From an uncultured archaeon (lineage in GTDB: Archaea; Asgardarchaeota; Lokiarchaeia; Sigyniarchaeales; SOKP01): a stretch of 64,000 bases of DNA. The DNA is taken from assembly GCA_964486045.1 (NCBI GenBank), contig CAZALK010000017.1:1-64000 (forward strand), given 5' to 3'. Shown here piece by piece: positions 1-64,000 of this stretch. Within the stretch, counting starts at the first letter, position 1, and every line of letters begins with the position of its first letter. A program made the translations under genes and the position numbers. The notes under the pieces were generated by a model. It had not been told where the DNA came from and did not search any database. It was given only the letters and a program-made list of their open reading frames with translations.

Positions 1-77
1 AAGTATTTTGGTTGATAATAAAGTATACATGAGAGATATATAAAATTTATTACCCCCTACATATTTTTCACCCTTGG

Positions 78-99
78 AATTTCTCACCATTGAGAAATT
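78..99. promoter_or_regulatory. Palindromic operator-like site AATTTCTCA-N4-TGAGAAATT
   Basis: 9-bp inverted repeat; core TTCTCA-N4-TGAGAA recurs at 590-605 and degenerately at 65-80. Confidence 0.5.
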
Positions 100-153
100 G
101 TGTTATTAGTTCATATGATAACGGATTTTTGATAACAACATTCTTAATTGTTT

Positions 154-489
154 TTAATTGCTCAAAAAATCATCAATCATAACTTCAATCTTTTTCAGCT
201 CGATCTTTAAAGCCGGAGTAGTTATTATAAAAAAATACCCCCCATCCTTCTTTTTTTCCGCGCCAAAATCTTGTGTTATTAGTCGCCTTTTACTTAGGTA
301 TCTTACATGCCTGTATATTGTTTTAAGGTTTGCTCCTGTATTTTTTTTAATACTATTTATAACACATCTCCCTTTTGAATCAATATATCTGTAAATTCTA
401 TAGGTTAATCGAATTCTCTTTAATTCTACAAATATTGGCAATCCTTTTTTTTTCATTTCAATCTCTTCTAAAATCATTTTAGACATCAT
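154..489 (-). CDS. Winged-helix DNA-binding protein (ArsR/MarR-like)
   Basis: 111 aa, basic; HTH-like segment INSIKKNTGANLKTIYRHVRYL followed by a wing-like beta hairpin. Confidence 0.6.
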   Translation of the reverse strand: MMSKMILEEIEMKKKGLPIFVELKRIRLTYRIYRYIDSKGRCVINSIKKNTGANLKTIYRHVRYLSKRRLITQDFGAEKKKDGGYFFIITTPALKIELKKIEVMIDDFLSN

Positions 490-589
490 ATAATACTTTT
501 AAAAACCATTTCAAGCAAAGTTATTTAAAGAAAAAAATCAAAGAAAAAATTCTTAAAAAAACTGAAATTGTAGTTTTGAACCAAACTCT

Positions 590-605
590 TTCTCACCCTT
601 GAGAA
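590..605. promoter_or_regulatory. Second copy of the palindrome TTCTCA-N4-TGAGAA
   Basis: TTCTCACCCTTGAGAA lies between the divergent 154..489 and 881..1162 genes. Confidence 0.5.
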
Positions 606-880
606 TTTTGTCACATTGTTATCAAAAAATCTTACTAACCTATCTTTAGTATTGGTATTTGTACAAAAAATAGAATCAGATCATTTAAATATAACTGTAG
701 ATTCAATATAGATTAGTAAAAGAACTAAAAGCACAATAGGAAAGGGTACGACCTTTTCATTTTCACAAAATGGGAATATTGGTTTCGAAACTAGAGTTTT
801 TAGGAGTTTTGGTTTTGGGCTATTTTTCTTTTAAATATGATTAAAATAAAGTATTTTATGAATTGGGACAGTAAAAAATT

Positions 881-1162
881 ATGGCTATAGAAAATAGTAA
901 TGCGCTTGGATCAGGCGATCTCAGCTTACCAAAGGAAGTGTTGGAAAAAGAGGTCCAGTCGGGGGTTAAAATTGAAGAGATCATATTAGATTTTTTTAAC
1001 AATCCTCCGGATATTCCACGAAGGCGATATGTAGTAGCACGTAATCAGATACTCTCACTCCATAAAAGGATGGGCTATCATCCTGAAAATATTGCACTTT
1101 GTCAATTTTACAAAAATAGAATTAAACAAATAATTAAATTAGAAAAAGGTAAGGAAAAATGA
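881..1162 (+). CDS. Hypothetical protein
   Basis: 93-aa ORF with ATG start; overlaps the next ORF by 4 nt. Confidence 0.55.
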   Translation: MAIENSNALGSGDLSLPKEVLEKEVQSGVKIEEIILDFFNNPPDIPRRRYVVARNQILSLHKRMGYHPENIALCQFYKNRIKQIIKLEKGKEK

Positions 1163-1512
1163 TAGAAAGTAAAAAAGAGTGGGTTTCAAAGTCTTTAAGG
1201 TTTACTAGAACCTTCATAGTAATTATTGCAATTCTTATTCTGATTCCTTTAATAACCTTGCATACACAATCTGAACAGAACTTGGTGCTTGGGTTGGTGA
1301 CCTTTCTTGTCATGTTTTCCCTGCCTTTATTATTCATAATTATCCCAAAAGTATATTCAGGGATACAAAATATGATCACATGGACTCGAAATACCCCTGC
1401 CGACCAAGTTGGCAGTATTTTATCAACGATCGTGTACCTTGGATTTTCAATTGCATTGTTTTTTCAAGTACTTATTTTTAAATCTTACATTGACTTCTTC
1501 CAGCATTCATAA
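1159..1512 (+). CDS. Hypothetical membrane protein (about 3 TM)
   Basis: Three hydrophobic stretches. Confidence 0.55.
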   Translation: MIESKKEWVSKSLRFTRTFIVIIAILILIPLITLHTQSEQNLVLGLVTFLVMFSLPLLFIIIPKVYSGIQNMITWTRNTPADQVGSILSTIVYLGFSIALFFQVLIFKSYIDFFQHS

Positions 1513-2290
1513 TGATTCAATAGTATTTAATTCCTATTCTGACCTAGACACAGGAACTTTCTGGTTAGGAGAGATTACAGGTGATAAATATGGCGTAGAA
1601 AGGTATTTTGAATATACAGATGATATTGATATATATGGAATTGACTCTGAAGATGTATTATTAAACTTGATTGGATACAACACAATTGATATTGTAGAGG
1701 TTAGAGGAATATATGAATATGATGAAGTAGTTCTTACAGAAGGTATTGATTTTACCATATCCGGCAATGATTATGAAATTACAATCACCGGTCCAACTAC
1801 CTTAGATAATTATTCTGATTTAATTATATCATACAGAGTTGAGCTTGAAGAAAGTAAGGTGAAGACATGGACCTTCTCCGAATCAGCCGGGTTCGAATTC
1901 TCTGAAATACTCTTTAATACTGATACAACGCCTCTTAGGTTAGACAGTAATAATTATTTAGGTACATTTTACTCTAAGTTCAACGAATCATATAGCCTTA
2001 CAAACACTGCTACAAATTTAAATATCGGATTTGCTGGAATTACCCTTGACGATGTAGAAATATATTCTATATATGATATGCAAGGACAACCGATTGTGGA
2101 CACTTATACTTTAATCATAAATGGAAATCAGGTTAATATAGACTTTACATTAACTACAGAAGATGTCTATATTGAGTATGGAATAGCTTCTTATAACCTC
2201 TCTAGAGGATACCAACAAATAGAAATGAATATGACTGACTCGGTAAGAAAGCTTTCTAAATTCCACAATTTCCATAAAATTTACAAATAA
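1409..2290 (+). pseudogene. Internal fragment of a large acidic, beta-rich surface or structural protein
   Basis: D/E/T/Y/I-rich; no credible start (overlaps the upstream ORF) and an abrupt C-terminus running into an opposite-strand remnant. Confidence 0.45.
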
Positions 2291-2390
2291 GGAATTCTTC
2301 CCCATCGACGAAGATTTTTGTCTTACTGCCTTCCAGTTTTAAAGTCAAATGATTATTGACAATAAATTCTTTTTTGTCTTGGTTATCCAT
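2256..2390 (-). pseudogene. Truncated N-terminus of a Lokiarchaeia-type domain often associated with LRR proteins
   Basis: MDNQDKKEFIVNNHLTLKLEGSKTKIFVDGEEFLICK resembles KEYRINKHLTLKLIEGQTEIYIDEKPFHQCK in ORF 48727..49938; stops after 44 aa. Confidence 0.6.
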
Positions 2391-2494
2391 CTCTAATTAT
2401 AAGACGGTGATTCAACAATTTAAAGTTATTCTCATCTCTAATTTATTACTATTTAAGACTAAATTTAAGATGAAAGTAATAAGATATAAAATAT

Positions 2495-2959
2495 TTAGAT
2501 CTGTTTGAAACCATCTTGATCTATGCTACAAATTTGTAGCTTAAATCCTGAACCAGCATCCCTTGCCTTTGAGCTTGTTATTGCCGTTTTTATTAGCTCA
2601 ATTCCCTCTTTTTTCGTCAAATTCGGTTTCCAATCAGCCTCCAACACGCCTAGAGAAAAGGGTGAGCCTGAACCGAAAGAAATGAAACTGTTCTCTTCAT
2701 ACCGAGTTCCTAACATGTCTATTCCTGTCAGTACACCAGATTGTTCCTTTTGCGAGTAACCGCCAACGATCATCATCGACATGAAAAATGAGCGACCAGA
2801 AAAAAGAATATTTCTACAAACGCTAGCAACGTATTTGGGTTCCGGTACCTCGCTTTCTTCTACTTCTTTTAGACGCGATAGGGCACGTAGCTGAGCGATA
2901 ATATATTGGCAGTCTGCTACACCGCCAGCAATTGTAGCCGCAGTAAATCGATTAATTTT
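2495..2959 (-). pseudogene. psmB: Proteasome beta subunit, 5'-truncated (no catalytic Thr1 region)
   Basis: Frame is open upstream of the listed ATG: KINRFTAATIAGGVADCQ...GSGSPFSLGVLE...RDAGSG; in-frame TGA at 2962-2960 and no TTxxG N-terminus. Confidence 0.75.
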
Positions 2960-2969
2960 TCAAGAAAAA

Positions 2970-3458
2970 TTAATCATGATTTTTTTCACTTCCATGAGGA
3001 AATATATTCTGATTCTTAAGTAAATTATTATACCAAATCATGTGATCGTAATAAAGAGGAAGTAATTTTTCCAGAAAAAGTGAACTAATATCTGAATTTT
3101 TCTCATATATTAAAAATCCATTGGTAAACACATTAAATTGAACATGGAGGGGAAGAGTTTCAAATACCGAGATCTCGATTTCCTCATAATTAGTTAAATC
3201 CGTGGATTTTACATGTAGGTTGGTTAAGAAATTTAGTTGTGTTTTAGAAGATAACTGGGGGTAGTTGGGAACAGAGATAAAAATATCTATATCACTCCAC
3301 CATTGGTGTACATCTCTAACCCATGATCCACCAAGATAAGCAAAATCTACTTTATTTTCTTTAAAAAGATGTTTTAAATTTCGAATAAGGAATTCTGCCA
3401 TTTCTTGACCAGTAAAAGGTCTATCACTTTCGCGATTTAATATGGAAATTACCATCAT
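2970..3458 (-). CDS. Minimal nucleotidyltransferase (MNT antitoxin-like)
   Basis: AYLGGSWVR...SDIDI motif (GS...DxD). Confidence 0.75.
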   Translation of the reverse strand: MMVISILNRESDRPFTGQEMAEFLIRNLKHLFKENKVDFAYLGGSWVRDVHQWWSDIDIFISVPNYPQLSSKTQLNFLTNLHVKSTDLTNYEEIEISVFETLPLHVQFNVFTNGFLIYEKNSDISSLFLEKLLPLYYDHMIWYNNLLKNQNIFPHGSEKNHD

Positions 3459-3626
3459 TTATTTAATGTTATTAATAAATTACAATTTTACATTTATATT
3501 TTTTAAGTTATAGATTTGAATGATGATAAATTAGCCAATACAATTTGGATTAAATAGTTAACAAAGAGATAGATTAAATACATATTCATCAAAAATTAAA
3601 ATTATAATTATATGGTGATCTAAATA

Positions 3627-3752
3627 ATGGAAAATTTACCAGAAAAAGTACCTCTTTATGAAATGGATATTGTTAAGGATATGGTCGGTGGTTTATTAGG
3701 AAGGGGACCAGCACAAATCGATATAGACGAATGGCGAGAAGAAATTTGTTAA
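3627..3752 (+). CDS. Small protein, 41 aa (MENLPEKVPLYEMDIVKDMVGGLLGRGPAQIDIDEWREEIC)
   Basis: GGTGA Shine-Dalgarno at 3614-3618; T-rich terminator-like tract follows; below the ORF-track length cutoff. Confidence 0.55.
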   Translation: MENLPEKVPLYEMDIVKDMVGGLLGRGPAQIDIDEWREEIC

Positions 3753-4075
3753 ATTAATAAAATTCTCTTTTTTTTTCTTACTTTTAATCGGAAATATTAA
3801 GAAATTGGAAAAAAATCTCGAGAACCGACAATCTATATGAAATTATATTAATGAAATCTGTCAATTTGAACTTATCAAGTGATATTAAAATATATCTTTC
3901 AATTAAATTATCAGATTTTAGAAGAATTGAATTATAATTCCATAATAATTTAATTTTAATAATATAAATTATTTACAATATCATAACACCTTACTTAGAT
4001 TAACTCTAAGAAATTGAGAAATTACAAAGTAAATTTTAAAAATTTAGGAGGATAGATTTAGAAAAGGTGAGATAT

Positions 4076-6052
4076 TTGTCTGGAAAACAGACCAATGAAA
4101 ATAATGAAGTTGAAAAATCAGTAATTGGAGTTTTTGTGTGTCGCTGAGGTATTAACATTGCTGGTATATTGGATGTTCCAAGAATAGTCGAAGAATTGAA
4201 TAAATTAGAAAGCGTAAAAGCATTTGAGTATCTTAGTATGTGTACTGAAGGCGGATCTACGTACATAAAAGAACAAATTGTGGAGTACAAACTTGAAAGA
4301 ATTGTAGTGGCAGCGTGTAGTCCTCGTACTCATGAGCCAGTCTTTCATGCGATTTTGTCAGAAGCAGGATTACCTCAAAGATACTTAGAATTTGTTAACA
4401 TTAGAGAACACTGTAGTTTTGTCCATCAAGCTCTTGAAGTCCGAGAAAAGGCAATATTGAAAGCAATAGATCTAATTAGAGCGGGGATAGCTAGAGCTAG
4501 GTTATTAGAGGAAGTAGCTACAAAGATAGTACCCGTAAAACCAACAGCATTAGTTATTGGGGGAGGTATCGCAGGATTATCTACTGCCGTTGATTTAGGA
4601 GACGGAGGATATAAAGTATATCTTGTAGAAAAGAAAACCACAATTGGAGGTCGTATGTCTCAACTTGATAGAACTTTTCCCACCGACGACTGTTCTATTT
4701 GAATTCTCGGTCCAAAAATGTTAGAAACAAATCGTCATCCTAATATCGAAATTTTAACATATAGTGATGTTATCGATGTCGATGGATATATCGGGAATTT
4801 TAGGGTAAAGGTAAGGAGAAATCCTCGTTTTGTAATAGAAAGCATGTGTACTGGTTGCGGTGCTTGTACAGAAGTCTGTCCTATATATCTACCTAATTAC
4901 TTTGATGAAAACCTCTCAGCTCGAAAATCTATTGATATAGCGTTTGCTCAAGCTGTACCAGCAAAATATGATATTGATAGAAAAACTTGTGTAGAATGTT
5001 TTGCTTGTATTGATTCATGTGAAGAAGATGCAATAGATTTTTCTCAACAAGAAGAAATACTTGAACTTGATATTGGTACGATTATTGTTGCAACGGGATG
5101 GGACCTATATAAAGGGGATGATTATGGATATGGCATTTATGATAATGTAATCAATCAATTAGAACTTGAAAGAATTCTTGCACCTAATGGACCAACTTTC
5201 GGCCATTTAATAAGACCTTCTGATGGTAAACGTCCGACAAAAGTATTATTCATTAACTGCGTAGGGTCAAGAGATATCAACAAAAATGCTTATTGTAGTG
5301 TTATTTGTTGTAACCTTTCTCTAAAAAATTCGAAATTAATTAAATCAGAGTATCCTGATTCTCAGATTGTTTGTACATACATAGATATGAGATGTGCTGG
5401 AAAAGGCTACGAAGAATATTATCGAAGATCTCGAGAGGCGGGGATCGTATTTGTAAAGGGATTAGTAGGTAACATTGAAGAAGATGATTTAACCAAGAAT
5501 CTCACTGTACAATTTGAACCTGTCGGAACGGATTCTGTTGTTACAATGGAGGCCCATTTAGTTGTTTTATCACCGGCTTCTCTCCCCTCAAAAGGTACTA
5601 TGGAAATTGCAAAAGTCCTAAATATGGAAAAAAGTCCGGATGGCTTCTTAAAAGAGTATCATGCTCGACTTGATCCTATTAGTACAAAAGTACCTGGTAT
5701 ATATATTTGTGGATCTGCCCAAGGACAAAAAGAGATTGATAAAGCTGTGAGCCAAGCTAGAGGAGCAGCATCAGTAGCAAGCATTCCAATGGGCAAGGGA
5801 GAATATGTCATGGAACTTATACGTGCTAAACCTTCAGACGAACGTTGTGCAAAATGTTATAAATGTATCGAAGCTTGTCCATACAGTGCCATTTCAATTA
5901 ATGAAACGGGTAATATCGTAGTAGATCTCATATTATGTCGAGGATGTGGAACATGTGCGGCTCAATGTCCGTCAAAAGCAATTGAATTAACGTATTACAG
6001 AGATGATCAGTATATGGCATTATTAGATGAATTATTACCAATTGGGGAATAA
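4076..6052 (+). CDS. hdrA: Heterodisulfide reductase subunit A, selenoprotein with 2 Sec (about 658 aa)
   Basis: ORFs 4169..4702 and 4718..6052 share a frame; UGA at 4145 (IGVFVCR-U-GINIAG) and 4700 (TFPTDDCSI-U-ILGPKM) replace conserved Cys; GGGIAG FAD motif and 4Fe-4S motifs; TTG start inferred from GGTGA SD. Confidence 0.92.
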
Positions 6053-6065
6053 AGAGGGAGAAAAA

Positions 6066-6527
6066 ATGGCTGAAGATGTTGATATAAAAATAATTGTTTT
6101 TTCTTGCCGGAAATGAGGGTATGGTTCAGCTGATATGGCTGGAACTATACGTGCACAATATCCTGATCCTATCAGAATTATACTAGTGCCTTGTGCCGGA
6201 CGAGTTGGTTCAGACGTTATCATGCGATCATTTGGAAGGGGTGCTGATGCGGTGATAATTAACGGTTGATATTTCGGAGAATGTGATTTCGAAACAGGAA
6301 ATTATTACGCTTATAGAGAAATTGAATATGCTAAGGAGATCTTAAAAGTTGTAGGTATCAATCCTGATAGAATCAAAATGATAAGTTGTACAGCAGCTGA
6401 AGGACAGAAGTTTCAAATAGAAATGATAAAATCCGATAAGGAAATACGTAAGTTAGGTCCTAGTCCTTTGCGATCGAAGAGTGGTACACAAAAAAAAGGA
6501 AAAGCTGAAGCGAAAGCCAAAGCTTAA
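6066..6527 (+). CDS. mvhD: MvhD/VhuD hydrogenase delta subunit ([2Fe-2S]), selenoprotein with 2 Sec, 153 aa
   Basis: Missing from the ORF track; MAEDVDIKIIVFSCRK-U-GYGSADMAG...VPCAGRV...GADAVIING-U-YFGECDF; UGA at 6114 and 6267; TAA stop. Confidence 0.92.
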
Positions 6528-6535
6528 AAAATAAA

Positions 6536-6595
6536 TGTGTTTACTGATGAGGCTGAGCTAAAAAAATGAGAGCTCAGTTGAAGAAATGGTTGCAC
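6536..6595 (+). promoter_or_regulatory. Eukaryote-type SECIS element
   Basis: AUGA (6547-6550), helix GGCUGAGCU/AGCUCAGUU, A-rich apical loop AAAAAAAUGAG and 3' GA (6580-6581), in the 3' UTR of mvhD. Confidence 0.85.
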
Positions 6596-6715
6596 CATAT
6601 AACACATTAAAGAGTTTTAAAAAATATCAAAAAATTTAAAAATTTATTACAAAAAGTAAGAGAAATATAAGAGGAATTTAATTTTAGTTAAGTTTATAAA
6701 TAGAGTTGGTATATC

Positions 6716-7855
6716 ATGGAAGCAAAGGAAGAATATTTAATAAAAATTGAAGATTTTCCTAAAATATTGGCAACATTATTAAAAGAAAAAATTGTTGATA
6801 AAATAATTGGTGCCAAGTTGAGGGTCGATAAAAAATCTGGTAACACAGATAGATTTACGGTTCAACCAATGTTAGCAGAAAAAGAAGGAGAATTAGCAAA
6901 CTTTCCGTTGACTCAGTTAATAGCATACGGATATGCCAGAACAGACTCAGCCTCAAAATTTCTGCATAAATCGGTTGAAGGGGCAATGAATGCTAAAGTA
7001 GGGCTAATTGCAAGACCTTGTGATACAAGAGCATTAATAGAATTAGCAAAAATTAAACAAGTTAACTTGGATAACCTTTTCGTCATTGGCATTGAAGATA
7101 GGGGTATGCTTCCCAAAGCTGGAAGAGATATGAGGAAAAATAAGGATATAGATCAAACAAACATAGTTAAGGAGAAAGTTGGTGATACAGGGCTAATAGT
7201 TAAGATGAATGATGGAAGTGTTAAAGAACTCAATCTTTCGATTTCAGAAAATTGTTTACGATGCTATCGCAAGATTCCAGTTGTTGCTGATTTAACTGTA
7301 AGCGACCTTGGAATTCCAATTGAATCTGAGGAGATTATACTGAAAGTTTACTCAGATAAAGGCAATGATATCTTAGAAAAGTCGGGTGTGAATAAAAAAA
7401 CATTACCTGAAGATGTCAAAAAAACACATGTAAACAAGTATAATGAAATCATCGAAAAAGCTAAGGAAAAACGAGTAAAAGATTTAGAGGAGTGGGACAA
7501 GCTTCCACAAGAAGATAAGATAGCGGAACTACTCAAATGTACTTCTTGCGGAATATGCGTGCGTGGATGCCCCGTTTGTTATTGTATAGATTGTATTATT
7601 AACAAAAAGAAAAAAGAAAAAACAATAGATAATGTTACCTATAATCTAACAAGAATTGCACACGATGCTGATCGTTGTGTTGAATGCGGGAATTGTTACA
7701 ATAACTGTCCTCAGAACTTACCTCTATCGCTATATTTCCAGTCGTTAAATGATGCTTTCAAGGAAAAATTCGGCTACGAAGCAGGTATGTCGCTAGAAGA
7801 CATTCCCTTCCGTTCAGCAAAAGCTATTAGTAAAATGGCTTCAGAAAAAACGTAA
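6716..7855 (+). CDS. FdhB/FrhB-family (F420-binding-like) Fe-S protein with a C-terminal 2x[4Fe-4S] domain
   Basis: ARPCDTRALIELAK..QVNLDNLFVIG motif; CTSCGICVRGCP and CVECGNCYNNCP. Confidence 0.8.
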   Translation: MEAKEEYLIKIEDFPKILATLLKEKIVDKIIGAKLRVDKKSGNTDRFTVQPMLAEKEGELANFPLTQLIAYGYARTDSASKFLHKSVEGAMNAKVGLIARPCDTRALIELAKIKQVNLDNLFVIGIEDRGMLPKAGRDMRKNKDIDQTNIVKEKVGDTGLIVKMNDGSVKELNLSISENCLRCYRKIPVVADLTVSDLGIPIESEEIILKVYSDKGNDILEKSGVNKKTLPEDVKKTHVNKYNEIIEKAKEKRVKDLEEWDKLPQEDKIAELLKCTSCGICVRGCPVCYCIDCIINKKKKEKTIDNVTYNLTRIAHDADRCVECGNCYNNCPQNLPLSLYFQSLNDAFKEKFGYEAGMSLEDIPFRSAKAISKMASEKT

Positions 7856-8040
7856 TTTTTTTATTATCTTTTTTATCCTATTTATAGTCTCAATTTCTTT
7901 TAGAAAAATTCCTTGCTCTTTAATATGGAAGAAATCCTCTTCAAGAAGACTACTTTTTCAGTTCACTAAAACTCTAAATATATCTATTTTTAATACTATA
8001 TTATATTAAAGAAATTTAAAGGAAAATAAATTGAGACCTC

Positions 8041-9000
8041 ATGTTTGTAAGAAGTTTAAATATTAAAGAATTTAGAGGAATAAAAGCATGTGATAAAACC
8101 TTAAAGTTTAGTAATTTTACAATTTTAACAGGTAAGAATAACGCAGGAAAATCTTCAATATTGGAGGCGTTATCCTTATTACCTGAACCAAATACAATTG
8201 ATTATATTACTCACCAAACCAAAATAGATAATTTACGAGAACTGCATCAAGGTTCACTAAAAGATCTTCTCTATCTTTACGCAGGAACTTCAAATTTACA
8301 ATTTGGAATTGAAAGTTCAAATGCGTTTATTGATATAAGCGAAGTTGATACTACAGCATATTGGGAAAGCAAAAACAAAGCTTTAGCAGGTAATATCTCC
8401 AGAATATTTGATGTACCAAGAAAAAAGTTACCTGAAATAGTTCTATTCGTTCCCTTTACCACATCTATACTGAGAGACTTAGAGAATAGGATGAGATCTC
8501 TTAATGAGTTAATAATGAAAAAAGGATATCATATCGAACTCGCAAATTTTCTGAATAAATGTGTCAATGATGTATATAGCGAGCTTGTTTTTCTCGAGCC
8601 TATTAGTTTGAGAAAAGTATATCCTGATAATAAAGTGTATCTCAAATTAAAGGATCTTGGATCTGGAGCTGAAAAATTGATAAAAATGATGGCTCTATTT
8701 GAAGTATTATCCCCTAGACTCATATTAATTGATGATTTTGAAGCAGGATTTCATCCCACAATGATAAAATTATTTCTTAAATGGCTGAAGAATAAAAAAT
8801 GGCAAACAATAATTTCAACCCATAGTATAGATGTGTTATATCACTTGGTTGAAATTAAACCACATGATACTACAATCATCCAATTGGATAAGTCAAATGA
8901 GGATATCCTAAGCTATGAAATAACGACTCTTATGGAATTGGAAGATTTATTAGACGCAAACACAGACCCACGTTTGTTATTAGATGCACTTCGATTATAA
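8041..9000 (+). CDS. ABC/AAA_15-21-type ATPase (OLD/AbiEii-like)
   Basis: Walker A GKNNAGKS, LGSG signature, Walker B LILIDDFEAGFHP, STHS. Confidence 0.8.
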   Translation: MFVRSLNIKEFRGIKACDKTLKFSNFTILTGKNNAGKSSILEALSLLPEPNTIDYITHQTKIDNLRELHQGSLKDLLYLYAGTSNLQFGIESSNAFIDISEVDTTAYWESKNKALAGNISRIFDVPRKKLPEIVLFVPFTTSILRDLENRMRSLNELIMKKGYHIELANFLNKCVNDVYSELVFLEPISLRKVYPDNKVYLKLKDLGSGAEKLIKMMALFEVLSPRLILIDDFEAGFHPTMIKLFLKWLKNKKWQTIISTHSIDVLYHLVEIKPHDTTIIQLDKSNEDILSYEITTLMELEDLLDANTDPRLLLDALRL

Positions 9001-9015
9001 GTTTTTAAGGAAATT

Positions 9016-9294
9016 TTGATGAAAGTTGTTGATAATTTATCAGGAATTGAATCTTTTTACTTAATAATTTCTGGCAACGGTACGTATCCAGAAAGAGTTA
9101 TATTTGAGAGTCTTTGCAAAAAATTTAATGGATTCAGTAAAGCCGTATTTTACATAAATCACCCAATCAAAAAACAAACCGGATTGGATGCGCTTAACGC
9201 GATACCATTATTTCCTAAAAAATTTAAAATTAATTCAATAATTTTCATTGTAGATAGAGAACATATTAAGAAAAATTTTAGATTAATAGGTTAA
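9016..9294 (+). pseudogene. Probably truncated TOPRIM-like partner of the ATPase
   Basis: Only 92 aa; ends shortly after IIFIVDRE; inference from gene context. Confidence 0.4.
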
Positions 9295-9379
9295 AGACAT
9301 CTTTATAATATCTTTACTCCTCTATTCTATCTAATTTTTTTGTTTAAAGTTTTTATTTCTTCAATCATTTTTCCTAAGC

Positions 9380-10042
9380 ATGTCATCAAGTTTAACAAAA
9401 AATCTAATTGAGCTTGAACGTGATAAAGTTTTAGCTGAAGTAGAAGAACGATTATCTCAAGGAGAAGATCCAATGAAGATATTCAATGAATGTAAGCAAG
9501 GTATGGAAATAGTTGGTAAGAGATATACAGCCAATGAATATTTTCTTGCGGAATTGATGCTTTCAGGTGATCTTTTTAGAGAATCAGTTGAGCTAATCGA
9601 ACCCTTTTTAGGTAAAAAAGATTTAGAGGAGGATTTTAAAGGTAAAATAGTACTTGCCACAATTCAAGGAGATATTCATGATCTGGGCAAAAATATACTT
9701 GCAACTCTTCTTAAATTAGAAGGTTTTAAGGTTTATGATTTAGGTGTAGATGTCAGTCCAGATATAGTTGTTGAGAAGGTAAAAGAAATTCAACCTGATT
9801 TTCTTGGATTTTCATCGCTTCTTACTGTTACTTTTGACCCAATGAAAAAAATTATTGATAAATTGAAGGAATCTGGACTTCGTGACAAACTGAAAATAAT
9901 GGTGGGTGGAGGAATCACAACCTCACTTGTGAAAGACTACATAGGAGCAGATTTTCAAACGATAGATGCCGTTCAAGGTGTTCAATATTGTTTGGAAATA
10001 ATTAAAGCAAGAATCGTAATTAGAGCAAGGGGAGGAATTTAA
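9380..10042 (+). CDS. Corrinoid (B12-binding) methyltransferase protein
   Basis: GDIHDLGKN and GFSSLLT motifs; N-terminal cap domain. Confidence 0.9.
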   Translation: MSSSLTKNLIELERDKVLAEVEERLSQGEDPMKIFNECKQGMEIVGKRYTANEYFLAELMLSGDLFRESVELIEPFLGKKDLEEDFKGKIVLATIQGDIHDLGKNILATLLKLEGFKVYDLGVDVSPDIVVEKVKEIQPDFLGFSSLLTVTFDPMKKIIDKLKESGLRDKLKIMVGGGITTSLVKDYIGADFQTIDAVQGVQYCLEIIKARIVIRARGGI

Positions 10043-10044
10043 AA

Positions 10045-11187
10045 ATGAAAGAAGAATATATGACTCCCCAAGAGAGAACGACAGCTGCAATAAACTTGGA
10101 AGAGCCAGATCGTGTACCAATTGCTCCTATTGTAGGCATGGACTTACCTGCGACGTATTATGGATTAAATATCGCAGAATTGCATAGAGAACCTATAAAA
10201 GCTATTGAGGCCATGGTTAAATTTTTTGATGAGTTTGGAGGTTGGGATGGATATACTACACTTCCCCTTATTAAAATTGGGTACATCTTAGGAGGATTAA
10301 AATTTAAAGCACCGGGACAAGAATTACCCGATGCCCCGGGTTATTATGGACAGTTTGATGAAGGAGAGTGGATGAAAGTCGAAGACTATAAGACAGTTGC
10401 TGATATTGGCTGGCGTAAATTTGTTGCAAATGAGTATATCTATCGGATCAGCGATTGGACTCCCGAAGATGTGGAAGAAAATAGAAAAAAATATTTTAAG
10501 TTCGCTCTGAAAGGTGGTGAAGAATATGTTATAAAAAGAAAAATGGGAATGAGAGCGGGAGCAAATCGTGTTCATCCTTTTTTCCTTCTTTCCCTAAATC
10601 GGTCACTGCTTAAATTCACCCAAGATCTCTATTATAGACCTGAATTAGTTGAACCAGCACTCGAAACTATGACAGATGAAGTGATAAAAGGAATTATAGC
10701 ACAATGCAAAGCTAATGGTGGTAATGTAGTTTTTATGCCTGAAGAAAGAGCGGAAGGCTCTATTTATCCTTTGAAAATTTTTGAGCGATTCTGGTGGCCG
10801 TATACGAAAAGAATAGTAGAAAGTTTATATGATGAGGGAATTTTCACTTGGCTTCATCTTGATCATTGTTGGGATTTAAACATTCCTTATTTTAAGGAAC
10901 TCCCAAGGGCTTCATGCATAATTGACCTTGATGGACTTACGGATATATTTAAAGCGAAAGAAATTCTTAAAGATCATTTATGCATTATGAGTGATGTAAG
11001 TGCCTCTTTATTTTCTATAGGAACACCAAAACAAGTCGAAGATTACGTTAAAAAACTTATTGATAAACTTGGGGTTGATGGGGGGCATATTTTGTCATCT
11101 GGTTGCGAAGTACCTCCAGAATGTAAACCTGAAAACTTCAAAATTTTTCTTAAAACCGGTAAAACTTATCAATTATCAAAGGAATAA
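10045..11187 (+). CDS. URO-D/MtaA-family methylcobamide methyltransferase
   Basis: PDRVPIAP, WLHLD, ILSSGCEVP; adjacent to the corrinoid protein. Confidence 0.8.
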   Translation: MKEEYMTPQERTTAAINLEEPDRVPIAPIVGMDLPATYYGLNIAELHREPIKAIEAMVKFFDEFGGWDGYTTLPLIKIGYILGGLKFKAPGQELPDAPGYYGQFDEGEWMKVEDYKTVADIGWRKFVANEYIYRISDWTPEDVEENRKKYFKFALKGGEEYVIKRKMGMRAGANRVHPFFLLSLNRSLLKFTQDLYYRPELVEPALETMTDEVIKGIIAQCKANGGNVVFMPEERAEGSIYPLKIFERFWWPYTKRIVESLYDEGIFTWLHLDHCWDLNIPYFKELPRASCIIDLDGLTDIFKAKEILKDHLCIMSDVSASLFSIGTPKQVEDYVKKLIDKLGVDGGHILSSGCEVPPECKPENFKIFLKTGKTYQLSKE

Positions 11188-11300
11188 TACTTCTCGAGAT
11201 GGAATTAGAAAAGACTTAAACCTATTTTTTTATTTCTATTTTATTATAATTTCTTATTCTTAATTTTCTTATTTAGAAGATTCCTATATACAGAATCAAG

Positions 11301-11459
11301 CTACATTTTCAGACAATCAAAGATAATGAAGATAGGAAATCTATCCCATCCCCCATCATTTCCATAGCAATGCACTTCAAATGCTCGAAGTTGGTCACAC
11401 ATACAGATAATGATGTTAGGGTGACTAAATCTTGATTCATTAGAATTTTCTCTGTTCAT
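11301..11459 (-). pseudogene. Sulfatase N-terminal remnant
   Basis: HPNIIICMCDQLRAFEVHCYGN matches the sulfatase start motif; stops after 52 aa. Confidence 0.65.
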
Positions 11460-11531
11460 TTTTTAAATACCTTTATTATTTCAATAACATGTAATAAAAT
11501 ATGACTCATAAGGATATAATATCTAGCAGCT

Positions 11532-12176
11532 TTAAGCTCTTTCTTTCTCACTATTGATTGTGCTTAATAAACGTTTCACTTCATAGGAGTTTGGGTATCT
11601 CTCCAAGATTTTTTGGCAACATTCTATCGCTAAATCAAATTCTTTTAATTCTCTATACAATAGACCTAAATTATACCATGTTTCATATTTATCTGGTTTT
11701 ATTTCTAAAGCTTTCTTCCAACATTCAATCGCTTGAGCAACTTCACCTTTTCCATGATGTGCATTAGCCATATTATTCCAACCTTCATGATCCTCTGGTT
11801 TTAATTCTACAACCTTCTTATAACACTCTATTGCTCGATCATGATCTTTATGTTCTCTGTAAGCGTTGCCCATATTGTATAATACATCAATACTGTCTGG
11901 CTTGAGTTCCAACGCTTTATTCCAGCACTCTAATGCGCGATCAAGATCTCCTTTCCCTATATCATAAACATTACCCAGATTATACCATGCTTCAAAGTGG
12001 TCGGGATTGAGCTCTACAGCTTTTTGCCAACACTTAATTGCTCCCTCAGCATCAGATTTTTGCCCGAAATCTAATCCTTTTTTGTAAAATTTCTCAGCTT
12101 CTTCCATTTTCTTGTTTTGCTGTTCAGATTTATTATCTGTCATTCCTTTCAGCTCTAATTTTATATCACAAATCAA
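11532..12176 (-). CDS. Tetratricopeptide repeat protein
   Basis: About five 34-aa repeats (WYNLG..Y...G....A.ECW.KALEL.P); true start may be MTDNK. Confidence 0.9.
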   Translation of the reverse strand: MICDIKLELKGMTDNKSEQQNKKMEEAEKFYKKGLDFGQKSDAEGAIKCWQKAVELNPDHFEAWYNLGNVYDIGKGDLDRALECWNKALELKPDSIDVLYNMGNAYREHKDHDRAIECYKKVVELKPEDHEGWNNMANAHHGKGEVAQAIECWKKALEIKPDKYETWYNLGLLYRELKEFDLAIECCQKILERYPNSYEVKRLLSTINSEKERA

Positions 12177-12474
12177 TTACCCAATAATTTCTATTCATGT
12201 ACATCGAGTATTTTGATTTAAATTTTTTTTTACCTTTTTACATAATATGGTTTTACTTAATTTATACTTTTAAGCAGTTTGATTATGTATATCCTTTTAG
12301 AAGAGATCTCCAATCTTGTTTATAGTTGGTAAAACCTAATGAGAGTTCAAATTCAAAGGAATAATCGTATAATTATTTGTCATTAGTGAAATTATTAAAA
12401 AGGATATTCTTAAAAGAGATTTTTTTTTATTCTATTTAACATTTAAAATATTTTACTTACCAGTGTGAAAATTT

Positions 12475-12807
12475 ATGAGTTATGATTGGACGTTTTACTT
12501 TAACGTTGTATGTTCGATTGGTGGAATAGTATTTTTTGTTTTTAGTTTGATCCTTATTAGAAAAATCAAGAAATTGTTTCCTGGCAGTAGCGTGACTAAA
12601 AAGTGGATGTTAAGAGAATTACTCATAGTTATATTTCTTTTTGGCTATGGTTTTAATATTACATTCTTAATATTGCAACTAACTGAAATAGTTACGATTA
12701 TGACCGCGATGGTTTACATATTTGGTGGCCTCTTTGTGTTCGTAATTATCAAATTGGTTTACAACACTTATAAAACAATACTATTAGAATATTCAGAGAA
12801 GAAATAA
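12475..12807 (+). CDS. Small 3-TM membrane protein
   Basis: Three hydrophobic helices. Confidence 0.7.
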   Translation: MSYDWTFYFNVVCSIGGIVFFVFSLILIRKIKKLFPGSSVTKKWMLRELLIVIFLFGYGFNITFLILQLTEIVTIMTAMVYIFGGLFVFVIIKLVYNTYKTILLEYSEKK

Positions 12808-12834
12808 ACATTTATACATCCATCAATTTAAAAC

Positions 12835-13266
12835 ATGTTTACCATACTAGAAGAATTTTGGATCTTCTCAAAAGATGGAGTTCCTTATGTAAATTTTTTT
12901 AGAGAGGATATTACTAGCACTCAATTTGAAGCTAAATCTTTTAATCAAGATGCAGAAATTGCCCAAAAGGTTAGATCTGTATTAGAACTAGAGGAACAAG
13001 AATTATCTAAAAAGAATTTGATATTTTTTAATTACAAAAATAGTAGATACATTATCACCCTTTGTCTCAATAACTATCTCCATCTAGTTTTAAAATCTTC
13101 TATTGATATAAAGATTAAAAAAATTAATAATATTGCTAAAATCATTTGTGGCATGATAAAGAGTTTATACAAGGTGATGGATTTTAGAACGTGGAAAGGA
13201 GATTTAAAAATGTTTGATAGTTTGGGAAAGAAGATCGATCTTTATCTCAAAATGAGTAATTTGTAG
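12835..13266 (+). CDS. Longin-like domain protein (putative)
   Basis: N-terminal ILEEFWIFSKDGVPYV and a beta-beta-alpha-beta-beta-beta-alpha pattern. Confidence 0.5.
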   Translation: MFTILEEFWIFSKDGVPYVNFFREDITSTQFEAKSFNQDAEIAQKVRSVLELEEQELSKKNLIFFNYKNSRYIITLCLNNYLHLVLKSSIDIKIKKINNIAKIICGMIKSLYKVMDFRTWKGDLKMFDSLGKKIDLYLKMSNL

Positions 13267-13324
13267 TATGACAAAGCAAAACGATATACTTTAAATCGAA
13301 TCTTATGGTTTTAAATTAAGAATA

Positions 13325-13708
13325 CTAATTTAGTGGAATTCTTTTAAGACCAGCAATATTATCATATTCTTTATCTTGAGAAATAATTTGCTTATCTAAA
13401 CTAATTGCGATTCCAACGTGCAACGAATCGAAAAATGAAAGGTTATACTTCTTCCTTAGGTGGATTGCTGTTAAAGAACTAATAGTGTCTAACAGTGCCC
13501 ATTCAATGTTTTTAATTCTTTGAAGCTCAACTAGATCGAGCTCAAACTCATATTCGATTTTTTTAGATTTGATGATTAATTTTAATTCTATTAGAGATAC
13601 AGACGAAAATTTTACTGCAAGTTTACCGTTATTAACTCGTGAAATAATACTGTTCACGAATGTGTCAGTAATATCATTAGCATTGAGAAAAGAATATAAT
13701 AAATCCAC
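13325..13708 (-). pseudogene. 5'-truncated duplicate of PIN toxin 16475..16882
   Basis: Lacks MPLIET and has no antitoxin; 229 bp identical to the other copy. Confidence 0.7.
13327..13705. repeat. Direct repeat copy 1 (partner 16486-16864)
   Basis: 13327-13555 is identical to 16486-16714; the remaining ~150 bp are diverged. Confidence 0.9.
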
Positions 13709-13827
13709 AATATATAACTTTAAATAAAACTTCTTTTATTTTTATTTTGAAATTAAAACCGGAATTTTTTTAAATTATATATATTATTTTTGGTTAAAAA
13801 AAAAACTTCTTTTCGGGATTCAGAAAA

Positions 13828-16164
13828 TTGAGAAAATTCTTTACCAGGTATAAGATATTAATTACGGGGCTAATTTTTGTGATAACTTTTGCAATTGTTG
13901 ACCTTGTATTTCTTGATCATCCTTATATATCACATGAAATTCATGAAATTATAATTAGGATTGCTGTTTTTAGCATAATAATCACTTTGGTCGTGGTTCT
14001 TCAATATGCCAGTACACAACGAATAAAATCAGAAGAAAAATATCGATTGATAACCGAGAATGCAAATGATTTGATCTCTGTTATCAATGAGAAGTTTGAA
14101 ATTGAATTCTACAACGAAATAGCTTATCAAAAATTGTTAGGATATTCCTCAAGCGAAACCATCGGGCAATCGGTTTTAGATTTTATTAATCCTCAAGATT
14201 TAGACCGAGTCGTTAATCTTTTAAATTTATGCTTTAAAACTGGTAAAGCAGAGGACGAAATAAGAATAAAAGGTAAAAGTGGAGAATATTATTGGTTTGA
14301 AGTTATTGGGAAAAGTTTTATAGATACAGATGCTAAAAAAAAAGGGATTATAGTAGCTAGAAATATTGACGAGAAAAAGAAAGCAGAACAAAATTTAAGA
14401 GATTCTGAAGAAAAATTTGCTAAAGTTTTTCATGCAAGTCCAAATATTTTAGCAATAACTAGAATGGAAGATGGTATAGTTATTGATATAAATGAAGGAT
14501 TTACACACGGTTTAGGTTATAACCGTGGAGATATTGTCGGCATGAAGGCTTTTGATCTTGGTGTATGGGTATCAGAAATAAGCCGTGTTAATTTTGTAAG
14601 AGCGATTAGGGAACAAGAAGAAGTTTTAGAGTTTGAAACTCAATTCAAGGCAAAATCAGGTGAAATCCGCGTAGTGCTTATTTCGGGGGCTAGAATAACT
14701 CTAAATAATGAACCACATTTAATTACTATAGCTATTGATATAACAGATCTAAAAAAAGCAGAAAGAAAATTAAGAGATTCCGAAGAAAAATTCCGTACTG
14801 CTGTTCAAAACAGTCCAGATTATATACTGTTTATCAACAGAGAGGGGACAATATTTGAAGCCAACCGCCTAGAAAAGGGATTTACTAGAGAAATGGTTAT
14901 TGGCCAGAGTCTTTTCAATGATTTTTTTTTTGAAAATAAAAATCAAATCAAAGTCGTTCGAAAAGCAGTCAATGCTTCAATACAAAATGGGGAAACAACT
15001 CGATATGAAACTACACAAATAGCACCTGATGGTTCATATTCATTCTATGAGACTAAAGTGTCTCCTTTTGAATATGATGATGAGGATAGGTTAATATCTT
15101 TACAATTAACAATTCGTGAAATCACTGAGCGCAAGGCAAGAGAGAAAGAAATCCTTGATTTGGCTCTATTTCCTTCTGAGGATCCTTATCCTATTTTAAG
15201 AGTTAATAGAACTGGAATTATCTATATAAATGATGCAGGTCAAAAATTATTAAACTTACTAGATTATAGTCAAATCCCAAATTTTTTACAGGAAAATATT
15301 AAAGTCACCTTTAACAGTAATCAAATTACGGAATCAGAAGCGGAATTTGATGGGAGAACTTATTCTTTTACTATTAGACCCGTAAAAGATCAAAATTATG
15401 TAAATATTTACGGGATGGATATAACTGAAAGAAAACATATTGAGGAAAATTTAAAAGAGGTTAATAAGCTAAAATCTGAATTTCTTAGAAGGGCGTCTCA
15501 TGAGTTAAAAACTCCATTAATTTCGATTAAAGGTTTCAGTAACCTTTTGTTAACACTACATAGTGAAGAATTTAACAGTGATGCTAAAGCCAAATTAGTA
15601 GAGATTAATCAAGGTTGTGAGAGACTTGAAGACATAATCAAGAGTCTTATTGAAAGCTCCAGGTTAGAATCGAGTGAAATTAAATTGCAAACCTCGATGG
15701 AAGATCTTGCTTTTCTCATTAGATTTTGTTTAAAAGAGTTGCAACCTTTTATTAAATCAAGAAATCACAGGGTAACTGCAAATATTGAAGAAAAAATTAT
15801 AACACGATTTAATAAAGAACAAATGTATGAAGTTATTTCTAATTTACTCAGCAATGCTGTTAAATACACTCCTCCGTATGGAGATGTAAAAATTAAGACT
15901 GAGTTAAATAATAATGAAGTTATTGTAAAAATTCGAGATAATGGAGTTGGTTTTACACAAAATGAAAAAGAAAAGGTTTTTCAGCAATTCGGAAAGATAG
16001 AACGGTATGGACAAGGCTTCGATCTTGAAATTGGTGGAAGCGGTCTGGGATTATATATTTCCAAAAAAATTGTAGAATCACACGGTGGAAAAATCTGGCT
16101 CGAATCTGAAGGAAGATCGAGAGGTTCTACATTTTACTTTTCGTTGCCATTAATAGAAAAATAG
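13828..16164 (+). CDS. Membrane-anchored multi-PAS sensor histidine kinase
   Basis: Two N-terminal TMs, PAS/PAC repeats (DITERK-type), H-box ASHELKTPL, N-box NLLSNAVKY, G boxes DNGVG and GSGLGL. Confidence 0.93.
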   Translation: MRKFFTRYKILITGLIFVITFAIVDLVFLDHPYISHEIHEIIIRIAVFSIIITLVVVLQYASTQRIKSEEKYRLITENANDLISVINEKFEIEFYNEIAYQKLLGYSSSETIGQSVLDFINPQDLDRVVNLLNLCFKTGKAEDEIRIKGKSGEYYWFEVIGKSFIDTDAKKKGIIVARNIDEKKKAEQNLRDSEEKFAKVFHASPNILAITRMEDGIVIDINEGFTHGLGYNRGDIVGMKAFDLGVWVSEISRVNFVRAIREQEEVLEFETQFKAKSGEIRVVLISGARITLNNEPHLITIAIDITDLKKAERKLRDSEEKFRTAVQNSPDYILFINREGTIFEANRLEKGFTREMVIGQSLFNDFFFENKNQIKVVRKAVNASIQNGETTRYETTQIAPDGSYSFYETKVSPFEYDDEDRLISLQLTIREITERKAREKEILDLALFPSEDPYPILRVNRTGIIYINDAGQKLLNLLDYSQIPNFLQENIKVTFNSNQITESEAEFDGRTYSFTIRPVKDQNYVNIYGMDITERKHIEENLKEVNKLKSEFLRRASHELKTPLISIKGFSNLLLTLHSEEFNSDAKAKLVEINQGCERLEDIIKSLIESSRLESSEIKLQTSMEDLAFLIRFCLKELQPFIKSRNHRVTANIEEKIITRFNKEQMYEVISNLLSNAVKYTPPYGDVKIKTELNNNEVIVKIRDNGVGFTQNEKEKVFQQFGKIERYGQGFDLEIGGSGLGLYISKKIVESHGGKIWLESEGRSRGSTFYFSLPLIEK

Positions 16165-16302
16165 TAAAGTAAATTGAAATACTTCTAATTCTTTTAGTTC
16201 ATGAAAATTTCATAACAATTCTAAATTTTATAATATTTTAAAAACTCCTTTAATATCTATAAAAGGATATTCCGACTGGATCATAATTCTTTATGGTGAT
16301 CA

Positions 16303-16413
16303 GCTCAATATGCGCTCATTCATGAAGACTGCTGTTTAGCTATTCCTGATGATATTCCTTTTGACACTGCAGTTAAAATCAACGATTGCTTAAGAACACG
16401 ATATAGGGGATAA
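16303..16413 (+). pseudogene. Fragment resembling a Zn-dependent alcohol dehydrogenase/MDR family protein
   Basis: AQYALIHEDCCLAIPDDIPFDTAV; no start codon. Confidence 0.4.
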
Positions 16414-16474
16414 AGAGGCTTAGGGTGAATGCAAATTCGTCTCTTTGCTTATAATCCTCTTTTTTGGACTTAAA

Positions 16475-16882
16475 TTAAGAGAAAGAATTTAGTGGAATTC
16501 TTTTAAGACCAGCAATATTATCATATTCTTTATCTTGAGAAATAATTTGCTTATCTAAACTAATTGCGATTCCAACGTGCAACGAATCGAAAAATGAAAG
16601 GTTATACTTCTTCCTTAGGTGGATTGCTGTTAAAGAACTAATAGTGTCTAACAGTGCCCATTCAATGTTTTTAATTCTTTGAAGCTCAACTAGATCGAGC
16701 TCAAACTCATATTCTATTTTTTTGGATTTGTAGATTAATTGTAATTCTATTAGAGATACAGAAGAAAATTTTACTGCAAGTTCACCACTATTAACTTGTA
16801 AGATAATACTGTTTGCAAATGTGTGATTAATATCGTTTGCATTGAGAAAAGAATATAATAAATCTGTTTCTATCAATGGCAT
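16475..16882 (-). CDS. vapC: PIN-domain (VapC) toxin
   Basis: IETDLLY, ELQL, LSFFDSLH and SQDKEYD acidic motifs. Confidence 0.85.
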   Translation of the reverse strand: MPLIETDLLYSFLNANDINHTFANSIILQVNSGELAVKFSSVSLIELQLIYKSKKIEYEFELDLVELQRIKNIEWALLDTISSLTAIHLRKKYNLSFFDSLHVGIAISLDKQIISQDKEYDNIAGLKRIPLNSFS

Positions 16883-16883
16883 T

Positions 16884-17129
16884 TTAATATCTCTCTTTAA
16901 GTTCCTCTGATACTAATTTCTCTGCTTCAACTTTAGCTTCTTTTGCTGATTCTTTCCACTTGTATTTTCCACTTAAATTTTCTATTGGATCCCCCTTGGT
17001 TGGTATGATACCTATATGATCACCTGCGTCAAATTCAACTACTTCTTGACCTGGTTCAATTCCATATTTTTCCCTCAATTTCTTTTTAATTACTATCTCA
17101 CCATGAGTACCAACTTTTACATTATTCAT
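16884..17129 (-). CDS. AbrB/MazE-type antitoxin (VapB)
   Basis: KVGTHGEIVIKKKLREKYGIEPG; directly upstream of the PIN gene. Confidence 0.85.
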   Translation of the reverse strand: MNNVKVGTHGEIVIKKKLREKYGIEPGQEVVEFDAGDHIGIIPTKGDPIENLSGKYKWKESAKEAKVEAEKLVSEELKERY

Positions 17130-17334
17130 TAGTAAAATCCTCCGAATGTTTTTATTTTATCCTAATTATTTCATATCCTCTAGATAATTATAAATTTTTC
17201 GGATAAAATTTAAATTCACAATGGGGATTATTAATTATTTGAAAGGGAATGGATGTATTTTTAATAATAAAAGTATAAATTTTTTTATTCCTTCTTAATT
17301 ATTTAATATTATCAGAAAAAATTGATAATTTATT

Positions 17335-18105
17335 ATGTCGCTACCGTCAAAAAAAGCTATAGAAATAGATGAAAATATTGTAAATTATGAGTTTAAACTT
17401 TTAGACCAGACTCAGGTCTTGAGGTATGATGAGAGTAAGTGTGTAGAATGTGGATTCTGTCATCGCGTATGCCCTGTCACAATTTCAATCTATGACGAAC
17501 CGTTGAAAAGAACGGCAATTGGTACACCAAAAGATATGAAAATTGAATCTGATAAAAAAATTGTAGTTGATACAGAAAAATGTGTATGGTGTGGTTCTTG
17601 CACCTGGATATGCCCGGGTTACACTTTAGAACTTCTTCTAGATGGGGAAAAGAAAGTACTTCTTGTGGAAAATGGTTCTTTACCAGAATTTGAAGAAGAA
17701 GTGCGAACACTAGAGAATGGGAACAAGGTTCGTAAAGTAGTTGAGGGAAGTATAACACACACTAGCACTGAGAAAGATACAAAAATCATCGATACATTCT
17801 GTGATGAATGCGCTGTAAGTGCCATGACACGAAACGGAAAAGAAATCAGAGTTGATAGAGACAAATGTATTTTATGCTTTAAATGCTCTGAGGCTGCAAA
17901 GAATTATGATAACATAAGTGTTGAAGTACACCGAGATAGATTCAAAAAAATTAAAGGAAACCCTTCATCTGTCTGGAATGGTATCACGTTAAGAGTTCTT
18001 GGAAAAGAGGGAAAGATTAAAGGAATCTTGAGTCGCAGTCAAAATAAACTCGCAGATGCTGTTATAAGATTACTCGGTAGAGAAGAAGCAGAAGAAGAAT
18101 CTTAA
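17335..18105 (+). CDS. Polyferredoxin-like 4Fe-4S protein (FwdF-like)
   Basis: CVECGFCHRVCP and CVWCGSCTWICP plus degenerate C-terminal clusters. Confidence 0.75.
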   Translation: MSLPSKKAIEIDENIVNYEFKLLDQTQVLRYDESKCVECGFCHRVCPVTISIYDEPLKRTAIGTPKDMKIESDKKIVVDTEKCVWCGSCTWICPGYTLELLLDGEKKVLLVENGSLPEFEEEVRTLENGNKVRKVVEGSITHTSTEKDTKIIDTFCDECAVSAMTRNGKEIRVDRDKCILCFKCSEAAKNYDNISVEVHRDRFKKIKGNPSSVWNGITLRVLGKEGKIKGILSRSQNKLADAVIRLLGREEAEEES

Positions 18106-18238
18106 TTTCAGATTGTATAATTTTTAATTTATTATTTTTCTAATTCAAGTTTTTGAGTTTTTATTAAAACGAAATGAGTAATTTGATGAGAAAAAGGGAA
18201 AATCCCTTCGAGGAATTATGCGGATTAACTGAACTTGA

Positions 18239-18649
18239 TTATAAGAGATCCATCATATCTGAAGTAGATGCTATTTTTATAACTTTTTGATTTTTGAAAT
18301 GTTTATCATTTGTCCAAATTCCATCATTTTTTATAGCGAGTGCTGTTGCGATAAATGGTGCATCATTTTCATCGATCGAGCCAATTATCCTTATTCCTTC
18401 AGCTAATCTCGCTTTATAATCATCAAAAGGAACTATTACAGATTTATCCAAAATTCTAGTCAAAATTTCATATACATCTTTTTCTTTCAGATCCCCCTTC
18501 TTAGCAATTATAGGAATATATTCCTTCAATTCAATTAATGAAAATTCTGGAAGAAAAAATTTAAATTTCGGGGAGAATAAAATTTTACGAGTTATAGAAT
18601 CTTTGATTAAGGCGGAAAATAGTATATTTGTATCCAAAATAAAATTCAT
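18239..18649 (-). CDS. PIN-domain toxin
   Basis: ILDTNILFSAL, DENDAPF, IWTNDKHF. Confidence 0.85.
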   Translation of the reverse strand: MNFILDTNILFSALIKDSITRKILFSPKFKFFLPEFSLIELKEYIPIIAKKGDLKEKDVYEILTRILDKSVIVPFDDYKARLAEGIRIIGSIDENDAPFIATALAIKNDGIWTNDKHFKNQKVIKIASTSDMMDLL

Positions 18650-18651
18650 TG

Positions 18652-18888
18652 CTAGAGATGATTAAAATATTTTTTATGTATTTCCCAACTTCGTTTCTTT
18701 AATTGGTTACCAATTATTTCAGCATCCTCTGCAGTAAGAGTACTCTTAGAAGCTATTTTATCTGTAATTTCTACATTCTCAATATACTTTTCTAATGCTG
18801 ATAATACAATGGAATCCCAATCAATCTCGGGATACTTCTTCATCTTTTTAATTAAAGTATCTGGTATAGTAAATTTTATCTCTGTCAT
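18652..18888 (-). CDS. RHH/CopG-like antitoxin
   Basis: MTEIKFTIPD..KKMKKYPEIDW; paralog of 34222..34515. Confidence 0.75.
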   Translation of the reverse strand: MTEIKFTIPDTLIKKMKKYPEIDWDSIVLSALEKYIENVEITDKIASKSTLTAEDAEIIGNQLKKRSWEIHKKYFNHL

Positions 18889-19003
18889 TATTTCTAAGAT
18901 GTAAATATATAATTAGTTATATATTTTTTATTATTTCATTTGGTTTATATACCTTATACTCATTTTTTAAAGTAATATTATAAAAACTATACTCATAAAA
19001 AAA

Positions 19004-19513
19004 ATGGAAGCTTCATTAAAGCGATGGTTGGCAGATCATAATATTAATTATGTTTTGCACACTCATCCCGCAGTATTTACTGTCCCAGAAGCAAAAAAGT
19101 ACTGTTATCACATCCCCGGAACTCACTGCAAAAATCTATTTCTTAAGAACAAGAAATCAGAACAATTATATTTAATAACAATACCACATGACAAGCGATT
19201 AGATTTAAATCAATTTCGGCGATCAGTTGGTGCTCCTAAAATTCGCTTTGCTGAATCAGAAGTTCTTTCTGAAGTAATGGGTATTACATCAGGCGCAGTA
19301 TCTCCTCTCGGATTAGTTAATGATAGAGATAATAGAGTAATTTTCATAATAGATAAAGAAATTTGGAATGCAGAAACGGTTTGTTGTCATCCGAATATTA
19401 ATACTGAAACATTACAAATTCCTGGACCTGATTTTCGAAAGTTAATATACGCAACTAGTACTTCCATAGAAATAAAAAATCTTCCTTATTTAGAATCTAA
19501 AAATCCTTCTTAG
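19004..19513 (+). CDS. YbaK/ProX (PrdX) aminoacyl-tRNA deacylase
   Basis: HPAVFTV, KNLFLK, GAVSPLGL, HPNINT. Confidence 0.88.
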   Translation: MEASLKRWLADHNINYVLHTHPAVFTVPEAKKYCYHIPGTHCKNLFLKNKKSEQLYLITIPHDKRLDLNQFRRSVGAPKIRFAESEVLSEVMGITSGAVSPLGLVNDRDNRVIFIIDKEIWNAETVCCHPNINTETLQIPGPDFRKLIYATSTSIEIKNLPYLESKNPS

Positions 19514-19586
19514 TACTGATCTATAACTTAAAATTTGATTTTAAATTCAATACGATTAAAAACAAATGAAACTAAATTAAAAAATT

Positions 19587-27944: not shown

Positions 27945-29615
27945 ATGTCAGATGAAGATAATCAAGAAATTCAAGGGGAAGTTAAACCTCTCGGTCGATT
28001 AACAGGAAAAACTACGATTCATACAGTTCAGGCAGTTTTCGAGGACCGCTCAGTTGAAAAAAATAATTATTTAGTAATCTATGGGGATAAAGATGAAGAT
28101 GGAACTAGGCCTTATTTTGTATTAAGTATTACAGATATGTGGGCAGATGAAAAGGGAAGGATGGCAAAATTAAGGGTGTTGGGAGAAAGACCTAAAAGAC
28201 CTTTTGAAATTGGATCTGATATTTTTCTAGCTACAGAGGAACAGATAGCGAGAATACTTGGAATATTTAATCCTCCTGAGGAGTCACTTTTACTAGGGAA
28301 ATTAATTGGGTATCCTTACGAGGTCCATCTTCTAATAAAGAATTTTGGAAGAATATTTATTACAGGAAAATCTGGTTCTGGGAAATCTTACACTATGGGT
28401 GTCTTAATCGAAGAGTTTCTAAAAAAGGGAGTTCCTGTGGTAATATTAGATCGACATGGTGAATACGGAGCCTTAAAAGTTGCAGGAGAGGATGCTGGGG
28501 AAGGAGAAAGTGAATTTGTTGATGGGATAATTGAGTTTTCTGATTTGAAAAAAAATAAGGGTGGGGATATTGATATTGAATACTTGTTTTCTTTAAGCCC
28601 CTCGGATTTAGTCGCACCTAACCTTTGTACCATAGTAAACTTAAACGGTTTGGCTTTAGAAGTCCAAGAAGCTGTTGCAGGGAAACTTCTAAAGAAATTA
28701 TATGAATCAAGCACAACTAGAAAAATCCCTCCATTTTACTTATTCCTAGACGAAGCACATTTGTTTGCTGGAAAGAAACAAACAGAAACTTGCGAAATCG
28801 TTAAATTATTTGCCCAAGAAGGTCGAAAATTCGGAGCTAACATCGTTATAGGTACGCAGAGACCTCAATTACTAGATACTACAATAAGAGCTCAAGCAGG
28901 AACTTGGGTAGTTCACAATCTTTCAGACATTAGAGATATTGGAATTACGATTTCAAGCGCGGAAGATTTGAGCAATGAAAATAAGTCGGACATTTCTGGA
29001 TTAGATAAAGGAGAATGTATTATCTGTGGAGAAGCTGTTAGGGGGATACCACTCTTTGTTAAGATAAGAAGCAGAAGAACAAGGCATGGAGGTGTGAGTT
29101 TTAACGCCTTAGACTTCCTTTCGGATAATACTTTAGAGGAACTACAAAAACGAAAAGAAAGAATATTAGGTGGAAAATCTGCAGATGAATTGGAAACAGG
29201 TAAATCTATGTACCAAGAAATGATGGAGCCTAAAAAAACTGCAGATTACATTGATGAAATCGCTGGTTTAAAAGTAAGAATTCAAGAATTAGAGGATGAG
29301 GTGTCTAGGTTGAAGGAAAAAGTCGCTGATATAAAGGATGGGAAAGATATTCCATTAATAATTACTGATGATACAATCGGGGATCTGCAAACAGAAATAG
29401 AGGTGTGGAAAGAAAAGTATAATTATCTTAAGGAGATGGCAGAGAAAGGGGAGGGTGATATGGTTCCACTAACAGAAGATACTGAAGATTTGATAGAAAT
29501 AAATAATAAAGTAATAGAATTAGAAGCACAATTGAAGAAATATAAATCGAAATATGATGATGCTTTAATTCTGGCTGAGAAATCTATAGCAGAATTGAAG
29601 AAAACTCGTAAATAA
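27945..29615 (+). CDS. HerA/DUF87-family ATPase with a C-terminal coiled coil
   Basis: GKSGSGKS, LDRHGEY, LDEAH, EGRKFG, TQRP. Confidence 0.85.
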   Translation: MSDEDNQEIQGEVKPLGRLTGKTTIHTVQAVFEDRSVEKNNYLVIYGDKDEDGTRPYFVLSITDMWADEKGRMAKLRVLGERPKRPFEIGSDIFLATEEQIARILGIFNPPEESLLLGKLIGYPYEVHLLIKNFGRIFITGKSGSGKSYTMGVLIEEFLKKGVPVVILDRHGEYGALKVAGEDAGEGESEFVDGIIEFSDLKKNKGGDIDIEYLFSLSPSDLVAPNLCTIVNLNGLALEVQEAVAGKLLKKLYESSTTRKIPPFYLFLDEAHLFAGKKQTETCEIVKLFAQEGRKFGANIVIGTQRPQLLDTTIRAQAGTWVVHNLSDIRDIGITISSAEDLSNENKSDISGLDKGECIICGEAVRGIPLFVKIRSRRTRHGGVSFNALDFLSDNTLEELQKRKERILGGKSADELETGKSMYQEMMEPKKTADYIDEIAGLKVRIQELEDEVSRLKEKVADIKDGKDIPLIITDDTIGDLQTEIEVWKEKYNYLKEMAEKGEGDMVPLTEDTEDLIEINNKVIELEAQLKKYKSKYDDALILAEKSIAELKKTRK

Positions 29616-29721
29616 AGTTCTCCTTCAGTATTTTTTATAATTTAATTTTCTCGTTTATAAGACCAATTCTTTTTAAGAATATCTGATTATTTCTTATATA
29701 ATTATTCTGGATTTTTTAATT

Positions 29722-30810
29722 ATGAAGAGCGAAATTTTAAACATTAAGAGTATCAAAAATTATCAAAAAAAACTTTCCTCACTTATAGGTGTTTCTGGCT
29801 ATGAAGAGGAAGTTAGCAATTTTATATTAAACGAAATTGAGACCAACAACTTGGCGGATAAATCTTGGGTTGATTCTATTGGAAATGTCCTTGCTATAAA
29901 AAAAGGAGAGAATTCTGAAAGAAAAATTCTACTGGATGCTCATATCGATGAAATAGGCTTTATGGTGTCTCACATTGAGAAACGAGGGTTTTTACGATTT
30001 GTTTTAATAGGTGGGTGGGATACTAGAATTCTTTTGGGTCAATCTGTACTATTAAAATCAAATTCAGGGGAAGTTATTCACGGTATAATAGGCTCCAAAC
30101 CACCACATTTGACAACAGTTGAAGAAAGGAAAAAACAAATTCAAACTTCTAATATGTACATTGATATTGGTATGACATCAGAAAATGATGTTGAAGAGCA
30201 CAATATTTCAATTGGTACAATAGGTACTTTATTTTCTCCTTTTGTGGAGTTTCCAAACGGAATGGTACGAGGAAAAGCCTTTGATGATCGAACTGGGTGT
30301 AATATCAATCTCCATATCATGAAATTGCTAAATAATAATCCTCAAATTAAAGAGACTGTCCTTTTCAATTTTGCTGTACAAGAAGAAATAGGAGGAAAAG
30401 GAGCAATAATAGGGGCGTATAGTTTAAAACCCACCATGGCTATTGCTATTGAAAATACAACTGCTGCGGATGTTCCAGGGACAAGAGAATCAGAAATTCC
30501 TGCTTATATTGGAAAGGGGCCTGCAATAACTATTTCTGATAGGAGTTTAATCTCCAATCCTAAAGTTAATGAAAGAATTTTCAAAAATGGTGATGTCGAA
30601 AAAATCCCGTATCAGATTAAAAAACCAAGGTATGGGGGTACAGATGCAGGAAAAATCCAGATTTCTCGCGGAGGTGTACCAAGTTCAGTGATAAACGTTC
30701 CATGTAGATATATACATTCTCCTACATCACTATTAAAGCTTGAAGATATCTTCGATACTATACGGTTAGTAGATGTCTTTCTGAGAAATCCTGCCAATAT
30801 TAACCTTTAA
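29722..30810 (+). CDS. M42 family (TET) aminopeptidase
   Basis: DAHIDEIG, KAFDDR, QEEIG, GGTDAG, RYIHS. Confidence 0.92.
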   Translation: MKSEILNIKSIKNYQKKLSSLIGVSGYEEEVSNFILNEIETNNLADKSWVDSIGNVLAIKKGENSERKILLDAHIDEIGFMVSHIEKRGFLRFVLIGGWDTRILLGQSVLLKSNSGEVIHGIIGSKPPHLTTVEERKKQIQTSNMYIDIGMTSENDVEEHNISIGTIGTLFSPFVEFPNGMVRGKAFDDRTGCNINLHIMKLLNNNPQIKETVLFNFAVQEEIGGKGAIIGAYSLKPTMAIAIENTTAADVPGTRESEIPAYIGKGPAITISDRSLISNPKVNERIFKNGDVEKIPYQIKKPRYGGTDAGKIQISRGGVPSSVINVPCRYIHSPTSLLKLEDIFDTIRLVDVFLRNPANINL

Positions 30811-31120
30811 AAAAATCTCTATACTTACTCAATAATTTGATGGTTAAGGATTCCAACTAGTTTAATCCATATAACTGAATATTTCTTGAATTGTCCCGCG
30901 CCATGTGATAGCTTTAATCAACCTTTTTACCTTTAGTTATGAAAATAATCAAAAATTTATATACACACGAAAAAGTTTTAAAAATCAAAGTTTGATACGA
31001 GAATCGAGATTGTACAGAGTAAAACAAGATTATTGTTTTCATAAACTTTAAAAACAATTGTTTTATCATGTTATTACGGGTATTTTTGATTAGGGAAAAA
31101 AAAAGACGATATGGAACTAA

Positions 31121-32410
31121 ATGACAAAAAAAATAACATATTTTTTAACACTTTGTTTTTTTCTCATGATTTTTTGCTACTCACCAACTATAGCATCAGT
31201 AATAGGGGCTGAAGAACCTAAAATATCATCTTACAATAATACTAATTGGCACGATGGAAACGCAACTTCAACAAACGAGGTAATCATAACATACGAGGTA
31301 AGATATTCTCGTGCTGAGGAGTTTAGTGAAGAAACACTTTCACAAAGAATGTGGCTCTCATATCAAGATGGTACCAAGGCAAAAATGGGTATTGAATTGT
31401 TGCACTGGTTTGAAATTGGAGGATTAGATATTGCAGGACAAAACGTGTTGGATTGGGATAAAGCACTTAAATGCGAGATCACATTCTTCACCGTTTCTTA
31501 CAATGAAAATGGACGGAAAATAGAAGGAAGGCATGTTGCTCAAGGTTTTGACATATATAATGGTACTAAGGTGGATTTTGGTTATTATAATAATTCATTG
31601 GATAGTCCAGAAACTCCAAATGCTTGGGGAATGAATCCAAGTGGAGCTAATGGAGCTCCTTTCCCGCTAGCTCACATAAGGTATGGTGAGGGAAATATAA
31701 CCATCGGAGAAGTTTCTTTATCAACAAGAGGTTACACCTCTAGAGGGACAGATTATAAAGAAAGCAGGGCTGAATTTAACGTAACTCTCGACGCAGTTGT
31801 TGGAACGGATAATAACAACATCACAATGCCTGCAATTATTTCATATGAATTAATCCATAATGTAACCCATAATATGTATAAGTATGGTATAAATATGAAC
31901 TGGGCAGACAATAAAGACTTCACGACGGATGGACTAATGAATCATGGGGATGATTATTTCTTAGTTGCTAAAGATTTATTAGAATGCTTCTACGGAACTA
32001 CTGGTTCAAGCGATCTTAAACAATATTACACAGATGCGAGTGGTTTGAACAAAACAACTGTATATAAGGATCCAAACGATAATGTCCTCTTGACACAATA
32101 TTTGCATTTGACGTATAACGTTGTAAATTCAAGTGGAAGCACTGAACACGACACGGTTAGATATTATTTCTATGACGGAAGATATGAGGGTGACACCCTT
32201 AATCAATATGGATCAAACATGATGATTTTTCACGAAGGATTCAAGTGGAATGTGAGTACGGGATTTAATTTCGATCCAACCGTTATAGTGCCATGTGCAT
32301 TGTATAGCGGACTAGATAATATTCCCGGATACGATATATTCATCTTTATTGGAGTTATTGTAGGCTTTACGGGCATTATTTCGGTTTTAAAGAAGAAAAG
32401 AATGAGATAA
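31121..32410 (+). CDS. Secreted surface protein with a Loki-CTERM-like sorting tail
   Basis: N-terminal signal peptide, many N-x-S/T sequons, C-terminal IPGY + TM + KKKRMR. Confidence 0.8.
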   Translation: MTKKITYFLTLCFFLMIFCYSPTIASVIGAEEPKISSYNNTNWHDGNATSTNEVIITYEVRYSRAEEFSEETLSQRMWLSYQDGTKAKMGIELLHWFEIGGLDIAGQNVLDWDKALKCEITFFTVSYNENGRKIEGRHVAQGFDIYNGTKVDFGYYNNSLDSPETPNAWGMNPSGANGAPFPLAHIRYGEGNITIGEVSLSTRGYTSRGTDYKESRAEFNVTLDAVVGTDNNNITMPAIISYELIHNVTHNMYKYGINMNWADNKDFTTDGLMNHGDDYFLVAKDLLECFYGTTGSSDLKQYYTDASGLNKTTVYKDPNDNVLLTQYLHLTYNVVNSSGSTEHDTVRYYFYDGRYEGDTLNQYGSNMMIFHEGFKWNVSTGFNFDPTVIVPCALYSGLDNIPGYDIFIFIGVIVGFTGIISVLKKKRMR

Positions 32411-32565
32411 AAAGAAAATAAACATGAATATCAAATACCTTTTTTTTATTTATTTTTAGAAATCGAAATTAGCATATAAAAAAGTTTAAAGATATTTACG
32501 ATACCATGTGTTTAGTTGACCTTTTTCTGAAAAATCCTGTATATTTTAACATCTAATAATAATCA

Positions 32566-34014
32566 CTAAAACTCCTCAATAATTTGAGGGCTAAAAAATG
32601 AGATATGTTTAACTTTAATTCTCCTTATAAAAATTAAGGAAAATAAGTAGAAAAACCCTATAATACACCAAAGCAATATAAGAATAGTAGGATTTTCTTT
32701 ATTTGCACCGGAGAGAATAACCCCAACTATTAATGAAGCTGAAGCTGGGCCCAATGATCTTATGAATGAAGAAAACCCGTAATACGCTCCAGATATTTTT
32801 GATAAGGCAATATCTACATTTTCTTCTTCAGAATTCTCTGCTGCTTCATGTACTAAGGCTGCAGTAAGGGGAATTGAGAATAGTGGAAATGAATACATTG
32901 ATCCCAAAACTGTACTCCATGTTATGATGTATAAAACTAATTGAATGTTAAAAGAGAGGATCCGGATAAAAAAGAACATCCCTAAAAATGAACCAGTCAT
33001 ACCTAATAGTATCGCAATAGAATATGATTTCAGAATATGATTCCTCTTTCGCAGTTTCATCCATAAAATATACCATCCAAACTTCCCAAAAATTGAAATT
33101 AAGACATATATGTAAAATTGGGTCGACGTAAACTCAAGTACGTAAGTTTGGAAAGGAAATACTAGAAGACCTAATAACTTACCTGCGATACCACTAAAGA
33201 ATGCTGCAATAACAATATTTCGATAATTATTATCTCTAGCGGGTAATGTCATTTGGCGAAATCTCCCTATCAATGAGACTTTTTCTCTTTTATAATCGGT
33301 ATTTATATTATGAAAGGTTTCATCAACCGAAAAAAAGATTAAAAGAACTGAAATTACCCCAAAAATTGCGAAACATATTCCAATGATCGGTATGTAAAAG
33401 AGAACAATTTGACCAGAGTCTGTCCACCATTTAGCATTTTTGGGATCTTCAAGAAGACTTTGAATTATCAGAGGTAACATCAAGGCCACCACAGAAGCAA
33501 TTATAGCAAACGCAGATCTTACGGAAGCTACAGCTTCTCTATTTTTAAGAGTTTGGGACTGTTCCGGCAACATAGAGATATATACATTAAAAAGTAGAGA
33601 TCTGGATATAGATCTGGCAAGAATAATAACCCAGAAATAGATTGCTGTAGGTAAATAGAATGAATTTGTTGCTGGAGCCCGAGGTGGAAACCATATCAAG
33701 ATGGTTGTTATGAACCAAATTGGTAATCCAATTAATAAAAACGGTCGGCGCTTTCCCAACTTTCCTGGTTTCTTATTATCAACGATTACCCCAAAGATTA
33801 CCGCAAAAATAGCTGAAACAATTAATTGAGTAGTCACACCAATGGAGACAAGTATAGAGTCCAGATTAATTGTATAAACATAATATTGAAAAATAAATAC
33901 TCCCGTAAAGATGTTGGGTAAAGACATCCCTAAATCCCCCATTGAATATCCAAATAGCCTTCTACCGTTTAGTTCTCGTGGTGGTAAGGGTAGCGATTCT
34001 TCCATAATCATCAA
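32566..34014 (-). CDS. MFS transporter (GPH/melibiose-type)
   Basis: About 12 TM; GKRRPFLLIG motif. Confidence 0.85.
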   Translation of the reverse strand: MMIMEESLPLPPRELNGRRLFGYSMGDLGMSLPNIFTGVFIFQYYVYTINLDSILVSIGVTTQLIVSAIFAVIFGVIVDNKKPGKLGKRRPFLLIGLPIWFITTILIWFPPRAPATNSFYLPTAIYFWVIILARSISRSLLFNVYISMLPEQSQTLKNREAVASVRSAFAIIASVVALMLPLIIQSLLEDPKNAKWWTDSGQIVLFYIPIIGICFAIFGVISVLLIFFSVDETFHNINTDYKREKVSLIGRFRQMTLPARDNNYRNIVIAAFFSGIAGKLLGLLVFPFQTYVLEFTSTQFYIYVLISIFGKFGWYILWMKLRKRNHILKSYSIAILLGMTGSFLGMFFFIRILSFNIQLVLYIITWSTVLGSMYSFPLFSIPLTAALVHEAAENSEEENVDIALSKISGAYYGFSSFIRSLGPASASLIVGVILSGANKENPTILILLWCIIGFFYLFSLIFIRRIKVKHISFFSPQIIEEF

Positions 34015-34221
34015 AAATAAATGTCTTAAGATTGAAAATACAAGAGAATTGAAATGTTTATTGCTTTTTTTGTACTAAAATGTATTTTAGTGACTTGTCA
34101 TATGAAGTAAAGAAAGAAGTGATAGGAATTTCTTCGATCCACTCATTACAATTGATTTAGGGTTAGTAAAATCGTGAATTCTTAGAAAAAACTTAAATAA
34201 GGGTTTTCACTTAAATACCTT

Positions 34222-34515
34222 ATGACAAATATTACTTTTAGTGTTGATGATGATCTTCACAAAAAAATGAAGGAACATCCTGAAATTAAATGGACTGAAA
34301 TTTTACGTCAGTCCATATCAACCTATCTTAAAAAAGTAGAAGAAATTGATGTTTTATCTATAAAAGATTTCAAAAAACGATTGGATCCAGAAACACAAAA
34401 GAAAATTGATAAATTAAATGCTCAAGATGAAATTACGTTTTATGAAAAAGCAGAAAAATTGGAAGAAGAGAGATTAAAACAATTACAAGAATTAGAAAGA
34501 AGTGTAAATAAGTAA
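34222..34515 (+). CDS. RHH-type antitoxin
   Basis: MTNITFSVDDDLHKKMKEHPEIKW; stop overlaps the PIN start. Confidence 0.75.
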   Translation: MTNITFSVDDDLHKKMKEHPEIKWTEILRQSISTYLKKVEEIDVLSIKDFKKRLDPETQKKIDKLNAQDEITFYEKAEKLEEERLKQLQELERSVNK

Positions 34516-34874
34516 TGTGGTTATTGGATACAGATATGCTAATAGAATGTAATAAATTAAAAACAAGACCATTTAAAGAAGGTTTTACATTTACGACGAT
34601 TTTATCGCTTATTGAATTTCCCCTCGCTTCAAAATATAATGAGATTTCGGTAATATACCCTTCATCAATACATTATGAGAAGAGTTTTAAAAATGCAGTA
34701 TTATTGAGAGAAAAAGGTACTCCTATACCCACGATTGATATTTTGGTTGGGACAATTACTGTAGAAAAAAATCTCATATTAGTCTCTAATGATATTCATT
34801 TTAAATCTCTTCAAAAAATAGAGCCCCGCTTAAAGATAATAAATTCAGAAACCTATATTAATAATATTCAATAA
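34515..34874 (+). CDS. vapC: PIN-domain (VapC) toxin
   Basis: LLDTDML, PTIDILV, LVSNDIHF. Confidence 0.82.
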   Translation: MWLLDTDMLIECNKLKTRPFKEGFTFTTILSLIEFPLASKYNEISVIYPSSIHYEKSFKNAVLLREKGTPIPTIDILVGTITVEKNLILVSNDIHFKSLQKIEPRLKIINSETYINNIQ

Positions 34875-35078
34875 TATGGTTAAATGTTTTTGCTGGACCA
34901 CTAATTTATTTCAACCTTTAACAGGACCAGCAGATTATACTCCTTTTATACCTGAACTAATAAACTGATTTAACTAAGTTAGGTTACTTTATCATATTCG
35001 GAATGGTCTAAAATAAATTAGCATAACTAAAATAAAAAGAAATGTGGAAATTTTTTCTTACTATATTAGGGAAATCGT

Positions 35079-35963
35079 TCATTTCTCCTTATTTTTCTTT
35101 TTCTTACGGTTTTTAACCTTTTTCTGTTGTTCTACAATCACATTACTTATGAATTGTGTAGTTGTATATGCGGATTCTGCTTCACCAAGGCTTAAACCCT
35201 CCAAGTCTTTTTCTATTTCTTCAGCTTCAGTATCAGAGAACGCCATTTCAGATTTCACGTAGTCTTGGGCACTCATTTTTTGCCTATCTGTTCTCAATTC
35301 TGCTCTCTGTAGATAATAGTGACTAGTCATATGTAAGACAGTTCCGCCATCACCAAAATCAAAAGTAATTACTATTGGAGCTTCCCCATATTTCTGTTCC
35401 ATTTCTTCACTGGTTACCAACACTTTAACTTTTTCTTTATCGAGAATTTCGATTGGGTACGAGGAAGATTCTAACCACCAAATTGGGTCTTCATCGGCTT
35501 TAAATAATCCTTCTAAAAACTTATTGGTTTTATCTACGACTTGAACGGCAACACAATCATCACCAGTTGGTCGTTGGTTATATTTTACATATTCAGGAAA
35601 AATTTTTTCCAGTACATTAAGAAGGCCCCAATCCGTTGTAAAAAGAAAACCTCCTTGCTTAACAAAAGTTTGGACTTTATTTAAGCCCTCTTCATAAATG
35701 TTTCCTGGACAATTAATTATTAAGATTTGGTCTGGTTTTAGTTCGATTTGCCCGACCTCATCAGGTTGAATTAAAACAAAAGGAACTTTTATTAGGTCTA
35801 ACACTAATTCAATTTTATCATAGGATCCAGCGACGATTATAATTGAAGAATCACTTACTTCTTTCAATATCTCCAAATCCAATGGACGTTCTTTACCCAT
35901 TCGCTTCTCTAGAATTTTCGAAGATGCTTTGTACGCTTGTTCCATCTTCTTAAAATCACCCAT
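35079..35963 (-). CDS. Conserved hypothetical protein (possible class I glutamine amidotransferase-like fold)
   Basis: LIINCPG, FVKQGGFLFTTDW. Confidence 0.55.
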   Translation of the reverse strand: MGDFKKMEQAYKASSKILEKRMGKERPLDLEILKEVSDSSIIIVAGSYDKIELVLDLIKVPFVLIQPDEVGQIELKPDQILIINCPGNIYEEGLNKVQTFVKQGGFLFTTDWGLLNVLEKIFPEYVKYNQRPTGDDCVAVQVVDKTNKFLEGLFKADEDPIWWLESSSYPIEILDKEKVKVLVTSEEMEQKYGEAPIVITFDFGDGGTVLHMTSHYYLQRAELRTDRQKMSAQDYVKSEMAFSDTEAEEIEKDLEGLSLGEAESAYTTTQFISNVIVEQQKKVKNRKKKKNKEK

Positions 35964-36122
35964 AAATTACACCTCTAGTTTTTAAATATAAACTCATTTT
36001 GTTTTTAAAAAAATATGGAAATTGAGATTAATAATCTTTTCTCTATTTTCTTAATATAAAAAAATAAAAAGTTAATAAATCAAAAGACCTAATTATTTAA
36101 CAATCAGCTAATCTTCAGATAA

Positions 36123-37823
36123 TTGACAGAAATGAATAAACTTGAGATCACCAGAAAAAAAATCATGTCAATTGCCTTGTTTCTAACAATTTTCATAACA
36201 GGGACAGTTTTAATATTAATTGTTCCTATCGGTGTAAAAAGCACATACGGAAAAACTGTACAAACTGATGATGGTGTTACAATTTCATTTAATGTTTTTG
36301 AGCCAAAAAGATCGGGATTAAATAAAAAAGCTGTGATCCTAGGTCATGGTGTAATGTCAAATAAGGAAATGTTGAAGGGCTATGCTATCGAACTTGCTGC
36401 TGCTGGCTTCGTTGCTGTTCCTTTCGACTTTAGGGGGCACGGACAAAGTACAGGAACCCTTGATCGAGGGTCCTTGACAAGTGACATTGATGCGATAATT
36501 ACTTACCTAAATTCAAGGTCTGATATTGATACAAATTCCCTTGGATATTTTGGCTTTTCTATGGGTAGTTTTCCTGGAATACAAGTTGTTAACTCATCCA
36601 CGGATTTCAAATGCTTTATTGGTGCAGCAACATGGTTACCAGGAGAAGTACGGAAAGGCACCGCGATCGATCCTCTTAATATACTCATGATCCTTGGTCG
36701 GTACGATGAATTAATCACGCCAGGAAACCTCAAAATTGGATTGTCGAGCTACACAGGTATACCCATCCTTGATTTAGATGTGAATAAGCTTTATGGTAGT
36801 TTTCAAGAGGGCAATGCTTCAATGATTTATCTTGATGATAATTCTAACCATGTATTAGCCGATTGGGATACTGATGCCATACGAGAAACTAGGAATTTTG
36901 TAATGAATACGTTTCCTGATGTGAAACCTATTGATGAGAACTTTTATGCAAATATTAGACTTCTTATATTATTTATACAGCTTCTTGGTGGGTTTGGATT
37001 CTTCCTTTTGATGGTGGATCCACTCTCAAAGTTACTGGTAAAACCAAAAGAAAATGAGGTCTTTAAAATACAATTAGAAGGAGATTCAATAAGAAGTCTA
37101 TCAACAAAAACACTGGTATATTCTCTGTTGCTAGGGTTACCTGGGATTCTTATTTTTGTCCCTATTATACTCCTATTATACGTACCTATTGCTGGATTTG
37201 TATCAGCCCTTCTCTTTGGGCAGGCTTTCGGATTTCTAATCCTACTATGGAGACTAGGAAAGAAAATTGAGATGCCATTAGTTTCTATATTGAAAAAACC
37301 CTTTCAAGGATCTGGGAATAATATAATTCGACAGTTTCTACTTGGGATAATTTTAGCTATTATCAACATCATTATCATCTATCTTTCAGGTGGGTTAAAT
37401 TACATGGGAATTATTCCTTCACTTGTGAAAATACCTTGGTTATTTGTAGTTTTTCCAATTATTTTCATTATTTTCATGGTTTTTAGCCTTCTGGTACAGG
37501 GAATTCTACAAAACAAATTCGATCGAGGGATTAAAGATCTTGTGAAAGTCTCGTTATTACAATTTGGAATTCTCTTTTTGTATTGGTTTACTTATCTATT
37601 TATTATTTCTCTTGTTATGAATAGCTTTTTCTACTTTGGTTCCTTCCTACCTTTAGCGATTCCAATGTTTCTACTGATCTCTGCTTTCTCTACAATCATT
37701 TATCAGAAGAGCGGAAATATAATAGCCGGTGCTATTGTTATTGCACTTTTTTTCACGTTGCTAATCTGTACAATGTCTTCTTATCAAAGCGGGCTTAGCT
37801 TTATTATGGGATTTCTTCATTAA
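36123..37823 (+). CDS. Alpha/beta hydrolase fused to a multi-TM domain
   Basis: GHG, FDFRGHGQS, nucleophile elbow GFSMG; about 8 C-terminal TMs. Confidence 0.85.
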   Translation: MTEMNKLEITRKKIMSIALFLTIFITGTVLILIVPIGVKSTYGKTVQTDDGVTISFNVFEPKRSGLNKKAVILGHGVMSNKEMLKGYAIELAAAGFVAVPFDFRGHGQSTGTLDRGSLTSDIDAIITYLNSRSDIDTNSLGYFGFSMGSFPGIQVVNSSTDFKCFIGAATWLPGEVRKGTAIDPLNILMILGRYDELITPGNLKIGLSSYTGIPILDLDVNKLYGSFQEGNASMIYLDDNSNHVLADWDTDAIRETRNFVMNTFPDVKPIDENFYANIRLLILFIQLLGGFGFFLLMVDPLSKLLVKPKENEVFKIQLEGDSIRSLSTKTLVYSLLLGLPGILIFVPIILLLYVPIAGFVSALLFGQAFGFLILLWRLGKKIEMPLVSILKKPFQGSGNNIIRQFLLGIILAIINIIIIYLSGGLNYMGIIPSLVKIPWLFVVFPIIFIIFMVFSLLVQGILQNKFDRGIKDLVKVSLLQFGILFLYWFTYLFIISLVMNSFFYFGSFLPLAIPMFLLISAFSTIIYQKSGNIIAGAIVIALFFTLLICTMSSYQSGLSFIMGFLH

Positions 37824-37983
37824 CCAATTATCTTATAATTTTTTTTTATCAAATTTTTTAATATTCGCATCCTAAGACTACTCAATTCAAAATATAAATA
37901 TAAATTTTAAATTAGAAGGAAGCTTATTTTTTCAATGAAAAGTTCAGTTATTATTCATAATATTGTAGAATGAAGAAAGAAAA

Positions 37984-39021
37984 ATGTCTCAAGACCAAAT
38001 CCTTTGCGTATCTTATTTTGACCAAGTGATCGGACCCTCTAAATTGTATTGTAACGAACCTTTAACAGACATAGTAGGTGCGCCCGATTTAGATAGAATT
38101 CTTGAATTTAATGAGGAAGAAGGTACATTTATCTTTGCTTACAGAAAATATCAGACTGTGAATCATCTTTTCTATATAGATTCAAATTTCGCGCGAGGTG
38201 GGAAAGATTTGTTAATGATCACCTTTATGATAAAAACTGCCATTTTTAAGGACGAAATAGTTGATGTATTTAAGTACTTAGACTCTAAAACGCCAATTCT
38301 AGAAGATTTCGCAGAGGATATAAAAAACTTAAATGAAATCACCTCCTTATTACACGTGAAAAAGAATGGACTCTCCGAAGAGAACGTTATAAATTTTGCT
38401 GATGAAGAACTTAAAATATCTTTTCTGGAGGTCTACAATCAATATTTTCAAAAATTAACCCCAGAATATCGATTAGAAACTCCTATTAAAAGTAAAAAAC
38501 AGATTAAAAAGATATTCATTGTTGGAGCGACAAAAACAGGAAAAAAAACCTTACTAAAAAATATTGAGTTAATACAATTTATAAATATAAAAAATAATGA
38601 CATACCTACAAGAATTTATGAGATTATAATTGAAAATCTTGAGATTTTATATTTTGACCAAGTTAAATGTGAGTTTGGGTGTAAAGCTTTTGATTCCTAT
38701 GAAGACTGCTTAAAACACGCACAAGGTTTGATTTTGGTTCTTAAAATTTCCGATAAGAATTCAATTCTGGAAACTAAAAATATGTTTCAAATTATCGAGG
38801 ATAAATCTGTTGAAATTAATACAGATTCAATCCCTATTTTAATAATTGGCAACAAATTTAGACATGATCATGACGACAAAACAGAATTTATTCATAAAAC
38901 TTTTGAAATAGAAAGATTAAAAGAAAATGGAAGAAGGATCAAGTATTTTCCTATCAAAATTTTAGAAGAAGATCAGAAAGTTATGAAAGCCCTTCGATGG
39001 ATGATTAAGAACATTTTGTAA
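37984..39021 (+). CDS. Longin/uDENN-like N-terminal domain fused to a degenerate small-GTPase domain
   Basis: YFDQVIGP N-terminus; GATKTGKKT P-loop, ILIIGNKF (G4-like), no DxxG. Confidence 0.6.
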   Translation: MSQDQILCVSYFDQVIGPSKLYCNEPLTDIVGAPDLDRILEFNEEEGTFIFAYRKYQTVNHLFYIDSNFARGGKDLLMITFMIKTAIFKDEIVDVFKYLDSKTPILEDFAEDIKNLNEITSLLHVKKNGLSEENVINFADEELKISFLEVYNQYFQKLTPEYRLETPIKSKKQIKKIFIVGATKTGKKTLLKNIELIQFINIKNNDIPTRIYEIIIENLEILYFDQVKCEFGCKAFDSYEDCLKHAQGLILVLKISDKNSILETKNMFQIIEDKSVEINTDSIPILIIGNKFRHDHDDKTEFIHKTFEIERLKENGRRIKYFPIKILEEDQKVMKALRWMIKNIL

Positions 39022-39095
39022 TATTATAACTAGACTCAATTTTATTTAATGTTCGCTTAACAAATCTTTTAAATTATATTAAATTTCCTTAATAG

Positions 39096-39455
39096 ATGAC
39101 ATCTCGTTCCTTAAAAGGTGTGCTCTGGGGGCTTTTATTTTTTCTCACAACAATCATTTATGGTTCAATTCCTACCTACTTAATCATTCAGTTTTGGATA
39201 TGGCTTAATAGTTTTCCGGTATACACATTATCGCTGTTCATGTTGTTTTTGTGGATAGTAGCATTAATTGTCACACTAATATATTTTGTTGCGATGATAA
39301 GAGCTTTCATCCAAAGGAAAAATGAAGAGGGTTTAGGCATACCAAAAGGTATAAAAGGATTTGGATTAGTATCAACAATAATTACGGTTGCTTTTATGAT
39401 AACGTGGTATTTAATATTTAACCAAATAGCCTTTTTCTCAATGATACCTCCTTAA
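39096..39455 (+). CDS. Small 3-TM membrane protein
   Basis: Hydrophobic helices. Confidence 0.7.
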   Translation: MTSRSLKGVLWGLLFFLTTIIYGSIPTYLIIQFWIWLNSFPVYTLSLFMLFLWIVALIVTLIYFVAMIRAFIQRKNEEGLGIPKGIKGFGLVSTIITVAFMITWYLIFNQIAFFSMIPP

Positions 39456-39532
39456 TCTTTAGGAAAAATAGGAAAGAAAAAATAACAAAATAAAGATTAT
39501 ATCTTGGTTTTTAATGTAGTCTAAGTGGATTA

Positions 39533-40408
39533 CTATTTATTTTCATCGTAAAGTGGTGATCCAGCTTTCATGAAGCGATTTAAATGACGTATTGAGGTAA
39601 CTAGTTTTCCACTTTCTTTTTCTTTGAGAAAAGAATCATGCCAGAAGTATTCTGTTCTCTTACTTATACCAACACAAATTACCTTTCCAGTAGCTATATA
39701 CGGAACACCTACTAATGCTGGACCGTTAATATTACGAATCTCTGTAGCACCATAGAAGGGTACTGCTTTAACCCGTTCGGCATCTAAACTGTAAGAACCT
39801 AGAGCCATGACAGTATATAAAGCGGTTGGAGAGAGAATTGAATTTCCCCATGGTGACTTTCCCTTGTAATAATCGAGATGATCAGTTATTGAGGGTAATC
39901 CCTTAGTGGCAGCTTCTTGAGTTAATAAAATATCCCTTGATCGGAGCTCGTCTCCAACTTTGAAATTTGCTAAAATGCGTAAATCCTCAGAATTGCTGTT
40001 TTTAAGATCTAAAGCCTGAATGTAAGATTTTTCTTCAGGTTCACCTACGGCTACTGTCCCTGTTGCAACTACTTGCCCACTTGGCATTTCAACTCGAGCT
40101 TCCACTTGAACATCTTTAGAGTCATCAGGTGGCAATTTGACTACTGCTCTTACTTCTTCTAGATGAGTTGTTGCATATGTATAATATACACTCAAAGATC
40201 CCTTTTCAAACCATCTTTGCCCAAACATTTCTAACATTAAAGGGGCGAATAAACTAAGATGGATCGTTCCGGGAATCGTTCCTCCACGCATTCCAACACT
40301 TTTTGCAACAGAATCATCATGAATTGACGTTTTCATACCTGTCCAGAGGTTTTTTGGTGCTCGCCACCCGCCATACATAAAACCATCCTTAATTGAAATT
40401 TCACTCAA
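39533..40408 (-). CDS. Double hot-dog fold protein (MaoC-like)
   Basis: SIHDDSVAKSVGMRGGTIPG; second repeat SPWGNSILSP. Confidence 0.65.
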   Translation of the reverse strand: MSEISIKDGFMYGGWRAPKNLWTGMKTSIHDDSVAKSVGMRGGTIPGTIHLSLFAPLMLEMFGQRWFEKGSLSVYYTYATTHLEEVRAVVKLPPDDSKDVQVEARVEMPSGQVVATGTVAVGEPEEKSYIQALDLKNSNSEDLRILANFKVGDELRSRDILLTQEAATKGLPSITDHLDYYKGKSPWGNSILSPTALYTVMALGSYSLDAERVKAVPFYGATEIRNINGPALVGVPYIATGKVICVGISKRTEYFWHDSFLKEKESGKLVTSIRHLNRFMKAGSPLYDENK

Positions 40409-40757
40409 TCAATACACCTAAATTAATTTAGTTGTTTAAAAGAAATCATACCAATGCTATTAAATTTTATGATAATCCAATTCTTCTTATTTCGAAATAA
40501 ATTCAATAAGCATAGGATATAACGGAATAATCATAATCCCTAAAATAATTCTTTTAACTGCATTAGAATTGTTAAATCATCCTGAATTAACGAAAAAATA
40601 GCTAGTAAAGAATTTCAAGGTTGTTTAAGTAGAAAACCTATATGTTTCTCTTCTCTGAAGGACAACTACTACCATTTACATTCGGATCAATTCTATAAAA
40701 TACTTAACCTACGTTCCTTTTTTTATATTAAGGTTTATCAAATTAGGATACATAATA

Positions 40758-41591
40758 ATGAAGAACATTGAAGGGGAATCTGAAGTCGTCAAAAAATCCA
40801 ATAAACCAAACACAATTGATACTTTAAAACGTGATTTTAAAGCTCTTGGAATAAAACCAGGAGCTGTTATAATTATGCACAGCTCTCTAAGTAAGTTAGG
40901 TTGGACGGTTGGTGGCCCAGTTTCTGTAATTCGCGCTATAATGGAGGTTTTAACAAAGAAAGGAACTTTAATTATGCCTGCGTTTACTTCGGGAAACAGT
41001 GAACCATCAGCGTGGGAAAATCCTCCTGTACCCAAGGATTGGTGGCCAATAATCCGCGAAAATACGCCTGCTTTTAATCCAATTATATCTCCTACGAGAA
41101 AGATGGGTATAATTGTAGAGACTTTTCGTACCTTTCCAAAAATTTATCGTAGTAACCATCCTTTATCTTCATTTGCAGCATGGGGGAAAGAAGCTAAAAA
41201 TATAACAAAAAATCATACACTTGAGTCAGATTTAGGTGAAAGTTCTCCCCTCGCAAGAATCTATGACTTAGATGGTCAAATCTTATTACTAGGTGTTATT
41301 CACTCAAATAATTCTTCACTACACCTCGCAGAATACCGAAGTAATTACTACGGTAAAAAATACCAACCTACAGGCTCAGCAATAATGAAAAATGGGAAGA
41401 GAAAATGGGTAGTATGGAAGGAATTAGATCTTAATCCTGATGATTTTGAAGAAATTGGTCAGGATTTCGAGACATTAAATCAATACAAACCTAAGAAAGT
41501 AGGATTAGCTGATGCACGTTTATTATCCCAACGAGAATTGATTGACTTTGCTATAAATTGGATTAAGAAAAATAGAGTTGAAGAAAAATGA
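40758..41591 (+). CDS. AAC(3)-family N-acetyltransferase (YokD-like)
   Basis: MHSSLSKLGW, GTLIMPAFT, RSNHPLSSFAAWG, LHLAEY. Confidence 0.9.
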   Translation: MKNIEGESEVVKKSNKPNTIDTLKRDFKALGIKPGAVIIMHSSLSKLGWTVGGPVSVIRAIMEVLTKKGTLIMPAFTSGNSEPSAWENPPVPKDWWPIIRENTPAFNPIISPTRKMGIIVETFRTFPKIYRSNHPLSSFAAWGKEAKNITKNHTLESDLGESSPLARIYDLDGQILLLGVIHSNNSSLHLAEYRSNYYGKKYQPTGSAIMKNGKRKWVVWKELDLNPDDFEEIGQDFETLNQYKPKKVGLADARLLSQRELIDFAINWIKKNRVEEK

Positions 41592-41720
41592 AATAAAGTA
41601 TAGGAGTTTCCGAATAGATACTTTACTCTATGATTGAGCCTAGCAAATCCTTTACCTTTGAAAGAATTAAGAAAAAGTAAGAAAACTAGAATAAGATATA
41701 AATAAGAATATTCTTTTGTT

Positions 41721-41727
41721 TTTATAA
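41721..41727 (+). promoter_or_regulatory. Putative TATA box for the trp leader transcript
   Basis: TTTATAA centred about 26 nt before the leader ATG, suggesting a leaderless mRNA. Confidence 0.45.
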
Positions 41728-41749
41728 CTAAAAATATATGATTTTAAAT

Positions 41750-41800
41750 ATGGCAACTGTAAAATCTTCTGCTTGGCGTTGGCAGTGGCCTTGGCGTTAG
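41750..41800 (+). CDS. trpL: Trp-rich leader peptide MATVKSSAWRWQWPWR (trpL-like)
   Basis: 16 codons, 4 of them TGG; ends ~160 nt upstream of trpD. Confidence 0.8.
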   Translation: MATVKSSAWRWQWPWR

Positions 41801-41851
41801 ATAACGTCCTTTCATTGGTTTAGATCATATCGATATCTCTCGTTTTTATTA

Positions 41852-41891
41852 TTTTTGTTAAAACTTAACAAAAAGTTATTTTGCTTTCTTT
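41852..41891 (+). terminator. Hairpin plus U-rich tract in the trp leader (candidate attenuator/terminator)
   Basis: TTTTTGTTAA-AAC-TTAACAAAAA (41852-41874) followed by GTTATTTTGCTTTCTTT. Confidence 0.5.
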
Positions 41892-41961
41892 ACTGTGCGT
41901 TTTTATTATTGACACCCAATTATGAAACGAAACACAAAAAAAGAGTAAAACATGGAGTAGT

Positions 41962-43032
41962 TTGTTTAAAATGTCAGAAGCACATGAAAAAATAATTGAT
42001 GCAATAAAAAAAATATCTCAAAATGAAAGTCTATCAACTACGGAAGCAGAAGATGTTATGAGTGAGATAATGTCTGGAAAGGCAAAAGATTCTCAATTAG
42101 GTGCCTTATTAACTGCTTTAGTAATGAAGGGTGAAACAATTGAAGAAATTACGGGTTTTGCAAGAATAATGCGAGAATTCGCAAATGTTATTAAACCAAG
42201 TGTCGACAGTGAATTATTAGACACTTGTGGGACTGGGGGAGATAAAATAAAAACCTTTAACATAAGTACCATTTCAGCTTTAGTAGTAGCAGGAGCTGGT
42301 GTTTCTGTAGCAAAACATGGGAACCGAGCCGTGACTAGTAAATGTGGAAGTGCTGACTTATTAGAAGGATTAGGTGTAAAGATAGATTTACCACCTGAGG
42401 ATGTTAAGAATTGTATTGAGAAAATAGGATTAGGATTTATGTTTGCTCCTCTTTTTCATCCTGCAATGAAGTATGTAATGCCAACTAGAAGAGCTCTAAA
42501 GATAAGAACTGTATTCAATATACTAGGACCTTTAACTAATCCTGCTAATGCTAAATATCATGTGTTAGGTGTATTTCGTAAGGATTTGGCACCCGTTATG
42601 GCAAAAGTATTACAAGATCTAGGAGCAAAGCATGTTTATACGATACATAACTCTTGCGGTATTGATGAATTAGCGCCAGTGGGAATAAATTATATAACTG
42701 AATCGTATAATGGAAATATGGAAACCTATGCAATTACTAATAAAGATTTTAAAATCCCAGATTGCTCCGTAAATGATTTACTAGCAGGAAATCTTGATGA
42801 TAATATTAGAATTGCTTTAAAAATATTAAAAAAACCAGATTTTAAAGCTAAGTATAATACAATTCTGATGAATGTAGCTTTAGCGTTAAAATGTGGGGGC
42901 ATTGCGACTGACTTTGAAGAAGGTATATCAATCGCTAAAAACACGATAGAGTCAGGTAAAGCTTTCGAAAAGCTTGAAAGTTTCATTGAAATTACTGGTG
43001 GGAATAATAATAAATTGAAGAGTTATTTATAG
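41962..43032 (+). CDS. trpD: Anthranilate phosphoribosyltransferase
   Basis: DTCGTGGD, NISTISA, KHGNRAVTSKCGSAD; start may be the ATG at 41971. Confidence 0.96.
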   Translation: MFKMSEAHEKIIDAIKKISQNESLSTTEAEDVMSEIMSGKAKDSQLGALLTALVMKGETIEEITGFARIMREFANVIKPSVDSELLDTCGTGGDKIKTFNISTISALVVAGAGVSVAKHGNRAVTSKCGSADLLEGLGVKIDLPPEDVKNCIEKIGLGFMFAPLFHPAMKYVMPTRRALKIRTVFNILGPLTNPANAKYHVLGVFRKDLAPVMAKVLQDLGAKHVYTIHNSCGIDELAPVGINYITESYNGNMETYAITNKDFKIPDCSVNDLLAGNLDDNIRIALKILKKPDFKAKYNTILMNVALALKCGGIATDFEEGISIAKNTIESGKAFEKLESFIEITGGNNNKLKSYL

Positions 43033-43047
43033 GCTTGGAAATAAAAA

Positions 43048-43845
43048 ATGATCTCCAATAAAATTATCGAGATAGTTGAAAAACGGAAAAATTCCATTGA
43101 AAAAGACTTGATTTTTATGGAATCTATAAAAGGTAAAAGTCTTAGGGATAATCGAAAATCTTTAAGCGAAACCATCAAAAATAATTCCGAAACATCAATA
43201 ATATCAGAAATTAAGCTATCTTCACCTACTTTGGGAGATATTCGAAAATCTTTTAATATAAAATCAATAGCGATGGAAATGGAGAGTTCGGGGGTGATTG
43301 GATTGAGCGTTTTAACCGAACCTAATTATTTTAATGGATCATATGAAAATCTAAGGTTAGCTGTATTGAATACAAAATTACCTTGTTTAATGAAAGATTT
43401 TGTTGTTACTCCTATTCAATTCAAGATCGCTGCACAGATTGGAGCAACTAATATTCTTTTAATTAACTCAATTTGTAATATTAAGGAGATGTATAAGTTA
43501 GCTATTGATCATGATCTAGAACCTGTAATAGAAATTCATGCAGTGGAAGAAATAATCGATATTAGAGAATTATTTGATATGGGCTACGAACCTAAACTGA
43601 TTGGAGTTAATAATCGAAACCTGAAGACCTTGAATATTAATTTGAGGATCTCAAAAGAGATTATACCAAAATTAAAGGAAGAATTTGGAGAAAAAACCCA
43701 AATCATCTGTGAAAGTGGGATAAATTCTATTGAAGATATTAATTTTATAAAACCTACAGGTGCTAATGCTTTTCTAATAGGGTCATCAATCATGCAATCT
43801 AACAATATTAAGAAAAAAATTTTAGAATTACGTGGGGTAAATTGA
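43048..43845 (+). CDS. trpC: Indole-3-glycerol phosphate synthase
   Basis: ISEIKLSSPT, LSVLTEP, MKDF, GVNNRNL, ESGI. Confidence 0.94.
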   Translation: MISNKIIEIVEKRKNSIEKDLIFMESIKGKSLRDNRKSLSETIKNNSETSIISEIKLSSPTLGDIRKSFNIKSIAMEMESSGVIGLSVLTEPNYFNGSYENLRLAVLNTKLPCLMKDFVVTPIQFKIAAQIGATNILLINSICNIKEMYKLAIDHDLEPVIEIHAVEEIIDIRELFDMGYEPKLIGVNNRNLKTLNINLRISKEIIPKLKEEFGEKTQIICESGINSIEDINFIKPTGANAFLIGSSIMQSNNIKKKILELRGVN

Positions 43846-44498
43846 TTGAATACGTAAAAATCTGTGGGTTAAAGAAGTACGAACATGTGCTACTTTGCAT
43901 AGAAAATGGTGCAGATGCGGTAGGATTTATATATGATGTTCCTGAATCTCCGAGAAACTTACAAAATATGGAGTTAAAGGCTCTTTTAAAAAAAATAAAA
44001 AATAAAATTTCAACTGTAATTGTGCTTAAACCATCGAGTATTCATGAATTAGAAGAAATAATTGATGATTTCGATGCATCCTATTTTCAAATTCATATTA
44101 ATTTTGATGAAAATGAGTTAGAAAAACTCTCATTAGAGCATAAAAGGAAAGTGATCCTCGCACTAAAAGTTAATCAAGCAAATAAAGATTCAACAATGAA
44201 GCTGATAAATAATCTAAATAATAAGGTTTTCGCATTTCTTATTGACAATAGTGAGGGTCAAGGTAATGAATTAGATTTTGAAATTGTTAAGAAAATTATA
44301 AGACAAAACTCTGATAAAAGGATAATAGTTGCTGGGGGAATCAGCATTGAAAATGTTGGAGAAGTAATAGATGTGTTAAAACCCTACGGAATTGATATAA
44401 GTAGCTCTTTAGAATTTGAGGTAGGTGTTAAGGATCCTAATAGGATTAAATTTATTTTAACTAAAATTAATAATTTAAAAAAAAATTTGAGTGATTAG
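43842..44498 (+). CDS. trpF: Phosphoribosylanthranilate isomerase
   Basis: [26 protein letters not shown]. Confidence 0.94.
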
Positions 44499-44503
44499 AA
44501 ATA

Positions 44504-45706
44504 ATGGACTACATTGGAAACTATCCAAATGAATTAGGAAAGTTTGGGGAATTTGGTGGTATGTTTGCCCCTGAAATTTTAATGCCTGCACTTACTGAAC
44601 TCACTGAAGCCTTCAATAGATATGGAAGAGATAAAGATTTTCAAGAGGAATTTGAGACAATTCTAAGAGACTATAGTGGAAGACCAACACCTTTATATTA
44701 CGCCTTAAGATTAAGTGAAGATATGGGTTGTAAGGTTTATTTAAAACGGGAGGATTTAAATCATGGTGGTGCACACAAGATTAATAATGTTATGGGGCAA
44801 GCACTCCTAGCAAAGAAAATGGGAAAATCGAAACTCATAGCAGAAACAGGAGCAGGGCAACATGGATTTGCAACGGCAATAGCAGGTGCATATTTTGGAA
44901 TGGAGACCAAAGTATTTATGGGTGAAATAGATATTAAAAGGCAAGCCTACAATGTTTATAGAATGCAACTGCTTGGAGCTGAAGTGGTTCCTGTCAAGTC
45001 TGGTTCAAGAACGTTAAAGGATGCCGTAAATGAGGGTCTTAGGTATTGGATCGCCAATGTGGAAGATACACATTATTTATTGGGGAGTGTAGTAGGTCCT
45101 CATCCTTACCCCTTGATGGTACGAGAATTTCAGAGAGTCATTGGTAAAGAAACTAGAATACAAATTATAGAACATGAGGGGAAATTACCTTCAGCCATTA
45201 TTGCTTGCATTGGTGGGGGAAGTAATGCCATTGGTATAATGTTTGATTTCATTAATGACAATAATGTTCAATTAATAGGTGTTGAAGCTGCAGGAGAAGG
45301 AAAACACACTGAGAAACATTCAATGGCTTTGGGTTTGGGACGTAAGGGTGTACTTCATGGATCATTGATGTATCTACTACAGAATGAATACGGAAACATC
45401 TTAGAAACACACTCAATAAGCGCGGGGTTAGATTATCCTGGAGTCGGTCCAGAACACTGCTATCTGAAAGATGTAAATAGATTAAGAGTTGGAGAAGCTA
45501 CAGATAAAGAGACTCTTGAAGCTTTTAGAAAATTAAGCTTGAAAGAAGGTATTATTCCTGCTCTCGAAAGCTCTCATGCTCTTGCATATTTAGATAAAAT
45601 AAAAGATGAATTTAAGGAAGACGATATCATTGTGGTTAATTTATCGGGAAGCGGTTCGAAAGATTTGGATATAATTAAAAAACATATGGAGTTCAAAACG
45701 CAATGA
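44504..45706 (+). CDS. trpB: Tryptophan synthase beta chain (TrpB1 type)
   Basis: [35 protein letters not shown]. Confidence 0.97.
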
Positions 45707-46533
45707 ATGGTCCAAATAGGCTTCAAAAATTATTTAATGGCAATAAACATAAAGACGAAAAGTTTTTCATGCCATTTTTAGTTGCAGGGGATCCAGATAT
45801 TCATCAATTCAAGAAACTTGCTGAAAAAATAGAACCATTTGCAGATATTCTTGAAATTGGAATTCCTTTTAGTGACCCAATTGCTGATGGTCCAACTATC
45901 CAGGAAGCAAATATTAGAGCATTTAGCTCAGGGATTAATACGCATATAGCTATTGAAGCTATAGCCGATCTAAGAGGGATTACAGAAAAACCTATAGTCA
46001 TTTTAACATATTACAATATCTTAATACAAGGAGCCGATTCTTTAGAGAAATCATTGGATAACACAATCAAAAAGTTAAAAGAAAGCGGTGTTGACGGGAT
46101 TGTTATTGGAGATCTCCCGATTGAGGAAGCTGACCTGACTTTAGAAGCTTGTGAGAAATATGACGTTTTCCTTATCTTTTTAGTAGCTCCATCTACAACT
46201 GAAGATAGGTTAAAAAAAATATTAAAGGTAGCAAAAGGCTTTATATATTTAATATCAGTAATGGGAGTAACTGGGGAGAGAGATGCAGTTTCCCAAATTA
46301 CAAAAGATTTAATCAATAATGTGAAGCAAAAAACTGACAAATTACTCCCAATTTTCGTCGGATTCGGTATTTCTAAACCCGAGCATGCTAAAATAATTGT
46401 GGATGCTGGAGCAGATGGTATCATTATTGGTTCTGCGATTGTAAACATAATTAAGAAAAACATAAACAATTCAAAAAAATTAGAGCAAGAGATAGTGGAA
46501 TTTGCTTCAAGTATTAAAAAAGCTATTAATTAA
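45703..46533 (+). CDS. trpA: Tryptophan synthase alpha chain
   Basis: [27 protein letters not shown]. Confidence 0.97.
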
Positions 46534-46562
46534 GACTAAATTATTGAATAGAGAGGAGAAAA

Positions 46563-48059
46563 ATGGATTTTGATATACATATAGAAAAGATTGGAGAATT
46601 AGATAACATTTTTACATTTTATAAGTATTTAGTTAAAAGATATGACCTGAAAAAACATGCTTTATTAGAATCTACATCAGCAAATACCAGAGAAACTCTC
46701 TACAGCTTTATAGCTATGGAACCTGATTTTATGTTGGAGGTTAACGGTGAGAATTTTAAGATTTATGATATAACTACAGAGAGAGGAGAAGTTATTAAAG
46801 AGTATGTTGAATCTAAAGATCCTTCACAAGAACGACCATATAATCCATTACCATTTAAGGACAATGTTAAATATAACATGGTAGCCCTTGACACTCTGAG
46901 TTCTCTTACACCATATTCTACTTTACCCTTTACAGAGCTATTTCCAAGAAATATTTTTTATGGTGGAATGCTTGGTTATATTGGATATGATGTAGTTGCT
47001 CCATATGTTGGGTATAAATCCTCTAGTGAATTTCCCGACATTCTTATGGCGCTCTTTACCAAAGTATTGGTATATTCACATAGCTCGAATGCATTATTTA
47101 TGATTGATAACAGCATTGATGATTATTCAAAAGACAAAGATATCAGATATCAGTTAAGCCTCTTTAAAAAACATGGCACTCCAGATGATTGTAAAGAAAT
47201 TTCAATGGATATTGACGAAATTGATGAATCTGGTTTTAGATCAAATACGTCTAAATCGGCCCATGGTAGAATGATTGAAAAAACTAAAGAACATATTTAT
47301 AATGGGGATATAATACAAGCTGTCATTTCTCGAAGATTGTATACTGAGAGTAAGGTTGACCCAATGGTAATTTATGAAGTACTCAGAGTCCTTAATCCGT
47401 CGCAGTATATGTATAACATCAATTTTAATGATGTGAAGATAATTGGAAGTAGCCCAGAAGCGTTAATTTCTAAGAATAAGGATGTTTTGAGCACGGTACC
47501 GATTGCAGGAACTATTCGGAGAGGCAAAACACAAAAAGAAGACTTGGAACTGGAAAGAGAGTTGCTTGATGATCCTAAGGAGCAAGCGGAACACATTATG
47601 CTGGTTGATTTAGCCCGAAATGATCTCGCAAAAGTTTCATACCCCGGAACTGTTGATACCTATGAGTTAATGACCATTCAGAAATATCAGAAAGTTCAAC
47701 ATATAGTAAGTAAAGTCCAGAGCAAGACTCCTCTAGATGGGTATCAAGTTTTAAAGAGTATTTTTCCTGCGGGAACGCTCTCTGGCGCGCCCAAACTGAG
47801 AGCAATGCAAATAATTCAAGAATTAGAGACAGAATCGAGGGGACCATATGGGGGAGGTGTAGGATATTTTAGTTTCAATGGTGATATGGCGTTTGCAATA
47901 GCGATCAGAACGATGTTTGGGAGAAATGGAACATATTTTGCTCAAGCTGGTGGGGGTATTGTATCAGATAGTCAACCAGATGATGAATTCCGGGAGACTC
48001 ACAACAAATTGTATAGTGTATTAAAATCAATCAAAATAGCGGAGGCAAGAGAGAATTGA
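46563..48059 (+). CDS. trpE: Anthranilate synthase component I
   Basis: LLES, GSSPE, EHIMLVDLARND, PAGTLSGAPK. Confidence 0.95.
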   Translation: MDFDIHIEKIGELDNIFTFYKYLVKRYDLKKHALLESTSANTRETLYSFIAMEPDFMLEVNGENFKIYDITTERGEVIKEYVESKDPSQERPYNPLPFKDNVKYNMVALDTLSSLTPYSTLPFTELFPRNIFYGGMLGYIGYDVVAPYVGYKSSSEFPDILMALFTKVLVYSHSSNALFMIDNSIDDYSKDKDIRYQLSLFKKHGTPDDCKEISMDIDEIDESGFRSNTSKSAHGRMIEKTKEHIYNGDIIQAVISRRLYTESKVDPMVIYEVLRVLNPSQYMYNINFNDVKIIGSSPEALISKNKDVLSTVPIAGTIRRGKTQKEDLELERELLDDPKEQAEHIMLVDLARNDLAKVSYPGTVDTYELMTIQKYQKVQHIVSKVQSKTPLDGYQVLKSIFPAGTLSGAPKLRAMQIIQELETESRGPYGGGVGYFSFNGDMAFAIAIRTMFGRNGTYFAQAGGGIVSDSQPDDEFRETHNKLYSVLKSIKIAEAREN

Positions 48060-48685
48060 ATATATTATTTATTAACAATTATGATAGTTTTGTTTATAAT
48101 TTGGTGAATTATATATGCCAATTAGAATCAGACTCTAATATTATCGTTGAGGACCATAATATAACTATTGATAAAGTAAGAAGTTTAAACCCCAATAAAA
48201 TTATTATTTCACCCGGACCAGGCCATCCTAAATATGAAACCGGTAATGTAATTCCGATAATTAAGGAGTTCTGCGATAAAATACCAATTCTAGGGATATG
48301 TTTAGGACATCAGACAATAATTGAATCATTTGGAGAAGATCAAGATTTAGAATATGTAGGACTAGCGAAAGTAGGTCCAATGCACGGAAAACAATCAAAT
48401 ATATTCCATGACCAAAAAACGATCTTCAAAGATATTCCAAATCCACTACAAGTTATTAGATATCATTCACTGGCTGCCAAAGAGAGTACACTCCCTCAAG
48501 ATCTTAAGATTACGGCTACTGCGGATGACGGAACAATCATAGCAGTTAGACACAAACAATACCCCGTTGAAGGAGTTCAATTTCATCCCGAATCGATAAA
48601 AATGAAGCCCCATGGAATGCAAATATTGAAAAATTTCTTAGAAATTTCCTCGAATAAAGACATTAGAAATCAGAATTTATCATAA
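48056..48685 (+). CDS. trpG: Anthranilate synthase component II
   Basis: NNYDSF, SPGPG, GICLGHQ, RYHSL, QFHPES. Confidence 0.95.
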   Translation: MNILFINNYDSFVYNLVNYICQLESDSNIIVEDHNITIDKVRSLNPNKIIISPGPGHPKYETGNVIPIIKEFCDKIPILGICLGHQTIIESFGEDQDLEYVGLAKVGPMHGKQSNIFHDQKTIFKDIPNPLQVIRYHSLAAKESTLPQDLKITATADDGTIIAVRHKQYPVEGVQFHPESIKMKPHGMQILKNFLEISSNKDIRNQNLS

Positions 48686-48726
48686 TAAAAGGATTTAAAT
48701 ATTATTTTTAGCTTCATATATTTGAT

Positions 48727-49938
48727 ATGGCTGAATTAAGGTACTTCTTTGCTTATGAACTGGAAGATACAGGGGAACGGAAAGAAATTTTTTTCTCTGA
48801 GAAGGATTTAGCACAGTATCTTTATCCAGAGCAAGTCTTAGTGCTAGTTCGAGAAGATTTAAGGAGAATCTTCATCTGGAAAGGCGCCAAATCACCGATA
48901 AACAAGAGATTTATAAGTTCTAGAATAGCTCGAGATTTGCAACAAGATTTAATGAAGGATGCTCGTTATCATCGATGTAAAATTGTATCTGTTGACCAAG
49001 GAGATGAAATTCAAGAATTTCTTGATATTTTTAACCTAAAATCAATGGAAGTTAAAGAAAGATTAGCGGACATGAGATATGTACTTAATAGGGATAAAGA
49101 GGTGATTGAAAAAAAGGTAGTATACCCAGAAAAGAAAGAATATAGGATTAATAAACATCTAACGCTAAAATTAATAGAGGGACAAACTGAAATTTATATT
49201 GATGAGAAACCCTTTCATCAATGCAAATATCTCCTACTTAATCTCACTCAAAAAGATTTTGCTAAGTTTGATCACATTGACTCAATTGATGAAGCGTTTG
49301 AGATATATAACAAGATGGATAAAAATCATGAAGGAGATCATGATCTAATTGATCCTGAATCTGAATTTATTGGTCATTGCTCTAATCTCCAAGCATGGTA
49401 TGAACATGACTATAATCTAAGAATTCTGCACAGCAGCTTGTCCATCCCCTTACTCAAAAAAATGGCGTTCTTAGGAGATAAAAAGGCCATTATTAAATTA
49501 AAAGAAAGCATTGCAACTAGGATTGCATCAAGACATTATAATACCATTATTTTTTACTTGAATGAAAAATACCTTAGATTATTTTCAAACGAGGAATTGG
49601 AAGTAATGTTTGAAGATTGGCTTGACAAAAACGTTGAATTCGCTTTCATGGAGAAAAGAAGGTTATGGTATCCTCTTCTTAAAGAATTGATTGATAGGGG
49701 AATTACCAGGGCACAGAAAATCATTAAAAAAGAAATCGTTTTATATCTAATAGAAGACAATTTTGAGGCCTATCGATATTTATTGAATAGTGATTTTATC
49801 AAGCTCATTAACTTAGAAGATCTTGAGGAAGTCTATGAACTAATTCCAAAAAAAGATATGGTTGCATTAAGACGAATTGAAAATCTAATTCTCAAAGCCA
49901 CACTTAAAGAGAGAAGAAATTTAAAAGAAGAAAATTGA
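48727..49938 (+). CDS. Gelsolin-like domain fused to a Lokiarchaeia-type (LRR-associated) domain
   Basis: QVLVLV..DLRRIFIWKG..S and VDQGDE..EFL; then HLTLKL...CKYLLLN...EFIGHCSNLQAW. Confidence 0.65.
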   Translation: MAELRYFFAYELEDTGERKEIFFSEKDLAQYLYPEQVLVLVREDLRRIFIWKGAKSPINKRFISSRIARDLQQDLMKDARYHRCKIVSVDQGDEIQEFLDIFNLKSMEVKERLADMRYVLNRDKEVIEKKVVYPEKKEYRINKHLTLKLIEGQTEIYIDEKPFHQCKYLLLNLTQKDFAKFDHIDSIDEAFEIYNKMDKNHEGDHDLIDPESEFIGHCSNLQAWYEHDYNLRILHSSLSIPLLKKMAFLGDKKAIIKLKESIATRIASRHYNTIIFYLNEKYLRLFSNEELEVMFEDWLDKNVEFAFMEKRRLWYPLLKELIDRGITRAQKIIKKEIVLYLIEDNFEAYRYLLNSDFIKLINLEDLEEVYELIPKKDMVALRRIENLILKATLKERRNLKEEN

Positions 49939-50061
49939 ATTAAAAGTATTGATTCTCCTCAATAAGTAATTTCCCTTCAAATGTTCGAAAATCTTCATAG
50001 ACCGAGAAATCTTTAGAATTATTATCTAGGAAAATTGTGAAGAAAAACCAAATAATTATGC

Positions 50062-51009
50062 CTAAATTGTTAGGATACGTCCATAACCTCGTTTCATCCT
50101 GATTAATTGTTGGGTTACGATATCAAAATCAAATTGAATATTCATTGCTCTTCCACGCATCATTGGTTCTATAAAAAAAAATCTAACCGTAAATGTTCTA
50201 TCGTTTTTAGTAAATATCGGTAAAGGGGTCCATTTTGCAAAGTAATAATTCTCAGAAAATGATTCTCTTCCCTTTTGGAAGAATATCATCTCTTGAGAAC
50301 TTAGGACAGATTGTTTATTATAAATAATATTCTTTTTTGAGAAAAGAGATTTTTTTCTAAGATCTAACGAAATTTCATTTCCAGCAATTTTAACCTCATA
50401 TACTATGAAATAAAAGGGTAACACTCCTGGAAAATATTTCTCATTTTCATTAAGATTTGAAGTTACCAATAATTTTGTAGCTATTCGAATGAGATAATAC
50501 ATTAAATAAAAGTAAGTATAGATATTAATAACTGCCATGAAAGTATAGAAGGTTACAGAAGCATTAAAGAGCGAGATTAGAAGAATAATCAATATAACGG
50601 AATTCAACATTGTGAATTGACTACCTGCTTTTTCTACATAAAAACTAAGTTCCTTTTTAGAAAGGGGATATAAATATGGAATTTCTGTAGTCGTAAGTAT
50701 GTCCAATGAGACATGTAACCCATAAAAGATTATTCCGATAACCCAATTAATAAGGAATGGGCGTTGTGTTAGTGATGAGATTATAATACTTATAACGAAT
50801 GATACTATTACACCTGTTATATATGAATGGGATCCTCCACGATGTTCAAGGTAATTTGACTTGAAAAACTTTTTCAGTGGCATTATGAATATATCCAAAT
50901 CAGGTAAAACAGCAAAAAACATTGCTAGTACTATGTAATCATATGTAATTTCCTTTAAGAAGAGGAGATACATGAGTGCCCCAAAAACTATATGTGTGAA
51001 AAAATCCAT
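50062..51009 (-). CDS. Membrane-bound metal-dependent hydrolase (YdjM-like)
   Basis: MDFFTH, LPDLD, HRGGSHS, HVSLDILT. Confidence 0.85.
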   Translation of the reverse strand: MDFFTHIVFGALMYLLFLKEITYDYIVLAMFFAVLPDLDIFIMPLKKFFKSNYLEHRGGSHSYITGVIVSFVISIIISSLTQRPFLINWVIGIIFYGLHVSLDILTTTEIPYLYPLSKKELSFYVEKAGSQFTMLNSVILIILLISLFNASVTFYTFMAVINIYTYFYLMYYLIRIATKLLVTSNLNENEKYFPGVLPFYFIVYEVKIAGNEISLDLRKKSLFSKKNIIYNKQSVLSSQEMIFFQKGRESFSENYYFAKWTPLPIFTKNDRTFTVRFFFIEPMMRGRAMNIQFDFDIVTQQLIRMKRGYGRILTI

Positions 51010-51221
51010 AAGCAGAGTACTAAGTATTTATGTTTTAGATATATGAGTTAAATATTAACTTTTTTACTAGTTAAAATAATAATGAATAAGAGTAGGGGAT
51101 GTTAAGAATTTTGTTATGAGTGAAATATAAAAAATAAGTAAAAGCTTTATTCTCTTTTGATAAAAAGTACAAATATCTAAATATAAGAATATATTAGAAT
51201 TGATAAATTAGTCTACACTTA

Positions 51222-52049
51222 TTGTTTCAGATTATTCCTATGCAAGAAAACAGTAATATTACTATGGTTAACGCTTCTATTGGGCCAATAGAAGATAATA
51301 TTAAGACCGCTCTACAATCACACGGAGGTTTAAAGAATTTTATCTCAGAGGGGGATCAAGTGCTCTTGAAACCTAATTTTAACACAGGTGATCCCTTTCC
51401 CGCCAGCACAGATCCAGATTTCCTCCTTACAGTTGTTAAAATGGTTCTGAATTTCACAGCTAATGTGAGTATTATCGAATCCTCCATGTTCCGTTTAAAG
51501 ACGGAAGATGTCATTAATGGAATAATGGGAGATCGGTTAAAAAAATTAAATGTCCCTCTCATAACAGAACAAGATTTCACTTATAAGAAAATTGATCTAA
51601 AGTCACAGGGAGCAACTTATCTAAAGAATGTCAAGTTCCCAGAGCGGATTATTGATCCTGACATAAAAATTATCTTATTACCATGTCTTAAGACCCATTT
51701 CGTTGCTAATTACACAGGGGCATTGAAAATAGCTGTTGGTTTTATGGAAAGAAAACAACGTATACGATTACATATGAGCCGTACCGTGCCGGAAAAAGTC
51801 GCAGAAATTAATTTAGGATATAAACCACACTTAATAATTATGGATGCTAGGAAAATTTTTGTGACGAAAGGTCCAACAAAGGGTCAAATTGAATTACCTC
51901 AAAAGATATTGGTGGGAACGAACAGAACAGAAATGGATATTGAGGGTGTAAAGCTGATTCAGTCATATAAAGCCGACAATAAATTGCAAAACACTAAACC
52001 TCTAGATGTGCGCACTATTAAACGAGCTTTAGACCTGAAAATAATGTAA
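51222..52049 (+). CDS. DUF362 family protein
   Basis: VLLKPN, TDP, PCLKTH, TGALK. Confidence 0.8.
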   Translation: MFQIIPMQENSNITMVNASIGPIEDNIKTALQSHGGLKNFISEGDQVLLKPNFNTGDPFPASTDPDFLLTVVKMVLNFTANVSIIESSMFRLKTEDVINGIMGDRLKKLNVPLITEQDFTYKKIDLKSQGATYLKNVKFPERIIDPDIKIILLPCLKTHFVANYTGALKIAVGFMERKQRIRLHMSRTVPEKVAEINLGYKPHLIIMDARKIFVTKGPTKGQIELPQKILVGTNRTEMDIEGVKLIQSYKADNKLQNTKPLDVRTIKRALDLKIM

Positions 52050-52066
52050 AGTTAAATAAAAGTTTA

Positions 52067-53272
52067 TTACATAGTTAAAGTCTTCAAGAATTTTAGAATG
52101 ATGTCAGGATTTCTTAAGATGAATCTAATCAAAAAGGAAAATACAATTGGATTTCTTAATAATTTGAAGATAAACCTTTTTGGGAAATCCATGTCACCAT
52201 ATATATTAATCAAATACTCCAACTTGTTCGTTCTTAGTATTCTAAAAAATTTATTAAAGTCTTTTGTTGTTAATCTTTCTAATATTGCTCGTATTAAATA
52301 ATGGATTTTTAATTCTTTTCCAATTGATGATACGCAAGGGGATTCATAATATTTCTTAATTATTTTTTTGGAGAAAGTTTCATATTTAATGCACTCTTGA
52401 ATACAATTTGCCGCGTATTTTGCTGCAGTCAACAGCATAATTATTCCTCCCCCCGTTGTGGCCTTAACTTGACATGCAGAGTCTCCTAATAATAAAATGT
52501 TATCAAAAGCAAGCTTGTTCATCATACCATAGGGAATTAGACCACCTTGTTGATCTATCTTCTTTTTCAAATCTATTTTAAGTTGATTAATAAAAATCTG
52601 AAAGTTCCTTTTTGGGTTTTGAGAACTAGCTAAGCCAATTCGGAATGTTCCGTTTCCTTCTGGGACAATCCAACCGAATAATTCCTTCCATTTAGGATCA
52701 AAATACAATGCAGCTTCATTTTCATCAAAATTACCGGGAATTCGAATTTGACTCGCATATAAATTTTTATTTTTAATCCCCAATAATTTTGCAACTGAAG
52801 AAAGGGGCCCGTCACACCCAATTAACAATTTAGTTTCAAGAATTCTTGCTGAAGTCTTAACCAATAATAAATTCTTGTTATTTTCTTTAAAATATTTAAA
52901 AGACTTGAATTTTTCACCAACAAAATATTGAATATTTTCTTTATTTTGCACATTTTCATAGAAAAAACGATCAAGAGTAATTCTATCAATTATGTATGGT
53001 TCTTCATTACTTGATAATTTGATAAACTTCCCTTGAGGTATGATTATTTTTGCTACTTTTACTCGATTTAATATAACTTCTTTTGGTAATTTAATTATTT
53101 TACTTAGTTTTTGAGAGACTATTCCTGCACATTGCAGTGGTAAACCAATTTCTTTATGTTCTTCGATGACAGCAACTTTTAAATTCGTCTCAGATAATAA
53201 ATAACTCAAATAATTTCCAGCAATACTTGCTCCAACAATACAAACATCAAATTTTTCATTATTACGATCCAT
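52067..53272 (-). CDS. Geranylgeranyl reductase family flavoprotein
   Basis: IVGASIAG, PLQCAG, GCDG, FGWIVP, GDSACQVKATTGGGI. Confidence 0.88.
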   Translation of the reverse strand: MDRNNEKFDVCIVGASIAGNYLSYLLSETNLKVAVIEEHKEIGLPLQCAGIVSQKLSKIIKLPKEVILNRVKVAKIIIPQGKFIKLSSNEEPYIIDRITLDRFFYENVQNKENIQYFVGEKFKSFKYFKENNKNLLLVKTSARILETKLLIGCDGPLSSVAKLLGIKNKNLYASQIRIPGNFDENEAALYFDPKWKELFGWIVPEGNGTFRIGLASSQNPKRNFQIFINQLKIDLKKKIDQQGGLIPYGMMNKLAFDNILLLGDSACQVKATTGGGIIMLLTAAKYAANCIQECIKYETFSKKIIKKYYESPCVSSIGKELKIHYLIRAILERLTTKDFNKFFRILRTNKLEYLINIYGDMDFPKRFIFKLLRNPIVFSFLIRFILRNPDIILKFLKTLTM

Positions 53273-53346
53273 TATGAGTTTTTATGATAATAATAAATTA
53301 GAAGTTTTGGAAAAATACCACACATAATAAAAGTGGCATAAAAACT

Positions 53347-54387
53347 TCATAAAGTAGCATAAAATTTCTTATAATAATATAATTCCTCTTTAGGTATTTC
53401 TCGATAACCTAAGGAAGTCATCATTCCATAAACAATTGCTAAGGTCATTCCCGTTACAGCAGGTACTCGGGGCGTAGAAAAATCAGTTCGAAGCATTAGA
53501 AAAGAGTTAATATTTTTTAATACATATCTAGTCTCAGGTCTCTCCTTATATAGACGTATAATTTCTTCCCGGAATTGTTTCATAAAAGATTTGTGTTCTA
53601 TTAATAATTCTTTGATATTTCTTCTTCCAGTCACAAATCCAAAATGTCCAAAACCTGCGTTTAAAGGAACTACCTCAATGAGTTTATCAAGTGTTTCCAT
53701 ATATTTTTCATGATTATAATATATTGGCATGGATGTCGGCATAGTTAATAATTTTGTTTCATGATAAATACTACCAGCGGATTCACCATATTGAATAAAA
53801 TCGATATCTCCATCTTTTATTAAAACGGGACATTGATGATCAGGAGTGTGTCCTGGAGTTTTAAATATGGCTAATTTAACTTCAGAACCATGGATGTGAA
53901 ATCGATCGATAATTTCGAGATTTTCGGCTTTATTATTAAAATTATCAATAGGTTCTATAATTTTAAAGGCTTTATCACTAATGGGTTTCATTTCACCAAC
54001 CAGGTCACCGTATGTTCTCATCCCACGCTGTAAATGAAGTTTAAAGTCATTTAACAATTCCTTTGTAATTTTATTTGTAAGAATTTTCGCATCTTTGTTA
54101 TATTTCTTAATTTTCTCATAGAGTTTGAAAATTCCACCAGCATGATCGAAGTGATGGTGAGTTGGGATGATATATTTAAACGATGAGAGTGGAATATTAT
54201 TTTTTTTTAAATATCTTAACCCATTTTTGATGTCTAATGATGATCCACAGTCTATCAATAGAGATCCATCATCAAATTCCCCGATAAAAACTGATATGGC
54301 TCTCTCGCGACCGTACGCCTTAACATCAATGTGATGAAGGTATTCATTTACTTTACCCGATTTAAGTGTTATTAAATCGTTTACCAT
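53347..54387 (-). CDS. Metallo-beta-lactamase fold hydrolase
   Basis: THHHFDHAGG, TPGHTPDH, FGHFG. Confidence 0.88.
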   Translation of the reverse strand: MVNDLITLKSGKVNEYLHHIDVKAYGRERAISVFIGEFDDGSLLIDCGSSLDIKNGLRYLKKNNIPLSSFKYIIPTHHHFDHAGGIFKLYEKIKKYNKDAKILTNKITKELLNDFKLHLQRGMRTYGDLVGEMKPISDKAFKIIEPIDNFNNKAENLEIIDRFHIHGSEVKLAIFKTPGHTPDHQCPVLIKDGDIDFIQYGESAGSIYHETKLLTMPTSMPIYYNHEKYMETLDKLIEVVPLNAGFGHFGFVTGRRNIKELLIEHKSFMKQFREEIIRLYKERPETRYVLKNINSFLMLRTDFSTPRVPAVTGMTLAIVYGMMTSLGYREIPKEELYYYKKFYATL

Positions 54388-54461
54388 AGATGAAGTAATA
54401 AAGAACTCAATAATAATTATGTTATTATCTTAGGTACAAATTCTAATGATAAGGTAAAAAA

Positions 54462-56654
54462 TTAAAGATCCAGTTTCTGACGCCATAATTTCATATTAGT
54501 CTTTAATTCCTCTTTTTCAGGTTGATCAAGTAATTCTGTTTTGCTTTTCAAATCATTGCAAGTAGCGTGGATATTCTTTAAAACGCTATTATACCCCTTG
54601 ATTTTAACGAATTCACTTTGAAAGTTTTCTAAAGAGGAAGAAATCTCAATTCCTGTCTTATTTTCAATATTATTCATTACTTCATCGAACTGAGATGAAA
54701 GAAACGATGGAGCTGCGGCCTCAGGAATCCTTTTCTCGGGTTTTTCAGTTTCAGGTGGGATCGTTAGTGGTTTTTCATTTAAATGAACTGGTTCTAAGGT
54801 TTGAACAGGTTCACTAGAAAGTCTAGTCTTAATCTTTCTCATAATCTCCTTTCGTGCGCTTACCCAGCAGTCCTCAAGCACGGGAACGAAAATTTTAATG
54901 TGTTCTTCAATTATACTTCCAATTCCTGCAATTTCTGTCACCTTTTCCCCCCTAAACTCGGTAGTTGAAAGTACACATAGGATCACTTCTTCATAGTCTT
55001 TATTAATTCCCCATAAGTTTTGCAAAGCTCTATTTCTGTAGTCAACGTTATCCATTTGATCTAATATTTTTAATCTCGCTTCATGCTCTGCTATTCCTGG
55101 ATTAATGTGAGTAGCTATTCTAAAATTAATTCTTGAAGGTCGTGCTTTAATAGCTTCTAGATCTATATCTAAGAGATCAGGAGCGACAATTAAAACTCTC
55201 ATCTTAGCTTTTGAAATTTCATCTTTAATATGAGCTTTGGCAGCTTCAGGGGAACGTATGAACCAGATATCCTTCATAGTCAATGCACTCTTTGCCCTTT
55301 TTGACTGTTCCCAGAATTCTATTGTAGTTTTCTCACTAAGCTCTAATCTATTTAATATATCACCTAAAGTATGATCTAGAGTATCAACAATTCCTTTCGA
55401 AAAAATTTCTCGAACATTCCCAAACGATTTAAAAATATCCCCAGAAAGACCCTCAATTTTTTCTTCTGCCAAGTTAGCTGCTTTATTAAAATTGTCCATA
55501 ATCTCTGAAAATGTTTTCTCTTTTTCGTCATCTGTTTTAATGCTAATTCCCTCAATGTTTTTGACAGCATCTTCTATCGAGCTTCTTAACTTTTCAACAA
55601 ATTCAGAATCAACACCTTGAGTAAGTTTCTTTAATTCATCTGCAAATACAGTTTGACTTACACTTAATTGCACATTAAGATTGTCGGTAATATTCTTTAA
55701 TCTAGAGGCTATGACTTTTTCAATTATATCTCCTACTGCTTGTTGGATAACTCCTAATCGTAATTTCTGTAAATTGTCGGTAACAATTTTTTTAATGTCT
55801 CCAAATTGATTTCTTAACTCATTTACTTGATTTTTTATAATCTGTGATGTTTTTTGATTAAGAGAATTGAATTGTGCGGTTAAACTTCCAATTTGATCCT
55901 CTGAAATACTTTTTGTTACTTCTCCTAAACCTGAAATATCCTTTGAAATATTTTTGATTTGATCGATTGCGGTAATCGTTTCATCAAATTCTTTCTTTTG
56001 GGCTTGAATTTGAGTAAGCATCTTTTCTTTTAATTCCACCATCGCTTCACTGGAATCCTTAAGGTTTTCCATATTTTTAGCCTGAGATTTTAGTTGAGCA
56101 AAAGATTCATCTAATTGAATAGGAATCTTTGATTTAATATCAGCGATATATGTAGAAAAGTTTCTCAATTGAGCAACTAAAGCCGCATAAGGTGGTAATG
56201 CGGCATAATGAGGAGTGGCACCGATTATTTCTTTAAATAATCCTTTTTCAATGAACTTATCTACAATTTTTTTACATTCTTCTTTCGATTTACCAATTAA
56301 AATTGAAATTTCACCAAGAGAAACAGTTTCACGTCCAGTTGTCCGAAAATATAATTCAATTTCCTCATCTGTTAGCTCTATTTCACCCAGAACCTGTTTT
56401 ATTAATTCTTCCGAATATACAACTTCTTCTTCTTTTTCTGCAAAGTCTTCAACCTCAAAATTGTCGATCTCTAAATTCATGTTAATGAAAACAGTCAATT
56501 TATGTTCTGGATCACCATGTATATTTTCCCTTTTTATAGGGAATTTCATGATATCTTGATATTCTTTAACTGTTATCGGAAATTTAATTTCTGTTAAACA
56601 GAATTTACACTTAATCGGGACTTCAATTATTTCTTTGTCTTTAAATAGATACAT
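54462..56654 (-). CDS. Multidomain protein: Cys/His N-terminal domain, TrmB-like wHTH, long coiled coil, PLD-like effector domain
   Basis: CKFC..HGDPEH; LTDEEIELY...EKGL..Y.ALPP; heptad-rich middle; AKMRVLIVAP. Confidence 0.55.
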   Translation of the reverse strand: MYLFKDKEIIEVPIKCKFCLTEIKFPITVKEYQDIMKFPIKRENIHGDPEHKLTVFINMNLEIDNFEVEDFAEKEEEVVYSEELIKQVLGEIELTDEEIELYFRTTGRETVSLGEISILIGKSKEECKKIVDKFIEKGLFKEIIGATPHYAALPPYAALVAQLRNFSTYIADIKSKIPIQLDESFAQLKSQAKNMENLKDSSEAMVELKEKMLTQIQAQKKEFDETITAIDQIKNISKDISGLGEVTKSISEDQIGSLTAQFNSLNQKTSQIIKNQVNELRNQFGDIKKIVTDNLQKLRLGVIQQAVGDIIEKVIASRLKNITDNLNVQLSVSQTVFADELKKLTQGVDSEFVEKLRSSIEDAVKNIEGISIKTDDEKEKTFSEIMDNFNKAANLAEEKIEGLSGDIFKSFGNVREIFSKGIVDTLDHTLGDILNRLELSEKTTIEFWEQSKRAKSALTMKDIWFIRSPEAAKAHIKDEISKAKMRVLIVAPDLLDIDLEAIKARPSRINFRIATHINPGIAEHEARLKILDQMDNVDYRNRALQNLWGINKDYEEVILCVLSTTEFRGEKVTEIAGIGSIIEEHIKIFVPVLEDCWVSARKEIMRKIKTRLSSEPVQTLEPVHLNEKPLTIPPETEKPEKRIPEAAAPSFLSSQFDEVMNNIENKTGIEISSSLENFQSEFVKIKGYNSVLKNIHATCNDLKSKTELLDQPEKEELKTNMKLWRQKLDL

Positions 56655-56683
56655 TTAATTTTATCCTCTCACATTTTATAAAG

Positions 56684-57937
56684 CTAAAATTCTACCTTCT
56701 CAGGGTAGGTTATCTCTAACAAGCTCAGAGCTTTCTTAGCAATTTCATATGTAATTTCGCCATCATTATCTTGGTTCTTATAAGCAGTCCGAATCTTAGG
56801 AAGGAGGTATTCTGGAAAAATTATTAAAGGCTTAATTTCTGTAAGTAGACAAATCCATTTTCGGTCATTTTTATCGATAATCTCAGTAATGATATTTAGG
56901 TCTTTCAAATCATCTAATAATAGCTCAGTAACTGCGAATTCTGAAAATATCTTTGGAATTTTGTCCAGTGGATAGTGATTATGTCGCATTAGTACAAAGA
57001 AATCGTAAGCATCAGGACTTAAGAGAAGTGAAGCTAGTTTCTTTATTTCATCTAGAGGTTGTGTATAGGGATCATAATTTGAAAAATAATCAATTACTTT
57101 TTGTCGATATATTGGATATAATTCATTTTCTGTATCCTTGAAATGATTTAATAAATTTTCATTTGGGATTCGAGCCATCATAATATCCTTTACTAAGAAT
57201 AAATATTCTCCTTGATGTTTTATTTCACCTGTTTTTCTATCTTTTTCCCCTTTTATCCAATCCCGTCTAATGATATTTAGTTCTAAAAAGGGTTGGAGAA
57301 GTATATCTACATTAATAGAAACAGCCATACTTTCTATTATTTTTTTTAAATCCCCTTTAGAAATCGGATGTTCTCGTAAAACCTCTAAGATCTTCAATCG
57401 TTCATTACTATTATAGATTAGAGCAATCTTCTGAAGTTTGTCTAAGTTAGATAATCTATCGACTTGAAAAATTGTAAATTTGATTTCATTTTTTAACCGG
57501 ATATTAATATTTTCGATTAAAGAGATCTGCTTTGAGTTTTTTGCTCGAGTCAGTTTATCAAATATAGTATCTAACCGACTTCCCATATCATTAATAAGAT
57601 CCTCGAAAATTTCAATTTCATCATCTAATTCAAAAATTGAAATTGCTAAATATTGTGTACCATCTGCTACTTGCTTAAAATATGAAATAACTTGATATGG
57701 GGTTTCCTTTAGTCTTCCTGTGTAAAAATTGGTATAACTATATTTTACCCCAAAGAGCCCGGTTGTATGTTGATAAAAGATAGCGAATATATCATTTTGG
57801 CTGAGTACCGCAGAGAAATTATCTTCGCCCAGGTTCTCATCTCTCAATATCAACTGAATTGGTTCAAATTCTGGCTCGATTTCCCCGGTCTCTTTCTGAT
57901 TTATGTTGAACTGAAATGTCAAAATACCTTGGATCAA
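56684..57937 (-). CDS. Conserved hypothetical protein (possible longin-like N-terminus plus wHTH)
   Basis: 417-aa ORF, co-oriented with 54462..56654 and 29 nt upstream of it. Confidence 0.55.
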   Translation of the reverse strand: MIQGILTFQFNINQKETGEIEPEFEPIQLILRDENLGEDNFSAVLSQNDIFAIFYQHTTGLFGVKYSYTNFYTGRLKETPYQVISYFKQVADGTQYLAISIFELDDEIEIFEDLINDMGSRLDTIFDKLTRAKNSKQISLIENINIRLKNEIKFTIFQVDRLSNLDKLQKIALIYNSNERLKILEVLREHPISKGDLKKIIESMAVSINVDILLQPFLELNIIRRDWIKGEKDRKTGEIKHQGEYLFLVKDIMMARIPNENLLNHFKDTENELYPIYRQKVIDYFSNYDPYTQPLDEIKKLASLLLSPDAYDFFVLMRHNHYPLDKIPKIFSEFAVTELLLDDLKDLNIITEIIDKNDRKWICLLTEIKPLIIFPEYLLPKIRTAYKNQDNDGEITYEIAKKALSLLEITYPEKVEF

Positions 57938-58613
57938 ATTTAAATACCTCTAAAATTCTATAAATATCTTTTATAAGATAAAATAAATATAATTATTTCT
58001 TAAGTATTATGTATTATTATCATTTAAATAAAGTTTATTCAAATTAATACATAATAGTGTTTTTAGCTGAAAATTTCGGCTTGAATCATAATATTACCGT
58101 TTCCAAATACAGATGACTATTTGGATATTTCTTAAACACAAACATTTGAGATGATCATTCTAACCTTGAATTTTCACCACATTATTAATTATCATAAATC
58201 CTTCAGTTTGTTTAAATGGATATTTTATTGTTTTTCAGAGAGTTTAGAAGTATCCCAGAGTTATTAGAGAAGTGATGAAATATTAAAGAGTTCTTGATAG
58301 GAATACTGATTCAGAAGTATTTATTATGCTTTAAATACTCTTTTTCTGTTTTATTCAGACTTATCATTTTTAACTAAAAATATGATGTATAGGTCAAAAA
58401 ATCCTCATAACTTGTTTTATTAATACAAAGAGATTAATAACAAAATTACTTCCTCTTAAGATTATACTTATAATTGTTAAATATAAAAATTAGAGTAAGT
58501 TATATTAAAATAAGTATTAGATTTCTTAATAAGAATAGAAATTAATTCAATTAATCATTTACCCAAATTTGAGGAACATTTAAATTTATTATAAAAATTG
58601 AGGTTTTAATAGA

Positions 58614-64000: not shown

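Follow-up and report, generated by a model that had tools for sequence, protein, structure and literature searches.

Does an Asgard archaeon carry, in front of its tryptophan operon, a leader peptide through which the ribosome senses the supply of tryptophan? The question is raised by a locus within a 64,000-nucleotide stretch of DNA (the window), where the initial annotation had noticed a Trp-rich open reading frame upstream of a trp operon. Textbooks present leader-peptide attenuation as a bacterial mechanism, dependent on the coupling of transcription to translation. To our knowledge it has not been described in Archaea, where the Trp control that is known relies on DNA-binding regulators, and full-text literature searches found no published report of archaeal leader-peptide attenuation. 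Because a conserved mini-gene and hairpin precede the trp operon in dozens of relatives, we consider ribosome sensing of Trp shortage the most likely explanation. Judging from sequence, and with no Trp-response or expression data for this organism, we find it probable that the element is a cis-acting ribosome-mediated Trp sensor (that is, a leader-peptide attenuator of trpDCFBAEG) with a paralogous copy before trpB2.

The features of the locus are collected in Table 1. The statements that had been made about the sequence of the leader sORF, including its four alternating Trp codons, all held when rechecked, and the sORF lies 170 nt upstream of the trpDCFBAEG operon. Such frames are very rare. 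Genome-wide, four Trp in the last 10 residues are encoded by only 3 of 55,566 six-frame ATG sORFs of 8 to 40 amino acids, and four Trp within 8 residues occur in only 2 of 5,630 intergenic sORFs, one before trpD and the other before trpB2. Since both sites are Trp-synthesis loci, a chance origin is excluded; indeed, the trp operon and trpB2 are the only two such loci in the genome, and each is preceded by a Trp-rich sORF. The enzymes of the operon contain a single Trp in 2219 residues (versus 1.04% Trp genome-wide), which fits an operon designed for translation under Trp shortage. Runs of other amino acids (Val, Leu, Ile, Thr, Ala, Arg and His) also occur in intergenic sORFs of this genome, but unrelated genes lie downstream of them and we attribute these runs to chance.

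Table 1. Features of the trp leader region and operon (window coordinates)
Feature	Position	Strand	Remarks
TATA-like box of leader transcript	41720..41727	+	TTTTATAA; -30 to -23 from the sORF ATG
Leader sORF (trpL-like)	41750..41800	+	Encodes MATVKSSAWRWQWPWR; 16 codons, 4 Trp; ATG at 41750, TAG at 41798-41800; Trp codons (TGG) at 41774, 41780, 41786 and 41792
P0	41752..41790	+	Possible helix of the mRNA 5′ end, GGCAACUG (41752-59), with CAGUGGCC (41783-90) of the Trp cluster
Extended P1 hairpin	41783..41818	+	Inner, GGCGUU (41793-98)/AACGUC (41803-08); outer, CAGUG (41783-87)/CAUUG (41813-17)
Linker and pyrimidine/U-rich tract	41819..41851	+	Linker includes UUUAGAUCAUAU; conserved in alignment A1; T5 at 41843-47; candidate site of premature termination
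P2, perfect 10-bp AU hairpin	41852..41874	+	Arms 41852-61/41865-74, 3-nt loop; followed by a U-rich stretch (41875-41893)
P3, imperfect hairpin (~17 bp) or DNA palindrome	41894..41936	+	Conserved; CCAAU-containing loop
trpD-trpC-trpF-trpB-trpA-trpE-trpG operon	41971..48685	+	Pfam/NCBIfam assignments

A search before the trp genes of other Asgard genomes revealed that the sORF recurs at both trpD and trpB2 in many lineages. Upstream of trpD, it was present in all 8 related genomes with upstream DNA, in 19 of 19 assessable metagenome relatives (TrpD identity, 67 to 75%) and in 22 of 23 further family genomes (18 with at least 3 Trp and 4 with 2); in the 23rd, a contig end cuts the locus. Upstream of trpB2, it was found in 32 of 40 sampled family genomes; all 20 genomes of this genus carry the trpB2 leader, and the trp operon is absent from most of them. 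Another eight or nine Asgard families, that of Lokiarchaeum ossiferum among them, have Trp-rich sORFs as well; at trpD these are seen in families f2, f3, f4, f7, f28, f29 and f33 (with L. ossiferum). The prevailing pattern is W-x-W-x-W. Adjacent WW or WWW runs without periodicity are found in other families, and some lineages are down to 2 Trp codons through W-to-C or W-to-M changes. No convincing Trp sORF precedes the first gene in Asgard families with trpE-first (trpE-G-D) operons, and none of the 8 non-Asgard archaeal trpD loci with free upstream DNA had a Trp-rich sORF. The latter are poor controls, as they are mostly preceded by trpG. At some loci an extra ORF of ca. 90 amino acids is inserted, for which a Pfam search returned no family.

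A hairpin had been proposed to overlap the end of the sORF (GGCGUU and AACGUC around an AGAU loop). We confirmed this hairpin, which forms the inner part of an extended P1; the outer part arises because the linker pairs back to the Trp cluster. The P1 5′ strand comprises Trp codons 3 and 4 with their neighbors, the stop codon lies in the loop, and in relatives the last Trp codons always fall within the 5′ strand. The arms covary (GGCGUU/AACGYC, GGCGCG/CGCGC, GUUGGC/GCCAAC, AGUGGC/GCCACU and GCACG/CGUGC), with 82 to 88% of positions paired versus 30 to 50% when the strands are slid against each other. Support for P0 is weaker and comes from MFE folds; 72% of cells are paired in alignment A2, with little covariation. 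Farther downstream, the U-tracts (T5 at 41843-47, 41852-56 and 41900-04) and the perfect 10-bp hairpin (P2) are present as described, and relatives have a hairpin at the place of P2 whose sequence differs by subgroup. The MFE of the whole 231-nt leader is no better than that of shuffled sequences (z = -0.17); structural support for the leader is a matter of covariation and not of energy.

No conserved antiterminator was identified. The segment CTTGGCGTT at 41772-80 has a second copy at 41790-98, and the initial annotation had taken the duplicated CUUGGCGUU for an alternative partner of AACGUC. The duplication is real, but it is there because Trp-Arg codons repeat, and no conserved role in pairing was found for it. 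Constrained single-sequence folds (leader free, ribosome on the Trp codons or ribosome at the stop codon) and constrained RNAalifold runs revealed nothing conserved with which the P1 3′ strand could pair instead, and no conserved antiterminator (2:3-type pairing) linking P1 to P2 or to the U-tracts; P2 forms unaffected whatever the position of the modeled ribosome. The CCAAU of P3 was ruled out as a partner for the linker sequence CAUUGG, since the linker varies (AUUGG/AAUGG) and CCAAU is fixed.

A poly-Cys sORF is found before a cysteine-synthase-like gene, both in this genome and in genome G175. Its codon run pairs with a complement directly after the stop codon, which is the same design as that of the Trp leader.

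Among relatives, the ATG of the Trp sORF is invariant and the spacing from ATG to the first Trp is 8 codons in most; 6 of 7 indels inside the sORF are multiples of 3, compared with 12 of 60 downstream. The invariant start and the frame-preserving indels indicate that the sORF is under coding constraint. In addition, two leader paralogs of L. ossiferum have retained the ORF although its middle has diverged. This bears on the possibility that the open frame is incidental, and that the UGG triplets and hairpins are a binding site for a TRAP-like protein or, in T-box-like fashion, for tRNA-Trp. The triplets are spaced exactly 6 nt apart and UGGCAGUGGCCUUGG is strongly conserved at the nucleotide level, as such a site might require. 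We nonetheless consider this very improbable, given the invariant ATG, the preservation of frame, the aperiodic WW/WWW runs of other families and the Cys-codon leaders of the same design. A TRAP target would show many (G/U)AG repeats and a T-box its specifier and antiterminator architecture, neither of them requiring an ORF; here, four UGG triplets lie in a constrained ORF. A cmscan of positions 41000 to 42500 with E values up to 10 gave no match to the Rfam Trp_leader (RF00513), to a T-box or to any other family, with only chance-level hits.

Coding constraint could also reflect a nascent peptide that arrests the ribosome in response to free tryptophan, as TnaC does, rather than a response to the supply of Trp-tRNA. 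The non-Trp residues Q, P and R of W-Q-W-P-W-R are well conserved in the trpB2 leaders; however, the codons for Q and P are conserved because they lie in paired RNA (P0/P1). The residues and the distance from the Trp cluster to the stop codon vary widely, without conserved residues at a fixed distance, and the C-terminal tails vary in sequence and length (WR, WRA, WRWQ, WHA and WRGDTALSLE before the stop). Moreover, a peptide that stalls the ribosome when Trp is abundant would be appropriate for inducing a catabolic operon rather than a biosynthetic one. We give this idea hardly any credence, even less than the binding site.

A TATA-like box had been noted upstream of the sORF, and its presence was borne out. 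A TTTnATAA block stands at a constant distance from the ATG across relatives (alignment A1), and no SD-like motif precedes the ATG. A leaderless or near-leaderless sORF is thus plausible, an inference from the fixed distance of the TATA-like box and not from a mapped 5′ end. Metatranscriptome contigs of L. ossiferum begin 18 nt ahead of the Trp codons and continue without a break across the leader into trpD, and contigs also link the Trp codons to trpB2; the 180 nt upstream are not covered. These RNA runs were available as contigs only, in which starts, ends and levels cannot be read. The contig start itself (L201:346) equals the first mismatch between the paralogs (376) minus 30 and is therefore a k-mer branching artifact.

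P3 admits more than one interpretation. Within this genome it is confined to the two Trp leaders, 82 to 87% of its cells are paired, and both sides have changed in 10 of 17 pairs (alignment A1). Nevertheless, it could be a promoter or operator and not an RNA element. It is kept at two trpB2 loci that lack the sORF, so the genes may also have a promoter of their own. Taken further, leader and operon would be separate transcription units, with P3 as the real trpD promoter or operator bound by a Trp-responsive factor and the Trp-rich transcript or peptide acting in trans or otherwise, as rnTrpL/peTrpL do in Sinorhizobium. The restriction of P3 to the two Trp loci and its survival without the sORF would suit this, as would its palindrome-like form with a TATA-like core. 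The trp genes of Methanothermobacter are repressed by TrpY, a DNA-binding protein that acts at TRP boxes without a leader peptide and is a known case of Trp-dependent control in an archaeon; were P3 a DNA palindrome, it might serve as an operator of that general kind. Still, we think separate units improbable. The arms of P3 are not symmetrical, in that their bulges are conserved and the invariant loop is asymmetric, and G-U pairs occur within them; the alternative helix P4 (discussed below) covaries, which argues for RNA. In L. ossiferum, RNA contigs connect the Trp codons with trpD as well as with trpB2, and a role in trans leaves the strict co-location unexplained.

In sum, we take comparative and sequence evidence to show that the sORF exists, is linked to Trp genes and is constrained as a coding sequence, that P1 and P3 pair, and that leader and trp genes are cotranscribed in a relative. 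The proposal that translation of a Trp-codon leader reports the supply of Trp to the trp operon is strongly supported by recurrence, frame-preserving indels, the fixed start and spacing, the covarying P1 and the L. ossiferum contigs; regulation by Trp is inferred. That the element is a cis-acting sensor of Trp codons we hold to be highly probable, the Trp response itself again being an inference.

How such a sensor would act is less clear. If it works by premature transcription termination, transcription would begin ca. 26 nt past the TATA-like box, at or next to the AUG of the sORF, and the 16 codons would be translated. With Trp-tRNA plentiful, the ribosome would pass the four UGG codons and terminate, extended P1 would fold, and most transcripts would end or stay silent within the 170-nt U-rich leader. 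With Trp-tRNA scarce, a ribosome stalled on the UGG codons would occupy the P1 5′ strand, P1 would not form, and RNA polymerase would read through into trpD. Because P1 would be covered as well by a ribosome that has reached the stop codon, release must be fast and the polymerase must pause for the model to work. Given a cis-acting Trp-codon sensor, we infer termination as the output only tentatively, at slightly under an even chance; control of translation or of mRNA stability is likewise an inference, possible but open to considerable doubt.

The termination signals of this genome were instructive in this regard. T5 is enriched 2- to 3-fold just after stop codons, which indicates that U-tracts act as terminators here and speaks for the model, and no hairpins were found at ordinary gene ends of the genome. 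U-tracts are no denser in the leader than in the intergenic background. P1 was rejected as a canonical hairpin-plus-U terminator, as its 10-nt tail averages 4.3 U, only slightly above composition. (A sigma-70 promoter scan is irrelevant for an archaeon; its terminator rule flagged P1 only.) Against the model stand the lack of a hairpin at ordinary terminators of this genome, the U-tract density of the leader and the independence of P2 from ribosome position.

Since U-tract terminators need no hairpin here, a hairpin-driven termination switch is not an obvious design, and the same sensor might instead have another output, in which the stalled ribosome or unfolded P1 alters initiation of trpD translation or mRNA stability. 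It may do so via alternative P3/P4 helices near the start codon, or the ribosome stalled at the 5′ end may shield a leaderless mRNA from 5′-3′ decay. The basal strand of P3 can form P4 instead, P4 covaries (CG 8 versus UA 8 at one pair), and the distance from P3/P4 to whichever start codon follows is always 30 to 45 nt, also at loci with an inserted extra ORF. Furthermore, the closest experimentally studied analogue, the leaderless poly-Cys sORF of mycobacteria, acts on translation (doi 10.1101/834739). On the other hand, P1 is 130 to 190 nt from the regulated start codon, and no conserved pairing of its strands with the ribosome-binding region or with P3/P4 was found. Overall, we consider this alternative somewhat unlikely.

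Like the E. coli trpL attenuator (Rfam RF00513, Trp_leader) and its bacterial relatives, the Asgard element has Trp codons clustered in a short ORF directly before genes for Trp biosynthesis. In both, the first hairpin carries Trp codons in its 5′ strand and the stop codon between its two strands (as in 1:2), hairpins and U-rich tracts follow, and the enzymes of the operon are Trp poor. A 1:2-like P1 and a P2-plus-U-rich module are present; a conserved 2:3 antiterminator pairing was not found, and there is an extra conserved P3/P4 module. The two also differ in that the Asgard element is archaeal, with a different RNA polymerase and different termination rules, its Trp codons alternate (W-x-W-x-W-x-W) and are not tandem, its sORF is probably leaderless, and 130 to 190 nt of leader follow the stop codon. 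In the E. coli pyrBI leader and in leaders of the ermC/cat type, the ribosome itself keeps a terminator or an inhibitory hairpin from forming. The two-strand design, in which ribosome occupancy of the 5′ strand decides the fate of a single hairpin, is shared with these leaders, which in contrast are bacterial and sense UTP-dependent coupling or antibiotics rather than amino acid supply.

The poly-Cys sORF attenuators of mycobacteria form a “ribulon” (Canestrari et al., doi 10.1101/834739). Their leaderless sORF, with its run of codons for the end-product amino acid, resembles the probably leaderless Asgard sORF; a stalled ribosome blocks an mRNA duplex, as proposed here, and several loci have the design in common. 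The Asgard genome also has its own poly-Cys sORF. That the Asgard sORF starts at the transcript 5′ end is only inferred, from the TATA-like box at -30 to -23 and the lack of an SD motif, with the 5′ end unmapped in L. ossiferum. Unlike in mycobacteria, P1 is far from the trpD start (both strands lie within 70 nt of the sORF start and at least 150 nt from that of trpD), and no pairing was found by which it would sequester the downstream ribosome-binding site.

These comparisons suggest a bacterial-style form of leader control for which we found no published archaeal report; the alternating W-x-W pattern and the absence of an antiterminator suggest that its mechanism would not be a simple copy of trpL. 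One possibility, which we rate as evenly balanced, is that Asgard archaea (Promethearchaeota) use a set of leader peptides that sense amino acids and are probably leaderless (Trp at trpD/trpB2 and Cys at the cysteine-synthase-like gene). The mechanism would depart from the four strands of the bacterial attenuator: one codon-run hairpin, kept open by a stalled ribosome, would govern hairpin-independent U-tract termination (possibly assisted by FttA/aCPSF1) or the fate of the mRNA. A direct test is feasible, as the element is present in L. ossiferum, which is in culture. The element is conserved, present at several loci and supported by covariation, and the Asgard are the archaeal lineage closest to eukaryotes. 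If such a set of leaders exists, Archaea would have their first example of a ribosome-mediated attenuation system. Confirmation would mean that ribosome-based metabolite sensing works with archaeal RNA polymerase and termination rules, and would provide a conceptual link from bacterial attenuators to eukaryotic uORF control.

The leader sORF ahead of trpD is richer in Trp than chance allows. In a genome of 31% G+C, only 3 of 55,566 six-frame ATG sORFs (8 to 40 aa, 5.18 Mb) carry four Trp among their ten C-terminal residues, and exactly 2 of the 5,630 intergenic sORFs upstream of genes hold 4 Trp per window of 8. The second of these lies 133 nt upstream of trpB2, which NCBIfam names TrpB-like (642 bits), so that the two Trp-richest leaders front the genome's two Trp-synthesis loci. 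They have in common the Trp cluster, a helix over the last Trp codons (P1), a linker and the blocks of a downstream helix (P3). Across the seven trp enzymes, just 1 of 2219 residues is Trp where about 23 would be expected (1.04% Trp genome-wide), as one would expect of genes that must be translated under Trp shortage. The elements read by the initial annotation, namely the TATA-like box, the hairpin over the last codons, a repeat of CTTGGCGTT, T5 tracts and the perfect 10-bp hairpin (P2), were all confirmed in the sequence. The gelsolin-repeat protein encoded after trpG, to judge from a weak match, is an Asgard-type eukaryotic signature protein.

Features of the Trp leader locus and of related leaders elsewhere
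Feature	Location	Strand	Remarks
Leader sORF	41750-41800	+	Encodes MATVKSSAWRWQWPWR
Spacer, 379 nt	Between aminoglycoside-acetyltransferase-like gene (40758-41591) and trpD start (41971)		Contains leader sORF
trpD, trpC, trpF, trpB, trpA, trpE, trpG	41971-48685	+	Identified by Pfam and NCBIfam
Gelsolin-repeat protein gene	48727-49938		Directly 3' of trpG; weak Pfam match, E = 3.5e-4
TATA-like TTTTATAA	41720-41727		Upstream of leader sORF
P1 inner hairpin	41793-41798/41803-41808		Covers last Trp codon, Arg codon and stop codon
P2, perfect 10-bp hairpin	41852-41874		
Second Trp leader, MTLARNLLWCWQWPWRGDTALSLE	Contig C1, L032:494-568		trpB2 at L032:701-2104
Poly-Cys sORF, MRINYEHKVRTSTSTCCCMCCCC	Same genome (G000), contig C25, L031 ~1818-1889	-	85 nt before cysteine-synthase-like gene
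Poly-Cys sORF, MRFRQQNQPNSYFCNCCRDCCC	Another family genome (G175), L299:559-627		Before orthologous cysteine-synthase-like gene
Extra ~90-aa ORF	Loci L002, L045, L050, L056, L059, L061, L124, L125, L129-L133, L138		

Comparative evidence strongly supports translation of the sORF. Its ATG is invariant in both of our leader alignments (A1 and A2), the first Trp codon follows at a distance of exactly 8 codons in most leaders, and gaps within the sORF columns come in multiples of three in 6 of 7 runs, compared with 12 of 60 in the downstream leader. The paralogous leaders of Lokiarchaeum ossiferum (G171, CP104013), which end ...DNKAWPWHKL before trpD and ...DNKAWPWH before trpB2, diverge mid-sORF, including by a 6-nt length difference, with the frame kept. 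A 6-nt periodic RNA motif as the conserved feature was ruled out by the adjacent WW or WWW of other families; it is the Trp codons that are conserved.

Such sORFs, which the initial annotation proposed seeking before the trp operons of other Asgard genomes, were found across several families. Orthologues of trpD are patchy, occurring in 24 of the 134 other family genomes. A Trp-rich sORF was present at 8 of 8 trpD loci with upstream DNA in a first genome search covering four families, and at all 19 assessable metagenome loci (TrpD identity 67-75%), one of which, MSTIKNSVCRWPWRA, has two Trp only. Among 22 to 23 further family genomes, 18 have at least three Trp, 3 to 4 have two and 1 is cut by a contig end; in the degenerate two-Trp versions, UGG has changed to Cys or Met codons (...TWFCICCWHA, ...GWQMPWRY). 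Other Asgard families have different but similarly Trp-rich peptides before trpD (...FWFWWAWRL, ...TWWPWQ, ...AWSWRR, ...TWPWHWPLPA, ...WRSWWWI, ...LPWWHWF, ...EWPWCWRN, FWSWSWHY). No Trp-rich sORF was found in Asgard families with a trpE-trpG-first operon, nor within 400 nt of trpD in more distant, GC-richer metagenome relatives, where the closest case (L084) is 46 aa long, ends KWWWCIK and stops 280 nt upstream. Non-Asgard archaeal loci are mostly uninformative as controls because trpG lies before trpD there.

The trpB2 gene is present in 113 of the 134 family genomes, and we surveyed its leader in 40 sampled upstream regions from them. A Trp-rich sORF with the core W(C/R)WQWPWRW was found in 32, its end lying 130-190 nt upstream of trpB2. 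Every one of the 20 genomes sampled from this organism's own genus carries this leader, most of them without a trp operon. Most relatives seem to be limited to making Trp from indole and serine (full trp operon in 24, trpB2 in 113). Two trpB2 leaders, L279 (G202) and L280 (G196), are decayed, in genomes which have a full trp operon; both keep P3 and have lost the sORF, and L279 additionally retains the P1 3' strand and linker.

A TTTnATAA block kept about 23-30 nt upstream of the ATG, together with the absence of any SD-like motif before that ATG in A1 and A2, would fit a leaderless start, the 5' end being unmapped; across the genome, about 30% of genes have an SD-like motif at -15 to -10, and a weak TATA peak lies at -32. 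Pairing is possible, with weak support, between the first codons and CAGUGGCC of the Trp cluster (P0). The last Trp codons form the 5' strand of P1, whose loop usually holds the stop codon and whose arms vary by subgroup yet remain complementary (GGCGUU/AACGYC, GGCGCG/CGCGC, GUUGGC/GCCAAC, AGUGGC/GCCACU, GCACG/CGUGC). P1 also takes in the conserved linker CA(U/A)UGG as its outer 3' strand, which pairs with CAGUG or CCUUG of the Trp cluster, and a change of CAG to CAU is compensated by one of CAUUG to CAAUG. The aligned leaders further contain a conserved block resembling UUAAAUCAUAUUUUAU and a pyrimidine/U tract; P2, a hairpin whose sequence differs from subgroup to subgroup and which leads into a U-rich stretch; P3, an imperfect hairpin of about 17 bp with an invariant UUG...CCAAU core; and, in many trpB2 leaders, P4, which competes for the basal strand of P3. 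In the genome under study, the full P3 motif occurs in the two Trp leaders only, plus one chance match. Pairing is satisfied in 84% of cells in A1, as against 34-51% with slid partners, and in 78-79% in A2, as against 29-45% after sliding of the 3' partners; both sides have changed at thirteen pairs in A1, ten of them within P3, and the A2 covariation score was equalled by no shuffle. In one subgroup, P3/P4 and trpD are separated by an additional ORF of about 90 aa, with the conserved motif LIN...LGPEK.K(T/A)A(R/K)FIA(E/D)NY; no Pfam family was found for it, and it could be a small regulator.

We consider the sensing part of this leader, in which a ribosome on the UGG codons is set against P1, to be well supported, the response to Trp itself being inferred. 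A ribosome awaiting Trp-tRNA on these codons would keep the 5' strand of P1 from pairing, while one that had finished with the sORF would leave P1 free to fold. What follows is not resolved. One possibility is premature transcription termination, and two observations speak for it: both P1 and P2 are followed in the leader by conserved U-rich stretches, and genome-wide, T5 tracts, unlike A5 tracts, are two- to three-fold enriched within 40 nt downstream of stop codons. No RNA hairpin was found before these post-stop tracts, and the organism's terminators look like hairpin-independent U-tracts. A switch of the bacterial type, however, is difficult to reconcile with such hairpin-free terminators, with the lack of a conserved antiterminator in the modelled folds, with a P2 that folds in the models regardless of ribosome position, and with a U-tract density in the leader that is not above background. 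Moreover, a ribosome sitting at the stop codon would likewise cover P1, so that termination requires rapid release during a polymerase pause in the U-rich stretch. Alternatively, the output may be control of translation or mRNA stability through P3/P4, or P3 may be a second promoter or operator. Its retention at the two trpB2 loci lacking the sORF indicates that P3 has a function of its own; given its asymmetric bulges, invariant asymmetric loop, G-U pairs and covarying competitor P4, P3 is somewhat more likely to be an RNA than a DNA element.

No RNA run was found to contain sequence of the organism itself. Cotranscription of the leader and trp genes is supported in a relative, L. ossiferum, whose trpD locus (L201) is present in four metatranscriptome runs of one study. 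In two to three runs, unbroken RNA contigs begin at L201:346, which is 18 nt short of the Trp codons, cross the leader of about 320 nt and continue into trpD and beyond, and a paralogous contig extends downstream out of the trpB2 leader. In no run is there coverage of the 180 nt preceding L201:346, which argues against DNA carry-over. We rejected L201:346 as a mapped 5' end: it falls exactly 30 short of the first mismatch between the paralogs (376), which marks it as an artefact of de Bruijn branching. These contigs cannot show levels or ends, and they support nothing beyond cotranscription.

The top match of the intergenic sORF scan was a poly-Cys sORF, with Cys at 7 of 8 residues, that precedes a cysteine-synthase-like gene. 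Both in this genome and in G175, the last Cys codons pair with a complement right after the stop codon. Judged from sequence alone, this looks like a Cys-sensing leader designed like the Trp leader, and suggests that pairing of a codon run with a post-stop complement may be a general principle in these archaea.

In its way of working, the Trp leader, its Trp response being inferred, resembles the bacterial trpL attenuator, although it stands outside that family. An Rfam scan gave no match of RF00513 to the leader region. Unlike trpL, in which the Trp codons are in tandem, the archaeal leader has alternating Trp codons, no 2:3 helix that we could find, and the additional P3/P4 module. By analogy of design, the nearest studied counterpart is the leaderless poly-Cys sORF of mycobacteria, where stalled ribosomes are reported to prevent a duplex that would otherwise mask the following ribosome-binding site (doi 10.1101/834739); the archaeal P1 duplex, in contrast, lies far from the regulated start codon. 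Our full-text literature searches turned up no published account of leader-peptide attenuation in archaea. If true, the Trp leader, which is testable in a cultured organism, would extend ribosome-mediated attenuation to Archaea.
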